A DNA stretch of 64,000 nt from an uncultured Methanomicrobiaceae archaeon (GTDB lineage: Archaea; Halobacteriota; Methanomicrobia; Methanomicrobiales; Methanoculleaceae): contig CAWGXH010000004.1 in the NCBI GenBank assembly GCA_963826525.1, forward strand, positions 1,056,001-1,120,000, read 5' to 3'. Positions 1 to 64,000 of the stretch are shown here, piece by piece; position 1 is the stretch's first letter; each line of letters starts with the position of its first letter. A program made the position numbers and the translations under genes. The notes under the pieces are model-generated. The model searched no databases. It was not told the DNA's origin and worked only from the letters and a program-made list of their open reading frames with translations.

Positions 1-297
1 GGGCTTTCGGAGCAGGGTGCCGAGCTGCTGGATCTCGGTGAGGGTCGCCGGCGTGCCGCCGATGTATGCGCCCGGAACCGTTAGCCCTGCGATCATGACG
101 ACGAGCGAGGCCGCACCGAGGGAGGTGGTCAGGCCTGAGTCGGCACGGAGCGCATCGATGGTGACGTAGCGCGGCCGGTAGCCGTGTCCGATGAGAACGC
201 CGGCGACCGTCCGTATGTAGGGGGAGATGTAGGGCGAGACACCGAGGCATGCAGGTTCATCGACGTAGCCGTCGATGATGACGGCGTCAGAGGTCAT
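1..297 (-). CDS. Radical SAM protein, N-terminal part (runs off the window)
   Basis: ATG at 297 overlaps the end of mptE; translates MTSDAVIIDGYVDEPACLGVSPYISPYIR, the IIDGYxDEPAxLGVxPY start of an archaeal radical SAM family. Confidence 0.7.
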   Translation of the reverse strand, partial: MTSDAVIIDGYVDEPACLGVSPYISPYIRTVAGVLIGHGYRPRYVTIDALRADSGLTTSLGAASLVVMIAGLTVPGAYIGGTPATLTEIQQLGTLLRKP

Positions 298-907
298 AGC
301 CGATCAGGTGCAGGAGTTCGCGTGCCCAGGAGAGCTTGCCCCGCTTGACGGGATCGACCGATCGATCGTCGAGATTGAACCCGATGATCGTGATCGCTGC
401 TGCACCGAGTTCGTCGGCGGCGTAGACCGCACGGTCACCGTCGGTGAAACCGCCGAAGTTGTGGACGTGTGCAAGCGGTGTTCCCTGCGTGGTGCGGACG
501 AGCGGCCCGGGGAACCGGGGTGTCCAGTGCCGGAGCAGCGGGATGTTGTCGCCGTGGGCGTGGACGACCATCACCGTCCCGTCCCGGTTCATCTCGATGA
601 AGCGGTCCGTGGCGCCGTCGAGGTCGGTGAAGACGGCGTCCGGCCGGATACCCCGCTCCGCCAGCACCTCGGCGGCGGCGTCCGCGGCAAAGATGCTCCC
701 TTCGATCCGGTCGAGTTCGTCGGCAAGGCAGGGAGCGTTCCCGCAGACCGTCACCTTCTTTCCCGCAGCGAGCGACCGGAGGAGCGGCAGGTCGTCCTTG
801 TCCGAGAGACCGGCAAGGAGTCGTGCGGCCTCCTCGTCCTCTTCCCGTTCAAAGCAGAAATAGTCAAGAATAGCGGTATAGTGCGGTTCCCAGTCTTCAA
901 ACTTCAT
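287..907 (-). CDS. mptE: 6-hydroxymethyl-7,8-dihydropterin pyrophosphokinase (MptE/DUF115)
   Basis: W-x-x-x-Y-x-x-I N-terminus; AADAA, TDLDG, VHAHGDN and NFGGFTDGDRA motifs. Confidence 0.85.
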   Translation of the reverse strand: MKFEDWEPHYTAILDYFCFEREEDEEAARLLAGLSDKDDLPLLRSLAAGKKVTVCGNAPCLADELDRIEGSIFAADAAAEVLAERGIRPDAVFTDLDGATDRFIEMNRDGTVMVVHAHGDNIPLLRHWTPRFPGPLVRTTQGTPLAHVHNFGGFTDGDRAVYAADELGAAAITIIGFNLDDRSVDPVKRGKLSWARELLHLIGYDL

Positions 908-2363
908 CCTTGCCCTCGCCGTCCAGGCCGACCAGCGTCGTGAACCGCTTCAGAATCGGGTCGATGATGAGCGAGAGCAGTTCCTCTTTGTCCCGCACCA
1001 TCGTAAAATAACTGAGCGGAATGACGGATGCCGCCATCGTGGCGTGCCCTCCTGCCTCGCCGATCGCCCCGAAGGCCTCGGTCATGACGTTGCCGAGGTG
1101 GAGGCGGATGTCCTTGTTGCGTGCCGAGATGATGATGTTCTGATCCCCTATCCCGTAGACGAGCGCCGTGTTCACCCCTTCGAGCTGGATCAGAAGATCT
1201 GCCGCCTGCGGGAGGGCGTCACGGTTCCGCACGTAGCCGACGTTCGAGAAGAGGTAGCCGCTCTTGATCCTCCGGTTCCGGACAGCGGTTCCGAGGATAT
1301 CGAGTGTCTCCTGCGAGATGGACGGGGAGGTGATCTTGCTGAGGAGTTCCGAGTCGGTCAGGGGCAGGAGAAACGCGGCGTAGTTGAGGTCTTGCGGGGT
1401 GACGTTCCGCTTGAAGTCCCGGGTATCCGCCCTGATTCCGTAGAGCAGAGCAGTCGCGACGGTCTTGTTCACGGGGATGTCAAGTTCCATCAGGTACTGG
1501 GTCATGATGCTTGCCGTAGCCCCGACACCCGGCCTGATATCGATGAAGTCGGCGATGGCATTCGGGGTCTCGCCGTTTTTGTGGTGATCGATGATGACGT
1601 TGACCCGGGTATTCTTCGAGAGCTCGTTGTTGACGCCGGGGGCGGCCGAGTCCACGAGTGCCAGGTAGTTGCACTCTTCGAGGACCTGAGGGGTGAGCCG
1701 CTCGAGTTTGATCTCGAGGAGGTTGATAAAGGCGCGGTTCTCCTGGTGCCCGATATTGCCTTCGTAGAGGATGCGGCAGGTGAGTTTGCCGTGGCTCGCG
1801 TGGCGTGCGACCATCGAGAGCGCCATCGCGCTCGAGATAGCGTCGGGGTCGGGGTTCATGTGGGTGACGATCCCGAGCGTTCCTTCCCAGCCGGCGAGGA
1901 GGTCGTAGAGCCGCATCGCGAGGCGCGACGAGTGAAGTTTCCTGATATGGTGGATGGCGGTCTTTGCCACCACTTCCTGAGGGTAGAGGACGATATCCGC
2001 GCCTTCCTCCTGGAGCATATCGACACTGACCGGGTCGACTGCACGCGCGATCACATAGGTGGCGGGGTAACGGTTCTTGACGCTCCGGAGAGCAGTGAGA
2101 TTTGCGTCTTTATCATTGCTCAGAATAAAAGCGACTTCCGGCACCGGAAGTCCGTCGAGAAGGTGGGGATCACGGATATCCCGAACAAGTGCCTCGTATT
2201 TCTGGTCTCGCAGGTCTTCGACCCTCTTCTCGTCCCGGTCGACGATGATGAGATCTTCGTTCTCCTGAACCAGCTCTTCGGCGACGTTATAGCCCGTGCT
2301 TCCGCACCCGAGTATTATATACTTGATTCGCTCTTTCGATACGTTCTGAACCGCCTCAGGCAT
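897..2363 (-). CDS. DHH-family phosphoesterase with N-terminal TrkA-N (RCK) domain
   Basis: ILGCGSTG Rossmann motif, then THMNPDPDAI, IIDHH and AGGH DHH/DHHA1 motifs; start could be as far up as 2387. Confidence 0.85.
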   Translation of the reverse strand: MPEAVQNVSKERIKYIILGCGSTGYNVAEELVQENEDLIIVDRDEKRVEDLRDQKYEALVRDIRDPHLLDGLPVPEVAFILSNDKDANLTALRSVKNRYPATYVIARAVDPVSVDMLQEEGADIVLYPQEVVAKTAIHHIRKLHSSRLAMRLYDLLAGWEGTLGIVTHMNPDPDAISSAMALSMVARHASHGKLTCRILYEGNIGHQENRAFINLLEIKLERLTPQVLEECNYLALVDSAAPGVNNELSKNTRVNVIIDHHKNGETPNAIADFIDIRPGVGATASIMTQYLMELDIPVNKTVATALLYGIRADTRDFKRNVTPQDLNYAAFLLPLTDSELLSKITSPSISQETLDILGTAVRNRRIKSGYLFSNVGYVRNRDALPQAADLLIQLEGVNTALVYGIGDQNIIISARNKDIRLHLGNVMTEAFGAIGEAGGHATMAASVIPLSYFTMVRDKEELLSLIIDPILKRFTTLVGLDGEGKDEV

Positions 2364-2476
2364 GTGTACAATGGTGTAACTTCTCATCTTATTAATGGAT
2401 TCCCTGATGGGTTCTCCCCGGAATAATCCGGAAGGTTTATTTGCAATCCAGACCTATTTTGTTAGGTCAGATGAAA

Positions 2477-2550
2477 GGGCCTGTAAGCTCAGTCGGCAGA
2501 GCGACGGACTCTTAATCCGTAGGCCAGGGGTTCAAGTCCCTTCAGGCCCG
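2477..2550 (+). tRNA. tRNA-Lys(CTT)
   Basis: GGGCCTG/CAGGCCC acceptor stem, GCTC/GAGC D stem, ACGGA-CT-CTT-AA-TCCGT anticodon arm, GGTTCAAGTCC T arm; one extra A after the acceptor stem. Confidence 0.93.
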
Positions 2551-2861
2551 TTCCCTTTCTCATGCTGCCTCTGTTCTTTGTCACTCCGTTTCTCCGTGGT
2601 CACTATCGTACATCAATCGTTCCGGAACCGCTTCGAATTATCCTCGCTGCGCCTGTCCGGAGAGCGGTCGTGGAACCGACGGGCGTCCCGAAGATGCGTC
2701 ATGGGCGGTTGTTCCGTACTCTGCCCTGTAGTGTAGCCGTCGGGGTCAGGTGTATGCCCCTGGTATTTAAATTATGCCCCGGGGGCGATTTATCGAAGGA
2801 TACGCGGAGATCGCGAGGGCCGGGTTCTGCTGCCGGGCGGCAGGTGGCCGGCGGTTTTTCT

Positions 2862-3801
2862 TTAGAGAAATGAGGTCGCGTAGGTGTAGCCGTCTTTAAG
2901 CGGCTGCTGTTCCCGTCGATGAGTAAGAACATACTGGCCGCAGTTACTGCCGATCCTGTTCTCCTCGGTCTCTCCGATACTGACGATCACCCTCGTAGCC
3001 TGCCGACTGAAGCTCCTGCACGAGCGTGTACTCCGTCGCTCCCGGTCGGACGTACGAGGTAAGGTTGTTCCTGGTCGCCGCATAGGTCGGGTTGACGGGG
3101 GTGATCTTGATCGAGGAAGGTCTCGGGGGAGAAGTGCCGCAGCAGAATCTCCGGGTCTATCGGCGCTCCTTCTGCCAGGGCGAAGTTCAGGACGATCTTC
3201 CGGTCTCCCTTCCCGAAGAACGCCTCCCCGTAGCGTGCCATCCGGGAGAGGCTCCACGTCCTGATCGGCACGAGCGTTCGCCTGACCTGCTCGTCGGTGC
3301 TGTGGAGGGAGAACTGGAACTGGAACCTGCCGCGGTACAGCCGGTCTTTTCATCATCGAGCAGGCGGTCGAAGAACCGGTCGGTTCCGTGCGGAGCGACG
3401 GTCGAGAGCGACGGTGCAAGGCCCGGTGCCCGGTACCGGTTCGGGAGTTCCTCGAGAACGTCGAGGACGGCAGGGTTGAAGGCAGGCTCTCCCATGCGGG
3501 CGAACTGTATCTTGAACTTCTTCGCAGGGACGGCGCCGTCCGGGTACCGCCTCCTGACGAGATGGTCTATCTGGAAGAGTATCTCTTCCGCCGAGAGTCT
3601 GCCGTGATACTCGTTCCCTGCATCGCAGAAAGAACAGCCGACGGGGCATCCGTGCAGCGTCGAGACGATCAACACCCATTTCTCCTCGCGCGAGAGCGGG
3701 GGCTGCACCGATTCGACGCACTCGATCATTCTCTCCGGTGCAGTCTCGATGATGGAGACTGTTGCGATATCGTCGTTTCCCGTTCTGGCAAGCACTCTCA
3801 T
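2862..3801 (-). CDS. RlmN/Cfr-like radical SAM protein (joined across several frameshifts)
   Basis: VSTLHGCPVGCSFC (CxxxCxxC), RMGEP and C-terminal SNCGQ; pieces lie in ORFs 3187-3801, 2987-3271 and 2862-3419. Confidence 0.75.
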
Positions 3802-4706
3802 TCGTCACCCTCTCGCAGTCTTCGATCGAGTTCCATCGCGGCTCTCACTCCCGCTCCGGCAGCAATGGCGGTCTGCCGGAAGATGCCGGCCGCTGCGTCT
3901 CCGACGATCTGCAGCCGGCAACTCGCGGAGAGTTCACTCTGATCATATTTCAGCCGCTCACTCAAAAAGTCGAGGGCCGGCTCCCTGCCGATGGCGGTGA
4001 GCAGGTACCCGACGGTGAGAGTGCGGGCTCGCCTCTCCGGTCCTGCAACGGAGGGCGAGCCCGTGCGTGATCGGACGCGACGGCCTCGATCCGGGTCTCG
4101 CCGAGATAGGTGATGCGGGCGGATCTCTCCGCCCGCTCCCGGAGCAGCGGGAGAGACCGCGCCCGGGCTGCTCCGGTTGATGATCGTAACATCGTTCTCC
4201 CGGGAGAGCCGGAGGGCGTAATCGAAAGCGGCATCCCCGCCGCCGAGGACGGCGATGCTGGCTCCCCCGCACGTCGAGGAGCGGGAGGATGCCGGAGACG
4301 ATGCGGGGGCGTGCCTCCGCCGGGATGCCGGGCAGGTCCCATGACCCGCGGCCGTGTCCCCGTCGCGACGATGACGGCGGATGCCCGGCAGGTCTCCTCG
4401 TCAGTCTCGATAAGGAACGTCCCTGCCGTATAATCGAGCAGAAGCACCTCCTTACGAACGAGCCGGATACCGGAGCCGGTCAAGATGGTGTGCCAGCCGA
4501 TTGGCGAGAGCCTGGCCGGAAATCGCCGTCGGGAAACCCGGGGTAGTTCTCGACGAGGTTCGCTTCGCGGACAAGGCCTCCCGGCATCCCTTTCTCGAAG
4601 ACGAGCGGATCATGGCCGGAGCGCTGCAGACTGGACGGCGGCCGCTATCCCGGCAGGGCCCTGCGCCGATGACGGCGACGGTCTCAGTCTCCTCTGCCGG
4701 CACCAT
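3798..4706 (-). CDS. Thioredoxin-reductase-like FAD/NAD(P)-dependent oxidoreductase (frameshifted)
   Basis: VAVIGAGPAGIAAA, ENYPGFP and VIVATG motifs spread over several frames; ATGA overlap with the downstream gene. Confidence 0.7.
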
Positions 4707-5353
4707 CGAGCCACTCCAGTAAGTTCGGCGGTGAGCACCGGGACGGCGCATCCGTGCGAAAGCGTGCAGAGGGATGCCCGGTGGAACTCTCCGGTATACG
4801 TAGCCGTCCCGTCGACCGGGAAGAAGACTGAAAATCCCCGTACGAACGCGGAACGTGCCGTCGTTTCGCAGCAGAGATGGGTCGCGACGCCCGTGACCAC
4901 CACCTGCGTGACCCCTGCACGCCGGAGCATGGCTCTCGAGATCCGTCCGATAGAATGCATCGTACTGGGATTTCGTAACGATCGGGAACGACGGGTCGTA
5001 GAGATCGGGAGTAAGGTCTGCCGCCCCGGTCTCTTCCGTTATCAGGTCCCGCCACCAGATGGCCATACTGCCGGCGTCTCCGGGTGTGTTCCGGTGCCTT
5101 GTGAAGAGTACCGGGGCGCCCGCCCGGACGAACCCGTCGATCAGGGTGCGGATCTTCGGGACGATCGCCCGGCTGCCCGGGATGAACGCGTGCGACCGCT
5201 CGTCGAGGAAGGAGCGCTGCATATCCACGACGAGCAGCGCCGCCTGCTCCGGGACGAACCGGACGGGGTGGCGGCGGCGAAGATCCCGGACGTGCCGGAG
5301 CATCTCGGCGGCAACGGCGTCGATCGTTCGGGTGTAAGGTATTCCTCCTTCAT
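4684..5353 (-). CDS. Isochorismatase-family cysteine hydrolase (frameshifted)
   Basis: ALLVVDMQ, KSQYDAF and TGVATHLCCETTARSAF (D-K-C triad). Confidence 0.8.
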
Positions 5354-5365
5354 CAGGGCTACTGC

Positions 5366-6274
5366 CTACTTCCCGATTTTCACCAGCATCTCTTCGAGCG
5401 ACGGGTAGCGCGACTCGATCCGCTCGATCACGGCACCGTCCGCCGAGAGGGTGGTTGTGGTCATGTTCAGCTCCTCGATCGTCCGTGCCGTGGCGAGGTA
5501 GTGACCGTCGGCCTCGGTATACGCGAGTTCCGTCGCAAAGGCGGACGCATCTGGTATGCGGAAGAATATCTGGTAGGTGAGCGAGCCGAACATCTCCCGG
5601 AGTTCGTCCATGCTGCCCTGGGCGACGGTCTTCCCCCGCCTGAGGATCATCACCGAATCGCAGACCTCCTCGACCTGGTAGAGATTGTGGCCCGAGAAGA
5701 TGATCGTCTTGCCCTGCGAGCGGAGACTCTTGATATAGTCGATGACGAACCGCGAGGTCATGGGATCGAGCCCGGAGGTCGGTTCGTCGTAGATCAAAAG
5801 CGACGGATCGTGGATGAGCGACCGGGCTATCGCGACTTTGCGCTTCATCCCCTTCGAGAGCTCCCCGAGTTTCTTCCCCTCCGCCTCCAGGGAGAGCGAG
5901 CCTAAGAGTTCGTCCCTTCGAGCGCGGATGGTCTTCGCATCGAGTCCGTAAATCTCGCCGAAGAACGAGAGGTACGCATCGACGGTCATCGTCTCGTAGA
6001 GGCGCGACTCCTCGGGGAGGTAGCCGAGACGCCGTTTCAGGTCGAGGGGCTGGCTGATAACGTCGATATCGTCGACGGTAAGTGTTCCGGAGGTCGGTGT
6101 GATCAGTCCTGCCAGAATCTTGAGGAGCGTGGTCTTTCCTGCGCCATTGTGACCGATGACGCCGAAGATATTCGACTCCTCGAGGTCGAAGCCGACGCCG
6201 TCGAGGGCGGGGAAGTCGTTGTAATACTTGACAAGTGTCCGGGCTCTGATCATCGTAACACCCCTTTTTACCAA
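5366..6274 (-). CDS. ABC transporter ATP-binding protein
   Basis: GHNGAGKTT Walker A, LSKGM signature, IYDEPTSGLD Walker B. Confidence 0.92.
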   Translation of the reverse strand: MVKRGVTMIRARTLVKYYNDFPALDGVGFDLEESNIFGVIGHNGAGKTTLLKILAGLITPTSGTLTVDDIDVISQPLDLKRRLGYLPEESRLYETMTVDAYLSFFGEIYGLDAKTIRARRDELLGSLSLEAEGKKLGELSKGMKRKVAIARSLIHDPSLLIYDEPTSGLDPMTSRFVIDYIKSLRSQGKTIIFSGHNLYQVEEVCDSVMILRRGKTVAQGSMDELREMFGSLTYQIFFRIPDASAFATELAYTEADGHYLATARTIEELNMTTTTLSADGAVIERIESRYPSLEEMLVKIGK

Positions 6275-6333
6275 ATGCCTAATATACGTTATTGTACACA
6301 GACATCATTCCTCCGGGGCGGTGCGGGATATTT

Positions 6334-8139
6334 ATGGGTTTGGTTACCTCTGTCTGGACGATCACGCGATGGGAGATGAGGAAGTCGATGGCTTCCATGG
6401 GCAGGAACGTCCTGCCCCTGGCGCTCGGTCTCCTGATTCTGCTCGTTCTGGTGACCGGATTTGCCGCACAGAGTGGGATTCATCTCCAGGACGGCATGTA
6501 CCTGCTCGGTGTCGACGACCCCACCATCGCCCGCATCTTCGCCGGCGACGAGCGTTTTTCTGTCTACGAGAGTGATCCTCTGGCCCTCTGGCAGAACCGG
6601 TTCTCCTACGACGTTCTGGTGGTGGGCGGCGAGGTCTACGCCGCCGATACCGGCAAAGGCCGTTCCGCACTCAAGGCGCTCGAACGGGACTACGGCACTT
6701 ACGTCTCTCGCGTGGCAGGGGCAGAGCCCGACCTCTTCGCCGCCTACCCGCTCTGGATAGAACTCGAGTACGTCAGGAGCGAGATGGACTTCGTCGCGAC
6801 GGAGAGCGGGCAGCAGGTGGGAGCGCCGACTGATATCTCCTCGCCGCCCAAACCGAGCGGCCCCGTCGCTGCGATGACGCCTCCCCCTGCCGGAATCGGG
6901 GTCTCCGCCGACGACCTGCGGGCGCATCTCGTGACGGACGCTTCCGAGAGCCCCATCTCCCGCTATACCGACGTCCTCTCGACGGATACCGGTATGGAGT
7001 CGTTCAAGACCCCCTCGCAGCTCTCGCCGCCGCTCCCCTTCGACTCGATCATCCTCATCTTCGTCTTCATCTTCCCGCTCTACTTCACCTCCCAGTTCTT
7101 CATGATGAGCATCATGAACGAGCGGATCGGCCGCGTGGGAGAAGCGCTTCTCTCCGCGCCCGTCAGGCCCGCCGCGATCCTGCTCGGAAAAGGCCTGCCC
7201 TACTTCGCGATCATGCTGCTGATAGCGGGCATCATCACCCTGGTGAACGGTGCGTCGCTTCTGATCCTGCTCCCGCTCGTTCCGGTGATCCTCTTCTTCA
7301 TGGCGAACGCCCTCATCATCGGCATGACGGCAAGGAGCTTTAAGGAACTCTCCTTCCTCTCCATCTTCTTCTCGACCCTGGTCACCTCATACCTCTTCTT
7401 CCCGACGGTCTTTGCCAATGTCCACGTCGTGAGCATCATCTCCCCGCTCACCCTGGTCGTCCTCGAGCTCCAGGGGGACGGGTTTACGCTCATGGAGTAC
7501 GTCTACTCGACGTCGCTCTTCTTTGCGACGAGTGCCGTCCTCTTCTATGCGGGGGTGGCGAACTTCACCGAAGAGCGGCTCTTTTCGGAAAAACCGCTCC
7601 TGCCACGGCTGATGGAGTTTATCGGGAGCGGGATCTCGCACCACCGCCCCCTGCTCTCGCTCTTCGGCCTTGCGGCCTTCTCGGTCCCGTTCGTCTTCAT
7701 GGTGCAGATGATGTGCCTCGTGCTCTTCTTCAACGTCCCGATGCCGCTCTCGCTCGTCCTCCTCATTGGAGCGTCGGCGCTCATCGAGGAGTTCGCGAAG
7801 TCCGTCGGACTCTTTGCGCTTCTCCGGAGCAGGCCGAGTTTCCTCACCGTCCGGAACATGCTCGCGGGCTCGTTCCTCATCGCGCTCGGGTTCCTCATCG
7901 GTGAGAAGGTGCTGCTGCTCGCGACGCTCTCCCAGATCGCAGAATCAGTCTTCGGCGAGGTCCTCTTCCTCTCGCTCCAGGTGCTCTGGATGCCGCTCAT
8001 GCTCCACTTCGTCGGCGTGCTGATCGTCGCGATCTTCTTAAAGGTCGGTGGAAGCCGGGGCTGGGCTCCCGGCCTCCTGACCGCGACGGTCGTCCACGCT
8101 CTCTACAATCTCTACTTCATCTCGGGAGGTCTCCTATGA
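6334..8139 (+). CDS. ABC-2-type permease with C-terminal PrsW-like intramembrane protease domain
   Basis: Multiple TM helices; ERxxRxGEALLSAP ABC-2 motif; C-terminal IEEFAK, GFxxGE, H and HALYN motifs. Confidence 0.75.
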   Translation: MGLVTSVWTITRWEMRKSMASMGRNVLPLALGLLILLVLVTGFAAQSGIHLQDGMYLLGVDDPTIARIFAGDERFSVYESDPLALWQNRFSYDVLVVGGEVYAADTGKGRSALKALERDYGTYVSRVAGAEPDLFAAYPLWIELEYVRSEMDFVATESGQQVGAPTDISSPPKPSGPVAAMTPPPAGIGVSADDLRAHLVTDASESPISRYTDVLSTDTGMESFKTPSQLSPPLPFDSIILIFVFIFPLYFTSQFFMMSIMNERIGRVGEALLSAPVRPAAILLGKGLPYFAIMLLIAGIITLVNGASLLILLPLVPVILFFMANALIIGMTARSFKELSFLSIFFSTLVTSYLFFPTVFANVHVVSIISPLTLVVLELQGDGFTLMEYVYSTSLFFATSAVLFYAGVANFTEERLFSEKPLLPRLMEFIGSGISHHRPLLSLFGLAAFSVPFVFMVQMMCLVLFFNVPMPLSLVLLIGASALIEEFAKSVGLFALLRSRPSFLTVRNMLAGSFLIALGFLIGEKVLLLATLSQIAESVFGEVLFLSLQVLWMPLMLHFVGVLIVAIFLKVGGSRGWAPGLLTATVVHALYNLYFISGGLL

Positions 8140-9219
8140 ACGGACGGAATATCGGAATTATCGCTAAAAAGGAGTTTTCAGGACTCTATACGGAGAAGAC
8201 GATCATATTTGCCATCCTCCTGCAGCTCTTCATCGCCATGTTCTCGTCGTTCCTGCTCGTCGGGCTCACCGCCATGTACGATCCCGAGGCGATGGCGGGA
8301 TACTCCACGACCCGGTATGCGGTCGGCTATGCGGGGAACGACTCGCCGCTCGTCGCGGAGTTTGCAAAGCACGACGATCTTCTCCTCTACCCTATCGATC
8401 TTTCCGAGGGTGTTGCCGCCCTCAAGGAGCGCCGAGCTCTCGGCCGTCGTCTACGTCCCGGATACCCCGCCGGACGCGGACGACCCGATCAAGGTCACGC
8501 TCTATCTCCTGCAGAACGACCTGCAGTCGAGCATCATCAACGTCAAAATAAAGGATCTCCTCCTCGGCTACGAGGCGGAGCTCCGCGAGATCCGCTCTGA
8601 CCGGCTTGAGTCCTTCCCGCTCGGGCTGAACTTTCCCGAGGGGATAACGGGCGCGGACTTCTTTGAGTTCGTCTACGGCCTCCTGATCCCGCTGCTCGTC
8701 TTCATGCCGGCGATCATCTCCGCAGCGCTGATCATCGACCTCATCACGGAGGAGTACCAGCGCCAGACACTCGAGACGCTTCTTGCGACGCCCGTCACCT
8801 TCACGGAGATGATCTGGGGGAAGATCGTCGCCTGCGAGGTCCTGATCCCGGTGCAGGCGGGTATCTGGCTCCTCCTCCTCACGGTCAACGGGATAGCGAT
8901 CGAAAACGCCCTCCCGATCCTGCTCCACGTTTCGGTCGGCGGCCTGCTGCTCATCCTCCTCGGAACGCTCGTCGCCCTCCACTACCGGGAGCGGACCAGT
9001 GCGCAGTTCATCTTCTCGACGGCGGTTGTGGTCGTCGTCCTCTTCGTCATGGCGATGCCCTATAACCCCTTGAACCTCATCGTCCGGCTCTCGGTGAACA
9101 CCATCGGCTACGAGCACTGGGTGATGCTCGGTATCACGCTCCTGGCGGCGATCGCCCTTGCCTGGATAACAACCGCATATGCCCGGCGGGTTGGGGACGC
9201 CCGGTCTGCCGGAGCCTGA
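8136..9219 (+). CDS. ABC-2-type permease (one frameshift near 8430)
   Basis: IAKKEF start, EEYQRQTLETLLATP-x6-IWGK motif; ATGA overlap with the upstream permease. Confidence 0.8.
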
Positions 9220-9405
9220 ACCTCATTTCATAATCTTTATCATACTCCTCTTCTCCGCTCCCGGCACTTTTCTCCGGCGGCAGCGCTCCCCGTTAGGCTT
9301 TAATTCGCCAGCGATTCCGCAAAACCGCCTCCATGCTTACGCCTCCTCGGTATCTCTCTCGTGGAAAAGTATATCTGATGGATGGCGCTATGAAGCGCAG
9401 ACCTC

Positions 9406-10085
9406 ATGCCCCCGCGACGATACTTCAACACGTTCTGTGCGGTCTGCGGCGAACCCTACCGCTCCTCAAGCCCTGATGAGGCCGGCGGGGTCGGTTCGCG
9501 CGACCTCGACACCCGCCCGGCGGAGCCCCTCCGCTCTACGATCTATTCCTGGGTGCAGCGCTGCCCCTCCTGCGGTTACGCCTCACCCGATATCGGGCGG
9601 CAGGTTCCGGGTGCGAAGGAGTCGGTCGGGCTCCCGCGGTACCGGGAGCAGCTCGACGACCGGACGTATCCGAAACTCGCGAACACCTTCCTCTGCTGGT
9701 CGCTGATCCAGGAGGATACGGGTTCGCCGGCGAAGGCCGCCTGGGCCTGCATCCATGCCGCCTGGGTCTGCGACGATCAGGGAAACGATGTTGCGGCACG
9801 GCTCTGCAGGAAACGTGCCGCCGCCCTGATGAAGCGGGCACGCGATGTGGGTGGGCGCCTTGCAGCACAGGAGGGCGGCGACGATGCGATCCTGGTCGAC
9901 CTCCTGCGGCGTGCCGGTCGGCTCCGCGAGGCCCGCACCGTTGCGGAGGACGCACTGAAGAACGGGCTTCCGAACCTCTCATCGCCGATGTTCTGCAGTA
10001 CCAGCGGCGCCTGATCGAGCGTTCCGACCGCACCCGTCACACCATCGACGAAGTGCGGCGGCTGCGGGGGCTCGCCCCCCGGTAA
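9406..10085 (+). CDS. DUF2225-like Zn-ribbon/helical protein (C-terminal frameshift)
   Basis: CAVC ... DLDTRP ... CPSCGYA, AAWVCDD, DLLRRAG; the shifted frame ends LQYQRRLIE...TAA at 10085. Confidence 0.6.
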
Positions 10086-10136
10086 CGGGACGCCGGATGC
10101 TCACCTTTTGTATACCATGACCCGCTGATATCTATC

Positions 10137-11448
10137 ATGCATATCGCGATCGTCTCACCCGACCTCTACACCTACGGCGCCATGCTGATCGGCGGCGTTC
10201 TGCGGGCTGCCGGGCACGACGTCTCCATCAGCAGAGAGACGAGGCTCCCGCCCGCCGACGTCCTCCTGCTCAGCCTCTACTCGACGCAGCACCTCCGCAG
10301 CCCCGCGATCCGCACCCTCGTCCGGGAGCAGCGGGCCCGCGGCGGTGTCGTGTACGTCGGCGGCCCGGTCTCGGCGTACCCGGAGATGGTGCTCGGGGAG
10401 CTCGAGCCCGATGCGGTCGTGGTCGGCGAGGGTGAGGAGACGGTGCTCCGCCTCGTCGATGCCGGTCCCTCTGCCGATCTTCCCGGGATAGCCTACCGGG
10501 ACGGTGACGGGGTGAGGGTGACCGCCCTGGCGGCGCCTGCCTCGCTCGAACGCCCCCTCCCCCTCATTCCGGCCGATATCGGCGGCCAGAGCATCAGGGG
10601 GGCGACCGCCTATATCGAGACGCACCGGGGCTGCATCGGGGGCTGCACCTTCTGCCAGGTCCCCCGTTTCTTCGGGCGGACGGTCCGGAGCCGGAGTATC
10701 GACGCGATCATCGAGGAAGTGACGGCGTTCAAGGAGCGGGGAGCAAAACGCCTCTCCATCAGCGGGGGGACGGGCTCCCTCTACGGCTCCCGGGACGGCG
10801 GTATGAACCCCGATGCCTTCATCGAGCTCCTCCGCCGGATGGCGGAGGTGATGGGGCCGCAGAATATCTCGTCGCCCGACATCCGGGTGGACTGCATCAC
10901 GGACGAGGTCCTCGAGGCGATCCGCCGCTACACCATCGGCTGGGTCTTCTTCGGGCTCGAGTCGGGGAGCGACCGCGTGCTCAAGCTGATGGGAAAAGGG
11001 GCGAAGGTCCGGCAGGTGGAGGATGCGGTTGACCGCATGCCGCCGGCACGGGCTGAAGGTGGCAGGGAGTTTCATCGTCGGCTACCCCGGCGAGACGGAG
11101 AAGGACTACGAAAAGACGAAAGACCTCGTCGCGTCGCTCTGCCTTGACGATATCTTCGTGAGCAGCGCCGAACCCATCCCGTCGACACCGCTCGCCGAGG
11201 TGGTCTTACGGACACCCCGCGAGGAGAACCCGGCGTTCATCTCGCATACCGGGGACTACCGGTCGCTGAACCTGACCGAGAGCGAGGCGCGCTGCTTCGA
11301 CCTGATGATGCACGCGGATATGTTCCGCCCCCAGATGCGGCTTGTCACGGACGAGGTTTTCACTGTCTACCTGACCGAGGCGCGGACGCAGGGTGCGGAT
11401 ATCCGGGCAGCCACCGATCTCCTCTTCCGCTACTACGGGCGGAAGTAG
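10137..11448 (+). CDS. B12-binding/radical SAM protein, probable methyl-coenzyme M reductase glutamine C-methyltransferase (MJ0865/TIGR04014-like); one frameshift near 11035
   Basis: SPxxYTYGAMLIGG N-terminus, VYVGGP/VVGEGE cobalamin domain, ETHRGCIGGCTFCQVP radical SAM motif, FGLESGS. Confidence 0.72.
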
Positions 11449-11452
11449 GGCG

Positions 11453-12063
11453 TCACTCCTCTTTTCGGCAGAGCACCACCCGCGCCGGCGATCCGTCGAG
11501 CCCCGTCGAGCGGGAGCGGGAGGGCGATAAGCTCGTATTCGCCCTCCGGGACGCCCGAGAGGTCGAGCATCTCGATGATGAAACAGGAGTTTCCGAGGAG
11601 CTCTCTATGCACCGAACCGTCGCAGCGGAGCGCCTCGATCGACGGGCCGTCGATCCCGACGCAGAGAAGCCGCTTCCCGGACGAGGAGCCGTGCGGCCTC
11701 GATCCCGAGGTGCGGGAAGTCGGGGTCGAAGCGCTCCGCTGCCGAGAACGAGGTCTTTATGAGGAGGCGCCGGATGCCGCCGATCTCCCCGGCGAGGCGG
11801 TCTGCCGGTATCTCGCCCTCGATATCGCCGAGGTCGACCACCCGGCAGGGGCCGATGAGGTGATCGAGCGGTATCTGGTCGACGGTCATCCCGGTCTTCT
11901 GGTAGTGGATCGGCGCATCGATATGCGTCCCCGCGTGGGTGGAGACGAGCACGTCGGCGATGAGGTAGAGCTCCCGCTCTTCCCGCCGAAACTCCGTCCT
12001 CGTCACGCCGGGGATCGCGAGCATCTCGGGTGAGATCGGCCGGGTCACGTCGATGATCTGCAT
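11453..12063 (-). CDS. Cyclase / kynurenine formamidase family protein (frameshifted)
   Basis: THAGTHIDAP motif; C-terminal GLDGSPARVV. Confidence 0.82.
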
Positions 12064-12303
12064 GAGGATTTCTATCGTTCCGGGAGGTTATCGGTCTGCC
12101 TCTTTGCAGTGGAGTAAACCGCGGCCGTGTGCGGTTTCCGGTATCGAACCGTTTAGATAATCTCCGGTGCTGGAATATCACGTTTCTGCAGAGTTATCGC
12201 TCCGCCGGGAGGGGGTCTCCCCCTCCGACCCCTCCCCCCGATGCGATGGCCCGGAGATTGGCCATGCCGACGTTCTGAATCGATTGTCTCATTCCTGACA
12301 TTT

Positions 12304-13411
12304 TCAGGACGTATTCGCAGGGACGGTCAGACGAAGAGGCGCGTCTGCACCGATCCGCCGTCCCCGAAGGTGACGTAGGGTTCTGCCGCCCGGCCCCTGA
12401 TGCCTGCCGCCTTCAGGTCGTGGAGGCTGGAGATCCGTCGCTTCGCCCGGCGTGCGATGATCTTCTCCAGCAGCGGCCGGCCCGATCCCCGGCACCCGGA
12501 GGAGGTCGGATCGCGGGGCGGTGTTGACGTTCACTGCCGGGCGATCGGCGGCGAGGAGCACCTTCGGGTCGGCGTTCCGGAAGAATCCCTGCTCGTCTAT
12601 GACCGATGCGAGTTCTTCGGCGGCGAGGCCGTACTCCCGCAGGAGAAAGTCCGCCTGGTACCATCGGTGTGCCCGCCAGGTCGGAGTGTCGGGGTGGCCT
12701 TCGAGCGGGGTTCCGGTGAGCGGCCGGAACGCGGAGTAGTAGATCCGGGTCGGGCGGACGGTGCGGTACTGCTCGCGGACACACCGGAGTATCTCGGCAT
12801 CGGTCTCGTCCGCCGCCCCGATCACGAGCTGGGTGGTGTGCCGGTCCGGCATGGCATCGGCCACCCATGCCTGCCGCTTTCGGATATCGTTTCTGTAGTC
12901 TTTCACCCCGCTGACGGAGAAAAGGCGGTCCTGCGAGGGAACCTCAATGTTGATGCTGATCCGGTTCGCGACAAGGGCGGCATCGCGTATATCGGAGCGG
13001 TGTGCGCCCGGCAGCACCTTCAGGTGGAGGTAACCCTCGTAGCCCCGGCGCCTGAGAATCTCGCCGGTCTCGACGATATCGTGCATCGCGAGGTCGACAT
13101 CCTGCGGGATCCCGGAGCTGACGAAGAGCCCGCCTGCCATGCCCTCGTGGTAGAGGGAGAGGAATGTTTCGGCAAGTTCCTCGGGGGTGAACGCAAAGCG
13201 GTTCCGGGCCAGCCGGACGGCACAGTAGGCACAGTCGTAGCTGCAGCTCCCGTGCATCAGGTACTTTCAGCATCTTCCCGCAGCCTCCGGCACGCGGACT
13301 GTAGGAGATGCACGGGGCTCTCGTCAGGTACTGCATGCACTCGCCCGGGGAACAGACGTCGTAGCTGCTCCCTGAGGTGAGAGTCCGCAGTTTCTCTTCC
13401 GCGAGCGACAT
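12304..13411 (-). CDS. Radical SAM protein with helix-hairpin-helix (putative DNA modification/repair family), frameshifted
   Basis: CSYDCAYC, GYLHLK, INIE, YYSAF, YQADFLLREYG and VNVNTA...LLRVPGIG (HhH). Confidence 0.8.
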
Positions 13412-13580
13412 CACAGGTGGTTCTGCACCGGATATGATAAGCACGCTCTGTGGGGGGTGAAAGTGGCGTCCCTGCCGAAAACTTCTTTGGCGACCCCTTT
13501 TGACAATCTGTGACTTTATAAAAGGAATCAATTCATATTATATATCGTTGGCGATAGAATAATGTCCCGAGGAGGAACCT

Positions 13581-14897
13581 ATGGTTATTTTTTCCGAAAA
13601 TCAACAGGCTATTGCCAATAGGATCGATGCCGATACCGCAATCGACCGGTGGAAGGACTGGCGGTGGCAGGTACGGCACGCCATCACCGATATCCCCACG
13701 TTCGAGCGGCTGCTCGGCATCGCATTCCCCGAGGAGGAGCGTGAACTCCTCGAAGAGACCATCCGGAAGTTCCCCCTTCGGATTACTCCCTACTACCTCT
13801 CCCTGATCGATGCGAACGACTACTGGAACGACCCCATCTTCCTGCAGTGCTTCCCGCAGCCGGCGGAGCTGCAGATTGAGGCCTGCGATATGGAAGATCC
13901 GCTTGCGGAAGATTCGGATAGTCCGGTTCCTACCATCACGCACCGCTATCCCGACCGGGTGCTCTTCCTGGTCAGCAACGTCTGCGCCATGTACTGCCGG
14001 CACTGCACCCGGAAACGCCGGGTCGGCGACGTCGACTCCATCCCGGGCGAGGCCGAGATCCTGGCCGGGATCGCGTACATCCGGGAGAATACTGCCATCC
14101 GCGACGTGCTCCTCTCGGGCGGCGATCCCTTCATGCTCTCCGACGAGTACCTCGACTGGATCCTCACCGAACTAGCGGACATCCCGCACGTCGAGGTGGT
14201 ACGGATCGGTACCCGCACGCCGGTCGTCCTCCCCTACCGGATCACCGAGAAGTTCACGGCGATGCTCAAAAAGCACCACCCGCTCTGGGTGAACACGCAC
14301 TTCAATCACCCTGCCGAGATCACCGCATCGTCGCGTGAAGCGCTCCGCCGGCTCGCCGACGCCGGTATCCCGCTCGGGAATCAGACCGTTCTGCTCGCCG
14401 GGGTGAACGACTGCCCGCGTATCATGAAGACGCTCATGCACAAGCTCGTCCAGAACCGCGTTCGGCCGTACTACCTCTACCAGTGCGACCTCTCCGAGGG
14501 GCTGGCCCACTTCAGAACGCCCGTCTCGAAAGGGATCGAGATCATCGAGAATCTCATCGGGCATACGAGCGGGTTTGCCGTGCCGACGTACGTCATCGAC
14601 GCACCGGGCGGCGGCGGGAAGATCCCGGTGATGCCGAACTACCTCATCTCCTGGTCGACGAATAAGGTCGTCCTGCGGAACTACGAAGGCGTGATCACGA
14701 CCTATAAAGAGCCTGACTCCTACGAAGCGGTGTACTGCGACCGGCAGTGCGACACCTGCCGCCTCCACCTGAAACTCGACGATGCGGACGAGTCCAAAGC
14801 GGTCGGGATCGCACGGCTCCTCTCGAACGACGAGTCCATCTCACTCGTACCCGAGAACAACGAACGGCTTGAGCGGCGACATGGCACCGAGAGCTGA
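13581..14897 (+). CDS. ablA: Lysine 2,3-aminomutase
   Basis: [27 protein letters not shown] and [10 protein letters not shown] (PLP lysine); adjacent to ablB. Confidence 0.93.
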
Positions 14898-15721
14898 TAC
14901 GGTTACGACGATCGGCAGCAGCGTCGTTCAGCACGGGCACCTGAACGATCGCATCTACCTGATGCACCTTGCACCCGAAGATCTCTCCGGAGATCCTCGA
15001 TACCCTCGACGATCTTGCTTGGAAGGAGGGCTACTCCAAGATCTTCGCAAAAGTGCCGGCAACGGTGCGCGACCTCTTCCTCGTCCGGGGGTACGTCGGC
15101 GAGGCCCGCATCCCCCGGTTCTTCCGCGGGCGGACGGATGGCTGGTTCATGGCGAAGTACTTCGACCCTGCCCGGGGCGAAGCGGCGACGGTGCACGGCG
15201 ACGTACTCGCCGCCGCAGAGGAGCGGGCGGGCGACGGCTCGCCGTGCCCGCTCGCCCCGGGCTTTTCCTGCTCTCCCGCTACGCCCGCCGACGCCCCCGC
15301 GATTGCCGCGCTCTACCGGGAGGTCTTCGAGACGTATCCGTTCCCCATCCACGACCCCGGCTACATCGCCCGGACGATGGAGGGGGACTATCGGTACTAC
15401 TGGATCCGGGCTGACGGGCGGATCGTGGCGGTATCGTCGATTGAGCTGGACCGGGACGCTCTCGCCGTCGAGATGAGCGACTTCGCGACGCACCCCGACT
15501 ACCGGGGATGCGGGCTTGCCGGTGCACTCCTCGGGCTGATGGAACGGGATATACAGAAGGAGGGGATGCAGACGGCGTTCACCATCGCCCGTGCCGCATC
15601 CCACCCCGTCAATATCACCTTCGCCCGGGCGGGGTATGCCTACGGGGGCACGCTCGTCAACAACACCCAGATATGCGGCTCGTTCGAGAGCATGAATGTC
15701 TGGTACAAGCCGCTTTTGTGA
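14881..15721 (+). CDS. ablB: Beta-lysine N6-acetyltransferase (frameshift near 14985)
   Basis: [59 protein letters not shown]. Confidence 0.88.
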
Positions 15722-15727
15722 ACGCGA

Positions 15728-16387
15728 TCATGGCTGCCGGTCGGCCGAAGCGATCTCCCTTATGAACGTGAGGGCTGCGACGGCATCCTCGCGTTTCCGG
15801 TCGACCGCATGCTCGTCGGCGAAAGCCAGGAACCGTGCCGCCGCCTCGGAACCGATCTCCGGTTCGGCGGCATCGGCCAGGGCCTGATACGTCCGTTCGG
15901 GGAAGTAGAGGGCACGGCCTTTTTCGAGGAGCACCCGGGCGGCATCGGCGTCCACCACGCCGCACTCGACCGCACGCTGGAGGGTCGCCCGGATATTGAC
16001 CAGCGGTTCGGAGAGCGGCGTATACGACTCCGGGTCGAAGATGAGCGCCACCTCGTCGTCTGCGACGAGCCGCCCGTCCCGGTACGCCCGGTAGACCTCC
16101 CCGACGCCCTCCATCCCGAGGGTGTCGAGCTCCGCGGCCCGCAGCGCTCCCATGCTGGACGCCCCGATAACCCGCACGCCCGCCCGGAGTGCCGCGAGGA
16201 CCTCCCGGTGGGCGACGGCGCAGTCCTGGAAGAAGACCCCGTCGATGAGGCCGATGATCCGGGCGCCGGCATCGACAGCCGCCGGGATATCCCCTCGTCT
16301 CGCGGGAGGGAGATAGACGGCGTCCAGGATCTCCCGGGCGCTTGCCTTATCGAGACTCGGACCGAGGAAGACGACTACGTCGTGCAT
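15728..16387 (-). CDS. tfuA: TfuA-related McrA glycine thioamidation protein
   Basis: VVFLGPSL, PPARRGD, IDGVF, GASSMGALRAAEL and DDEVAL motifs; overlaps ycaO. Confidence 0.92.
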   Translation of the reverse strand: MHDVVVFLGPSLDKASAREILDAVYLPPARRGDIPAAVDAGARIIGLIDGVFFQDCAVAHREVLAALRAGVRVIGASSMGALRAAELDTLGMEGVGEVYRAYRDGRLVADDEVALIFDPESYTPLSEPLVNIRATLQRAVECGVVDADAARVLLEKGRALYFPERTYQALADAAEPEIGSEAAARFLAFADEHAVDRKREDAVAALTFIREIASADRQP

Positions 16388-17564
16388 CGCGGCACCTCGC
16401 TCCCACCCGCTCCTGATCCATGGCAGAGACCTCGAGCCCCGGCACGATGACGCGGACGACCGGGATACCGATCTCCGGGCGGGTCAGGTCGACCGCTATC
16501 ACCCGGTCGAGCCCGGCCTTTTCGAGCATCCCGACCGTGTGGGTGATGTCGGTCAGGAAGTCGTCGCTGTCGAAGGACGGAATGGCGGCGATATCGCGCC
16601 CCTCCGCCTCCGCGAACCAGTGCCGGTTTAAGCGCTTGGTCCGTTCGTAGCCGAGCTGCTTGCGCACATCCGCTGTATCGGTATCCTCCCGTGCCCCGTG
16701 GATCTGGGTCAGCCTGCTCTGCGCAACCTCGGTGAGTGCCCGGAGCGCCGCAATCTCGGCGTTTGTGTGCGATCCCATGCCGATGGTCAGGAGCGTCGGG
16801 TCCTTGAGCAGTACGTCGTCGGCGACGGCGGCGAAGGTGGGGATGCCGATATCGCTCGTTATGTCCTTGATCCGCACATCGACACTTGCCGCCGCAAACT
16901 TCTCGAGGAGCTCGGCGGGAAGTCCGTCGGCGATGCCGGTCACCTCGGGCCCGGTCGCCCGGAGGGTCTCGACGATCGACCAGGCGTCGCGTTCGACCAC
17001 CTCCATCAGGGCGTGGAAGATCGCCTCTTCGAGGGTATTGCCGGACGCAAGGCCGTTAGTGTTCGTCCGAAAGAGCCTTCCGGCGGCGGCCGGGAGCGGG
17101 TGGAAGACCGCGTGTGCCGGAACCAGAACCTCTTCCTCCCGGGCGATGTCGTATCCGGTGACCCAGGGGAGCGGCTGATCGGCCGGTGCACGGGCGGGCA
17201 GGATGAGGTCGGCGGGGTCGAGGACAGTCTCCTTTCCGGCAAGGTCGGCGTACCTGGCGGTGATGAGCGGTGTCTCGCCGCATTCGGCGGAGTAGCGTTC
17301 TATCCCTTCCATCATCGCCGAGACCTCCGCCTCGACGGGCGTCGCTCCTTTGCCGTTGTAGACCGATATTGCACCCTCCCCGGCGGTCGGCCGGATGCCG
17401 GAGAAGACCGGGATGCCGATACGGTCGAGGTTCGTGATATCGGCGATGCGGGTTATCCCGGCGGCCGGGAGTCTCGCCCGCACCCGGTCCCGGGTCTCTT
17501 CGGGGGGAACCGCCCGCTGGGTCTCTTTCGCGTACGCCTTTCTGCAGGACTGCAGCCGGATCAC
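16347..17564 (-). CDS. ycaO: YcaO-related McrA glycine thioamidation protein
   Basis: GITRIADITNLDRIGIPV, NGKG, MEGIER, NGLASGN, EVVERDA, QSR...GARED, PVVRVIVPGLE. Confidence 0.93.
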   Translation of the reverse strand: MIRLQSCRKAYAKETQRAVPPEETRDRVRARLPAAGITRIADITNLDRIGIPVFSGIRPTAGEGAISVYNGKGATPVEAEVSAMMEGIERYSAECGETPLITARYADLAGKETVLDPADLILPARAPADQPLPWVTGYDIAREEEVLVPAHAVFHPLPAAAGRLFRTNTNGLASGNTLEEAIFHALMEVVERDAWSIVETLRATGPEVTGIADGLPAELLEKFAAASVDVRIKDITSDIGIPTFAAVADDVLLKDPTLLTIGMGSHTNAEIAALRALTEVAQSRLTQIHGAREDTDTADVRKQLGYERTKRLNRHWFAEAEGRDIAAIPSFDSDDFLTDITHTVGMLEKAGLDRVIAVDLTRPEIGIPVVRVIVPGLEVSAMDQERVGARCRDARRSRLPRSESR

Positions 17565-17995
17565 GCGTCACCCTCCGGATGCTCTCCCGGCACCCAGCGT
17601 TCGCCGCCGGGACCAATCTCCTTCTTCCAGATCGGCACGCTCTCCTTGATCCGCTCAAGGACGTACTCGCAGGCATCGAAGGCCTCCTTCCGGTGCCCTG
17701 CACCGACGATGATGAGCAGGATGTTCTCGCCGACGCGGAGCGAACCGATGCGGTGGATGATATCCACCGATTCGACCGGGTACTTCTCCATCGCCTCGTC
17801 CCGGATCGCGGTCAGCTCCTCCACGGCGACCTCTTCGTACGCTTCGAGTTCCATCCGTTCGATGCCGTCGTCCCTGACGACGCCGAGGAACGTGACGAGT
17901 CCGCCCATGCTCGAACGCTTCGCCCTGTCGATCATTTCGCCGGCATCAAAGTCGTCTCTCGTTATGCTGATCATCAGACTCCTCCGCTCCGTCAC
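17561..17995 (-). CDS. moaE: Molybdopterin synthase catalytic subunit
   Basis: GGLVTFLGVVR, IHRIG, HRKEAFDAC and K-x-x-VPIWKKE motifs. Confidence 0.9.
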   Translation of the reverse strand: MTERRSLMISITRDDFDAGEMIDRAKRSSMGGLVTFLGVVRDDGIERMELEAYEEVAVEELTAIRDEAMEKYPVESVDIIHRIGSLRVGENILLIIVGAGHRKEAFDACEYVLERIKESVPIWKKEIGPGGERWVPGEHPEGDA

Positions 17996-18270
17996 CCGCC
18001 CGCGACCGGCGGGAAGAGTGCGATCTCGTCTCCTTCGGTAAGAGCGAGTGTGTCGATCTCTGTTTTGCGGACTCGTTTTCCGTTCCGCATCAGGATGACG
18101 TGCCCCTTCAGCTCCCCGCTCTCCTCGAAGAGGGCGGCACGGCCCATCTCCGATACACCGCCGATGACGGTGAGCAGCCTCTTCATCGTAGCACCATCGG
18201 GAATCTCCACCAGACGTTCTCCTCCGAGCGTCTCCCGCAGTTGTGCGAATGCCCTGACCTTCACCTGCAT
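17992..18270 (-). CDS. moaD: MoaD/ThiS ubiquitin-like sulfur carrier (SAMP-like)
   Basis: VKVRAFAQLRE start; ends GDEIALFPPVAGG (diglycine). Confidence 0.9.
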   Translation of the reverse strand: MQVKVRAFAQLRETLGGERLVEIPDGATMKRLLTVIGGVSEMGRAALFEESGELKGHVILMRNGKRVRKTEIDTLALTEGDEIALFPPVAGG

Positions 18271-18371
18271 AGCCTTCTCCTCATATCCTCCGGCCGTCTC
18301 ACGTCTTCCTACCGGTCATGCATCAGGGTCTCGATCTGGAGGAACCCCGGAAGAGCTCGGTTCGCAATTGT

Positions 18372-18395
18372 GAACACACTTCTTATGTAGTGTTC
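18372..18395. promoter_or_regulatory. Possible operator, inverted repeat GAACAC-N12-GTGTTC
   Basis: Perfect 6-bp inverted repeat in the AT-rich gap between divergent moaD and the HTH gene. Confidence 0.3.
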
Positions 18396-18420
18396 GGACA
18401 AATTTTAACATTGTGATATC

Positions 18421-18744
18421 ATGAAGTTGCCCTGCCAGGCGATCGTGTGGGACCTGCTCCCGGCAATCCGGGCGGCCCTCGCAGAAGAGCTTGTCCGGTG
18501 CGGGGCTTCACAGACCGAGGCGGCACGCCGCCTCGATATGGCTCCTTCGGCGATCTCGCAGTACCGATCCAAGAAGCGGGGATACCGGATCGTCCTTGAA
18601 GGAGAGGCGATGAAGTCGGTTCGCCGTCTGGCGAAGGACCTCTTCGAGGACAGAGTGGACGATCTCGCTCCCAGGATCTGTGCCGTCTGCCGCGAGCTGC
18701 GGGCGGAGTCGGATCTCTGCAGATCCTGCGACGGCATGGACTGA
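18421..18744 (+). CDS. HTH transcriptional regulator (COG2522-like)
   Basis: MKLPCQ...LPAIR, SQTEAARRLDMAPSAISQY...KRG; C-terminal CxxC. Confidence 0.82.
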   Translation: MKLPCQAIVWDLLPAIRAALAEELVRCGASQTEAARRLDMAPSAISQYRSKKRGYRIVLEGEAMKSVRRLAKDLFEDRVDDLAPRICAVCRELRAESDLCRSCDGMD

Positions 18745-19042
18745 TCGCACGATCTTTCTTTTATCACCTCCTCTCTGCATCTCCCCGCAGGTCGAACGGC
18801 CCCGGGTGCTATCAGGCTACAACAGCAGGCCTTGGATGTTCCGCATCGAAGGCGGGAGCGTCCTGGCCTACGCTGACGCTGATTGGGGGATATCCGGAGC
18901 AGGGAGCGGAGATGGCAGAAAACCGGAGATGCTTTGCCGGGACCGGACGCTGGATCCGCGAGAAGTGAGGGGCGGATGTCATTTCAATACTATTAATACA
19001 TTTCATATCTGACTAAAACGATATCTGAGACTTTTTCGGATT

Positions 19043-21718
19043 ATGACGAAGATTCTCCTCGTTGACGACGAACCGGCGCTTCTGGATGTGGGAAAACTAT
19101 TTATCGAACGGGGTGGCGATGCCTCCGTCGACACCGCTTCGAGCGGAGCCGAGGCGCTGGAGAAGTTATCTTCGTGCTGCTACGACGCAATCGTCTCCGA
19201 CTACGATATGCCGGGGATGAACGGCATCGAGCTCTTAAAGGCGGTTCGCAGGGACGATGCGAGCATCCCGTTCATCATCTTCACCGGAAAAGGGCGGGAG
19301 GAGGTGGTGATCGACGCCATCAACCACGGTGCCGATTTCTACCTCCAGAAAGGAGGTGCCCCCGGTGCGCAGTTCGCCGAACTCCTGCACAAGATCCGAC
19401 AGGGGGTGCGGAGAAGGATCACGGAGAAGCGGAATGCCCATTTAAAGAGCGTCCTGCACGCGATACGGGATGTCCACCACCTGATCACCTCCGAGAAGGA
19501 TGCAGAGTCCCTGATGCGCGAGATTGCACGGCTGCTGGTCGACGCTCGCGGGTATACGCACGTCTGGATCCTGCTCCTCGACGGCGAGGGGCGGGCGGTT
19601 GCCGCCGTGGAGGCGGGGATTGGCGCGAGGTTTCAATCCTTTGCCGCGATGCTCGGCAGGGGCGAGTTCCCGTCCTGTATCCGTGCTGTCACGGACCGGG
19701 GGTGTGTCGCCACCGTCACGGACCCTGCGGTCACTTGCCGGGACTGCCCGCTCAGGTCTGATAATCGTGTCGTCGGCACCATGCTCACCCCGATCGAGGC
19801 AGGCGGGAGACTGCTCGGTGTCCTCTCGGCGACCCTGCCGCGGGAGCTTGCGATCGACGAGGAGGAGCATGCCATTTTCCGCGAACTCGGGGAGGATCTG
19901 GCCTTTGCGCTGCGGGCGAACGAGACCATCCTCCGGAGGGAGCGTGCCGAAGCTGCGCTGAAAGAGTCGGAAGAGCTCTACAGGGCGGTCTTCGAGACCA
20001 CGGGTACCGCCATGGCGATCCTGGAGGACGACCGGACGATCGCCTACGTCAACAGGGAAATGGAGCATCTTTTCGACTACTCCCGCGAAGAAGTCGAAGG
20101 AAAGATGGCGTGGACGGCTCTTGTCCCGGAGGACGAACTCGATCGGATGAAGGAGTGCCATCGCATCCGGCGGCTTGAGCCCGGTACTGCGCCGGAGAAC
20201 TACGAGTTTGTCTTCATCAACCGGCAGGGAGACCGAAAGCACGGTTTTCTCACCGTGTCCATGATCCCGGGCACGAGGCGCAGCATCGTCTCCGTGCTCG
20301 ACATCACCGGGCTCAAAGAGGCCCGGGCAGCACTACGCGAGTCCGAGGAGAAGTTCCGGTCGCTCTCCGAGTCGTCGGTCGTCGGCATCTACGTGATCAG
20401 GGACGGTCGGTTCGCGTACGTCAATCCCGCCGTGAGCGGGATCTTCGGCTATGCGCAGGAGGAGCTTTTGCGGATCTGCCCCTATGATCTTGTTCATCCC
20501 GACGACCGCGAGCTCGTCCGGGGGAATATCGCACGAAGGCTGCAGGGTGAAGCCGGCGTGAAGTACGCGTTCCGGGGGATCACGAAAGGCGGGGAGGTTA
20601 GATGGTTCGAGGTCTTCGGCGGTGCGATCACCTACGACGGCCGTCCCGCCGTTATCGGGACGCTGATCGACGTTACCGGGCACCGGGAGACCCGGCAGGC
20701 CCTCCGTGAGAGCGAGCGGAAGTACCGGTCGTTCGTCGACAATACCACGTCCGGTGTTGTGGTTGCCCAGGACGGTAGGATCCGGTATGCCAATCCCATG
20801 ATAACCGGGCACCTGGGCATGGAGCCGGGCGGCTCCGGGGATATATCGTTCGACCGCTACCTGCACCCGGGCGACCTGGAGTACGTTGCCGGGATGCACC
20901 GGCGGAGGCTGGCGGGTGAAGGCCTGCCGGAGAACTACGTGGTCCGGGTGATCGACCGCGATGGCAACACCCGCATGATGGCCATGAACGTCTCGGTGAT
21001 CGTGTGGGAAGGCCGCCCTGCGACGCTGAGTTTCCTGACCGACATCACCGAACTCGAGACGTACCGGCGGGATCTCGAGCGGGCGAATAAAAAACTGCAT
21101 ATCCTCTCCGATATTACCCGGCACGATATCCTGAACCAGCTCGGGGCGATCCGGGGCTACCTCTCGTTTATCCGGGCCGACTACCCGGATGACCCCGCTA
21201 GGTACGTCGGGAAGGTCGAGCAGGCTTCGGAGACTATCGAGCACCAGATCTCCTTCACCCGGGATTACCAGTACATGGGTGTCGTCGCCCCCGAGTGGCA
21301 GCGGATCGACCGCCTGATCGAACAGGTGCGGGCGGAGACCGATCCCGGACACGTCGATATTCTGGTCTCCACCGGGCCGCTTGAGGTCTACGCGGATCCT
21401 CTCTTCCGAAAGGTCGTCTACAACCTGCTCGACAACGCTCTCCGGCACGGTGGAGGTATCACCCGGATCGAGATTTCGTTCACCGGGACGGGAGACGGCG
21501 GGATTATCAGGTTCGAAGATGACGGAGCCGGAATCCCCGACGGGCTGAAGGAGAAGGTCTTCCGGCGCGGGGTCGGCAGCAACACCGGATACGGGCTGTT
21601 TCTGGTGCGGGAGATCCTGGATATCACCGGCATGACCATCCGGGAGACGGGGACGAAAGGCGCCGGGGCGCGGTTCGAGATATCCGTTCCGGGCGGTGTC
21701 TGCCGGATAGCACGGTGA
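19043..21718 (+). CDS. Hybrid sensor histidine kinase (REC-GAF-3xPAS-HisKA-HATPase)
   Basis: LLVDDE/SDYDMP receiver, PAS repeats (ESEEKFR), RHDILN H-box, NLLDNA, DDGAGI, GYGL. Confidence 0.92.
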   Translation: MTKILLVDDEPALLDVGKLFIERGGDASVDTASSGAEALEKLSSCCYDAIVSDYDMPGMNGIELLKAVRRDDASIPFIIFTGKGREEVVIDAINHGADFYLQKGGAPGAQFAELLHKIRQGVRRRITEKRNAHLKSVLHAIRDVHHLITSEKDAESLMREIARLLVDARGYTHVWILLLDGEGRAVAAVEAGIGARFQSFAAMLGRGEFPSCIRAVTDRGCVATVTDPAVTCRDCPLRSDNRVVGTMLTPIEAGGRLLGVLSATLPRELAIDEEEHAIFRELGEDLAFALRANETILRRERAEAALKESEELYRAVFETTGTAMAILEDDRTIAYVNREMEHLFDYSREEVEGKMAWTALVPEDELDRMKECHRIRRLEPGTAPENYEFVFINRQGDRKHGFLTVSMIPGTRRSIVSVLDITGLKEARAALRESEEKFRSLSESSVVGIYVIRDGRFAYVNPAVSGIFGYAQEELLRICPYDLVHPDDRELVRGNIARRLQGEAGVKYAFRGITKGGEVRWFEVFGGAITYDGRPAVIGTLIDVTGHRETRQALRESERKYRSFVDNTTSGVVVAQDGRIRYANPMITGHLGMEPGGSGDISFDRYLHPGDLEYVAGMHRRRLAGEGLPENYVVRVIDRDGNTRMMAMNVSVIVWEGRPATLSFLTDITELETYRRDLERANKKLHILSDITRHDILNQLGAIRGYLSFIRADYPDDPARYVGKVEQASETIEHQISFTRDYQYMGVVAPEWQRIDRLIEQVRAETDPGHVDILVSTGPLEVYADPLFRKVVYNLLDNALRHGGGITRIEISFTGTGDGGIIRFEDDGAGIPDGLKEKVFRRGVGSNTGYGLFLVREILDITGMTIRETGTKGAGARFEISVPGGVCRIAR

Positions 21719-21732
21719 GGGGCGTCCCCGGT

Positions 21733-22260
21733 TCACTCCGTCCGTGTATCGTCGTCTGCGGCCGGGGGAAGCGGCCAGAACCTGACGACCAGCACCGCGA
21801 TGGTGCTGCCGATGAGCACCTCGCCGAACCGGAGCGCCGCGTTGACGACCGGGCCTATCTCCGGGTTGAGGTTCGAGAAGATCATGACCGCTCCCACGGT
21901 GATCGCGGCGAGGCGGGCGTGGTCGGGCACCCGGAACACCTCGCAGATGAGGACGGTGAAGCCGATAGAGAGCGCCATGCCGACGGGGCTGAAGGGGAAG
22001 ACCAGCAGGTATGCGGCGCTCAGCACCGCCCCGAGCAGCGAACCGAAGACCCGGCGCCAGGCACTCCATTCGGTCGCGCCCATGCTTGCCTGCAGCACCA
22101 CCATCCCCGATATCATCGCCCAGAGGGCGCCGATGGACGCATACGACCCGTGGATGATATTGGTGAAGGAGTATGCCCCGAGGTATGCGACCAGGGAGAC
22201 GATGACGTACTGGACTGCGACGGTGAGCGTACCTGCGGTGATGCGTCCCGGGAACATCAT
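21733..22260 (-). CDS. FUSC / aromatic acid exporter family membrane protein
   Basis: WAMISGMVVLQ, RVFGSLLGA and RFGEVLIG motifs; hydrophobic. Confidence 0.7.
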   Translation of the reverse strand: MMFPGRITAGTLTVAVQYVIVSLVAYLGAYSFTNIIHGSYASIGALWAMISGMVVLQASMGATEWSAWRRVFGSLLGAVLSAAYLLVFPFSPVGMALSIGFTVLICEVFRVPDHARLAAITVGAVMIFSNLNPEIGPVVNAALRFGEVLIGSTIAVLVVRFWPLPPAADDDTRTE

Positions 22261-22688
22261 AGAATAGCAATCAGGTTGCCCGGTTGCATATTATCTTCTT
22301 CGGAAGAGTATCCGGCACGATACCCTTCCACGCCCACAGGGTTTCTCCCTTACGGCTTCTTCAGGGACGGGGGGAGCGTTCTTGACGAAGGGTGGGCAGG
22401 TTTCGGCGCAGCACTTGCGAGCGTGAGGGGTTCCTGGCCGTCCGAGAGAAGGCGGATACTCCCTGCCTGAGATTCTGCATCCCGGTAGCCCGGAACATCG
22501 GGGTTTATCATCTCTTTCCGGAACAATCCTATTTTTCGCGGAATGGGCAGGCCGCTCCTTGAAAACTCCTCTCAGCAGCACTCGCAACCGTTCCGCTCCC
22601 TGCAGGCGTCGCAGAGATGGACGATTCCATGGATCTCGTGATTCGCCCGGAAAACCTGGGTACCGGGCGCTTTGCAGAGGTGGGTGAG

Positions 22689-24161
22689 TTATGAGAAACC
22701 CTTATCAAGCGTCTCCTGGCTCTCCGGGTTCAGGCCGATAACGTACACCGATTTGCCCTGCTGCTGGTATTTGTGCACGACGCGGGCTATCGCCTCCACG
22801 GCCGAGTGGTCCCAGATATGGGAGTGGGAAAAGTCGATCCGCACCCGTTCCGGGTCGCCGGTGTAGTCGAAGAGACCGATGAAAGAGGTCATCGTGCCGA
22901 AGAAGAGCTGGCCCTTCACCGTGTAGACCCTGACGCCGTCGTCCCGGAGCGTGCCCGGCGCCGAGATGACCGATATCTTCCACCCGAAGATCAGGGCGGC
23001 GAGAACGACTCCGGCGATAACCCCTTTTGCAAGATCGTGGGTGTAGACCACGATCGCAATCGTCAGGAGCATGACGCCTGCGTCCCCTGCCGGGATCTTC
23101 CGGAGATCCCGGATCGACTGCCACTCGAAGGTCCCGATCGCGACCACGATCATGACGCCGACCAGGGCGGCCATCGGTATCTGTGCGACGATATCGCCGA
23201 GCGCGATGATGAGGAAGATCAGGAAGAGGCCGGCGACGAGCGTTGAGAGCCTGCCGGTCCCTCCCGATTTGACGTTGATGACCGACTGCCCGATCATCGC
23301 GCAGCCCGCCATCCCGCCGAAGAATCCGGCGACGCAGTTTGCAAGCCCCTGCCCTCTGACCTCGCGGTCTTTGTCGCTCGCCGTGTCGGTCATCTCGTCG
23401 ACGATCGAGGCCGTCAGGAGCGACTCGAGCAGGCCGACGATGACGAGCGTCAGGGAGTAGGGCAGGATGATCAGGAGGGTCTCTGCGGTCAGCGGCACGG
23501 CGGGCAGGTGGAAGATCGGGAGCGCCCGGGTGATCGTCCCGATGTCCCCTACGGCGAGGACGTCGACTCCGAAGGCAATGGCGGCGGCCGTCATCACCAG
23601 GATGGCGACGAGCGACGACGGGACGGCTTTCGTCAGCCGGGGGAGGAGGTAGATGATGGCGATCGTCGCCGCGACCATCGCATACATCGCGAGCGAGGCG
23701 CCGACGAGGAACGGCACCTGGGCGAGGAAGATCAGGATGGCCAGGGAGTTGACGAACCCGAGGACGACCGAGTAGGGGATGAACGTGATGAACCGCCCGA
23801 CGTTCAGCTGCCCGAGGACGAACTGGAGGATGCCGGTGAGGATGGTCGCCGCCAGGAGGTATTCGAGCCCGTGGTCGCGGACCAGGACGATCATGACGAG
23901 CGCCATCGACCCGGTGGCTGCGGAGATCATTCCGGGCCTCCCGCCGGCGAAGGCGATCACGACGGCGATGCAGAACGAGGCGTAGAGCCCCACCATGGGG
24001 TCGACACCGGCGATGATGGAGAAGGCGATCGCCTCGGGGATGAGGGCAAGGGCTACGGTCATTCCGGCGAGGGTATCGCCCCGGACGTTGGAGAACCACG
24101 CTTTCTTCAGCGCGCTGCTATCTATCTGCATCTTCAAATCCACGAAATATCCTCGGTTCAA
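22689..24161 (-). CDS. SulP family inorganic anion transporter with STAS domain
   Basis: [42 protein letters not shown] and WDHSA. Confidence 0.93.
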
Positions 24162-24357
24162 AATATTATGAGAGGAAAAACGTTCGGCAGGCGCCGCGAG
24201 TGGTTATTCATTTCTCCGCATCGGAATTTGAAGGTTTTCCCCGTATTCGACCGGGCGCTGCATCGCCGCCATCGGTATGCCTATATGGCGCGGGCGTGAA
24301 CCATTGGGAATACGGCACGCATGCGGCCGACAGCGCCGGTTTTCGTTGGAGATTGCT

Positions 24358-24786
24358 ATGTTTCGTACGATTCTACTTGCTACGGATGGTTCGGAGAACG
24401 CCCGCCGGGCAACGGAGGCCGCAGTCACGCTTGCAGGGGAGTTCGCCCACCCGGCGGTGATCGTGGTGGTGCACGTCGCCACATCACCTCCGTCGCAGTC
24501 ACGGCTGGTCAGGGCGAACTTCGACGTCCATGCCCTCCTCGAGGAGGACGCCCGGCAGGCGGTGAAGGGGACGCTCGACCGGTTTGAGGAGGCGGGGCTC
24601 CCTTATACGCTGAAGGTTGCGCTCGGCGATCCCGTCGCGGAGATCCTTGGAGTCGCCCGGAAGGAGAATGCCGACCTGATCGTCATCGGGAGCCGGGGGC
24701 TCGGCGCCATCCGCGGAGCGGTGATGGGCAGTGTCAGCCAGAAACTCGCCCAGACCGCCGACTGTCCGGTGATGATCGTCAGGTAA
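24358..24786 (+). CDS. Universal stress protein
   Basis: ILLATDGS...GDP...DLIVIGSRG...GSVS...CPVMIV. Confidence 0.93.
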   Translation: MFRTILLATDGSENARRATEAAVTLAGEFAHPAVIVVVHVATSPPSQSRLVRANFDVHALLEEDARQAVKGTLDRFEEAGLPYTLKVALGDPVAEILGVARKENADLIVIGSRGLGAIRGAVMGSVSQKLAQTADCPVMIVR

Positions 24787-24940
24787 CTGCCCGCAGTATC
24801 GCTCCCGCTTTTTTTTGGGCTGCACGGTTCTCCTCACGGAGCATGTCTGCCGGTGCAGTCCTCCTCATCCGGCCGGTCATGGGTGCATTCGAGCACCTCT
24901 CGTGGTGGGGCTCCGGAAGGGTCCTGCATCGTGCGGGCAC

Positions 24941-25570
24941 TCAATACCACACCCGATCCATGATCGCCCGCCCATCCTCCCGGAATCTGACTCCTTCCAT
25001 CTCGAGAAGTCTCCGTTTCATATCCCGGCCGGCCTGAAACCCGCCCGGCCGCCCGTCCGATCGCAGAGCGCGGTGGCAGGGGATGACGAGGGGAAACGGG
25101 TTGTGGGCGAGTGCATTGCCGACCGCCCGTGCAGCGCCCGGGTTCCCGAGATAGCGGGCGATGCGTCCGTATGTGCTGACATATCCCCGGGGTATGCCGT
25201 ATTCGGCGAGGAGTACGCGCCGCTGGAAGGGCGGGCACCGGTCAAGATCGAGCAGCCCGGTATCGAAATGCACGTCATGTCCCCGAAGGAAGGACTGTAT
25301 GCCGGCGATCAGCGTTCGGATGCCTTTATCCCGAGGGTTTTGAACGGAAGGCATCTCTCCGCGAATCGCCGCATCGGACCTGGGGTCGCCGGGGAGGAGG
25401 ATTCTCTGCACCTTCGGCCCCGATGCAGCGTGGAGCCAGACCAGGCGAACCTGGCCGACTGCCGTCCTGATATCGGTGACCATCGGGAGCATCGTGTCGG
25501 GAGATCGATCGATGAGTCCCGGATATGCTGCTGCCTGTGTATTATGCTCATGCCCGCTGCTCTCTCTCAC
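24941..25570 (-). CDS. ogt: Methylated-DNA-[protein]-cysteine S-methyltransferase (start uncertain)
   Basis: IPRG-x3-TYG, ARAVGNA, NP-x4-IPCHR active site. Confidence 0.88.
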   Translation of the reverse strand: MRESSGHEHNTQAAAYPGLIDRSPDTMLPMVTDIRTAVGQVRLVWLHAASGPKVQRILLPGDPRSDAAIRGEMPSVQNPRDKGIRTLIAGIQSFLRGHDVHFDTGLLDLDRCPPFQRRVLLAEYGIPRGYVSTYGRIARYLGNPGAARAVGNALAHNPFPLVIPCHRALRSDGRPGGFQAGRDMKRRLLEMEGVRFREDGRAIMDRVWY

Positions 25571-25757
25571 ACTACCCGCCGGCAGGCTACGGATGGGCGG
25601 CGGCCTTTGTCTTCACCGGGCCGCTCTTCGGTGCATCCCGGTTCGACCGGGCTAAACGGCTGCATCTCTGGTGAGGCTGCGAATGCTTCTCCCATGCAAG
25701 CGAGGTCAGAAAGAGACTATTTAACGATTTGGGGAGAGAATCGAAATTGAAATAAAA

Positions 25758-25830
25758 GGCCAGGGCCGAGATTCGAACCCGGGTCGAGGGATCCACAGTC
25801 CCTTAGGATAACCAACTACCCCACCCTGGC
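25758..25830 (-). tRNA. tRNA-His(GTG)
   Basis: Reverse complement GCCAGGG...AGGGA-CT-GTG-GA-TCCCT...GGTTCGAATC...CCCTGGC. Confidence 0.93.
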
Positions 25831-26163
25831 AGGATACCCTCTTTTATTTGTACGGGGATTTGATTAATCTATCTCTTCGTCTCTGCCCCGCACCCCCCGC
25901 CATCGGGGGTTAGATGCGTTGCAGTGGTACCCCCGCGACAGGGACGGGTGGAGCGCCGTCTCTGTTTTTCCCCGGGCTTATCGTGGGCGCCTGCATCCGC
26001 GGGTGAATTATTAATAGACTCCATGTTCTATTACGTACCAGCGTATGCAGTGCCGGGCGACACGGTGAGGAGATAGTTCAGTGGAAACTTCGGCGCTGAG
26101 TCGGGAAACGGCTGGAATCGCCGGGCTCCCTGCCCGAAACCATTCTTCTCCGATCACTGCCGG

Positions 26164-27957
26164 ATGGTGAATATGATGACAAATACTTCCAAGATCAGAA
26201 CCCCGATCGTCTGCGTACTCGGGCACGTAGATCACGGAAAGACCTCGCTGCTCGATAGAATACGCGGCTCTTCCGTAGTCGACACCGAAGCGGGTGCCAT
26301 TACGCAGCATATCGGTGCGACGGTCGTTCCGATCGATGCGATAACCCGGATGGGCGGTGCTCTCTCCAAGCTGACGGTCAGCATCCCGGGTCTCCTCTTC
26401 ATCGATACCCCGGGGCACCATGCTTTCACGACGCTCCGGGCGCGCGGCGGGTCACTCGCCGATCTCGCGATTGTGGTCGTGGATATCAACGAGGGATTCA
26501 AGCCCCAGACGATCGAAGCGCTCCAGATCCTGCGCAACTACAAAACACCGTTCGTCATTGCGGCGAACAAGGTCGATCGCATCCACGGCTGGCGTGTCCA
26601 GGAGAATGCCCCCTTCGCCACGACGTTCGCCAAGCAGAACGAACGGGTGCAGGGTATCGTCGAGACGAAGATCTACGAACTCGTCGGGAAACTCTCGGAT
26701 CTCGGGTTCAACTCCGAGCGGTACGACCGGGTGCGCGACTTTGCACGGAACATCGCGATCGTGCCGACGAGTGCTATCACCGGCGAAGGCATCCCGGATG
26801 TCCTGATGATGCTGATCGGGCTTGCCCAGCGCTACATGACCGATAATCTCGCGATGAGCGTCGAGGGGCCCGGTGCCGGGACGGTGCTCGAGGTGAAAGA
26901 GGAGCGCGGTCTCGGGACAACGCTCGATGTCATCCTCTACGACGGAACGCTCAGCGTCGGCGACGAGATCGTGGTTGCGGGCCATACCCAGACGATCACC
27001 ACGAAGGTCCGGTCGCTCTTAAAGCCCCGGCCTATGAGCGAGATCCTGGTAGAGGAGAAGTTCGAGCGGGTCAAGTCCGTCACCGCCGCCGCCGGTATAA
27101 AGGTCGCCGCCCCGAAGCTCGAGGGCGTCATTGCGGGTACGCCCCTCCGTGTTATCCGGGGGGAGAACCGCGATGCGGTCGTCGAACAGGTGATGCACGA
27201 GATTCAGGACATCCAGGTGACCCTCGCCGAGGAGGGCGTCGTCATCAAGGCCGATACCATCGGGGCGCTCGAAGCCCTCTCGAAAGAGCTCGATAGCCAG
27301 GGTATCGGGGTGATGAAGGCGGAGGTCGGCCCGGTTACCCGGCATGACGTCATTGAGACAGGCACGATCAAAAATCCGCTCTACAGTGCGATTCTCGCCT
27401 TCAATACCCCGATCCTCCCCGACGCGGTCGATGCCCTGGCGGAGGCCTCCGCATCCAGCGTCAGCATCTTCGAAGGGGGCGTCATCTACAAACTCCTCGA
27501 CGAGTACGTGGAGTGGCGGGAGGAGAAGAAACGCGAGATGGAGCGGCAGCAGTTCGAGAAACTCGTCATGCCGGCGAAACTCCGCATTCTCCCGAACTGC
27601 GTCTTCCGCCAGAGCAACCCTGCCGTGGTGGGTGTTCGCATCCTCGGCGGCAAGTTGCAGAGCGACGTGAACCTGGTGCTTACGAACGGGAAGAAGGTCG
27701 GCCACCTCAAGCAGATGCAACTGCGGAGCGAGACGATCCACGAGGCCGATGCCGGCAAGGAGGTGGCGATCTCGATCGAAGGGCCGACTGTCGGCCGGCA
27801 GATCGACGTTGACGACGAGATGTACGTGGATATACCGGAGCGGCACGTAAAAGTGATCGAGCGGGAGATGCTCGACCGGCTCAACACGAGCATGCAGGAG
27901 ATCCTCGAGGAGTACACGACCATGAGGCGGCGTGACGATCCCTTCTGGGGGAAGTAG
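26164..27957 (+). CDS. infB: Translation initiation factor aIF5B (IF-2)
   Basis: RTPIVCVLGHVDHGKT, EAGAITQHIGA, DTPGH, NKVD. Confidence 0.96.
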   Translation: MVNMMTNTSKIRTPIVCVLGHVDHGKTSLLDRIRGSSVVDTEAGAITQHIGATVVPIDAITRMGGALSKLTVSIPGLLFIDTPGHHAFTTLRARGGSLADLAIVVVDINEGFKPQTIEALQILRNYKTPFVIAANKVDRIHGWRVQENAPFATTFAKQNERVQGIVETKIYELVGKLSDLGFNSERYDRVRDFARNIAIVPTSAITGEGIPDVLMMLIGLAQRYMTDNLAMSVEGPGAGTVLEVKEERGLGTTLDVILYDGTLSVGDEIVVAGHTQTITTKVRSLLKPRPMSEILVEEKFERVKSVTAAAGIKVAAPKLEGVIAGTPLRVIRGENRDAVVEQVMHEIQDIQVTLAEEGVVIKADTIGALEALSKELDSQGIGVMKAEVGPVTRHDVIETGTIKNPLYSAILAFNTPILPDAVDALAEASASSVSIFEGGVIYKLLDEYVEWREEKKREMERQQFEKLVMPAKLRILPNCVFRQSNPAVVGVRILGGKLQSDVNLVLTNGKKVGHLKQMQLRSETIHEADAGKEVAISIEGPTVGRQIDVDDEMYVDIPERHVKVIEREMLDRLNTSMQEILEEYTTMRRRDDPFWGK

Positions 27958-28011
27958 TATTTAATATCTCAATATCAAACGTAATAGATACATTTGAAGG
28001 AGTGGCCAGAT

Positions 28012-28407
28012 ATGGTGGATTTTAAAGTAGTTCTCTCCGACCCGAACTCGGGTCGGTCATACAAAATCGACGCAACCGGCGCTGTGGCGGGTGCATTGGT
28101 CGGGAAGCGTATCGGTGAATCGATAGACGGCAATGCTCTCGGTCTTGCCGGCTATACTGTTGAGATCACCGGCGGGACGGACAAGACCGGTATTCCTGCG
28201 CGGCGGGACCTTCCCGGCTCGGGACGCAAAAGGCTGCTCCTCTCGGAGAGCACCGGGTTTCACCCCACGTACGACGGCGAACGCCGCCGGAAATCCATTC
28301 GCGGCGGCGAGATCAACCAGGACTTCGTCCAGATCAATGCCATCGTGAAGACCTACGGCGAGAAGTCGCTGCAGGACTATTTCGGACCGAAGGAAGCTGC
28401 AGAATAA
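28012..28407 (+). CDS. rps6e: 30S ribosomal protein S6e
   Basis: FKVVLSDP, GKRIGE, ITGGTDKTG, GERRRKSIRG, QIN. Confidence 0.95.
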   Translation: MVDFKVVLSDPNSGRSYKIDATGAVAGALVGKRIGESIDGNALGLAGYTVEITGGTDKTGIPARRDLPGSGRKRLLLSESTGFHPTYDGERRRKSIRGGEINQDFVQINAIVKTYGEKSLQDYFGPKEAAE

Positions 28408-28408
28408 A

Positions 28409-28879
28409 TCAACTCCTATTTTTCTTCGATACGCTCGTGATCAGGGCATCGAGTTTGTCCTCGAACGGGACGGCGTATCGCTTTGCTATCAGCACGACTG
28501 CCGCCTCCACGCTGAGGTTGCCGTCGAAGTGATCGGTAATGATCGGGTTGAGCTCGGCCACGATCTGGTTCGGCGATCTGCCGGTTGCAGCCGCAATACG
28601 CCCGATGAGTTCTTCGTACGGGTTCTCTTCTTCGAGTATCCCCGACGTGGGTTTGAACCCGAGCGGGACGGTCACCCCGGCGACATCGAAGAGCGGTCTG
28701 ATAAAGCCACCGTCTACCTCGACAAGCCCGTCCGCCCGTGCGCGCTCCAGCAGCCGATTCGCCTGCTCTTTGTTCATCCACTTCCGGTCGATGGCGATAT
28801 AGAAGATGAACTCGCTCTTCTGCAGCCGATCTTTCCGCATATGTTTGAACGGCGCGGCGACGGCGATCGTCAGGCTCAC
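28409..28879 (-). CDS. DUF2240 family protein
   Basis: GTG start; SLTIAVAAPF...IDRKWM...PLGFKP. Confidence 0.8.
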   Translation of the reverse strand: MSLTIAVAAPFKHMRKDRLQKSEFIFYIAIDRKWMNKEQANRLLERARADGLVEVDGGFIRPLFDVAGVTVPLGFKPTSGILEEENPYEELIGRIAAATGRSPNQIVAELNPIITDHFDGNLSVEAAVVLIAKRYAVPFEDKLDALITSVSKKNRS

Positions 28880-29298
28880 TCGCAGGCACCCTTGAGCAGC
28901 GTTCGAAGGTCCATCGCGTCCATGCCGCCGTGCTGCCCCTCTTTTGCCACGAAGCATTCGGTATAGGCGCCTCTGTCCGCGACTCTGAGCAGAAAGATAT
29001 TCGCGGAGACGGGAAGACGGCGTTCCGGGGTGAGGAGTGTCTCCTGCAGGTCGATCCGGAAGTCGGCAGTCTCGGATACGGTCTCTTCGAGCGGCGGCAG
29101 GGAATCGAGAGATACGAACTGCGTCCTGCCGTCGGATATCTGGAGGAGTATCCTCCGCTTGAGGAGGCCGTTGTCCTGCCGCTCCGTCGTGTGGGTGTTG
29201 TGGAGCCGCTGCAGGCACCGCAGGAGGTCATGGAACGGGCGATGTACTTCGAAGTCGAGATCGATGTTCTGGGGGAACCGATGGTAGACTCTGCGCAT
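28876..29298 (-). CDS. Hypothetical protein
   Basis: 140-aa ORF whose stop overlaps the DUF2240 start (GTGA). Confidence 0.55.
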   Translation of the reverse strand: MRRVYHRFPQNIDLDFEVHRPFHDLLRCLQRLHNTHTTERQDNGLLKRRILLQISDGRTQFVSLDSLPPLEETVSETADFRIDLQETLLTPERRLPVSANIFLLRVADRGAYTECFVAKEGQHGGMDAMDLRTLLKGACE

Positions 29299-29413
29299 TG
29301 GTACAATTGAGGATCTGGGAACGTAAAAAGAATATGATCTCCGGGAGATGCTCCGGAGACGGGCGCCGAAAGGTTTTCATCCTTCGCGGCGGGTATCCCT
29401 CTCCCACGAGGGG

Positions 29414-30858
29414 ATGGTTATCACGGAGCACCTGACGATCATGCAGATGAACGACTCGCACGGCTATCTGGAGCTCCACCCGGAACTCTTCCGGGCGGGG
29501 GATCGGGCGGAGATCCGGATGGCAGGGGGGTATGCACGGATAGGCACGCTCCTCGATCAGGTCCGGGAGGAGCGGCCGGGGGAGGTGCTGGCGTTCGACT
29601 GCGGGGATACCATCCACGGGACGTACGGGGCGGTAAAGACCCGGGGCGAGGCGCTCGTCCCGATCCTGAACGCCCTTGACTTCGACGGCATGACCGCTCA
29701 CTGGGAGTTTGCCTACGGGCCGGAGCGGTTCTCTGAAGTGGCGGGCAGGCTCCGCTATCCGATGCTCGCGGTCAACTGCTACGACGACGCGACCGGCGAC
29801 CTGGTCTTTCAGCCCTATACCGTCTGCGAGACCGACTCGCTGCAGGTCGGCGTCATCGGCATCGCGGCGACGATCGTCGACAAGACAATGCCGGCATCGT
29901 TCTCAAAGGGCATCCACTTCACGCTCGGGAACGAGGAACTTCCGGGCGCCATCGCCCTGCTCCGCGACGACGAGGGTGTCGACCTCATCGTAGTCGTCTC
30001 GCACCTCGGGTTCCCGCAGGAGATGCAGCTTGCGCGGGAGGTCGACGGGATCGACGTGCTGCTCTCCGCCCATACGCATAACCGGCTCTACCGGCCGGCG
30101 ATCGTGAACGATACCATCGTCATGCAGTCGGGCTGCCACGGCTCGTTCCTCGGGAGGCTGGACCTCGAGGTGGAGAACCGTCGCGTCGCCCGGTATGCCC
30201 ACCGGCTCCTCACCGTCGACCCGGGCATCCGGCCGGACCCCGCGATCGAGGAGATGGTGAACCGGACGCTCGATCCCCATCGCCAGGAGCTCGGGCGGGT
30301 CGTGGGGACGACGGCGACCGCACTCCACCGGACGCTGGTGCTCGAATCGACGATGGATAACCTCCTTCTCCAGGCGCTGCAGGACGTTACCGGGGCGGAG
30401 ATGGCCTTCTCGAACGGCTGGCGGTACGGAGCCCCGGTTCCGCCGGGTCCGGTCACCGTCAATGACCTCTGGAACATCATCCCGACGAACCCGCCCGTCT
30501 CCACCGTCGAGCTCCGGGGCCGGGAGCTCCTGGCGATGATGGAGGAGAATCTCGAGCATACCTTCTCCCGCGACCCCTACAACCAGATGGGCGGCTACGT
30601 CAAGCGGTGTCTCGGGATAACCGTCTACTGCAAGCTTGAAAACCCGGCTGGGAACAGGATCCAGGAGTTCTTCGTGGGCGGTAGATCGCTTGAGCCCGAC
30701 CGGACGTACAGCGCTGCGTTCGTGACCACGCAGGGCGTTCCGGAGCAGTACGGTGAGAATCGTCGGCACCTCGATCTCCGTGCCGTCGAGGCACTGGAGC
30801 GTTACCTTGCAGGAGGGCCGGCCCGGGCGGACTCCGCGGCACGGTCACGGCGATCTGA
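29414..30858 (+). CDS. Metallophosphoesterase/5'-nucleotidase family protein with SoxB-type HWEF motif (C-terminal frameshift)
   Basis: MNDSHG, DCGD, AHWEF, VSHLG, SAHTH, NGWRYG, QMGG. Confidence 0.82.
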
Positions 30859-30896
30859 TCGGAAGATCGTTAACGGGCAGCAGGAGTTTCTGCAGT

Positions 30897-31217
30897 ATGA
30901 CCTGGTCGTATCGTGTGGTATTCCACCTCGACGAGAGCTACCGGGCGACGACGACACTCGTCAATGTCAGGAACCTGCTCTTGGATCCCGGTGCCGATGC
31001 CGTGGAGGTGAAGGTCGTGGTCTATGCCGACGGGGGATCGGCACGAGGAGATCGTGCGCCGCCCGGCGGAGCAGGGTGTAGCGTTCGCTCTCTGCAGGGG
31101 GAGCCTCGAGACACACGGGCTTACGCTCGATGATGTTCCCGGCTCCGGGTTCGAGTTCGTCTCGTTGGGGGTCGCCGGGCTGGTACGGCTCCTGGATGGA
31201 GCTACATCCGGCCGTGA
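30897..31217 (+). CDS. DsrE-family protein (disrupted, possibly degenerate)
   Basis: RVVFHLDE...NVRNLL, GVAFALC and terminal GWSYIRP, spread over three frames. Confidence 0.55.
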
Positions 31218-31285
31218 CTGCCGCAGGGTGAAAGACTGGAAGAGGTGCCCGGCAACTCCCGGGTTCGTCTCCAGGAAAAAAAATA

Positions 31286-31663
31286 TTACTCGATCAGGAC
31301 TGCGTTGATAACGCCGTCCTGGCCGGGCCGGCTGACGATACGGGCACGGCCGAGCTCGGTCTTGATGATTGCGCCCTTGGTCAGAAGGTTCCGACGAACG
31401 TAGTTCGGGTTCGCGCTGTTTGCCTCGACCGTCTGGATCTGGGCCTTCTTGTTCTCACCGGTTGCGGGGTTCGCGACGGTTGCGTAGGTTGCACGCAGTG
31501 CCCGGACCTTCTGGTTGCCGCCGTAGGTGCGAACGAGTTTTCTGCGGTCCTCACCGATGTGGGTGTCTGCGGGTGCTCTTCCGATCTCTGAGCGTCTCTT
31601 GCTCTGTGACGGGCGGTACCGACCGCCGGTTGCCTTTCGTACTGATCTACCTTGCCACTGCAT
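31286..31663 (-). CDS. rps8e: 30S ribosomal protein S8e
   Basis: MQWQGRSVRKATGG...RTYGGN...SRPGQDGVINAV. Confidence 0.96.
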   Translation of the reverse strand: MQWQGRSVRKATGGRYRPSQSKRRSEIGRAPADTHIGEDRRKLVRTYGGNQKVRALRATYATVANPATGENKKAQIQTVEANSANPNYVRRNLLTKGAIIKTELGRARIVSRPGQDGVINAVLIE

Positions 31664-31770
31664 ATGATGACCACCGTATACTTGTATTGAAGCCTTCCCT
31701 TCCCGGAGGATGGGGAGTACATCGTTAAAGTGCTATAAATGTTCGAATCAAAGCTATTTAACCGTGCTGA

Positions 31771-32418
31771 TCATCCAAGAATTGCGTCGAGCAGTTCCCG
31801 GGTACCGTCGCCGGTCCTGAGGTTCGTCCGGAAGACCGGCATCTCGGGGTTGTAGCGGTGGATGTCCTGCTCCATCCGTTCGACGTTCGCCCCGACGAGT
31901 TCGGCGAGGTCGACCTTGTTGATCACGCCGATGGTGCCCCCCCGGAACATCATCGGGTGCTTGTTCACCACGTCGTCGCCCTCGGTGGAACTGACGATCA
32001 CGATCCGTTTCTCGGCGCCGAGCTGGAAATCCGTCGGGCAGACCATATTCCCTACGTTCTCGATGAAGAGGACGTCGATCTCGTCGAGGGGCAGATGGCT
32101 GATGCCATGCTCGACCAGGTGTGCATCGAGGTGACACTCTTTCCCCGTGTTTGCGTTGACCGCCGGGACGCCGAGCGCGATGATCCTTTTGAAGTCGTCG
32201 TCACCGTATACGTCGCCGGCAATCGCACCGGCACGAATGCCGCGCTCGCGCAAGAGCGGGACAAGCCGCTCGATCAGGGCGGTCTTCCCGGAGCCTATGG
32301 CACCGAGAAGATCGAATGCCCGCACGCCGTGCTCCCGGAGGTTCCGGGCGTTGGCATCTGCAATGCGGTTGTTGACGTCGTAGACGTCCTTCTCGACGTG
32401 GACGTCGATGTGATGCAT
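31771..32418 (-). CDS. hypB: Hydrogenase nickel incorporation GTPase
   Basis: GAIGSGKT, ECHLDA, ENVGNMVCP, TEGDD, NKVD. Confidence 0.95.
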   Translation of the reverse strand: MHHIDVHVEKDVYDVNNRIADANARNLREHGVRAFDLLGAIGSGKTALIERLVPLLRERGIRAGAIAGDVYGDDDFKRIIALGVPAVNANTGKECHLDAHLVEHGISHLPLDEIDVLFIENVGNMVCPTDFQLGAEKRIVIVSSTEGDDVVNKHPMMFRGGTIGVINKVDLAELVGANVERMEQDIHRYNPEMPVFRTNLRTGDGTRELLDAILG

Positions 32419-32470
32419 ACAGATAGATTGATCATGATCTGTTTATAGATTAACGTCCAAAGGGTAGGTA

Positions 32471-32743
32471 ATGAGCCCGGAACGTATCCTGTATCCCTGC
32501 TACTTTGATGCCGCTCTGCTGCGCCGTGAGGGGCGAAGGGTTCCCCGTTCGATGGCCGTTAAGAATCCCACGCTCGCAGACCTCGAAGTGGCGCTCAGAC
32601 AACTGAAGATCGCCTATCAGACGGGCGAGCAGCACCATCCCGGTCACTGGGTGGAGCGCGGGGGCAGAGTCGCCGCCGACTGGAGCGAGAGCAAGGAACT
32701 CCTCATCAAGAGGGTGGCGCAGATCCTGCCGCGCCGGAAGTGA
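32471..32743 (+). CDS. srp19: Signal recognition particle 19 kDa protein
   Basis: LYPCYFD...GRRVP...HP...W...GRV. Confidence 0.9.
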   Translation: MSPERILYPCYFDAALLRREGRRVPRSMAVKNPTLADLEVALRQLKIAYQTGEQHHPGHWVERGGRVAADWSESKELLIKRVAQILPRRK

Positions 32744-32753
32744 GCCTGCCGGC

Positions 32754-33401
32754 ATGTACGATCTTCACACGCACACGATCTACAGCGACGGCGAGCTCCT
32801 TCCTATCGAGCTGGTACGCCGCGCTGCGGTCCTCGGGTATCGCACCCTCGCGATCACCGACCACGCGGACAGCACGAACGTGACCCGGCTGATCGAGGAG
32901 CTCGGGCCGGTGCGGGAGTCCGCTCGCGGGTACGGGGTCGATCTCCTCATCGGCGTGGAGCTGACCCACGTCCCCCCTGCGGAGATCCCGATTCTTGCGC
33001 GGAGAGCAAAGAAGGGGGGCGCCGATATCGTCGTGGTGCACGGCGAGACGACGGTGGAGCCGGTCGCACCGGGGACGAATCGTGCCGCCTGCACCTGCGA
33101 CGATGTCGATCTCCTTGCGCACCCCGGGCTTATCACGCTCGAGGATGCAAGGAATGCGGCGGAGCGCGGGATCGTACTTGAGATCACCGCGCGGGCAGGG
33201 CATAACAGGACGAACGGGCACGTGCTCCGGATTGCACAGAAGGCAGGATGTTCCGTTGCCGTGGATTCGGATGCCCACGCGCCCTCGGATCTGATGACGG
33301 AAGAAGCGAGAAAAATGATTGCGCTCGGGGCAGGGATGACGGAAGCGGAGTGTCTCGCGGCGCTCTCCCTGGACGTCGATCGGATTCTGCATCGGGTCTA
33401 A
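32754..33401 (+). CDS. PHP-domain (histidinol phosphate phosphatase-like) protein
   Basis: DLHTHT-x-YSDG, ITDH, GVELTH, HGET, LAHPG, SDAH. Confidence 0.88.
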   Translation: MYDLHTHTIYSDGELLPIELVRRAAVLGYRTLAITDHADSTNVTRLIEELGPVRESARGYGVDLLIGVELTHVPPAEIPILARRAKKGGADIVVVHGETTVEPVAPGTNRAACTCDDVDLLAHPGLITLEDARNAAERGIVLEITARAGHNRTNGHVLRIAQKAGCSVAVDSDAHAPSDLMTEEARKMIALGAGMTEAECLAALSLDVDRILHRV

Positions 33402-33500
33402 CTATTATTTATACCTTGCAGATAGGTTTTTATACTGTTCTGACATATATATATATGTTGCTCAATATTACCAAGAACAGAGTTATCTAGGGGTTGCAGT

Positions 33501-33725
33501 TTGAAGTTCGTCGGGCGTTCTACAAGTGTTTGTGGTAGTCGCATGTTAATCTTGCGATGTGATGCTGCACAACTCCCGCGTCTGCATGGTGAGGTCGTCG
33601 ATAGGCGATTGAAGCCCGTAGGAAAAGTCGTTGATGTCTTTGGGAATATATCCGCTCCCTACGCCGTAGTTCTTTGCTACAATGACTGTTCCACGCACGT
33701 TGGTGAGAAGATATTTGCAAAATAG
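33501..33725 (+). CDS. gar1: H/ACA RNP protein Gar1/Naf1
   Basis: VGKVVDVFGNI-x-x-PY; conserved position upstream of tfb. Confidence 0.82.
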   Translation: MKFVGRSTSVCGSRMLILRCDAAQLPRLHGEVVDRRLKPVGKVVDVFGNISAPYAVVLCYNDCSTHVGEKIFAK

Positions 33726-33737
33726 GAGAGATTATCC

Positions 33738-34751
33738 ATGACTGAAGTTGAGAAGCTGAAACAGCTGCAGTTGCAGCGTGAGGCCCTGAAGAAGAGGGGG
33801 GAACTGCAGGTAAAAGAGAAGGAGAAGAAGCGCACCGAAGAGACTGTCCAGACGACCTGTCCCGAGTGCGGTAGCCGCCAGCTGGTGCACGACTATGAGC
33901 GCGCGGAGCTCGTCTGCCAGAAGTGCGGCCTTGTCCTTGACGAAGAGTTCATCGACCGCGGCCCCGAGTGGCGTGCATTCGACCATGACCAGCGCATGAA
34001 GCGTTCCCGTGTCGGTGCGCCGATGACCTTCACGATCCACGACAAGGGTCTCTCCACGATGATCGACTGGAGAAACCGCGACTCATACGGTCGGGCCATC
34101 TCCAGCAAGAACCGTGCGCAGCTCTACCGTCTCCGGAAGTGGCAGCGGCGTATCCGGGTCTCGAACGCAACCGAGCGGAACCTCGCGTTCGCGCTCTCCG
34201 AGCTCGACCGGATGGCATCCGCGCTCGGTCTTCCCCGGAACGTCCGTGAGACCGCCGCGGTTGTCTACCGTGACGCCGTGGATAAGAACCTGATCCGCGG
34301 ACGGAGTATCGAGGGTGTCGCCGCGGCAGCGCTGTATGCGGCATGCCGGCAGTGCAGCGTTCCTCGGACGCTCGACGAGATCGCCGAGGTCTCCCGTGTC
34401 TCCCGAAAGGAGATCGGCAGGACGTACCGGTTCATCTCCCGTGAGCTCGGTCTGAAACTCCTCCCGACCTCGCCGATCGACTACGTCCCGCGCTTCTGCT
34501 CCGGGTTAAACCTCAAGGGTGAGGTGCAGAGCCGTGCGGTCGAGATCCTCCGGCAGGCAGGCGAGCGTGAGTTAACGAGCGGCAGAGGCCCAACCGGGGT
34601 TGCTGCGGCCGCGATTTATATCTCCTCCATCCTCGGCGGCGAGCGCCGTACCCAGCGCGAGGTGGCCGAGGTGGCAGGGGTGACTGAGGTCACCATCAGG
34701 AACAGATATAAGGAACTGGCAGAAAAATTAGATATCGAGATCATACTCTGA
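33738..34751 (+). CDS. tfb: Transcription initiation factor IIB
   Basis: CPECG Zn ribbon, GPEWRAF, HDKGLST, two cyclin repeats, TQREVA. Confidence 0.97.
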
Positions 34752-34762
34752 TCTCTTTTCTC

Positions 34763-34834
34763 GGGCTTGTAGATCAGGGGTAGATCGCTACGTTCGCAAC
34801 GTAGAGGCCGCGGGTTCAAATCCCGCCGAGTCCA
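34763..34834 (+). tRNA. tRNA-Ala(CGC)
   Basis: GGGCTTG/CGAGTCC acceptor stem with G3:U70, GATC/GATC D stem, CTACG-TT-CGC-AA-CGTAG, GGTTCAAATCC. Confidence 0.93.
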
Positions 34835-35095
34835 TCGTCTTTCTCTTGAACCGTTCTTCGTGTGCACTTTGGCGACCGTAGGTCGCCGCGGGGTTTCGAA
34901 AGGGGCGGAGCCCCTTCGGTTCGCAAAAGAAGAGGCCGCGGGTTCAAATCCCGCCGAGTCCATCGTCTTTTTCTTGAACTCGTTCTTCGAATGTGCACTT
35001 TGGCGACCGCAGGTCGCCGTGGGGTTTCGAAAGGGGCGGAGCCCCTTCGGTTCGCAAAAGAAGAGGCCGCGGGTTCGAATCCCGCCGAGTCCATC
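34803..35095 (+). repeat. tRNA-linked tandem repeat: two 128/131-bp units, giving three copies of the tRNA-Ala 3' half
   Basis: AGAGGCCGCGGGTTC(A/G)AATCCCGCCGAGTCCATC at 34803, 34931 and 35062; the intervening sequences are near identical and contain two hairpins. Confidence 0.92.
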
Positions 35096-35148
35096 TTATT
35101 TTCGTCTCCGCCGTTATCCGATGACGGGCTATTAAAAAAGAAGTTCGC

Positions 35149-36322
35149 TTATCGCTTCCTCAGCCCTTTTACCGCCCATACGCCGACGCATGCGGCCGCG
35201 CCGATGAACGCTGCCTCTCCTCCCGCCGTCGGGGTCGGGGTGGGGGTGCCTGCCGTCTCTTCAGGCGCCGGTGTCGGCGCCGCCGTCGTCGGAACCGGCC
35301 GCTCCGCCGTTGCAAAGATCAGCGTGCTGTTCCCTGCCGCTGCGGCGAGGGTATCTCCCGGTGCTGCTGAGCGCCACCTCCCTGACGGGTGCGCCTGCCG
35401 GGTACGTCCAGTTCGCCCGGGTCCCGGTGTCGATGAACGAGATCGTGCCGCTCCCCGTCCCTGCCGCAACGGCACCTCCGTTTCGGGAGATGGCAACGGT
35501 TCCGACATCGTCGTCCATTCGCTCCACAAAGATTAGATCCTCGCCGGCACGGAAGAACTGGAGATTGCCGCCCCGGTTTCCGACGACCACGTACCGGCCG
35601 TCACGGGAGAGCGCGATTGCGAGGATAGGCGTGCCGGTGACCTTCAGCCAGGGAAGCCCTCCCTGACGGCTGTAGACGTAGAGGTTGTCGTCGGCGCTCC
35701 CTGCTGCGATGACCGTCCCGTCCGCCGATATCCCTACTGCCGGGACGGTGCCCCGTGCAAGGTTCTCCCAGATGATATTGCCGCGCCGCCCGATGAGCGA
35801 GATCCTGCCGTTATCGGTTCCCACCGCGATATACTGGCCGTCCGACGAGATGGCGACGGAACGAACGGTATCACCCGTCGAGACGTTCCAGAGCGTATCG
35901 CCGAGGAAGGTGTAGAGATGTACCCGGGTGCTCCCGGCCGCTATATACCGGCCGCTCTCGGTGACGGCAACCGACGAGACCGGTGCTTCGGTGGTCTTCG
36001 TCCAGATCGGATCTCCGTTCTCGTCGAGGAGTGTCACGGTGCCGTTTCCCGTCCCGACAGCGGTATAGGCACCGGTATCGGCTACGGCGATCGCACTCAC
36101 GTTCTCTCCGCCTGGATACGTCCACCGGCTGCCCCCGCTCCCGTTCAGGGCGATGACCTCTCCCCCTGCGGTTCCGGCGACGACAGTGCTGCCGTCACCC
36201 GATACCGCCACCGCCGTGACGCTGCTGTTCGCCGCCGTCTCCCCTGCCGCTGCAGCCTGGATCAGGCAGGCGGCGAGCAGGAGACCTGCAAGCATCAGCG
36301 TTCGATTCCTCTTCATTCTCAT
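35149..36322 (-). CDS. Secreted WD40/PQQ-type beta-propeller protein with P/T-rich linker and C-terminal membrane anchor (frameshift near 35350)
   Basis: Signal peptide; repeated V-x-x-VAIS-x-DG-x-YIA-x-G...W blades; PTPAP/TPTPT tail, hydrophobic helix, RKR. Confidence 0.82.
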
Positions 36323-36496
36323 TCCCCCTTTCAGTCTGCCGGACCCTCCCGATGACGGGAGGGGCGAACACTCTGCTGATCCCTTCCTGTTCTATAAAAA
36401 ACATTGTACAAAATGCGATCGGGTGGGTTCCGCTGCTCCGAAGGGTGGAAAGGTATAACGCTCCGGTATGCCTACCGTCTCTCTGGGAAGAGAACC

Positions 36497-36931
36497 ATGA
36501 GCAGAGCAGATGATGCGGTCTCCCGGTTCCGGGAGGGTTCCAGTTGTGCACAGTCGGTAGCCTCGGTCTTCGCGCCCGATCTCGGGCTCTCCGAGGAGCA
36601 GGCACTCCGGGTCTCCTCGGGGTTCGGGGGCGGGATGGGCCAGACCGGCGGGGTGTGCGGGGTAATCTCGGGAGGAATCATGGCTATCGGCCTCCGCTAC
36701 GGGAGCGGGGTGCCGGGAGATAAAGAGGCCCGGGCGAAGACCTACGCAGTTACCGCGGAGTTCATCGGCCGGTTCCGGGAGCGGCACGGGTCGGTTGCCT
36801 GCCCCGATCTCCTCGGGTGCGATCTCTCCGTGCCGGAGGAGCGTGAACGGGCACGCCGACAGAACCTCACCAGGGACGTCTGCCCGGGGTACATCCGCGA
36901 TGCGGTAGAGATTCTCGAAGAACTTCTGTAA
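36497..36931 (+). CDS. C-GCAxxG-C-C family putative redox protein
   Basis: CAQSV, GFGGGMG, CGVISGG, GSVAC, terminal C. Confidence 0.85.
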   Translation: MSRADDAVSRFREGSSCAQSVASVFAPDLGLSEEQALRVSSGFGGGMGQTGGVCGVISGGIMAIGLRYGSGVPGDKEARAKTYAVTAEFIGRFRERHGSVACPDLLGCDLSVPEERERARRQNLTRDVCPGYIRDAVEILEELL

Positions 36932-36938
36932 CCCCTTT

Positions 36939-38120
36939 TTACCCGACGAGGCGGCGGACCGCCTTTCCGAGCCGGTCCATCCCCTCGACGATCATCGCTT
37001 CGCTTGCGTTCGAGAAGTTCAGGCGCATGGCGGTATCGCCGCCGCCGTCGACGTAGAACGCCCGGCCCGGCACGAACGCAACATTCTCGCGAAGCGCAAG
37101 CTCGAGGAGCGCCGTGGTCGAGCAGCCGTCCGGGAGCGTGACCCAGAGGAACATCCCGCCCTCGGGCTTCGTGACCGAGACGCCCTCCGGGAAGTTCTCT
37201 TCGACGCAGGAGAGCATCAGGTCGCGCCTGGTCGTATACTCCCGGATGATGCGCTCGATGTGGGCGTCGAGGTCGTTCACTTCAAGGTACCGGGCGATGA
37301 TCCGCTGGGCGAGGAAGTTCGAGTGGAGGTCGGATGCCTGTTTTGCAACGTTCACCTGCTCGATGATCTCCTGTGGCGCACAGATCCACCCCATCCGCAG
37401 TCCCGGCGTGACTATCTTCGAGAACGACCCGGTGATGATCGTGCTCTCCGGCAGGTATGTCCTGAAGGACGGAAGGCTTCTGCCGTCGAACCGCAGTTCT
37501 CCGTAGGCATCGTCCTCGACGAAGAGGGTATCCGTGCCGGAGAGGAGATTGGCGATCTCTCTCCGCTTCTCTTCCGAGTAGGTGACGCCCGAGGGGTTCT
37601 GGGCGTTCGGGACACCGTAGAAGAACCGGGGGCGGGTGCGCCTGAGCACGCTCTCGAGTTCCTCTGCGTCAGGCCCGTCGCTCTCGAGGGCGACGGTATG
37701 AAACTTTGGCTCGTAGAGGGAGAACGCCTGGATGGCGCCGAGGTAGCCCGGCCGCTCGATGAGAACCGGATCGCCCGGGTCGATGAGCACCTTCCCGATG
37801 AGGTCGAGGCACTGCTGCGACCCGTTCGTGATCAGGATCTCGTCAGGGTCGACGGATAGATTGAGCCTCTCTCTGTAGCGGTCGGCGATGAAGGTGCGGA
37901 GCGGCAGGTAGCCTTCGGTCGTGCTGTACTGGAGGGCGGACTCGCCTGCATGCGTCATGACGTGCTCTGCGGCCGCCCGGAGTTCCTCGACGGCGAAGAG
38001 GGAGGGGCTCGGAAGCCCTCCGGCGAACGAGATGACCTCCGGCCGTTCGGTCGTCTTCAGGATATCGCGGATGAACGATCGCGGGGTCTTCTGCATGCGG
38101 GAAGCAAAGTGGTACGTCAT
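36939..38120 (-). CDS. PLP-dependent class I aminotransferase (LysN/MocR-like)
   Basis: ISFAGGLP, TNGSQQ, QNPSG, EDDAY, SFSKIVTPGLRMGW. Confidence 0.92.
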   Translation of the reverse strand: MTYHFASRMQKTPRSFIRDILKTTERPEVISFAGGLPSPSLFAVEELRAAAEHVMTHAGESALQYSTTEGYLPLRTFIADRYRERLNLSVDPDEILITNGSQQCLDLIGKVLIDPGDPVLIERPGYLGAIQAFSLYEPKFHTVALESDGPDAEELESVLRRTRPRFFYGVPNAQNPSGVTYSEEKRREIANLLSGTDTLFVEDDAYGELRFDGRSLPSFRTYLPESTIITGSFSKIVTPGLRMGWICAPQEIIEQVNVAKQASDLHSNFLAQRIIARYLEVNDLDAHIERIIREYTTRRDLMLSCVEENFPEGVSVTKPEGGMFLWVTLPDGCSTTALLELALRENVAFVPGRAFYVDGGGDTAMRLNFSNASEAMIVEGMDRLGKAVRRLVG

Positions 38121-38124
38121 GGTC

Positions 38125-39231
38125 TCATTCCTCCTCCAGGGGCACGGGGAGACTTTGTTCTCCGGCCGGTGCGTGATACAGAGTTTTCGCTCTCATCCGG
38201 GATAAGGGATTCCGGAGCCGGTATCCCCGGACGAGGTCTCCCGGCCGCGTATTCTTCAGTGCCAGCGCTCTGCTCTCGAGGAGGTTCCACGAGAGGACCG
38301 CGAGCGGGAGGGTCAGGAGGAAGGTCAGGACGGCGAGTGCGGCGACCGAGAGGCGATCCCCTGCATACCAGACGAGCGACTGTTGGATGGGGTATGAGTA
38401 GACATACAGGCCGTAGGAGAAGTCCCCGTGCCGCCCGAAGGCGTGCAGCCCGCCCACAGGGAGGTATGCCGCATACAGGACGAGGTAGGGGACGCAGATG
38501 ATGGAGACGATGTCGTGGTAGGGTGTCAGGGCGGAGAGGACGAGGGCGAGGAGGAGCGGTGCGGCGATCCGGATGTCGTAGACGAGCCGCTCGCGGTTCT
38601 GGTAGAAGTATGCGCCGATGAGGAAGTAGAGGGTGAACCTGACCTTGGCGAGGCTCGGGTCGTCGTACCATGCCATCCAGAGGGCGACGTCGAGGGCTAT
38701 CAGCAGGAGGACGACTCCCTTCCTCCGGAGCAGCCCTGCGATGCCGAGAAGCGCGACCACGCCGTACATCCCGACCTCGACGGGGATCGTCCAGAGCGAG
38801 GCATTTACGTAGGTGACGGGGTTACCGGTGAAGATCCCGATGGCCGAACCGTTCTCAAAGAAGGGGAGCGACGCGAGGGTCTGCCAGGAGAAGACGGTGG
38901 CGATGTACTCCGGCAGCGGAAGGGCCGTCACGAGCGGCCCGACGATGAAGAGCGTGAAGAGGACGGCGGCCACGAGCGCGGGAAAGACCCGGAGAGATCG
39001 CTTCCAGAAGAATCGCGCCGGCGACGCCGTCGTCTCCCAGCTGGCGGAGATGAGGTAGCCGCTGACGACGAAGAGCGCCGCAAGTGCCAGATACCCGAGC
39101 AGAAGGAGCAGGTCGTCCGACCGGATACGGGCGTAGCCGAGCGAGAGCGAGTATGCGTGTGCGATGATCACAACCGTCGCTGCAGCAAACCGCAGAACGT
39201 CGAAGTTGTTCTCATGCCTGCCCGGGCTCAT
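38125..39231 (-). CDS. Acyltransferase family 3 (membrane O-acyltransferase)
   Basis: NNFDVLR...H, FVVSGYLI, KRSLRVFP, NASLWTIPVE, DFSYGLYV. Confidence 0.88.
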   Translation of the reverse strand: MSPGRHENNFDVLRFAAATVVIIAHAYSLSLGYARIRSDDLLLLLGYLALAALFVVSGYLISASWETTASPARFFWKRSLRVFPALVAAVLFTLFIVGPLVTALPLPEYIATVFSWQTLASLPFFENGSAIGIFTGNPVTYVNASLWTIPVEVGMYGVVALLGIAGLLRRKGVVLLLIALDVALWMAWYDDPSLAKVRFTLYFLIGAYFYQNRERLVYDIRIAAPLLLALVLSALTPYHDIVSIICVPYLVLYAAYLPVGGLHAFGRHGDFSYGLYVYSYPIQQSLVWYAGDRLSVAALAVLTFLLTLPLAVLSWNLLESRALALKNTRPGDLVRGYRLRNPLSRMRAKTLYHAPAGEQSLPVPLEEE

Positions 39232-39315
39232 ATACTCACTGGTTTTCCTTCAGTGAATATACATCTCTCTCCTCGCGCCGGGGTGCGGCAGCGGCAACCT
39301 GAAAAATGGTGTGGT

Positions 39316-39744
39316 TCAGTCGGTTGCCGGGAACGACTCCCCTTCTTCCTGCTCCGCGCACGGCAGCGAGAAGTGGGTGAGTGCGCAGAGCCAGCGTTCG
39401 CCCTCGCGCCTGAAGACGGCGGTCATCCTTCCTTCAAGCGCCTCGCTCTTCCCCTCGATCGTCGGGGTGATGGTGCACCGGGCGGCGACCCAGGCGACAT
39501 CCCCCAATCCCGCGACCCGGATATCGTCGAACTCCATCGAGAGCGCCTCGCACTGGATGAAATCCCGCTCGAGCCCGAGCCGGTACTCCTCGAGGTCGGT
39601 GCAGACCTCGTCCGATCCCGACCCGAAGGCGATGAACTCCGGAGCGGTCAGCGCGAGCACTGCGTCAGGGTCGCGGCGGCTGTATGCGGCGCCATATTCT
39701 CTCAGTGCCTCTGTAACTTTCTCGATCGCTTTTTCGTCAAGCAT
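39316..39744 (-). CDS. NTF2/SnoaL-like protein
   Basis: GDVAW, R-x-TAVF, W-x4-HFS. Confidence 0.82.
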   Translation of the reverse strand: MLDEKAIEKVTEALREYGAAYSRRDPDAVLALTAPEFIAFGSGSDEVCTDLEEYRLGLERDFIQCEALSMEFDDIRVAGLGDVAWVAARCTITPTIEGKSEALEGRMTAVFRREGERWLCALTHFSLPCAEQEEGESFPATD

Positions 39745-39865
39745 ACGGGCATTCCTCTCCCGGAGAGATGGATCTTTCCGTGCTTAACTGTTTCCAATTG
39801 TTGAGTTTGCCGGGATGACCTCGCCGTGCATAGTTCAAATACGAGGAGGGACAGTAACCAACCGT

Positions 39866-40657
39866 ATGGACCCGCTTGTCGTTGCCACGTTTGCGATTGT
39901 CATCCTCCTTGAGTTTGCCGTCCCCCTGGGGCTCGGGTGGTGGATAGCCCGCAGGTTCGGGGTGTCCTGGACGATCTTCGGGTACGGTGCCCTCTTCTTC
40001 ATCGTCGTGCAGATATTCCACACGCCCCTCGTCCTCGTCACGCAGGGGCCGCTCACCCTCTTCCTGCTCGAGACCCTGCAGGACATGACGCTCGTCGTTG
40101 CCGTCCTTGCCCTCTACCTCGGCCTGCTTGCGGGGCTCTTCGAGGAGATCGGCCGCTACCTCGTCTTCCGGTACTTCTTTCCGCGCCGGGTGATTCCGCT
40201 TGTCCGGGAGAACGGGCTGATGTTCGGTACCGGGTGGGGCGGTATCGAGAGCATGATCGTCGGCGGTCTTGTCTTCACGACGCTGCTCTCCTATATCGCC
40301 CTCACCTCGGGGGACACGACGCTCCTCACTGCCGACCCTGCCGTCCAGCAGCAGGCGGCCGCCCTCCTCGCCCTGACGCCTCTCGATATCCTGCCCGGCC
40401 TCTTCGAGCGTATCATGACCATCATCCTCCATATCGCCTGGACGCTGATGGTGCTGGCGTCGATCGTCCTCGCACGCCCCGCCCTGCTGGTGCTGGCCAT
40501 CCTCTGGCATGCCGCCGTCGATGCTGCCGTGGTCTACCTCGCGCAGACATCGGGAATCCTCATCGCAGAGGCGTCGCTCTTCGTCTTCGCGGTAATTGGG
40601 GTCGCTTACATCTTCTGGGAGTGGAAGCGCCTCGGCAGGCATCAGGCGGCGGCCTGA
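39866..40657 (+). CDS. YhfC-family glutamic-type intramembrane protease
   Basis: AGLFEEIGR, GWGGIES, ER-x6-H, WHAAVD. Confidence 0.85.
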   Translation: MDPLVVATFAIVILLEFAVPLGLGWWIARRFGVSWTIFGYGALFFIVVQIFHTPLVLVTQGPLTLFLLETLQDMTLVVAVLALYLGLLAGLFEEIGRYLVFRYFFPRRVIPLVRENGLMFGTGWGGIESMIVGGLVFTTLLSYIALTSGDTTLLTADPAVQQQAAALLALTPLDILPGLFERIMTIILHIAWTLMVLASIVLARPALLVLAILWHAAVDAAVVYLAQTSGILIAEASLFVFAVIGVAYIFWEWKRLGRHQAAA

Positions 40658-40658
40658 T

Positions 40659-41518
40659 TCACCACCGGTGCTGGTAGCCCCGGCGGTCGAGCGCCCGCCC
40701 GTCGACGAGCACCGACGGCTCTTTGGTGACCCTGCCGATGACCGTGCCCTCCACCCCCGGAACGGGGAGGAGTCCTTCCGGGCAGGTGAAGAGGAGCTCG
40801 AAGTCCCCGCCGCCGTGGAGTGCGAGCTCGCGTGCCTCCCCCTCCGGCACCCCGGCCGGGAGCGGCAGGCGGCGGCTCTCGACGGCGAACCCGCAGCCGT
40901 TCGCCGCCACCATATCGTAGAGCGAGAGGGCGAGGCCGTCGGAGATATCCATCATCGCGGTCACCCCCGCCCTGCCGAGCGCTATCCCTTCGCGGACTCG
41001 CGGCTGCGGTTCGAGGAGCGCCCGCCGGTGCCGCCCGTAGCCTTCGAGCGCCGCCTGCGCCTCGCCGAGGGGCCGGTCACCACGACGACGTCGCCCGGCC
41101 GTGCCCCCTTCCGGCGGACGAGGTGCTCCGGCGCGACGTGCCCGAGACCCGTGCTGACGATCGTGAGTTCCCGGTGGGCGTCGAGGTCGCCGCCGGCGAG
41201 CTCCGCTCCGAAGGTGGTGCAGCAGTCGTGGGCGCCCTCCATGATCGAAATGAGCCGTTCCGGGTCGTCGAGGCCGACGGCGAGGAGGACGGCGGTCGGA
41301 GCCGCACCCATGGCGGCGATATCCGAGAGGGTGACCGCGACCGACATCCAGCCGATCTGCCACCCCGTCATCCCGGCAGGAAAGTCGGTGGTCTCGTGGA
41401 GCATATCCGTGGTCGCGACGAGAAACTCCCCGCCGTGCGGAAGGACGGCGCAGTCGTCGAGCGTCTGTTTGCGGCCGATGATCGCCTGCACCCGGGTCAG
41501 CAGGTCCCGGTCATCCAC
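40659..41518 (-). CDS. thiL: Thiamine-monophosphate kinase (frameshift near 41070)
   Basis: DDCA, TTDM, LSDIAAMG, GGD, MDISDGL, GGGDFELL. Confidence 0.88.
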
Positions 41519-43466
41519 CGCGGCGCACCTCCTTTTCGCGCTCGCTCCGGTACTCTTTGAAGAGGTATTCGAGCCGTTCCGTCTCCTGTTCCCGGCGGAA
41601 CTGCCTCTGTTCCTCCTCCCAGTCCCGGATGGCCTCCTCGAGCGCATCCGTCTTTACCGCCCCGGTCTTCCCCCGGATATCGGCCCCTACCTTCCGGTCC
41701 GGAACGAGCGGCAGATCCGCCTCGCGGAACGCCGCGACGAGCTGGGGGTCGGGCTCCCCGGCAGTCTCCTTCCCGGCGATCACCGCCTGCACCCCGGCCG
41801 CGGCGAGGTCTTTGACGACCGCCCGTCCCCATCCGGCCGTCCGGCGGGCGTAGAGAATGTCCCCCTCGCCGATACCGATCTCCTCCGCAAGAGCCCTGAT
41901 CGCATCCCGGGTGAGGGCGTCGAGCACCTTGACCGGCGTTCCGTCCTCGGCATGCGCCACTTCCGCGATCGTCCGGAGCCTATCAAGCCTCTTCTTCAGC
42001 CTCCTGCCGTGCCGTTTCTCGTTCCGGAGCTGCTGCTTGAGACTCTCGATGATAGCATCCTTCGTCGCGAGTTCGGCGTCTTTCCGGAGTTTCTTCTCGG
42101 TGGCCGAACGCTCCCGGCGGATGCCCTTTCTGAGACGGTCGATCTCCGCATCCCGGTTTTTGAGGTCTTCCTGAAGATCGGCCACATAGCCGCGGAGCCT
42201 TTTGACCATCCCGTCGAGGGTGATCACCCGCTCGTCTTCGACCTTCCGCTCGACGACCGCCGCCGGTGCCGCTTCTTCGGCCGGCGCCGGGACTCCCTGC
42301 AGGTCGGCGAGCACCTGGTCGAGCGCCTGGCCCCGGAGGACGCGGGCGCGCACCTCGTCGAGATCGACGCCCGGCGGCACCCGTTTTGCGAGGTTCTGGA
42401 ACTTGTTCTTGTTGCTCCGGTAGGCGTCGAGCGCCGCCGAGAGGGCGTCGCGTTCGTGGTCGTTCGTATAGGAGAACGGCGCCGTCAGGTCGTACTTGGT
42501 CTCGACGGCGAGCGACTGCCGCGGCGTATAGGGGATGGCGTTGAAGGCGCGGCGGATCTTCTCGACCGAGTAGGGCATCTGCTGGACGTCCGAGGCGACG
42601 ATCAGCGGTTTACCTGCCCTATAGAGCTCCTCGACGATATCGGACATCGTCATCTGGCGGGAGCTCGTGAGGTGGATCAGGTTCCCGTCGAGGTCGACGG
42701 CGGCGATCCCGGTCGTGGTGCCGGGGTCGAGGCCGACGATAAGGTAACGGGGGCGGCCGCTGCGCTGTTCGTAGCGTATCCGGTCGAGCCGTCGCCCCGC
42801 CACCCTGACCTGCACGTCGGCGCCGCGGTAGGTATGCACCGGCACCATGTCGCGGGGAGCGTGGACGGCGAAAGCGACCCGGGAGAACCCGCCGAAGGCT
42901 TTCGTCTCCTTCTTCTCGTAGCGGAGGCCGGCGCCTTTGAGCTGCTGCTCGAATCTCGCGGGATTCTGCATGACTCCGCCGTGGATCTTCCGGGCGTAGC
43001 GGTTCTGGCTCCAGCCTCCCCTGCCCGGCGAACGGTGGCGGCTCACCACGATATCGGTGGTGTTCTCAAAGGCAATCACCTCGACACCGGCGCCGAGTCC
43101 CGCGACCTGGGCGATGGTGCGGGCTTCGGCGTACGGGTCGAGTTTATTGAAACTGATATTGTATCGGGATGCGACTTTCGGGAGGGACTCTTTCTTCTCG
43201 CCCCCGGTCACCTGCACGAGGCGGGTCCTCGGCGGGAGCGACTGGAGAAACTCGAAGAGTTCGTGCTGATCGGTTGCGATCTCCTGGATGCTGTCGACGG
43301 CAAGAATATCGGGCTCCTCCGCGGCGAGCAGGCGGCGCAGGCGAAAGAGCGTCACCTCCGTTACATCGGTGATCTCGCCGTCTTCCATCCGGTAGAGGGC
43401 GTACAGCGGCCGCTGCGACCGCGAGCGCACCGATCCTTTGATAACGTCGATCCCGAAGATCCTCAA
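41511..43466 (-). CDS. DUF460-domain protein (RNase H-fold plus coiled coil)
   Basis: IFGIDVIKGS, GGWSQNRY, IVGLDPGTT, NDHERDAL. Confidence 0.85.
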   Translation of the reverse strand: MRIFGIDVIKGSVRSRSQRPLYALYRMEDGEITDVTEVTLFRLRRLLAAEEPDILAVDSIQEIATDQHELFEFLQSLPPRTRLVQVTGGEKKESLPKVASRYNISFNKLDPYAEARTIAQVAGLGAGVEVIAFENTTDIVVSRHRSPGRGGWSQNRYARKIHGGVMQNPARFEQQLKGAGLRYEKKETKAFGGFSRVAFAVHAPRDMVPVHTYRGADVQVRVAGRRLDRIRYEQRSGRPRYLIVGLDPGTTTGIAAVDLDGNLIHLTSSRQMTMSDIVEELYRAGKPLIVASDVQQMPYSVEKIRRAFNAIPYTPRQSLAVETKYDLTAPFSYTNDHERDALSAALDAYRSNKNKFQNLAKRVPPGVDLDEVRARVLRGQALDQVLADLQGVPAPAEEAAPAAVVERKVEDERVITLDGMVKRLRGYVADLQEDLKNRDAEIDRLRKGIRRERSATEKKLRKDAELATKDAIIESLKQQLRNEKRHGRRLKKRLDRLRTIAEVAHAEDGTPVKVLDALTRDAIRALAEEIGIGEGDILYARRTAGWGRAVVKDLAAAGVQAVIAGKETAGEPDPQLVAAFREADLPLVPDRKVGADIRGKTGAVKTDALEEAIRDWEEEQRQFRREQETERLEYLFKEYRSEREKEVRRGG

Positions 43467-44320
43467 CCGATCACCGTCTCCACCGCATCGTCGAGGGAGT
43501 AGTCGATCCTGTATTTCCGCGTGAAGTGCTGAAGGATGTTTCCGAGGTCTCTTCGGAGAATCTCGTGTGCGTTCGGGTGCGACGCCTCCATCCACTGCGG
43601 CCAGTCGATCAGCCAGCACTGCTCCTCCGCGACCATGACGTTGTACTCGGAGAGGTCGGCGTGGACGATGCCGAGGCGGTACGCCTCCCTGACATTCTGC
43701 AGGATCTCATCGAGCACTTCATGCGGCTCCTCGAGGACCGCCTGGGAGAGGTTCACCCCGGGGACGAAGGACATCGCCACGACGTGCCGGTTCCGGTCGA
43801 TCGGGAGCGGCACCGAGACGGCGGGGTGGAGGGTCGTGAGCGCTTCGTACTCCATCCTCGCCGAGAGGTTCGAGGCGAATATCCAGGGGCAGTGCCCGGC
43901 CTCGGGCATGTAGCCGCGCTTGAGCCGGGCCGACTGGAACGAGCGCTGCCCGACGCGGTGGAACTTGAGCACGAGGACGCCGAGCCCCATCGCCTCGTAG
44001 ACCTCCGACTCTTTCCCGACCCCTATCAGGCAGCCGAGTGCCTGGACGGTTCCTTTGCGGGTCAGGCTGGAGAGGGCGAGGGTATCGTAGCCGTTAAAGA
44101 CCAGGGCGTATCCCTCGTAGGGCACCTTCTCATACCGCACCATACCCATGTTCATCAGCCTCCCGATGCGGTAGGCGAGCTCGGCCTCGGAGAGTTTCGT
44201 GGCCGATTTCAGGATATCGAGCGGAACCCACTCGTGCCATCTCATCAGGCGTTCGAGGGCGCGCAGTATGGTCTGTTCATAGGGGTGCAACGATCGTACG
44301 TATTCTGCAGGAACGGGCAT
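43463..44320 (-). CDS. rio2: RIO2-family serine/threonine kinase
   Basis: N-terminal wHTH, IGVGKESEVY, KFHR, HADLSEYN, IDWPQ. Confidence 0.92.
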   Translation of the reverse strand: MPVPAEYVRSLHPYEQTILRALERLMRWHEWVPLDILKSATKLSEAELAYRIGRLMNMGMVRYEKVPYEGYALVFNGYDTLALSSLTRKGTVQALGCLIGVGKESEVYEAMGLGVLVLKFHRVGQRSFQSARLKRGYMPEAGHCPWIFASNLSARMEYEALTTLHPAVSVPLPIDRNRHVVAMSFVPGVNLSQAVLEEPHEVLDEILQNVREAYRLGIVHADLSEYNVMVAEEQCWLIDWPQWMEASHPNAHEILRRDLGNILQHFTRKYRIDYSLDDAVETVIG

Positions 44321-44373
44321 GGTCACCACCATTTATGTGTCCCGGTGATAAAAGTGTGATTGGAACGACCAAG

Positions 44374-45261
44374 ATGCAGTGCACCAAGTGCCGCCGGGAC
44401 GCGGTTATCTATCAGCGATACTCGGGGTTGCACCTCTGCGAGCATCATTTCATCCTCGACTTCGAGGCGAAGGCCAAACGGGCGATCAGGAAGCACCGCT
44501 GGATCGAGCCCGGGGATACGGTGGCGGTCGCCCTCTCGGGAGACCGGGAGAGCAGCGCCGCTCTCTTCTTCCTGCACCGCCTGTTCCACAAACGGCGGGA
44601 CATTCGCCTGATGGCGATCACCGTCGACGAGGGGATAGCCGGTTACCGCGATGCGGCGCAGGCGGCGGCGATCGCCCGGAACCTCGGCGTACCCTCTCTG
44701 ACCACCTCCTTTGCAGCGGAGTACGGCATCACCCTTGACGAGATCGCCCGCCGGAAGGGCCCCGCCCTCGCCTGCTCCTCCTGCCGGGTGCTCCGGGGAG
44801 CCCTGCTGAACCGGTCTGCCCGGGAGAACGGGATCACCAAGCTGGCCTTCGGGTTCACCCTGGACGACGAGGCGGCGTCGGTGCTGACGAACGTCTTCCG
44901 GGGCGATGCGGAGTGGTTCTGCGCCCCGGCCAGGCCGGTTCCGTGGATCAAGCCGTTTATGGATATCCCGGAGCGGGAGGTGGCCCTCTACGCCACCCTC
45001 CACGTCGAAGGATTCGCCTTCGCCGGATGCCCGCATGCCGGGAGTGCTCTTTCGGAAGACGTCCAGAGCCTGCTCGACGAGTACGCCTCCCGCCACCCGG
45101 CCACGAAGAACGCCCTCGTGAACCTCGGCGAGGAGCTCCGCGGGGCGCTCGCGGCAAAACCCGGGTCGATCCGCATCTGCGAGCGGTGCGGCGAGCCGTC
45201 GGAGGAGATCTGCCGGTGCTGCCGGATCCTGGACGAAGTGAGAGGACATGGATCTTCGTAA
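44374..45261 (+). CDS. TtcA/Ncs6(NcsA)-like protein with degenerate PP-loop
   Basis: N-terminal CxxC...CxxH, VAVALSGDRES, TVDEGIAGYR, CSSC, CPHA, C-terminal CERC...CRCC. Confidence 0.78.
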   Translation: MQCTKCRRDAVIYQRYSGLHLCEHHFILDFEAKAKRAIRKHRWIEPGDTVAVALSGDRESSAALFFLHRLFHKRRDIRLMAITVDEGIAGYRDAAQAAAIARNLGVPSLTTSFAAEYGITLDEIARRKGPALACSSCRVLRGALLNRSARENGITKLAFGFTLDDEAASVLTNVFRGDAEWFCAPARPVPWIKPFMDIPEREVALYATLHVEGFAFAGCPHAGSALSEDVQSLLDEYASRHPATKNALVNLGEELRGALAAKPGSIRICERCGEPSEEICRCCRILDEVRGHGSS

Positions 45262-46949
45262 CCTTCTCTGGCGGCTGGCAAACGCCCCGTCGTCTCTCCG
45301 GATACGCCTCTACCTCGTCCTCTTCGCGGCGCAGATCATCGTCTATACCGTCCTGTACCATACGTTCTATCCCCAGTGGGAAGGGAGACCCCTCACCTGG
45401 TCCGGCGCCCTGCTCTTCGTCCTCGAGACCGTCACGACGACCGGGTACGGCGAGCCGCTCCCTTTCACGAGTGAAGCGACGGTCGTCTTTGCCATCATCA
45501 TGATGCTGACCGGCGTGGTCACGATCTTCATGGTCATTCCCCTGCTGCTGGCACCCTACATCACCACGATCATCCGGTCCACGCCACCCCGCCGAACACC
45601 CTATCCGCTCGACGGGCACGTCGTCATCGTCGGCTACTCCGAGCTCGTCCGGTCGCTCATCGACAGCCTGATGATAGCGGATCTCGATATCGTCGTCGTC
45701 GTCGAGGACGAGTCGGTCGCCCGGGACCTCGATCTCCGGTACCGTCCCGAGGTGTACGTCGTCTGGGGAACCTACGCGGAGCCGTCGACGTGGCGGCAGG
45801 TCTCCATCAAGAACGCCTCGACCGTCATCGTCACCGAGCGGGAGCGCACCACCGCATCGGTGATCCTCGGCATCAGGGATATGACCCCCGCCCGCATCAT
45901 CGCCATCGTCGACGATCTCGCCTTCGAGCGCTATCTCCGCTATGCCGGTGCCGAGTACGTCCTCTCGCCCAAGAACTCGACCGGGACGATCCTCGCCCGG
46001 CACGCCGTGCTGCGGCCGGTCGTCGACACCATCTACGAGTCGATCCGTATGAACGGGACGGATATCTACGGGACGGGGGTCGACCGGTCGCTCCGGCTGG
46101 TGAAGGTTCCCATCATGAGCGGCTCGCCCGCTGCGGGCAAAAGCCTCCGGGAGCTGGCGCTCGTCGAGGTCTACGGGGTGGAGGTGCTCTTCTTCTGGAA
46201 GGGCGGGCGTTTTGTCCCCCTCCCGAAGGCCGACGATATCATCGATACGTCCACCATGCTCTTCGTCCTCGGGTCGGCCCCCGCTATCTCGGAGATGATC
46301 GACCGTGAGTTCGCCCACGAGACGGACGGCGACTCGCTCGCCGTGGTCGCGGGGTTCGGCGACGTCGGCAGAGCGGCGTACAGAAGAGCTCTCCTCCTCC
46401 GGTATAGCGAGCGTCGTGGTGGATCAGAAACCCTACGACGTGACCGAGGTGATCGGGAACGTCGAGGACGAAGGGGTGCTCCGGGAGGCCCGGATCGAGG
46501 GCGCCCGGTTCTGCGTGGTGGCGGTCAACGACGATGACATCAATATCTTCACGACGCTCATGGCACGGAACCTGAATCCGTCATTGCGGATTCTTGCACG
46601 GGCGAACGAGTCGTCCTCGGTCGATAAACTCTACCGTGCGGGTGCGGATTACGTCGCCCTGCTGCCGGCGATCGGCGGCCAGGTGATCGCCGGGATCATC
46701 CTCTCGAATATCGCCGGCATCCTCCTCGATCTCCCGGACGGGCAGAAGGTGGTGATGAAGCACCGGATCCGGGATGCGTCGACGACGGTCGGGGCGGTGG
46801 AGGTGCGCAGCGGGGTTCGGATCGTCGGGATCGAGGGCAACGGGCGGTCGACGATCCAGCCGCAGTCGGAGGATCTCATCGTGCAGGGCGACTCGGTGAT
46901 CGCCGTCGGCGATAACGAGATGCTGAAACGCTTTATCCGCCTGATGTAG
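45248..46949 (+). CDS. Potassium channel with TrkA-N/TrkA-C (RCK) domains (frameshift near 46385)
   Basis: TVTTTGYG selectivity filter, two RCK Rossmann domains (IVGYS, VAGFG), AGADYV. Confidence 0.88.
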
Positions 46950-47023
46950 CGAAAGGCTCCGTCTCCGATTTTTATATGCACCATTAAATACTTTGATCGC
47001 CCCCGGACAGCCGGCGAGTACCG

Positions 47024-47692
47024 ATGAGGCTAAGCGTATGTTTCCTCCTCTGTCTCTTCCTTGCGGCTGCGCTCACTCTCCCGGCGGCGGGAGCCGTCGG
47101 CGGCGGCAGGGTCATCCGGAGCGGTGATACCATCTACGTCGGCGAAGAGAACCTCAACCTCACGCCCCTCTTTGCAGGGGCGCCGCCGTCCCCTCCCGGC
47201 GTGGACCGGCTGGTGCACTCCGGAGATCCCGGGAATAGCATCGACGTGCCGAACCGGAGCAGTTTCGATCTCACCAGTGTCGACGTCGGCGGCGTCACCG
47301 GGGGTTACGCCGTCCTGCCGCAGGGCGGTGAGGCGGGGCAGCAGGTGAACGTGACCGAACCGCTCCGTCTTCGCGTTCTCCTGAACGGGTCTTCGTCGGA
47401 GTCCGTCAACGGTATGATCCTGCCGCAGAACCGGACGATCGACCTCGTTCTGATGCACGACCTCGCGGGAGCATCCGCCCGGATCGATCTGGTCGGGCCC
47501 GACGGCAGCCTGCTTTCCTCCCTCGGCGGGGTGAACCTGACGGAGGTCGCGGTGACGGCGAGCCCGACGGTCATCGGCGGAATCGACCTCGCGGGTGTCC
47601 CGCCCGGGTTCTATGCCGCACGGGCGAGGGTGACGTCCCCGAACGCGACCTATCTCTCGAACTCCGTCGTCGTCGGGGTGGCGCCCTCCTGA
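47024..47692 (+). CDS. Secreted protein, DUF3821-like N-terminus
   Basis: Signal peptide then I-x-x-GDTIYVGEENLNLT. Confidence 0.65.
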   Translation: MRLSVCFLLCLFLAAALTLPAAGAVGGGRVIRSGDTIYVGEENLNLTPLFAGAPPSPPGVDRLVHSGDPGNSIDVPNRSSFDLTSVDVGGVTGGYAVLPQGGEAGQQVNVTEPLRLRVLLNGSSSESVNGMILPQNRTIDLVLMHDLAGASARIDLVGPDGSLLSSLGGVNLTEVAVTASPTVIGGIDLAGVPPGFYAARARVTSPNATYLSNSVVVGVAPS

Positions 47693-47696
47693 CAGA

Positions 47697-48257
47697 CTAC
47701 TGGAGTTTGAGGTTTGCCATCGCTGCTATCTCCTGTGCCATCCCGATCGTCGCGGGGCCGTCGGCGGAGAGGTAGTCGACGATGACGACGACCGTTCCCT
47801 TCCGGAAACCGACCTCTGCCGCTTCCTGGTGCTGCCACCCGTAGCCCTCGTCGGGGATGGCGAGGTCGAACGTCCGGTAGCCTGACTGCTCCCGGGCAGC
47901 GGTGTATGCGGCACAGGCACTCTCCTCGCCGCCGTAGAGCGTCGTCACGATAGTGACCGCATCCCCGTCTCCGTTGACGAACTCTGCCGTGCAGGTTTTA
48001 TTCTCGTAGAGAAGGGCGTCCGCATCCCACGTCGCCGCCATGTCCCGTGCGGTGACGATGAGCCCTTCGATTGACTCGACGGCTGCGGGATCGAGGGCGG
48101 TCGGAAGCGTCACGTCTGTCGGAACCGTGATCTGCGGTAGTGGCCGATCGCCCCCGGGGACGGTTGCCGTGCAGCCCGATGCGCCGAGCGTGCAGGCGAG
48201 AAGAATAAGGAGGAGAGATGTCGTGACGGCTCTGTTCTTCATAGAGAGCGTGTGCAC
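47697..48257 (-). CDS. Putative lipoprotein
   Basis: Basic N-terminus, hydrophobic stretch, ASGC lipobox; start may be 48242. Confidence 0.65.
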   Translation of the reverse strand: MHTLSMKNRAVTTSLLLILLACTLGASGCTATVPGGDRPLPQITVPTDVTLPTALDPAAVESIEGLIVTARDMAATWDADALLYENKTCTAEFVNGDGDAVTIVTTLYGGEESACAAYTAAREQSGYRTFDLAIPDEGYGWQHQEAAEVGFRKGTVVVIVDYLSADGPATIGMAQEIAAMANLKLQ

Positions 48258-48305
48258 GGCTCCATGATAAATGGAAACGAATCAGCGTCGCCGGAAAAAA
48301 GGGTA

Positions 48306-49025
48306 TTACCGGGGCATCGGGTAGTTGGTCAGCCCGGCGAAGATCTCCCTGAACTGCTCCGGGTGGTTTAAGAATGCGACCGACCGTGCCCGTCCGACGA
48401 GGTCGTAGAGGGGTGTCATCCGGTCGATGGCGAGCTCCCGTATCTCGACGGGTTTCAGGTGCCTGACCGGTGCTGCGTGGGGATAGGTCGGGTTCCTGAC
48501 GAGCGCCCCGCCCTCCATCTCGTAGTAGGCCGCTCCGTTCCGGTCGACGTAGGGCTGGTAGTTGCTCGTAAATTCGGTCGAGACCAGGTTCGCCATGACC
48601 AGCACTTCGGGCGAGGGGTTGATGGTCACGTGGCCGTATCCGGGCGGGATCAACACTTTCTCGCCCGCGGATGCCTCGATCATGATCACGTCGCCTGCGT
48701 CGCGGGTCTGGAGGAGGTAGTGGCCTCTCCCCTGGAGCACTTCGTAGATCTCGGGGTAGCCGAGTCCTGCCGGCGTGTCGGGGTGGAGGTGGCCTTTGGT
48801 CTTGACGTACTCACCGCAGAGGGTGACGGGAGGGATGACGGTAATATCGTAACTGATGTGCTGCTCTTTAAGCCACCGCCGGTCGTCATCGGACTTTGCC
48901 AGATGGCGATACATATAATAGAGGGGGTGATGGGCGGTGCAGGTCTGATCTGCGAGCACCTGCCGCATATCATCTATCGTCCGCACCTGCGCATCCGGAA
49001 GCGGACCATCCCAGTACCTGTTCAT
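48306..49025 (-). CDS. Cupin-type glucose-6-phosphate isomerase family protein
   Basis: YYMYR, YDITVIP, KTKGHLH, EIYEV, IPPGYGH-x-TIN. Confidence 0.88.
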   Translation of the reverse strand: MNRYWDGPLPDAQVRTIDDMRQVLADQTCTAHHPLYYMYRHLAKSDDDRRWLKEQHISYDITVIPPVTLCGEYVKTKGHLHPDTPAGLGYPEIYEVLQGRGHYLLQTRDAGDVIMIEASAGEKVLIPPGYGHVTINPSPEVLVMANLVSTEFTSNYQPYVDRNGAAYYEMEGGALVRNPTYPHAAPVRHLKPVEIRELAIDRMTPLYDLVGRARSVAFLNHPEQFREIFAGLTNYPMPR

Positions 49026-50305
49026 CTCCCTTTCTTACGGTAGACCAGTATATAATACCCTCCACCGAGGAGAACCGCGGCGATGAGGGCGAGAACGATG
49101 GGGTTCGTGACGAGGGAGCCCGACTTCTGGACGAGGTCGACCTGCACCTTCATGGTATCGGATATCTGGCTGCTGCCGAGTGCGTCGCGGTAGCGGATCT
49201 CGGAGTCGAGGCCGTAGGCCTTGAGGGTTGCGTCGGCGTCGACGTTCATCTCGAACCGTGCGGTTCCCTCTGCTCCGGGTGCGAGGTCGCCGAGGTAGGC
49301 GGTGTCGTCGTTGCTGGTGAAGGGGTCGATGGCGCTGATCCGTGCCTGGGCGTTGTAGACGGTGGCGGCACCGATGTTTTTGTAGACGACCTCGAGGACG
49401 CTCTTCTCACCGGGGATGAGGGTGGCGGCCGAGGAGACGACGGCGAAGTCGGTCTTCCCGCCGACCGGGAGGCCGAGGGTGACGGTCTTTGAGGTCGCGG
49501 CGTCGCCGTCACGGTCGGTGTAGGTGACGAGGACGTCGAGCGGGTAGGTCTGCGCCTCGGCGTCGGTGGCGACGGCCGCCTTGAAGGTCACGTCGACGGT
49601 CTCGCCGGGGGCGAACGTGCCGAGGTAGGCGGATGCGTCGGTCGGGACAATCGGGCTCGTGCCGCTCCGGGCGATCCGGGCGACGGCGCCCTTTGCGGTC
49701 TCGTAGCCGGCGTTCTTCAGGGTGAGGTGGACGTAGCCCTCGGTGCCGACGTTCAGGTCTTCGGTCGTGACGTCGAGCACCTCAAGCCGGAGGTCCGGGG
49801 TGATCGTGACCGCGAGCGGGAGCACCTCGGTCTTCTCCTCGTAGAAGTACTGGATGCTGTCGCTGCCGTACTGCTCGGCCGAACTTAAGTAGGTGTAGGT
49901 CACCGTGAGGGGGAGGTTGTAGGTGCCGGGGGCGGCGTTCTCGGCGACCTTGACGGTGAAGGTCGCGGTGACGCTCTTGCCGCCGGCGATGTCGCCGAGG
50001 AACTGCGGGTCGGTCTTGACGGTGACCGGCGCGGCATCGGTGCCGAGCGCGGCGGTGACGAGTTTGGCCGTGTTCGGCAGGTCGTCGCGGGCGACGGCGG
50101 TCGGGTCGACGAACTTGAAGGTGTTCAGCCCGCTGTTCTTCAGGTTCACCGCGAGGGCCATCTCCTGGCCGGGCGAGAACTCGTTGGTACCGGCGATCGA
50201 CGCCGAGAGGGTCGGGCTCCCGTAGAGGTATTTATCGGCGGCCATGGCCGGACCGGTCAGGGCAGCGAGCAGGAGGGCTGCTACCAGAAAGTACTGTATT
50301 CTCAT
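49022..50305 (-). CDS. COG1361 S-layer-family protein
   Basis: Signal peptide, Ig-like repeats (LG-x-x-APGE, APGTY), C-terminal TM plus RKK. Confidence 0.85.
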   Translation of the reverse strand: MRIQYFLVAALLLAALTGPAMAADKYLYGSPTLSASIAGTNEFSPGQEMALAVNLKNSGLNTFKFVDPTAVARDDLPNTAKLVTAALGTDAAPVTVKTDPQFLGDIAGGKSVTATFTVKVAENAAPGTYNLPLTVTYTYLSSAEQYGSDSIQYFYEEKTEVLPLAVTITPDLRLEVLDVTTEDLNVGTEGYVHLTLKNAGYETAKGAVARIARSGTSPIVPTDASAYLGTFAPGETVDVTFKAAVATDAEAQTYPLDVLVTYTDRDGDAATSKTVTLGLPVGGKTDFAVVSSAATLIPGEKSVLEVVYKNIGAATVYNAQARISAIDPFTSNDDTAYLGDLAPGAEGTARFEMNVDADATLKAYGLDSEIRYRDALGSSQISDTMKVQVDLVQKSGSLVTNPIVLALIAAVLLGGGYYILVYRKKGR

Positions 50306-50369
50306 CAGATCACCAGTGTTGTTTCTTGCGGAACAACATTTATTTTCCGTCATTATATATACATATGGG

Positions 50370-51161
50370 ATGAGCGAGTCTAGGGACATTCCTGCGGATA
50401 TTATCGAATCTCTGAAGTCACTGGGGCTTACCAAGTACGAGGCTCTCGTCTATATCGGGCTCCTCAAGGTTGCCGGGGCTACGGCGACCGAGATTCACGA
50501 GATCTCGGGCGTACCCCGCGCATCGGTCTATCCCGTCCTCGACCGGCTGATGCAGAAGAGTCTCGTCAGTGTCTCGCATGCCACGCCCCGGCGTTTTAAT
50601 GCCACCCCGCCTGAGGAGGGGGTAACGATGCTCATGCACCGGATCGAGGAGGATGCGAAGGCCGCCCGCGAGGCGCTCGTCGCGATCTACGCATCGAAGC
50701 ACGAGGAGGAGCGGGGCGATCAGGAGCTGATCTGGAGTATTTACGGGCAGGAGAATATTCTCGGCCGGCTCGGCGAAGCCTTCCGGAACGCAGAACGGAG
50801 CGTGTATATGGTCGTCAACGGAAGCCTCCTGTCGGGCTCGATCCTCCCGCTCCTCAAGCCTGTTTTGGGCTCTGTTGCCGTCGAGGTCGTCACCGAGTGC
50901 TGGGAGGGCGAGATGCCGGAGGGGATGACGGTGCACGTCCACCATCACTGTATGAAGTCAGAGAACTGCGGGCATGCGGAGAAGAGGCTGCCGATGGAGA
51001 ACGCGGGGGTCTTTATCGTCGACGGCGAGAAGGTGCTCGTCTGGATGAGTTCGGTCGGCGAAGCGCCCTCCGCCCTCTACTCGGAATCCGCCGGGTTCGT
51101 GCAGTTCTTCAACCGGTACTGGACCAATATCCGGGACTGGGTGGATAGCACCAGTCAGTAG
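50370..51161 (+). CDS. TrmB-family transcriptional regulator
   Basis: LGLTKYEA...SGVPRASVY-x-VL-x-x-L; C-terminal IVDG. Confidence 0.9.
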   Translation: MSESRDIPADIIESLKSLGLTKYEALVYIGLLKVAGATATEIHEISGVPRASVYPVLDRLMQKSLVSVSHATPRRFNATPPEEGVTMLMHRIEEDAKAAREALVAIYASKHEEERGDQELIWSIYGQENILGRLGEAFRNAERSVYMVVNGSLLSGSILPLLKPVLGSVAVEVVTECWEGEMPEGMTVHVHHHCMKSENCGHAEKRLPMENAGVFIVDGEKVLVWMSSVGEAPSALYSESAGFVQFFNRYWTNIRDWVDSTSQ

Positions 51162-51907
51162 TCGGCGAGATACCCCATCTCTTCGATACCGATCAGCCCT
51201 TTGAGCGCACGGGTGACGACCCAGCGCCCCGTCTCTTTTATCGCCGCCATGGCGTTGGTGCCGCCCACCATCGTGATGCCCAGGTACTCCGGACTGACCG
51301 GGACGCCGAGAAGCGGGACGTTCGGAGCGCCGACGTCGAGGATGCCGGAGAACCCGGTGGCGGTGAGTTCGTCGAGGACGGTCCCGACGAGGGGTTCGGC
51401 CTCCATGTGGCACTCCCGCATGTTCGCGAGGATGTTCCCGCTGCCGTGCTCCATGACGCCCAGGATGGAGGTGATGTCCTGGGAGATGAGCACCTCGAGC
51501 GGGTCGAGGGTCGTGTCCTTGTAGAGGAGCATGCTGATGAACCGGCGCGCCTCGTGCCGGTCGACCTCGACGACGCCGCCGCCGATGGGGTTGAGCGGCA
51601 CGCCGCGCTGGAGGAGCAGGGCGTCGAGGGTGATGCTGCACATGGTGCAGACGGCGTGGGCGTGATCGGGAATGGTGTAGTCCCCAATCTCTTCGCCGGG
51701 CTCTGCGATCCTGATCCGGTCGCTGACCATGAGGCCGGTCCTGTGGGCGTCTTTGAGCATCGCGAGCGCAAAGGAGAGGTCTTCCTCTTTGATGAGCGAG
51801 AGGTTGTAGATGATCTTCCCGGTGTTCTCTTCGGGGTTGTACGTCACCTGCAGGGCGTACTCCTCGATGCGGTGGTTGGTGAATTTCAGCGGTTCTTTCA
51901 TCGGCAC
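51155..51907 (-). CDS. DUF128/NrpR-domain protein lacking an HTH (NrpRII-like)
   Basis: CSITLD, TTLDPL, GSGNILAN and GGTN motifs of NRD domains. Confidence 0.82.
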   Translation of the reverse strand: MPMKEPLKFTNHRIEEYALQVTYNPEENTGKIIYNLSLIKEEDLSFALAMLKDAHRTGLMVSDRIRIAEPGEEIGDYTIPDHAHAVCTMCSITLDALLLQRGVPLNPIGGGVVEVDRHEARRFISMLLYKDTTLDPLEVLISQDITSILGVMEHGSGNILANMRECHMEAEPLVGTVLDELTATGFSGILDVGAPNVPLLGVPVSPEYLGITMVGGTNAMAAIKETGRWVVTRALKGLIGIEEMGYLADY

Positions 51908-51983
51908 GGCTCCTTCATCGCGCGGGGGCGGGGTTGAATTTCAGCGGTTCTTTCATCGGCACGGCTCCTTCATCGCGCGGGGG
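51880..51983. repeat. Direct tandem duplication (~49 bp, period 55) covering the nrpR-like start region
   Basis: TGAATTTCAGCGGTTCTTTCATCGGCACGGCTCCTTCATCGCGCGGGGG at 51880 and 51935. Confidence 0.9.
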
Positions 51984-52372
51984 GAGGGGTCTTCCGGCGG
52001 GGAGGGTTGATACTTTACTTGTCGTTTCGGAGGGAAAAAGGGTCATTGTTCGGAGGTGGGTGGTGTTCGGGTGCGGGGATGGTTGGGGTGGTAAGGTGGC
52101 CTGCAGGGGTTTTGTTTCCTGTGTGCTGGCGATGCCCCCAGTTGGGTGAGGGGGAACCGCTCCTTTCCATCCTTAAATGAGGCAAATCTGTGAGTATTTT
52201 CCGGTTTTACTGCTGGCTTTAGAAAGTGAATTTCGGCGGTAAGGGGAAAGGGTTTGCGAAATGGAATTCTTGCATCACTGTATTAAAGCAAGGAAAAGCA
52301 TCCTCTAATTCCAAAAAGCAAAACCGATTGTTTAAGTTAAATCAGATAGGTACAACCTGATTGGCGACATCG

Positions 52373-54901
52373 ATGGATAATGATAATGAGACCTTTTTTG
52401 AGGTTGATTCAAAGCTTCTCTTTGAATTAGGGGAGTATCTTATACCCAATCGGGCAATTGCTCTGGCGGAGACTGTTAAGAATGCATACGATGCTGATGC
52501 TAGTAAGGTCACCATCACATTACAGAGCATAAAGAAACCTGGGGGAGTAATCGAAATACAGGATAATGGTGTTGGCATTAGTGAGTCGCTTTTTAAGTCA
52601 TCTTGGATGCGCATTGCATCTCTCCATTCTGAACGGAATCCGCTATCTGAAATGTATCTGAGAAGAAAGGCAGGGAAGAAGGGCATTGGCAGATTTGCAT
52701 GCCGAAAGATTGCAAAAAGGCTATACTTGGGACTCAGTTGCTGAAATTGAACCTGGATATAAAGAAAAACTCTCGGCAATTTTTGATTGGTCAAATTTCA
52801 TTCCAGGTTCGAGTGTCAGTCAGGTACCAGTCAGATATCGTATCACTACGGAGGACAGTAAGACGCCTACGGAACGAAACTGAGATTGGAAGAGACTACT
52901 GAATCTTGGAACAGCAAAAACATTTTACGATTGCGAAACGAACTGAATGAACTCTATACTCCAATTATATACAAAACCGAAGAATCCCGGAATGATTCCG
53001 CAAATCGAAGCGATCCTGGATTTAATTATGTGATTTGTAGTGACGAATTTTCGATTGAACCCGATACAATAAATAATTCCTTTTTTAAACTTGCATGGGC
53101 GAAATTAACAGGATCTGTCGATAAGAATGGCTATGCAACCTATAAACTCGCCGTTCAAAATAAAATCGTAAATTCCTTTGAAAAGTCTTTCAGTCGAGAG
53201 GTGGCCTTTGAAGATCTAATCTGTGCAGAACTAGAGATATACATTTTTTCTTATCGTGCAGATTTATTTTATAATTCTGACTGGAAGTATGCCTCAGATA
53301 ATGGAGATTGCGAAAGATCGGGGAGGTATTCGAGTATATGCTGATAATTTTAGAGTCTTTGGTTATGGGGAAGCAGGAAATGACTGGCTATGCCTGAATC
53401 ATGATAGAGCGAGATCAAAGGCGGATGTTGCCCAAGAACTATTTGTATATAAAGCAGAGGCAACTAGGCCTGGTTTGGCTCTTTTTACCAATGGCAGCTC
53501 TGTTTGGATACGTTACATATTTGCAAGATGAAAATCCCCTTTTGGAAATATTGATTAATCGCGATCGGTTTGATCCTCGTTCTCAGTCATTTAAAAATCT
53601 TTAGAAAATTTGTGAGATTAGGTATAGACTTTGCAACGATCTTATACGCAAATGAAATTGAAATTGAAAAAGAGAAAAAGAGGGCGCTGAACGAGGAAAA
53701 GATTAAAAAAGAAAATGAATCTAGGAGAAAGGCCGAAGATGAGGCACGGGTTGCTGAAGAAGGGGCACGGATTGCCGAAGAGGAGCTGAAAGAAGCAGAA
53801 AAAGCAGAAAGAGAAGCAACCGCTGCTCGAATCAATCCTGAGAAGAAGCGACGCCAACTCGAAGCAGAAAGGCGACTAATTGAGATTTTTAGGAGGAAAG
53901 CAGATGCTGAAAATCATCTGCGGGGGCAAAGCAAAACTTTGCGTAAGGTTGAGGAGGAACAGAAAAAAGAAGAAGAACTGATTAGAGCAGAAAATGAGGC
54001 AAGACAGACTGGAAGAGCGGAAGTGGGCAGAAGAGTTAACGGTCAAAAAATTATCTGAAGAAAAAAGAACGCAAGCAATTAATAAATTATTCTCTTCACT
54101 TCAAGAGATTAAGAGCAATGAAGAACAGATAATAAGTTTAAAGCAAGCAGAACTGGATAGGCAGGCAGAGCAATACCGTGAAGAATTCTCCAGATTAAGA
54201 GTGTTAGCCTCAACAGGCACAATGATAAATGTATTCATTCATGAAATTCAGGCATTAATTGGCGATATGCAAATGATGCAGAGCCACTTCACTGCTCTCT
54301 CTGGATACGCTCCCGCCGATGAAAGAGAATTTTACGAAAAAGATTTAGTGATTTTCGATGATCGAATTGACATGATCAACCAGTTCGGACTGTTTAGGCC
54401 TTACATTAGGTCAAGAAAGCAAGCGCCTGAAATGAAAATGTGGGTCATAAAGCCTGTTGTCGAGCAGGTAGTTTCACCATTTAAATGGCAATTAAGGGAT
54501 AGGGGCATTGAGTGGACAAACTCGATTCCTGAGACATTAAGGACGCCACATATGTTCCATTCAGAACTGGTGTCCATTTTCCAAAACCTACTATCTAATT
54601 CGATAAAAGCAGTTTCAGGGACTCCTGATCGGCGGATTGCAATAGTCGGGGCAGATACAGGAGATAACCTCGTGATCAAATTCCTGGATTCTGGAAAGGG
54701 TATAGATAAAGAGCGATGGAAGGAAGTGTTTAAGCCATTTGTGGAGTCGACTCAGAGCCAGATGCTTTTCAGGGTTCGGGAACTGGTTTGGGCTTGAAAT
54801 TAGTCCGGGATTTTGTTCAGGCGTATGAGGGGAGGGTGCGAGTTATTGATCCTCCGGAGAATTGGAAAACTTGTATTGAGATCTCCTTACCTCTGGTGTA
54901 A
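52373..54901 (+). CDS. GHKL (MORC/HATPase_c_3) ATPase fused via a coiled coil to a histidine kinase; many frameshifts
   Basis: ETVKNAYDADA, DNGVG, GKKGIGRFA, YADNFRVFGYG...NDWL; EK-rich coil; FIHEI H-box, NLLSNSIKA, DSGKGI, FKPF, GTGLGL; stop 54901. Confidence 0.78.
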
Positions 54902-54903
54902 AC

Positions 54904-56028
54904 ATGCATTTGAAAGTTTTGTACCATTGACGATGATAAACGTGATCTGGAGCGATGTTCACGAATTATTGAAATGAGGGGATCAAAAGATTGTCAGTTT
55001 GAGTTTGACCTCCGCGTATCCTCTTCTCTTGCCGGACAATGGGATTGTTTTGCGGATGAGACGTATGATCTGATAATTGCAGATTTTGACTTCTCAAAAG
55101 TTGATGAAGATAACAAAGTATTAGGCATGAACGGTATTGCCTTGTCAAATCTGTTAAGGCAACACTTATTCTGAATGTCCGATTGTTCTTATGACCCGGC
55201 CAGATGTCTTTGATTTCGACACCTACCGGAACTCGGGTATTCAGGATGCAGAACTGCATCCTTAGATGAACCATCTATAAAAATGATTTATTACCATCTG
55301 CCGGTAAGACTGTAAGTCTGCTGGTCGAGCTTAGTTCAAGGGTATGAAACGCTACGGTCGTGTGAACCTAGGAACTGGGATGCTTTGTATGATGTTTTGG
55401 GTGCTCCCGATAGTTCTCACGATGATTTGAAATTATCCTATCCCACAGACCAGTTAATGAAAGGGGCTACATGGGCCGTCTTCACCACTGCAAAATGGAT
55501 TAGGAACGTTCTGATGAAGTATCCTGGCATCCTCTATGATGAAATTCATGCGGCCACGTTCCTTGGGATTCAGTTGATTCATTCCAGGGGGGTCATGTTC
55601 AGGAATTCTTGAGGCCAGCAAGATATTCAGGAGTCTTTTCACAGGAAAAGATGCTTTGGTGGAAATCTAGACTTACTGACCTGGCAACAGCTGATATGAT
55701 TGAAGATGAGGCGTTTTTGTCTTTGCGAAAAGGCTTCCCCATGTATTGGAACAGAACGAGAAACGCGAGCTTAAGCCCTGCCCTCTGTAATTCAAGTAGT
55801 AATACTCCCGCGGACTATGTTTGCTGCATTTGTAACGAGCCCGTGATGATTAAATACTCAATGCGGTATTATCCCGACAATCGACCTTCTGTAATGGATG
55901 AGGCACGAGTCTCATTTAAAGCCATACAAACATCAAATGATGTTAGATTTTCGCTCTTCGATTCATTGGGGCTGGAAATAATCAAGGAGAAATGTCTGAA
56001 TAGAAGGTTGTTTGAAAGGGAGCAATGA
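54904..56028 (+). CDS. Response-regulator receiver protein with uncharacterised C-terminal Cys-containing domain; frameshifted
   Basis: IDDD, DLIIADFDF, NG, IVLMT receiver pattern; C-terminal C...CCIC...YYPD...MD-x-ARVS; starts 2 nt after the kinase stop. Confidence 0.65.
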
Positions 56029-56777
56029 CCACACTATGACTCAAATCGCGGATTACAATGATGGGTTACAGTATTTGTTCGCTTACGAAGAGAGCCGAAA
56101 ATATATAGATGACGAGTCATTAATTAACCTGCCTTGGTGCTGTGCAAATAAGGATCGGAATACAGGCACAATGACCTGGAAAATGAAAATTTCTGAAGAA
56201 AATCCATTTAAAGTTAAAATTAAGGGGCATCAGGCCATTACAGAAATCGAGATCTCCCTTTACATCGAGGCAGAAGAGGCCGAATATCTGAAAATACGTC
56301 GGTTCAATGTTCAACTTAAACTCTGGTCGGACAAGGTTGATCATTGGTATCGCCCAGAGTTTGATTCTACACAGATTCCTCAGAAAGTGACAGACCGCGG
56401 ACTGCAAAAAAGAGTGATGTTAAGATTTCATTATGATATCAGAAAGAAGAAAGTGTTCTCACCAGAACCATATTTTCATTTCCATGTGGGTGGAAGGCAA
56501 TCTCTAGATGAAAACTGTTGGATTCCTAGGGCTATAAAAGAGCCTAGAATTCCATCCCCTCCTCTGGACATTGTTTTACTACTGGAGTATATCTTTGTCA
56601 ATTACTATAGCAAAGAGACCGAACAACTACGAAGTACACCTAAGTAGGTTAGGATGCGTACGCCGGAGCCAAGACTTGTTCCAGAAACGGTACTTCCTGA
56701 AGTGTATGCAGTTCCTTGAAGATACTGAAAATACGCTGCTCGAGAACTCACTACATTATAAGTTAAAGCGCAATTAG
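56025..56777 (+). CDS. Hypothetical protein with RFHYD...HFHVGG...PRIPSPPLD motif (DUF2290-like)
   Basis: ORF 56012-56647 continues after a 1-nt indel (KWLGCVRRSQ) to 56777; ATGA overlap with the receiver gene. Confidence 0.6.
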
Positions 56778-58343
56778 TCACGAGTTACGAGTAATTAGAG
56801 TTCTGTATAAATATTTACCAAAGAGACTAATTTTTTGATCAAGCACATCGCCATACCACGTACCATTTTGTATTGCAAAATCTCCAATCTGCTCGATCAA
56901 ATCAAGATTTGGCAGTGGCAACTTTCTAATGTCCGTGACATTCACCTGCGTATTCCCACTTATCATTCGATAATATCTGTCAATTACTGATGAGTTAAGC
57001 AATGCAGTAATTCCGAGGATTATATTAGTCTCAATGTCACCCTCGATTCCATAAATATAGTTCAGGTGGTTTTCAAACCCAAGGTGAGTGTATTCTGAAA
57101 AGTTTTCTTTAAATAAGGGTGATGCAGTGATCCTTTTACTCTGACACTTTGATGAAAACCTTTTGATGAGTATATAGTCGTTGTTTGGGACTAAAAGTGA
57201 TTCAGTCCTAATAATTTTAAGAATTGCCTGTCGTTTTCTATAGTTTTCGATAGGCCAGCTCACTCCGGTCAGACCGCAGTGTTTCATCCATAATAACGGC
57301 ACCCATTCTTTTGATGATGAGTTATCGACTAAATACTCTGCCACTCTAAAATCCACTACTTTTCCTGTAGAAACACCCATTCCAAAATCTTTTAGATCGT
57401 TTTCCCACGAATCTACAACTTCAAGAATATTGAGATCATCTGGTGAATTTGGGATTCTTATGTAGGAATGTGCGTTTTGCGTCACTATAACGTCTTTAGG
57501 TTGCGCGTACAATGTCTTGATATCAGAGAATCGGCTATCTAACGAGCTGGTCACTAGAATCTTGCCTTGGCTATTATTTTTAGTTCCATTAAAAATTATT
57601 ACTTCTTGTTCTACCTTATCGTCACTAAACACCTTTGTGCGTGACTTAAAGATATGGATTGCTTTTAGGGATGAGTTATGAATGAACCACTCCCTGACTT
57701 TTTTATAATACAAACCTGAGCAAAAACTTCTGGGAGTGATAAAAACAAATTCTCCGCCGTTCTTTAGCATGCTCGCTGATAATACCATGAATAGTGAGTA
57801 AATGTTAGGCTGTCCCTCAACGAAGGTCTCCAATAGACGAGAATACCTAGATGTTGCTTTAAGTTTGTAATAGGGTGGATTTGCTATTACTATGCTATAA
57901 CGGTCATGTTCTTCAAGAGGCCATAATGCATCCGACTGTACGTAATGTGAATTGTTGAGAATAAAGTCCATGTTTCTAACAGTGATAGTAGCATCATGCC
58001 CTAATTGTATAAGTTTTGTCTCAAAATCGTGAGTGGTACTTTTCAAGTATGGGGTAAGTTTTTCATCAATTTCCCAGGCGTCGATGGTGATGCTGATCGG
58101 GTCTTGAATTTCATTGGCAATTCTATTGCAGAGAGCGGCAAGTAATACTCCTGTGCCCGCTCCAGGGTCTAATATCTTTAATTGCTCTTTATTGATGTCG
58201 ACCAAACTGGCCATGTGCGTTGCAATGCTAACAGGTGTGAAAAACTGGCCACAACGTTTGCGGTTGACGTTACTGTTTGTATTTGTATATTCACTTGCAT
58301 AGTGGTAGGAGTTATCAAGGATCTTCTGCGCTGTTTGCTCCAT
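56778..58343 (-). CDS. N6-adenine DNA methyltransferase (gamma class, Eco57I/BsuBI-PstI-like)
   Basis: GQFFTP, ILDPGAGTG (motif I), IANPPY (motif IV), ITPRSF-x-SG-x-Y, VSTG-x-VVDFR, FENHLN, SGNTQVN. Confidence 0.92.
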   Translation of the reverse strand: MEQTAQKILDNSYHYASEYTNTNSNVNRKRCGQFFTPVSIATHMASLVDINKEQLKILDPGAGTGVLLAALCNRIANEIQDPISITIDAWEIDEKLTPYLKSTTHDFETKLIQLGHDATITVRNMDFILNNSHYVQSDALWPLEEHDRYSIVIANPPYYKLKATSRYSRLLETFVEGQPNIYSLFMVLSASMLKNGGEFVFITPRSFCSGLYYKKVREWFIHNSSLKAIHIFKSRTKVFSDDKVEQEVIIFNGTKNNSQGKILVTSSLDSRFSDIKTLYAQPKDVIVTQNAHSYIRIPNSPDDLNILEVVDSWENDLKDFGMGVSTGKVVDFRVAEYLVDNSSSKEWVPLLWMKHCGLTGVSWPIENYRKRQAILKIIRTESLLVPNNDYILIKRFSSKCQSKRITASPLFKENFSEYTHLGFENHLNYIYGIEGDIETNIILGITALLNSSVIDRYYRMISGNTQVNVTDIRKLPLPNLDLIEQIGDFAIQNGTWYGDVLDQKISLFGKYLYRTLITRNS

Positions 58344-58739
58344 AAAATACCACTATCTCTTCCTAGTGTCGCTCAAAATTCAGTATAACTTATTAATCTG
58401 CCATTTCCGCAGATTTGATCATCTTAAATATGGGCAACGGTATCACTTAAAGATTTGCTTCTGATTTTTGGAAAATCTTCTCTTATTTGACAGCTCCTTG
58501 AACTTTAGTGTGATCGGTTTCTCTGAATACTAAACTCCTATGACCCACGATTGAAGCATTGGATAGTCACCTGCAGGTACCCATCTGTCCCAATGGAGGA
58601 TTGCGGCGGGGAGGAGAAATGGGTTTGATGCTCCACAAGGGATGATATCTACTTTTTTGAAGATTTTCCTGATATTTCCTTCAACGTGCCCTTAATTTCA
58701 GAAAGTTCTTCAAATATCTCATTAAACTCCTTCTGTGAA

Positions 58740-59237
58740 TCACTTATATGGAGTGAGGCGTAAAACATCGCCGTGCTCAGGCCGATTGATACGAAATACG
58801 CATCCAATTGTGAAAACTGGTGAGTCGACGTAACTGCGGAGGCCTATTTGGTCTATAGCTAGCATCTCTAATATTTTTGATGATAACGGTTTTACTAAAA
58901 GGCATCCGCCAATAATTGCTAGAATTGTACTAATGACGCAGAATACTAAAATTAGCCTTTGAGCCTTCTTTTGACTTTTAAGTCTTTTCGTAGTTTTCAG
59001 TGTATCTGGACTACCTTTTGAGGACTCAACCAATTTCGGTGTAATTTTGCTGTAAATTATTATAAGAAAGAGGCCTGTTGCAATCATGAGCAAGACGCTA
59101 AAAATCAACTGAAAGCCGAGAATGTTGTCTTTGGTCATTTCAAAAGCAATTATTTCAGATAGCGCAACAGCGAGGAAATAAACCACTGCAAGAATTGCGA
59201 TTTCCCCAATCTCCGAGGCGCCCTCGTCCCGTCCCAT
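58740..59237 (-). CDS. Hypothetical membrane protein (termini uncertain)
   Basis: Three clear hydrophobic helices in an AT-rich ORF. Confidence 0.5.
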   Translation of the reverse strand: MGRDEGASEIGEIAILAVVYFLAVALSEIIAFEMTKDNILGFQLIFSVLLMIATGLFLIIIYSKITPKLVESSKGSPDTLKTTKRLKSQKKAQRLILVFCVISTILAIIGGCLLVKPLSSKILEMLAIDQIGLRSYVDSPVFTIGCVFRINRPEHGDVLRLTPYK

Positions 59238-59313
59238 TGAATAGAGTTCTTCTTCAAATGCTGAAAACCCTTTCCAAGCGTTTTTTGAAACCTGGAATAG
59301 ATTTACCTAAATA

Positions 59314-59491
59314 ATGCCTCCCCCTCCTACAGCAGCCTCCCCTACCTCTTCGCCGGCTGTGCCCTGGTCGGGCTGCTCGTCATCTCCTCGGCGCATACGT
59401 GCTCAGCCCCGGGGAGGCGAACCCGCCCCTCTCCTTCGCCCCTCCGGCGAGATACGTCGGGAACGTTTTCCCTCTCATCGTGGAAAACTGA
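59314..59491 (+). repeat. Diverged copy 1 of a ~175-bp small-ORF unit (frameshifted paralog of 62051-62227)
   Basis: GCCGGCTG(T/C)(G/A)CCCTGGTCGGGCTGCTCGTCATCTC(C/T)TCGG is shared with 62090; conceptual peptide YSSLPYLFAGCALVGLLVISS...SPGE...SF-x-PP-x-x-YVG. Confidence 0.75.
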
Positions 59492-59523
59492 CTGTAAAAT
59501 GCATATCGCCCTGATACCCGCCC

Positions 59524-60634
59524 TCACCCCCGTTCCCTCCGTGCTTCCAGCGCCTCGATCTCTTCGAGCGTCCTCGCCTCACCCACCCGGTCGCCGACCT
59601 CCCGTGCGACCGCGAGGCTTTCATGGTAGCAGTCCAGCGCCTCGCCGTACCGGTCCGTCTCCGCATACACCTTCCCGATGCTGCGGAGGAGAGCCGCTTC
59701 GGCAGGTCGATCTCCCAGATCCCGGTAGATCCGGCGGCTTCGCGTGTACGACGCCAGCGCGGCATCGTAGTCTTCCAGGCGGAGAGTACGCGTCCCCCAG
59801 GGAACAGAGTGCGCCCGCTTCCCCCTGCCGGTCGCCGGCCTGCGAATACTTCTCAAGACTCTGTGCTATCAGCTCGAGCGCCCTGGCGTACCGGAAGGTC
59901 GATAAGTAATATTTTCCTTTTTCGAGCAGCATCTTGGCTTCGCCGCTCGTATCCTTGATCTTTTCGGCGAGCTCGACCTGATCTCGTATCTGCGATGTGA
60001 AAGAATCGATGACTTTCACGATGAGGTCATAATGTGTCCCCTTCAGACGATGGGATACCGCAGATTGAGTTTTGCCGATCTTTTCTGCGATCTCCTTTTG
60101 CGTGAGCCCTTCCAACGTCAGCATCACGGTTTCTGCTTGTCTCTTTGTATATCCATTGATAGTGTTATCCACGGCAGCGCAAAAAATCGGCAAAAAAGCA
60201 TTCGACTTCTTCCCAGGGCGTTTTTACAGTCAGGTTTTGCCCGGCCTTTTTCATCTGATCCAGTTCGAGACCCGAAAGGCTGAAACGCCTCTCCGTCGCC
60301 CTCGCCGGCCGAACCGTCTTTCGGCAGGTAATTGACGGTTCCGATCCCAACCGCAATTCTTGCATCCAGCCGGGTTTTGGTATTATCGGGATCAAGCCCG
60401 GAGATGAGCTTGAGGCGTAAGAGGATGGCATCCTTCAATGCAGTCTTCAGGCTTTGAAGAAACTCCCTGAAAACTGTCCCCACGGAATATCGAAAACGGC
60501 ACGGCGTACTCTTTTCCGATCTCTGCCAACGTATTCTTCAAGTGGCGGATACATTCTTCACCGCATGCTTTTTTGATCTCTCTGGATTGGATTACATCGC
60601 CGGTGAGAACAGCATACATTTTTCTTCCCGTCAT
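59524..60634 (-). CDS. SatD-family protein (nucleotide-cyclase-like domain + HTH) with C-terminal TPR repeats; several frameshifts
   Basis: YAVLTGDVIQSR, FRGDSFQ, ARIAVGIG, GDGEAF...SG...LD, TQKEIAEKIGKTQSAVSHRLK, then GDRQGEA/GDRPAEA/GDRVGEA TPR units. Confidence 0.8.
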
Positions 60635-60676
60635 GACATCATTGCCTTCTTCAAAGGTTCCTTTCTTGCGATAAGA

Positions 60677-60839
60677 TATGAATGTATTTATTCATGTTTT
60701 GAGAATATTAATATTATAGTTCATAGTATGGAAGTATGAGTAATTTTAATCATAAGAATGGGATATGAATAAATTTGTTCATATCTGTAATATATGTGTG
60801 TCTTAGTTCATATTTTTAGATTATGAGGGAATATTCATA
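60677..60839. repeat. Array of six palindromes, consensus TATGAR-N8-TTCATA, at a 29-bp period
   Basis: ATG/ATT half-sites start at 60678, 60707, 60736, 60765, 60794 and 60823, each closed by (T/A)TCAT. Confidence 0.88.
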
Positions 60840-60975
60840 CCTTTCAGATGAGGTTCTGTAGCGGCTCGTTCTTGCGGTAAAGATGGATACGGTTTCGTAT
60901 TATTTAGAGGCTGCGGATAGCATGCTCAAATTCAGCGATCTTCCGGTTAACAGATCGAAATCTGGATAGACCCCT

Positions 60976-61941
60976 CTAGAGCATTTGAAAGAATTCTGAT
61001 AGATATTGTATTATTTTCTCAATCCCCCCCAGATTGATTAGGTAATTGGATGTCGCTCCTATAAAAACGGCAATCGCGAAGCTTAACAGTGTTCCTAAAA
61101 TGATATATTCCGATCTCTTCGAATCGTTAATTCTGAAAAGTCCTTTTGCTGCTACAAGGAATCCAATTGCTGTGTAGTCGTTTACGAGGATAAAAATCAA
61201 TATCAGAATACGCTCTACATATCCGATCAAGCGGCCGGCGTTGTCTAAGCTGCCTTCTTGCGTAGTGTCCACATCTTTTCGCCAGAGCTGAGTGATTCTA
61301 TTGACGAGTATCCCGCTAGGCCAGAGAATCAGAAGGAATGCAATAATCGCAATCCATATTTTGATTATCTCAACTGGACTTCCAAAGGGATATGGGATTG
61401 GGATGTGTGGATAGAGCAGTACCAAAACGATGAGTAGAACAAACCCGTGGGCGATCTGGTCGATGAAAAATATATGGATGGGTTCATCTTCAATTTCTAC
61501 TTCATGCTCTCCCTGCTCTTCCTTATCCTCCTGATCTTTCTCATCGTCGTGATCGCCCTTACAATTTACTTTCTTTCGGAGGTTTGCCATCCAGTGGGAC
61601 TTCAACCCGTCTATGACGAAGTGCGATGCCGTGACGAGGATAAATGCGTATAGGAAGGTAATCCATAATTGCGGAAGGAACTCCGGAAGAGATGATGGAT
61701 GTTTTAAGATCAGTATGAAGTTCCAAAGGTTGGCAAAAAGAAACGTCAATACCCCGGCTACAATGGCATGACATATCAGGCACTTGGAGTGCCAACCATT
61801 ATTGAACCGGTTTTTAACCCAGGCATCTGGCTGGAAAACAAAATCGGTCAAGATATGGGCGAGAATTAGGCGAAGGAACAACTCGATGCCATAAGGTATT
61901 AACGTTTCAGTCAAGCAATTGTTATTCTGAACTCCCACCAC
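60976..61941 (-). CDS. DUF3307 (SatE-like) membrane protein
   Basis: LAHILTDFVFQ, H, SHFVID, IDQIAH, NAGRLIGYVER, GFLVAAKG-x-FR, SEYIILGTLLS. Confidence 0.85.
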   Translation of the reverse strand: MVGVQNNNCLTETLIPYGIELFLRLILAHILTDFVFQPDAWVKNRFNNGWHSKCLICHAIVAGVLTFLFANLWNFILILKHPSSLPEFLPQLWITFLYAFILVTASHFVIDGLKSHWMANLRKKVNCKGDHDDEKDQEDKEEQGEHEVEIEDEPIHIFFIDQIAHGFVLLIVLVLLYPHIPIPYPFGSPVEIIKIWIAIIAFLLILWPSGILVNRITQLWRKDVDTTQEGSLDNAGRLIGYVERILILIFILVNDYTAIGFLVAAKGLFRINDSKRSEYIILGTLLSFAIAVFIGATSNYLINLGGIEKIIQYLSEFFQML

Positions 61942-62050
61942 ATTATTTATTCTATTCTTTCTAGGGAGGCTCCGCCCCGTTTGAGCGATAACCTCAATGG
62001 CAATCTGCTTTGAGAGAATCTATCAGTTCTGAGGAAAAAACCGTATTGTC

Positions 62051-62227
62051 ATGTCCCCCCTCTCCCGTAGCAGTCTCCCGCACCTGATCGCCGGCTGCAC
62101 CCTGGTCGGGCTGCTCGTCATCTCTTCGGTGTATGCCAGGAGCCCCGGAGAGGTGAGCCTGAACGTATCCTTCGACCCGCCCGGGGGATACATCGGGGAG
62201 GGCAGCCCGAAAATCCCGAACAAATAA
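62051..62227 (+). CDS. Small hydrophobic protein (58 aa), copy 2 of the flanking unit
   Basis: ATG 62051 to TAA 62227: MSPLSRSSLPHLIAGCTLVGLLVISSVYARSPGEVSLNVSFDPPGGYIGEGSPKIPNK; below the ORF-track length cutoff. Confidence 0.5.
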   Translation: MSPLSRSSLPHLIAGCTLVGLLVISSVYARSPGEVSLNVSFDPPGGYIGEGSPKIPNK

Positions 62228-62445
62228 TGCGCGTCTCCCGCAAGCAATCCCCGACTCCCTCCCTCCCCGGGCAATCCCGCACGTCACCATCAAGTAACGT
62301 TCATATAGCCGCTCTTTTCACTTCTCCTCCGCTCCCCGAACCTTTTTAACCCCCATCTCCCCACGCTGAAACAAGCGATGCACGACAACGGCTCGCTCCT
62401 TCGGAGGGCGCCGGTGCACCGCGAACTACAGCAGCGAGGTAACGC

Positions 62446-62649
62446 ATGAAACCGAAACCAGAATCCATACCCCGGGACACGATCAAAGCCCCCGGAAAGC
62501 ACCGGGGCACCCGCGTCCCGGCCGAATCGAAAAGAGAACAGAACAGAATCCGTGGCGGCAGCCAGGCACAACCACATGTTTCCAGCACCAGGATGCACCG
62601 GACCGCCACCGAGAGAAGCATCGCCACCCGGGGAGCGTGCCCGCGATGA
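62446..62649 (+). CDS. Small basic hypothetical protein of the mobile element
   Basis: GAGGT ribosome-binding site upstream; ATGA overlap with the next ORF. Confidence 0.4.
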   Translation: MKPKPESIPRDTIKAPGKHRGTRVPAESKREQNRIRGGSQAQPHVSSTRMHRTATERSIATRGACPR

Positions 62650-62819
62650 GTCACGGCGGGCAGACACCGCGGAAGGTGCCGCTCTACCTCATCGCCCAGG
62701 TGGTCGCGGCCGAGGTCGCCCGGCACAAACGGGCGCTCCGCGAGATCCACGTCACCTGCACGGCCGGGCACTACTACGCGGTCACCGTCCTTACCGCCGG
62801 AGGGGATACCCATGCCTGA
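62646..62819 (+). CDS. Small hypothetical protein of the mobile element
   Basis: MSHGGQTPRKVPLYLIAQVV...; overlaps neighbours at both ends. Confidence 0.55.
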   Translation: MSHGGQTPRKVPLYLIAQVVAAEVARHKRALREIHVTCTAGHYYAVTVLTAGGDTHA

Positions 62820-63150
62820 GCCGGGAACGCTCGCCTACGGCAGCGGCGGCACCCTCCACATCGCGGTGGATGCCGAGCACTACCGGATCGAGCCTGAGGA
62901 TGTCAAACACCTGCTCTTCTCGGGCAGGGTGGTGCCGGTCGTGCAGGACCGCGTCATCCCGGACGGCGGCACGCCGATGGGCAGGACGACGATCGAGGGG
63001 CACGCGACGGTAAACTGCACCGGCAAAGCCGTGGCGCTCCACACCCGTGCGGGGTCGTTCATCATCCCGCTCGTCAGCGTCCAGCGGGTGGCACGGGGGG
63101 AGGCGGTCAGCGTTCCGCTCTTCCCCCTCGTCCCGGGGGTGACAGAGTGA
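62812..63150 (+). CDS. Hypothetical protein of the mobile element
   Basis: 112-aa ORF with GGAGG upstream and GTGA overlap with the primase. Confidence 0.65.
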   Translation: MPEPGTLAYGSGGTLHIAVDAEHYRIEPEDVKHLLFSGRVVPVVQDRVIPDGGTPMGRTTIEGHATVNCTGKAVALHTRAGSFIIPLVSVQRVARGEAVSVPLFPLVPGVTE

Positions 63151-64000
63151 GCGACGCGATTATCGAGGCGGTGCAGGTCATCGCCCCGGAGGGCGTGGTG
63201 GAGGTGCGGGCGCTCGCCGAGAGTGCCGTTCACTCCGGCTACTTCGACGACCGCAGCGAACTCGCCGCACGGGCGGAGGTGCTCGACGCCGACCCGGAGG
63301 TCGGGGGGATCTACGTCACCCTCAACCCCGTGAACCCGGCGCTTCTCGCCCGGCGGGCGAACCGGATCAAGCTGCGCCTCGGTAAGAAAGACGCGACGAC
63401 GAGCCGATGCCGATATTACGAGAAGGCGGTGGCTGCCGGTCGACATCGACCCGGTGCGGCCAAGCGGCGTCTCGTCGACCGATGCGGAGCACGATCTCGC
63501 GCTCGCGACGGCGGATCGGATCGTCGCCTGGCTCAGCGAGCAGGGGTTCCCGGCGCCGGTGCGGGCCGACTCGGGGAACGGCGCCCACCTCCTCTACCGG
63601 GTCGACCTCCCGAACGACGAGGTAGCGACCGGGCTCGTGAAGGGCTGCCTCGCGACCCTCGACGTTCTCTTCTCGAACGAGAAAGTCACCGTCGATACCG
63701 CGAACCACAACGCCGCCCGGATCTGGAAACTCTACGGCACCGTCTCGAGGAAGGGCGACAACACGGCGGAGCGGCCGCACCGCCGGTCAAGGCTCCTCAC
63801 GGTTCCTGACGAGATTGGCCTTGTTCCCGTGGAGCGACTCGCCCATCTCGCCGGGCTGCTCCCGGCGGATGAGCCGCCAGCGCCGAAGAAGGGCGGGGGG
63901 ATCGACCTCGCCGCCTGGCTCCCCGATCACGGGATCGCCGTCCGGTCGGCGAAACCCTACCGGGGCGGCACGCTCTACACCCTCGAGGACTGCCCGTTCT
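63147..64000 (+). CDS. AEP-superfamily primase-polymerase (partial; frameshift near 63405)
   Basis: YVTLNP, then in the shifted frame WLPVDIDP (DxD), DSGNGAH, VDTANHNAARIWKLYGT; ends at CPF, a likely Zn-finger start. Confidence 0.78.

Follow-up and report, generated by a model that had tools for sequence, protein, structure and literature searches.

Six short, imperfect palindromes set at an exact 29-bp step in front of a satD-like gene of a methanogenic archaeon probably constitute a cognate, cooperative operator array to which SatD dimers would bind and through which satD would be autoregulated. The array was found in the window, i.e. the whole stretch of 64,000 nucleotides analysed here, and the features discussed below are collected in Table 1. 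Since SatD is the sole DNA-binding protein of a conserved gene pair and is predicted to form a symmetric dimer, an autoregulatory SatD operator is the best-supported reading. The preliminary description of this DNA had likewise proposed an array of binding sites for a dimeric helix-turn-helix (HTH) protein, most simply SatD. That proposal is supported by sequence comparison and modelling: the array travels with the gene pair, its half-site covaries with the recognition helix, and the protein is predicted to dimerise. In the window itself, the array is best read as a phased autoregulatory operator attached to an apparently decayed gene.

Table 1. Features of the satD locus and its surroundings, in window coordinates
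Feature	Position	Strand	Description
TrmB-family gene	50244-51161		
satD-like gene	59957..60634	-	cyclase-fold domain and C-terminal HTH; three single-base insertions
Leader	60635..60677	-	sequence conserved with leaders of Methanoculleus-type loci
Unit 1, satD-proximal	60678..60695	.	ATGAA-N8-TTCAT, arms 5/5 complementary
Unit 2	60707..60724	.	ATTAA-N8-TTCAT, arms 4/5 complementary
Unit 3	60736..60753	.	ATGAG-N8-ATCAT, arms 4/5 complementary
Unit 4	60765..60782	.	ATGAA-N8-TTCAT, arms 5/5 complementary
Unit 5	60794..60811	.	ATGTG-N8-TTCAT, arms 3/5 complementary, one arm degenerate
Unit 6, distal	60823..60838	.	16 nt, ATGAG-N6-TTCAT, arms 4/5 complementary
DUF3307 (PF11750) membrane-protein gene	60976-61941	-	intact, 321 aa, 68.9 bits against a cut-off of 23

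Both genes lie on the minus strand, on which the DUF3307 gene comes first and is followed by the array, a 43-nt leader and satD. A pattern search of the plus strand returned five 18-nt palindromes of the form ATGAA-N8-TTCAT at the starts of units 1 to 5, and re-reading the six palindromes gave the same coordinates, letters and exact 29-bp period as had been reported before. The start-to-start step is 29 bp at every unit, including the short sixth one, whose ATGAG arm (on the satD side) stays in the 29-bp register and whose opposite arm is moved in by 2 nt relative to the 18-nt units. Because the complementarity of the arms is incomplete (3/5 to 5/5), the units are imperfect palindromes with a common half-site. 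A T precedes all six of them and an A follows five, as previously noted. The array has a G+C content of 23% and covers 162 of the 341 intergenic bases between the DUF3307 gene and the satD start, so the earlier statement that it fills this gap was not borne out. Its end, placed before at ~45 bp from the ATG, was located correctly: the start of unit 1 and the first base of the satD start codon (60634) are 44 bp apart, with 43 bases in between. Counted from the satD ATG, the sites stand at -61, -90, -119, -148 and -177, and the short unit at -206. The TATA box and ribosome-binding site of satD are presumed to lie in the leader or to overlap unit 1.

The periodicity is evident from the autocorrelation of positions 60675-60842, where lags 29 and 58 give values of 0.56 and 0.53, respectively, compared to ~0.24-0.42 at other lags. 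Using a generic scan for phased palindromes (5-nt arms, at least 4/5 complementary, gap of 2-12, any period), we found that the intergenic stretch 60640-60975 contains five units in a row. Of 300 dinucleotide-preserving shuffles, 166 had a longest run of two units, 133 of three and a single one of four; thus, the concern voiced in the preliminary description, that shuffled DNA might often give six such phased sites, can be set aside. The exact motif has four copies in the genome (3.06 Mb, 16 contigs), two of them inside the array, and outside the array no pair of sites with up to two arm mismatches was found at a multiple of 29 bp in these 3.06 Mb. We conclude that the array is real, non-random and a unique cluster in the 3.06-Mb genome.

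Two classes of repeats were considered and rejected. Tandem Repeats Finder, run on 60400-61100 with a minimum score of 30, returned no rows, indicating that the array is not a simple tandem duplication; a minisatellite-like origin of this kind was also rejected on the ground that the likeness between units is confined to the arms, the linkers carrying ~0.1-0.5 bit. A CRISPR array, defined by near-identical direct repeats of at least about 23 nt with unique spacers of similar length, was rejected as the repeated part amounts to only 5+5 nt within 18 nt, at a period of 29 bp and in non-identical units. The original claim that the array is neither of the two therefore stands. A scan for sigma-70 promoters and terminators, whose model is unsuited to an archaeon, gave counts near the shuffle mean.

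We compared the window with related loci. In nine Methanoculleus-type loci (L007-L015), which have eight distinct upstream regions (those of L014 and L015 are identical), the order of DUF3307, AT-rich array, conserved leader and satD is found. Their sites have the form ATGART-N6-AYTCAT and occur in two registers relative to the satD ATG, one at -65/-94/-123, in some cases also at -152 and -180, and another at -61/-90/-119/-148. Both the 29-bp register and the distance to satD are thus the same as in the window, and the window half-site, ATGAA/TTCAT, is common only to this clade. The genes are GC-rich and the array AT-rich, and linkers and cores vary among the loci: across 34 units of the clade, the information resides in the outer arm positions.

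The same units allow one to judge another possibility from the preliminary description, namely that the array functions in transcribed form, as an RNA made of six short hairpins. Each unit can indeed form a 5-6-bp stem, and 13 G-T combinations at position 5 of the Methanoculleus-type units would become sense G-U pairs in a transcript. The stems would, however, be short and A/U-rich, and the minus-strand fold of 60640-60860 has a z-score of -1.78, with 7 of 200 shuffles folding as well and a nearly unstructured centroid. A search of Rfam produced no matches at E up to 1. Furthermore, the 204 arm pairs of the 34 units comprise 137 Watson-Crick, 28 sense G-U, 17 antisense-type and 22 other combinations, and the arms drift toward or away from one consensus with no compensating changes. 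The idea of a hairpin RNA is left without support, and we consider it highly improbable.

The distribution of phased palindromes extends far beyond the Methanoculleus-type clade and includes bacteria of the sea and of soil. A blind scan of whole loci revealed 28/29-bp phased palindromes beside satD, with a half-site particular to each group, in Alteromonas, Salinimonas, Idiomarina, Paraglaciecola, Bacteroides, Ignavibacteria, Acidobacteria, Thermaceae, Micrococcales, an Asgard archaeon and other Methanomicrobia. At the SatD-like loci outside the window (L003-L058) the palindromes are 18 bp and up to 22 bp long, with a period of 28/29 bp. We define a phased SatD array as at least two 18-bp palindromes with a common half-site and a 28/29-bp period, located no more than ~330 bp upstream of either satD or the partner gene; the window contains five such 18-bp units and the short one, between -61 and -206.

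To quantify this, a tolerant detector was applied to 51 distinct 323-bp regions upstream of satD from archaea and bacteria, the window included. The number of phased units at 28/29 bp was one in 12 regions, two in 15, three in 16, four in 6, five in 1 and six in 1. At least two phased 18-bp palindromes are therefore present in 39 of the 51 regions and at least three in 24, while in 12 the tolerant detector found no phased array; the six units of the window are among the highest counts seen. At control periods of 22/23, 25/26, 31/32, 34/35 and 38/39 bp, at least three units were found in 0, 1, 0, 0 and 0 of the 51 regions, respectively, and at least two in 5-11. Mononucleotide shuffles gave at least three units in 1 of 1020 cases and at least two in 56 of 1020; for random 323-bp windows taken elsewhere in the same loci the corresponding values were 3 and 52 of 1000. 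The search for ~29-bp phased inverted repeats upstream of satD genes, which the preliminary description had suggested, thus had a positive outcome.

A strict criterion (5/6 outer pairs in three consecutive units) was also applied to 53 whole loci with a total of 319,839 bases. At period 28 there were six chains near satD and none elsewhere; at period 29 there were four near satD and two elsewhere, both of the latter lying between satD and DUF3307 in L038/L041; the remaining 25 periods, pooled, gave five chains. In the 3.06-Mb genome from which the window derives, the same criterion yielded 30 chains when all 27 periods were counted. The window array itself was missed because its units 2 and 5 are too degenerate, whereas the generic scan and the tolerant detector both pick it up. 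Some loci deviate from the general layout: repeats of 18 or 42 bp take the place of the 28/29-bp array in L005, L006 and L019, and in L038/L041 the array is upstream of DUF3307 and not of satD. Gene order also differs, most bacteria having array, satD and DUF3307, in contrast to DUF3307, array and satD in the window. The units of L018 are near-identical (autocorrelation 0.99), suggesting that arrays probably grow by unit duplication. Judged by these sequence comparisons, the phased array is a hallmark of the SatD/DUF3307 family in archaea and bacteria.

The assignment of the window gene to SatD depends on the method used. The SatD family, whose name presumably derives from the Streptococcus mutans sat operon, is represented by Pfam model PF16264 with a gathering score of 29 bits. 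The first fragment of the window gene scores 20.3 bits (17.2 bits in the genome search), below this cut-off, and values of 23.3-23.5 bits were obtained for its intact relatives L007 and L013. The model is matched at E of 0.001 or better by 18 of 35 aligned homologs, the best value being 5e-24. Four genes from Methanomicrobia are at or near the cut-off, with 36.3, 29.7, 29.7 and 28.7 bits (29.1 with frame neighbours); SatD is rare in this class, with a match in 4 of 401 genomes searched. An iterative jackhmmer search started from the L007 protein collected 53 ORFs with E-values from 2e-97 to 9e-15, including ORFs that pass the Pfam cut-off. The window gene is thus a family member by iterative search, though not by the Pfam gathering score. 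In NCBIfam, SatD gives weak matches to sigma-70/YlxM-type HTH models, all below their cut-offs.

The neighbouring DUF3307 protein has its nearest relatives (54-59% identical) in Methanoculleus and related MAGs. A SatD homolog adjoins DUF3307 in 53 of 56 loci, and in the three exceptions the DUF3307 match is within ~330 bp of the end of the locus, where satD has no room. We found no paper on the regulation of SatD or DUF3307, nor one describing such an array.

If SatD binds the array, its recognition helix should change together with the half-site, and this covariation, also anticipated in the preliminary description, is seen across the 38 loci for which a half-site was called. By lineage, the half-sites are ATGART, ATAAGx, GCAAGC, GCAACC, ACAACC, TCAACC, GTAGCC and ATGCAC. 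ATGART goes with helix TSQSAVSYRL, ATAAGx with ISQEAVFYRL, ACAACC with TSQQNVTKHL, GTAGCC with KSRVTVNKAL and ATGCAC with ISQSALNRRF. Helices TSRQNISERL, TSRQNVSLHL and ISRQMVTKSL occur with GCAAGC or GCAACC, and VSYQAVHKQL with TCAACC or ACAACC. The helix of the window gene, KTQSAVSHRL, falls in the ATGART group. The clearest correspondence is between an Arg at helix position 3 and a G at half-site position 1: all 10 loci with the Arg have the G, and 27 of the 28 loci lacking it have no G (8/8 and 19/20, respectively, when distinct helix/half-site pairs are counted), these being counts over related loci in which the Arg-G combination comes from about three independent lineages, i.e. Alteromonadales, one Bacteroides and one Pseudomonas.

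These data also bear on whether the sites might be bound by a host factor from outside the module, such as an Lrp/TrmB-type regulator or a nucleoid protein that wraps AT-rich DNA. The base composition of the array would suit such a factor, Lrp-type regulators use regularly spaced sites ~30 bp apart, and a TrmB-family gene is located in the window. Yet the array accompanies satD/DUF3307 across phyla and in both domains, the half-site follows the SatD helix and not the host, and the cluster of motifs occurs nowhere else in the genome of the window. Binding by a host factor thus appears quite unlikely, and SatD, as the protein whose helix tracks the half-site, is preferred.

We next consider the SatD protein itself. 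The HTH has weak matches to models of sigma-70 region 4 and HTH_3. A structure model of the intact L007 protein was obtained with a pLDDT of 93 and a pTM of 0.91. In Foldseek searches its residues 1-140 resembled GGDEF domains, class III adenylyl cyclases and the bacterial cUMP synthase 7r65 (E-values of 2e-5 to 3e-4, query TM-scores of 0.36-0.48), and the remainder of the model, HTH included, is helical. On this model, the N-terminal domain of SatD is predicted to belong to the nucleotide cyclase superfamily (GGDEF/class III cyclase fold). All 35 homologs compared share D13, G52 and D53, and the two Asp residues may be metal-binding.

The L007 homodimer was predicted with a score of 0.60, compared to 0.00 for the best of three controls. 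Of the proteins solved as one-chain pairs, 20 of 30 reached this mark, compared to 1 of 23 among those solved as single chains; these counts hold only roughly here because our own alignment was used. The homodimer runs had a contact agreement of at least 100% and a partner pLDDT of at least 82. The predicted interface is symmetric and made of helices 142-156 and 200-214, on both sides of the HTH. The model therefore supports a symmetric SatD homodimer; such a dimer would fit the palindromic sites and would leave the cyclase-fold domains free.

Taken together with the layout of the DNA, the model suggests how a SatD operator may work. One SatD dimer would occupy each 18-bp palindrome, whose two arms, ~12-13 bp apart centre to centre, would present themselves in successive major grooves. 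The spacing is kept within 1 bp from Thermaceae to methanogens, which is hard to explain unless neighbouring dimers touch; the strict 28/29-bp register would thus bring adjacent dimers into contact, and two to seven of them may load cooperatively. A point against this scheme is that a step of 29 bp, at 10.5 bp per turn, amounts to ~2.76 turns, so that successive dimers would wind around the helix and not line up on one face. Unit 1 abuts or overlaps the AT-rich stretch in which the archaeal TATA/BRE elements of satD would have to lie. Since this is the only AT-rich stretch at a plausible TATA distance and the conserved leader comes next, the loaded array would be expected to shut off satD, resulting in negative autoregulation. 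In most bacteria, where the array precedes satD-DUF3307, it would control both genes, and in L038/L041 it would control DUF3307 only.

The fold of SatD raises a different possibility, mentioned in the preliminary description as a scaffold for a cyclase-like enzyme: that the array is primarily a DNA scaffold setting the activity of the cyclase-fold domain, the product of which acts on DUF3307, with transcription control being secondary. Enzymes of the GGDEF/class III cyclase type require two catalytic domains to meet, and the N-terminal domain of SatD is predicted to share the fold of GGDEF proteins, class III cyclases and cUMP synthase, with the residues D13, G52 and D53 mentioned above invariant. 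The predicted dimer interface is formed only by the C-terminal helices, so that the N-terminal domains would be free; the near-constant period and the membrane protein encoded by the partner gene also fit this scheme. In its most explicit form, which we hold to be as unlikely as the general one, the array would be an allosteric DNA template: the register would put the free cyclase-fold domains of neighbours face to face, synthesis would track the number of loaded dimers, and the signal would gate DUF3307. On the other hand, many loci have two units only and some have one or none, the promoter-proximal position of the array is explained by plain autoregulation, and neither protein matches any defence model in PADLOC. 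Regulation of activity by the array is therefore regarded as an unlikely primary function, though a more likely one than binding by a host factor. If the template reading is true, the locus would be a self-contained module that uses its own DNA as a template and is conserved in bacteria and archaea. Autoregulation of satD by its own protein is the reading we retain.

The surroundings of the window array are unusual. The region from 52 to 62 kb is an island of ~10 kb with ~40% G+C in a genome of ~60-65%. Its part between 56.8 and 61.9 kb holds, besides the satD-like gene and DUF3307, an Eco57I-type methylase gene, a TPR remnant and one ORF that Pfam does not recognise. No tRNA gene marking an integration site was found at 48-64 kb, and Pfam searches with the ORFs of 63147-63999 and several island ORFs revealed nothing that would explain the island. 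Its low GC content might suggest that the array belongs to a mobile element and serves in its replication or segregation, as a set of iterons or a partition-type centromere bound by an HTH protein of that element; both kinds of site typically consist of phased repeats to which dimeric DNA-binding proteins attach. Against this, no Rep or Par match was detected among the neighbours at 56.8-61.9 kb, a result limited to this part, as most other island ORFs scanned have no Pfam match. In relatives, moreover, the arrays are in chromosomal surroundings of native GC content and always at the satD/DUF3307 pair. Such an origin is, in our view, very improbable, and an operator belonging to the gene pair remains the preferred reading.

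The gene next to the array had been named satD in the preliminary description; its homology is upheld by our searches, but three frameshifts had gone unseen. The window gene has no intact reading frame and is split over three frames, whereas its intact relatives encode a protein of 227 aa. Residues 1-63 are read in one frame, 65-118 in the next and ~121-146 in a third, with the rest back in the first. The insertions are near 60440, 60278-60280 and 60190-60200; one of the three occurs in a run of six T, another in a CC pair and another in a context free of any run. Past the HTH, the frame misses the stop of the relatives and continues into the GC-rich TPR remnant. In comparison with L007 and L013, the pieces of the window gene show 71-79% identity in the middle piece.

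This broken copy is the only SatD match in its genome (87.6% complete, 5.3% contamination). With satD frameshifted three times and no other SatD match available, the array may have no binder here; it is probably an orphaned operator in this genome, unless the three insertions are assembly errors. Contigs from two DNA sequencing runs cover 60281-60417, 60448-60598 and 59900-59999 only, so that the array and the first and third frameshift sites lie outside them. One of these runs (X1) contains a single 151-nt contig of depth 2 that aligns to 60281-60417 and has 13 additional, non-fitting letters before 60281. In this single low-depth contig, the 13 letters match the window sequence once a base is left out at the second break and two base changes, both of which would be synonymous, are allowed for. 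This hints that an intact variant may exist and that the second break may be either strain-specific or an assembly error.

Among the described layouts that we compared, the nearest is the E. coli hipBA promoter, with unrelated proteins. This promoter has four 18-bp TATCC-N8-GGATA operators to which dimeric HipB binds cooperatively, causing repression (PMC3920265). Gaps of 10, 21 and 10 bp lie between them (PMC4150777), which corresponds to centre-to-centre steps of 28, 39 and 28 bp, so that a 28-bp step occurs twice. The Shewanella hip operators are described in the same source as 16 bp long and 34 bp apart (PMC4150777), indicating that hip spacing is not conserved. The likeness to the window array thus lies in the 5-N8-5 geometry of the units and in the 10-11-bp linkers. 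The proteins are different: HipB is a Cro/Xre-type antitoxin that goes with the HipA kinase, whereas SatD combines a sigma-70-region-4-like HTH with a cyclase fold and is paired with a membrane protein. In addition, SatD arrays have one uniform period and up to 6-7 units and are conserved in bacteria and archaea. Classification of the window array as a hipBA-type array was rejected, its flanking genes being SatD-like and DUF3307 and not HipB/HipA.

Other systems resemble the SatD locus in part. At Lrp/FFRP-type multi-site promoters and ParR-parC centromeres, regularly spaced dimer sites give rise to a higher-order nucleoprotein complex. These involve other protein families, however; no such genes adjoin the array, and the half-site covaries with SatD. 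Pycsar/CBASS systems share with the SatD locus a cyclase-fold protein encoded beside a multi-pass membrane protein, and the cUMP synthase 7r65 is among the Foldseek matches of SatD. Unlike them, SatD and DUF3307 have no match in PADLOC, and SatD carries an HTH and an operator array, a combination that, to our knowledge, has not been described for systems of the Pycsar/CBASS type.

SatD and DUF3307 form a widespread gene pair with no known function, and the conserved and readily recognised operator layout offers a first testable molecular property for the SatD family, as well as a DNA ligand for binding and structural work. The correspondence between helix and half-site provides a natural covariation table for a recognition code. 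In genome annotation, the array can serve as a marker of the satD promoter and as an aid in calling degraded copies, the one in the window being an example. That the period hardly varies from Thermaceae to methanogens implies that SatD and its DNA form a defined higher-order assembly, and the presence of a predicted cyclase fold in a protein with such an array raises the question of whether loading onto DNA may control an enzymatic activity.

In a Bacteroidales satD locus (L018:2100-2330), six 28-bp units are near-identical (autocorrelation 0.99) and each contains ATGCA-N8-TGCAT; this array looks like a recent expansion through unit duplication. An Ignavibacteria locus (L038:2785-2965) has a 29-bp array with six slots between satD and DUF3307, which mixes two kinds of palindrome, three of the ACAACC type and two of the ATAAGC type, separated by one empty slot. 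In the clade with L005, L006 and L019, the region upstream of satD has, in place of the 28/29-bp array, 18-bp repeats (L005) or 42-bp repeats (L006 and L019) that contain GATAAT/ATTATC-type inverted repeats. In some Methanomicrobia (L003, L004 and L017), the protein is longer (~578 aa): the SatD-like region is N-terminal in it and is followed by a C-terminal extension.

In the window, the satD/DUF3307 pair is located at the right-hand edge of a low-GC island (52000-62000), where G+C is ~38-44% versus ~60-69% in the flanks. No tRNA genes were found when sought at 48-64 kb of the window. Within the island lies a GC-rich patch (59300-59950). The satD frame continues into a tetratricopeptide (TPR) remnant, the stop codon present in relatives being missing here, and the boundary between the two looks like an old junction of the island with a host gene.

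Features within and to the right of the low-GC island (window coordinates)
Feature	Position	Strand	Evidence and remarks
Four overlapping ORFs, alternating frames	52886-54797	+	HATPase_c domain on last ORF
Eco57I-type N6 DNA methylase gene	56778-58343	-	Intact, 521 aa; PF07669 66 bits, PF02384 60.8 bits; within low-GC island
TPR remnant, GC-rich	59524-59856 and 59621-60193	-	TPR_12, 65 bits; directly after satD HTH
Two overlapping ORFs, GC-rich, different frames	63147-63999	+	No Pfam match for either ORF

A 151-nt contig of depth 2 from a public metagenome run (X1) matches window positions 60281-60417. On the lower-coordinate side of 60281, it reads like the window sequence with a single base fewer where satD has its second frameshift (60278-60281), and with two synonymous-type changes. 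This single depth-2 contig suggests that an intact variant of the low-GC window satD may exist.

Split reading frames are also candidates elsewhere in the window. The two ORFs to the right of the island, neither of which matched any model in the Pfam search, may represent another split gene; their sequence gives the impression of a primase-type replication protein. The four ORFs ending in the HATPase_c domain may likewise be a single larger gene split by frameshifts, and, if so, this would point either to an island that is decaying as a whole or to indel errors of the local assembly.
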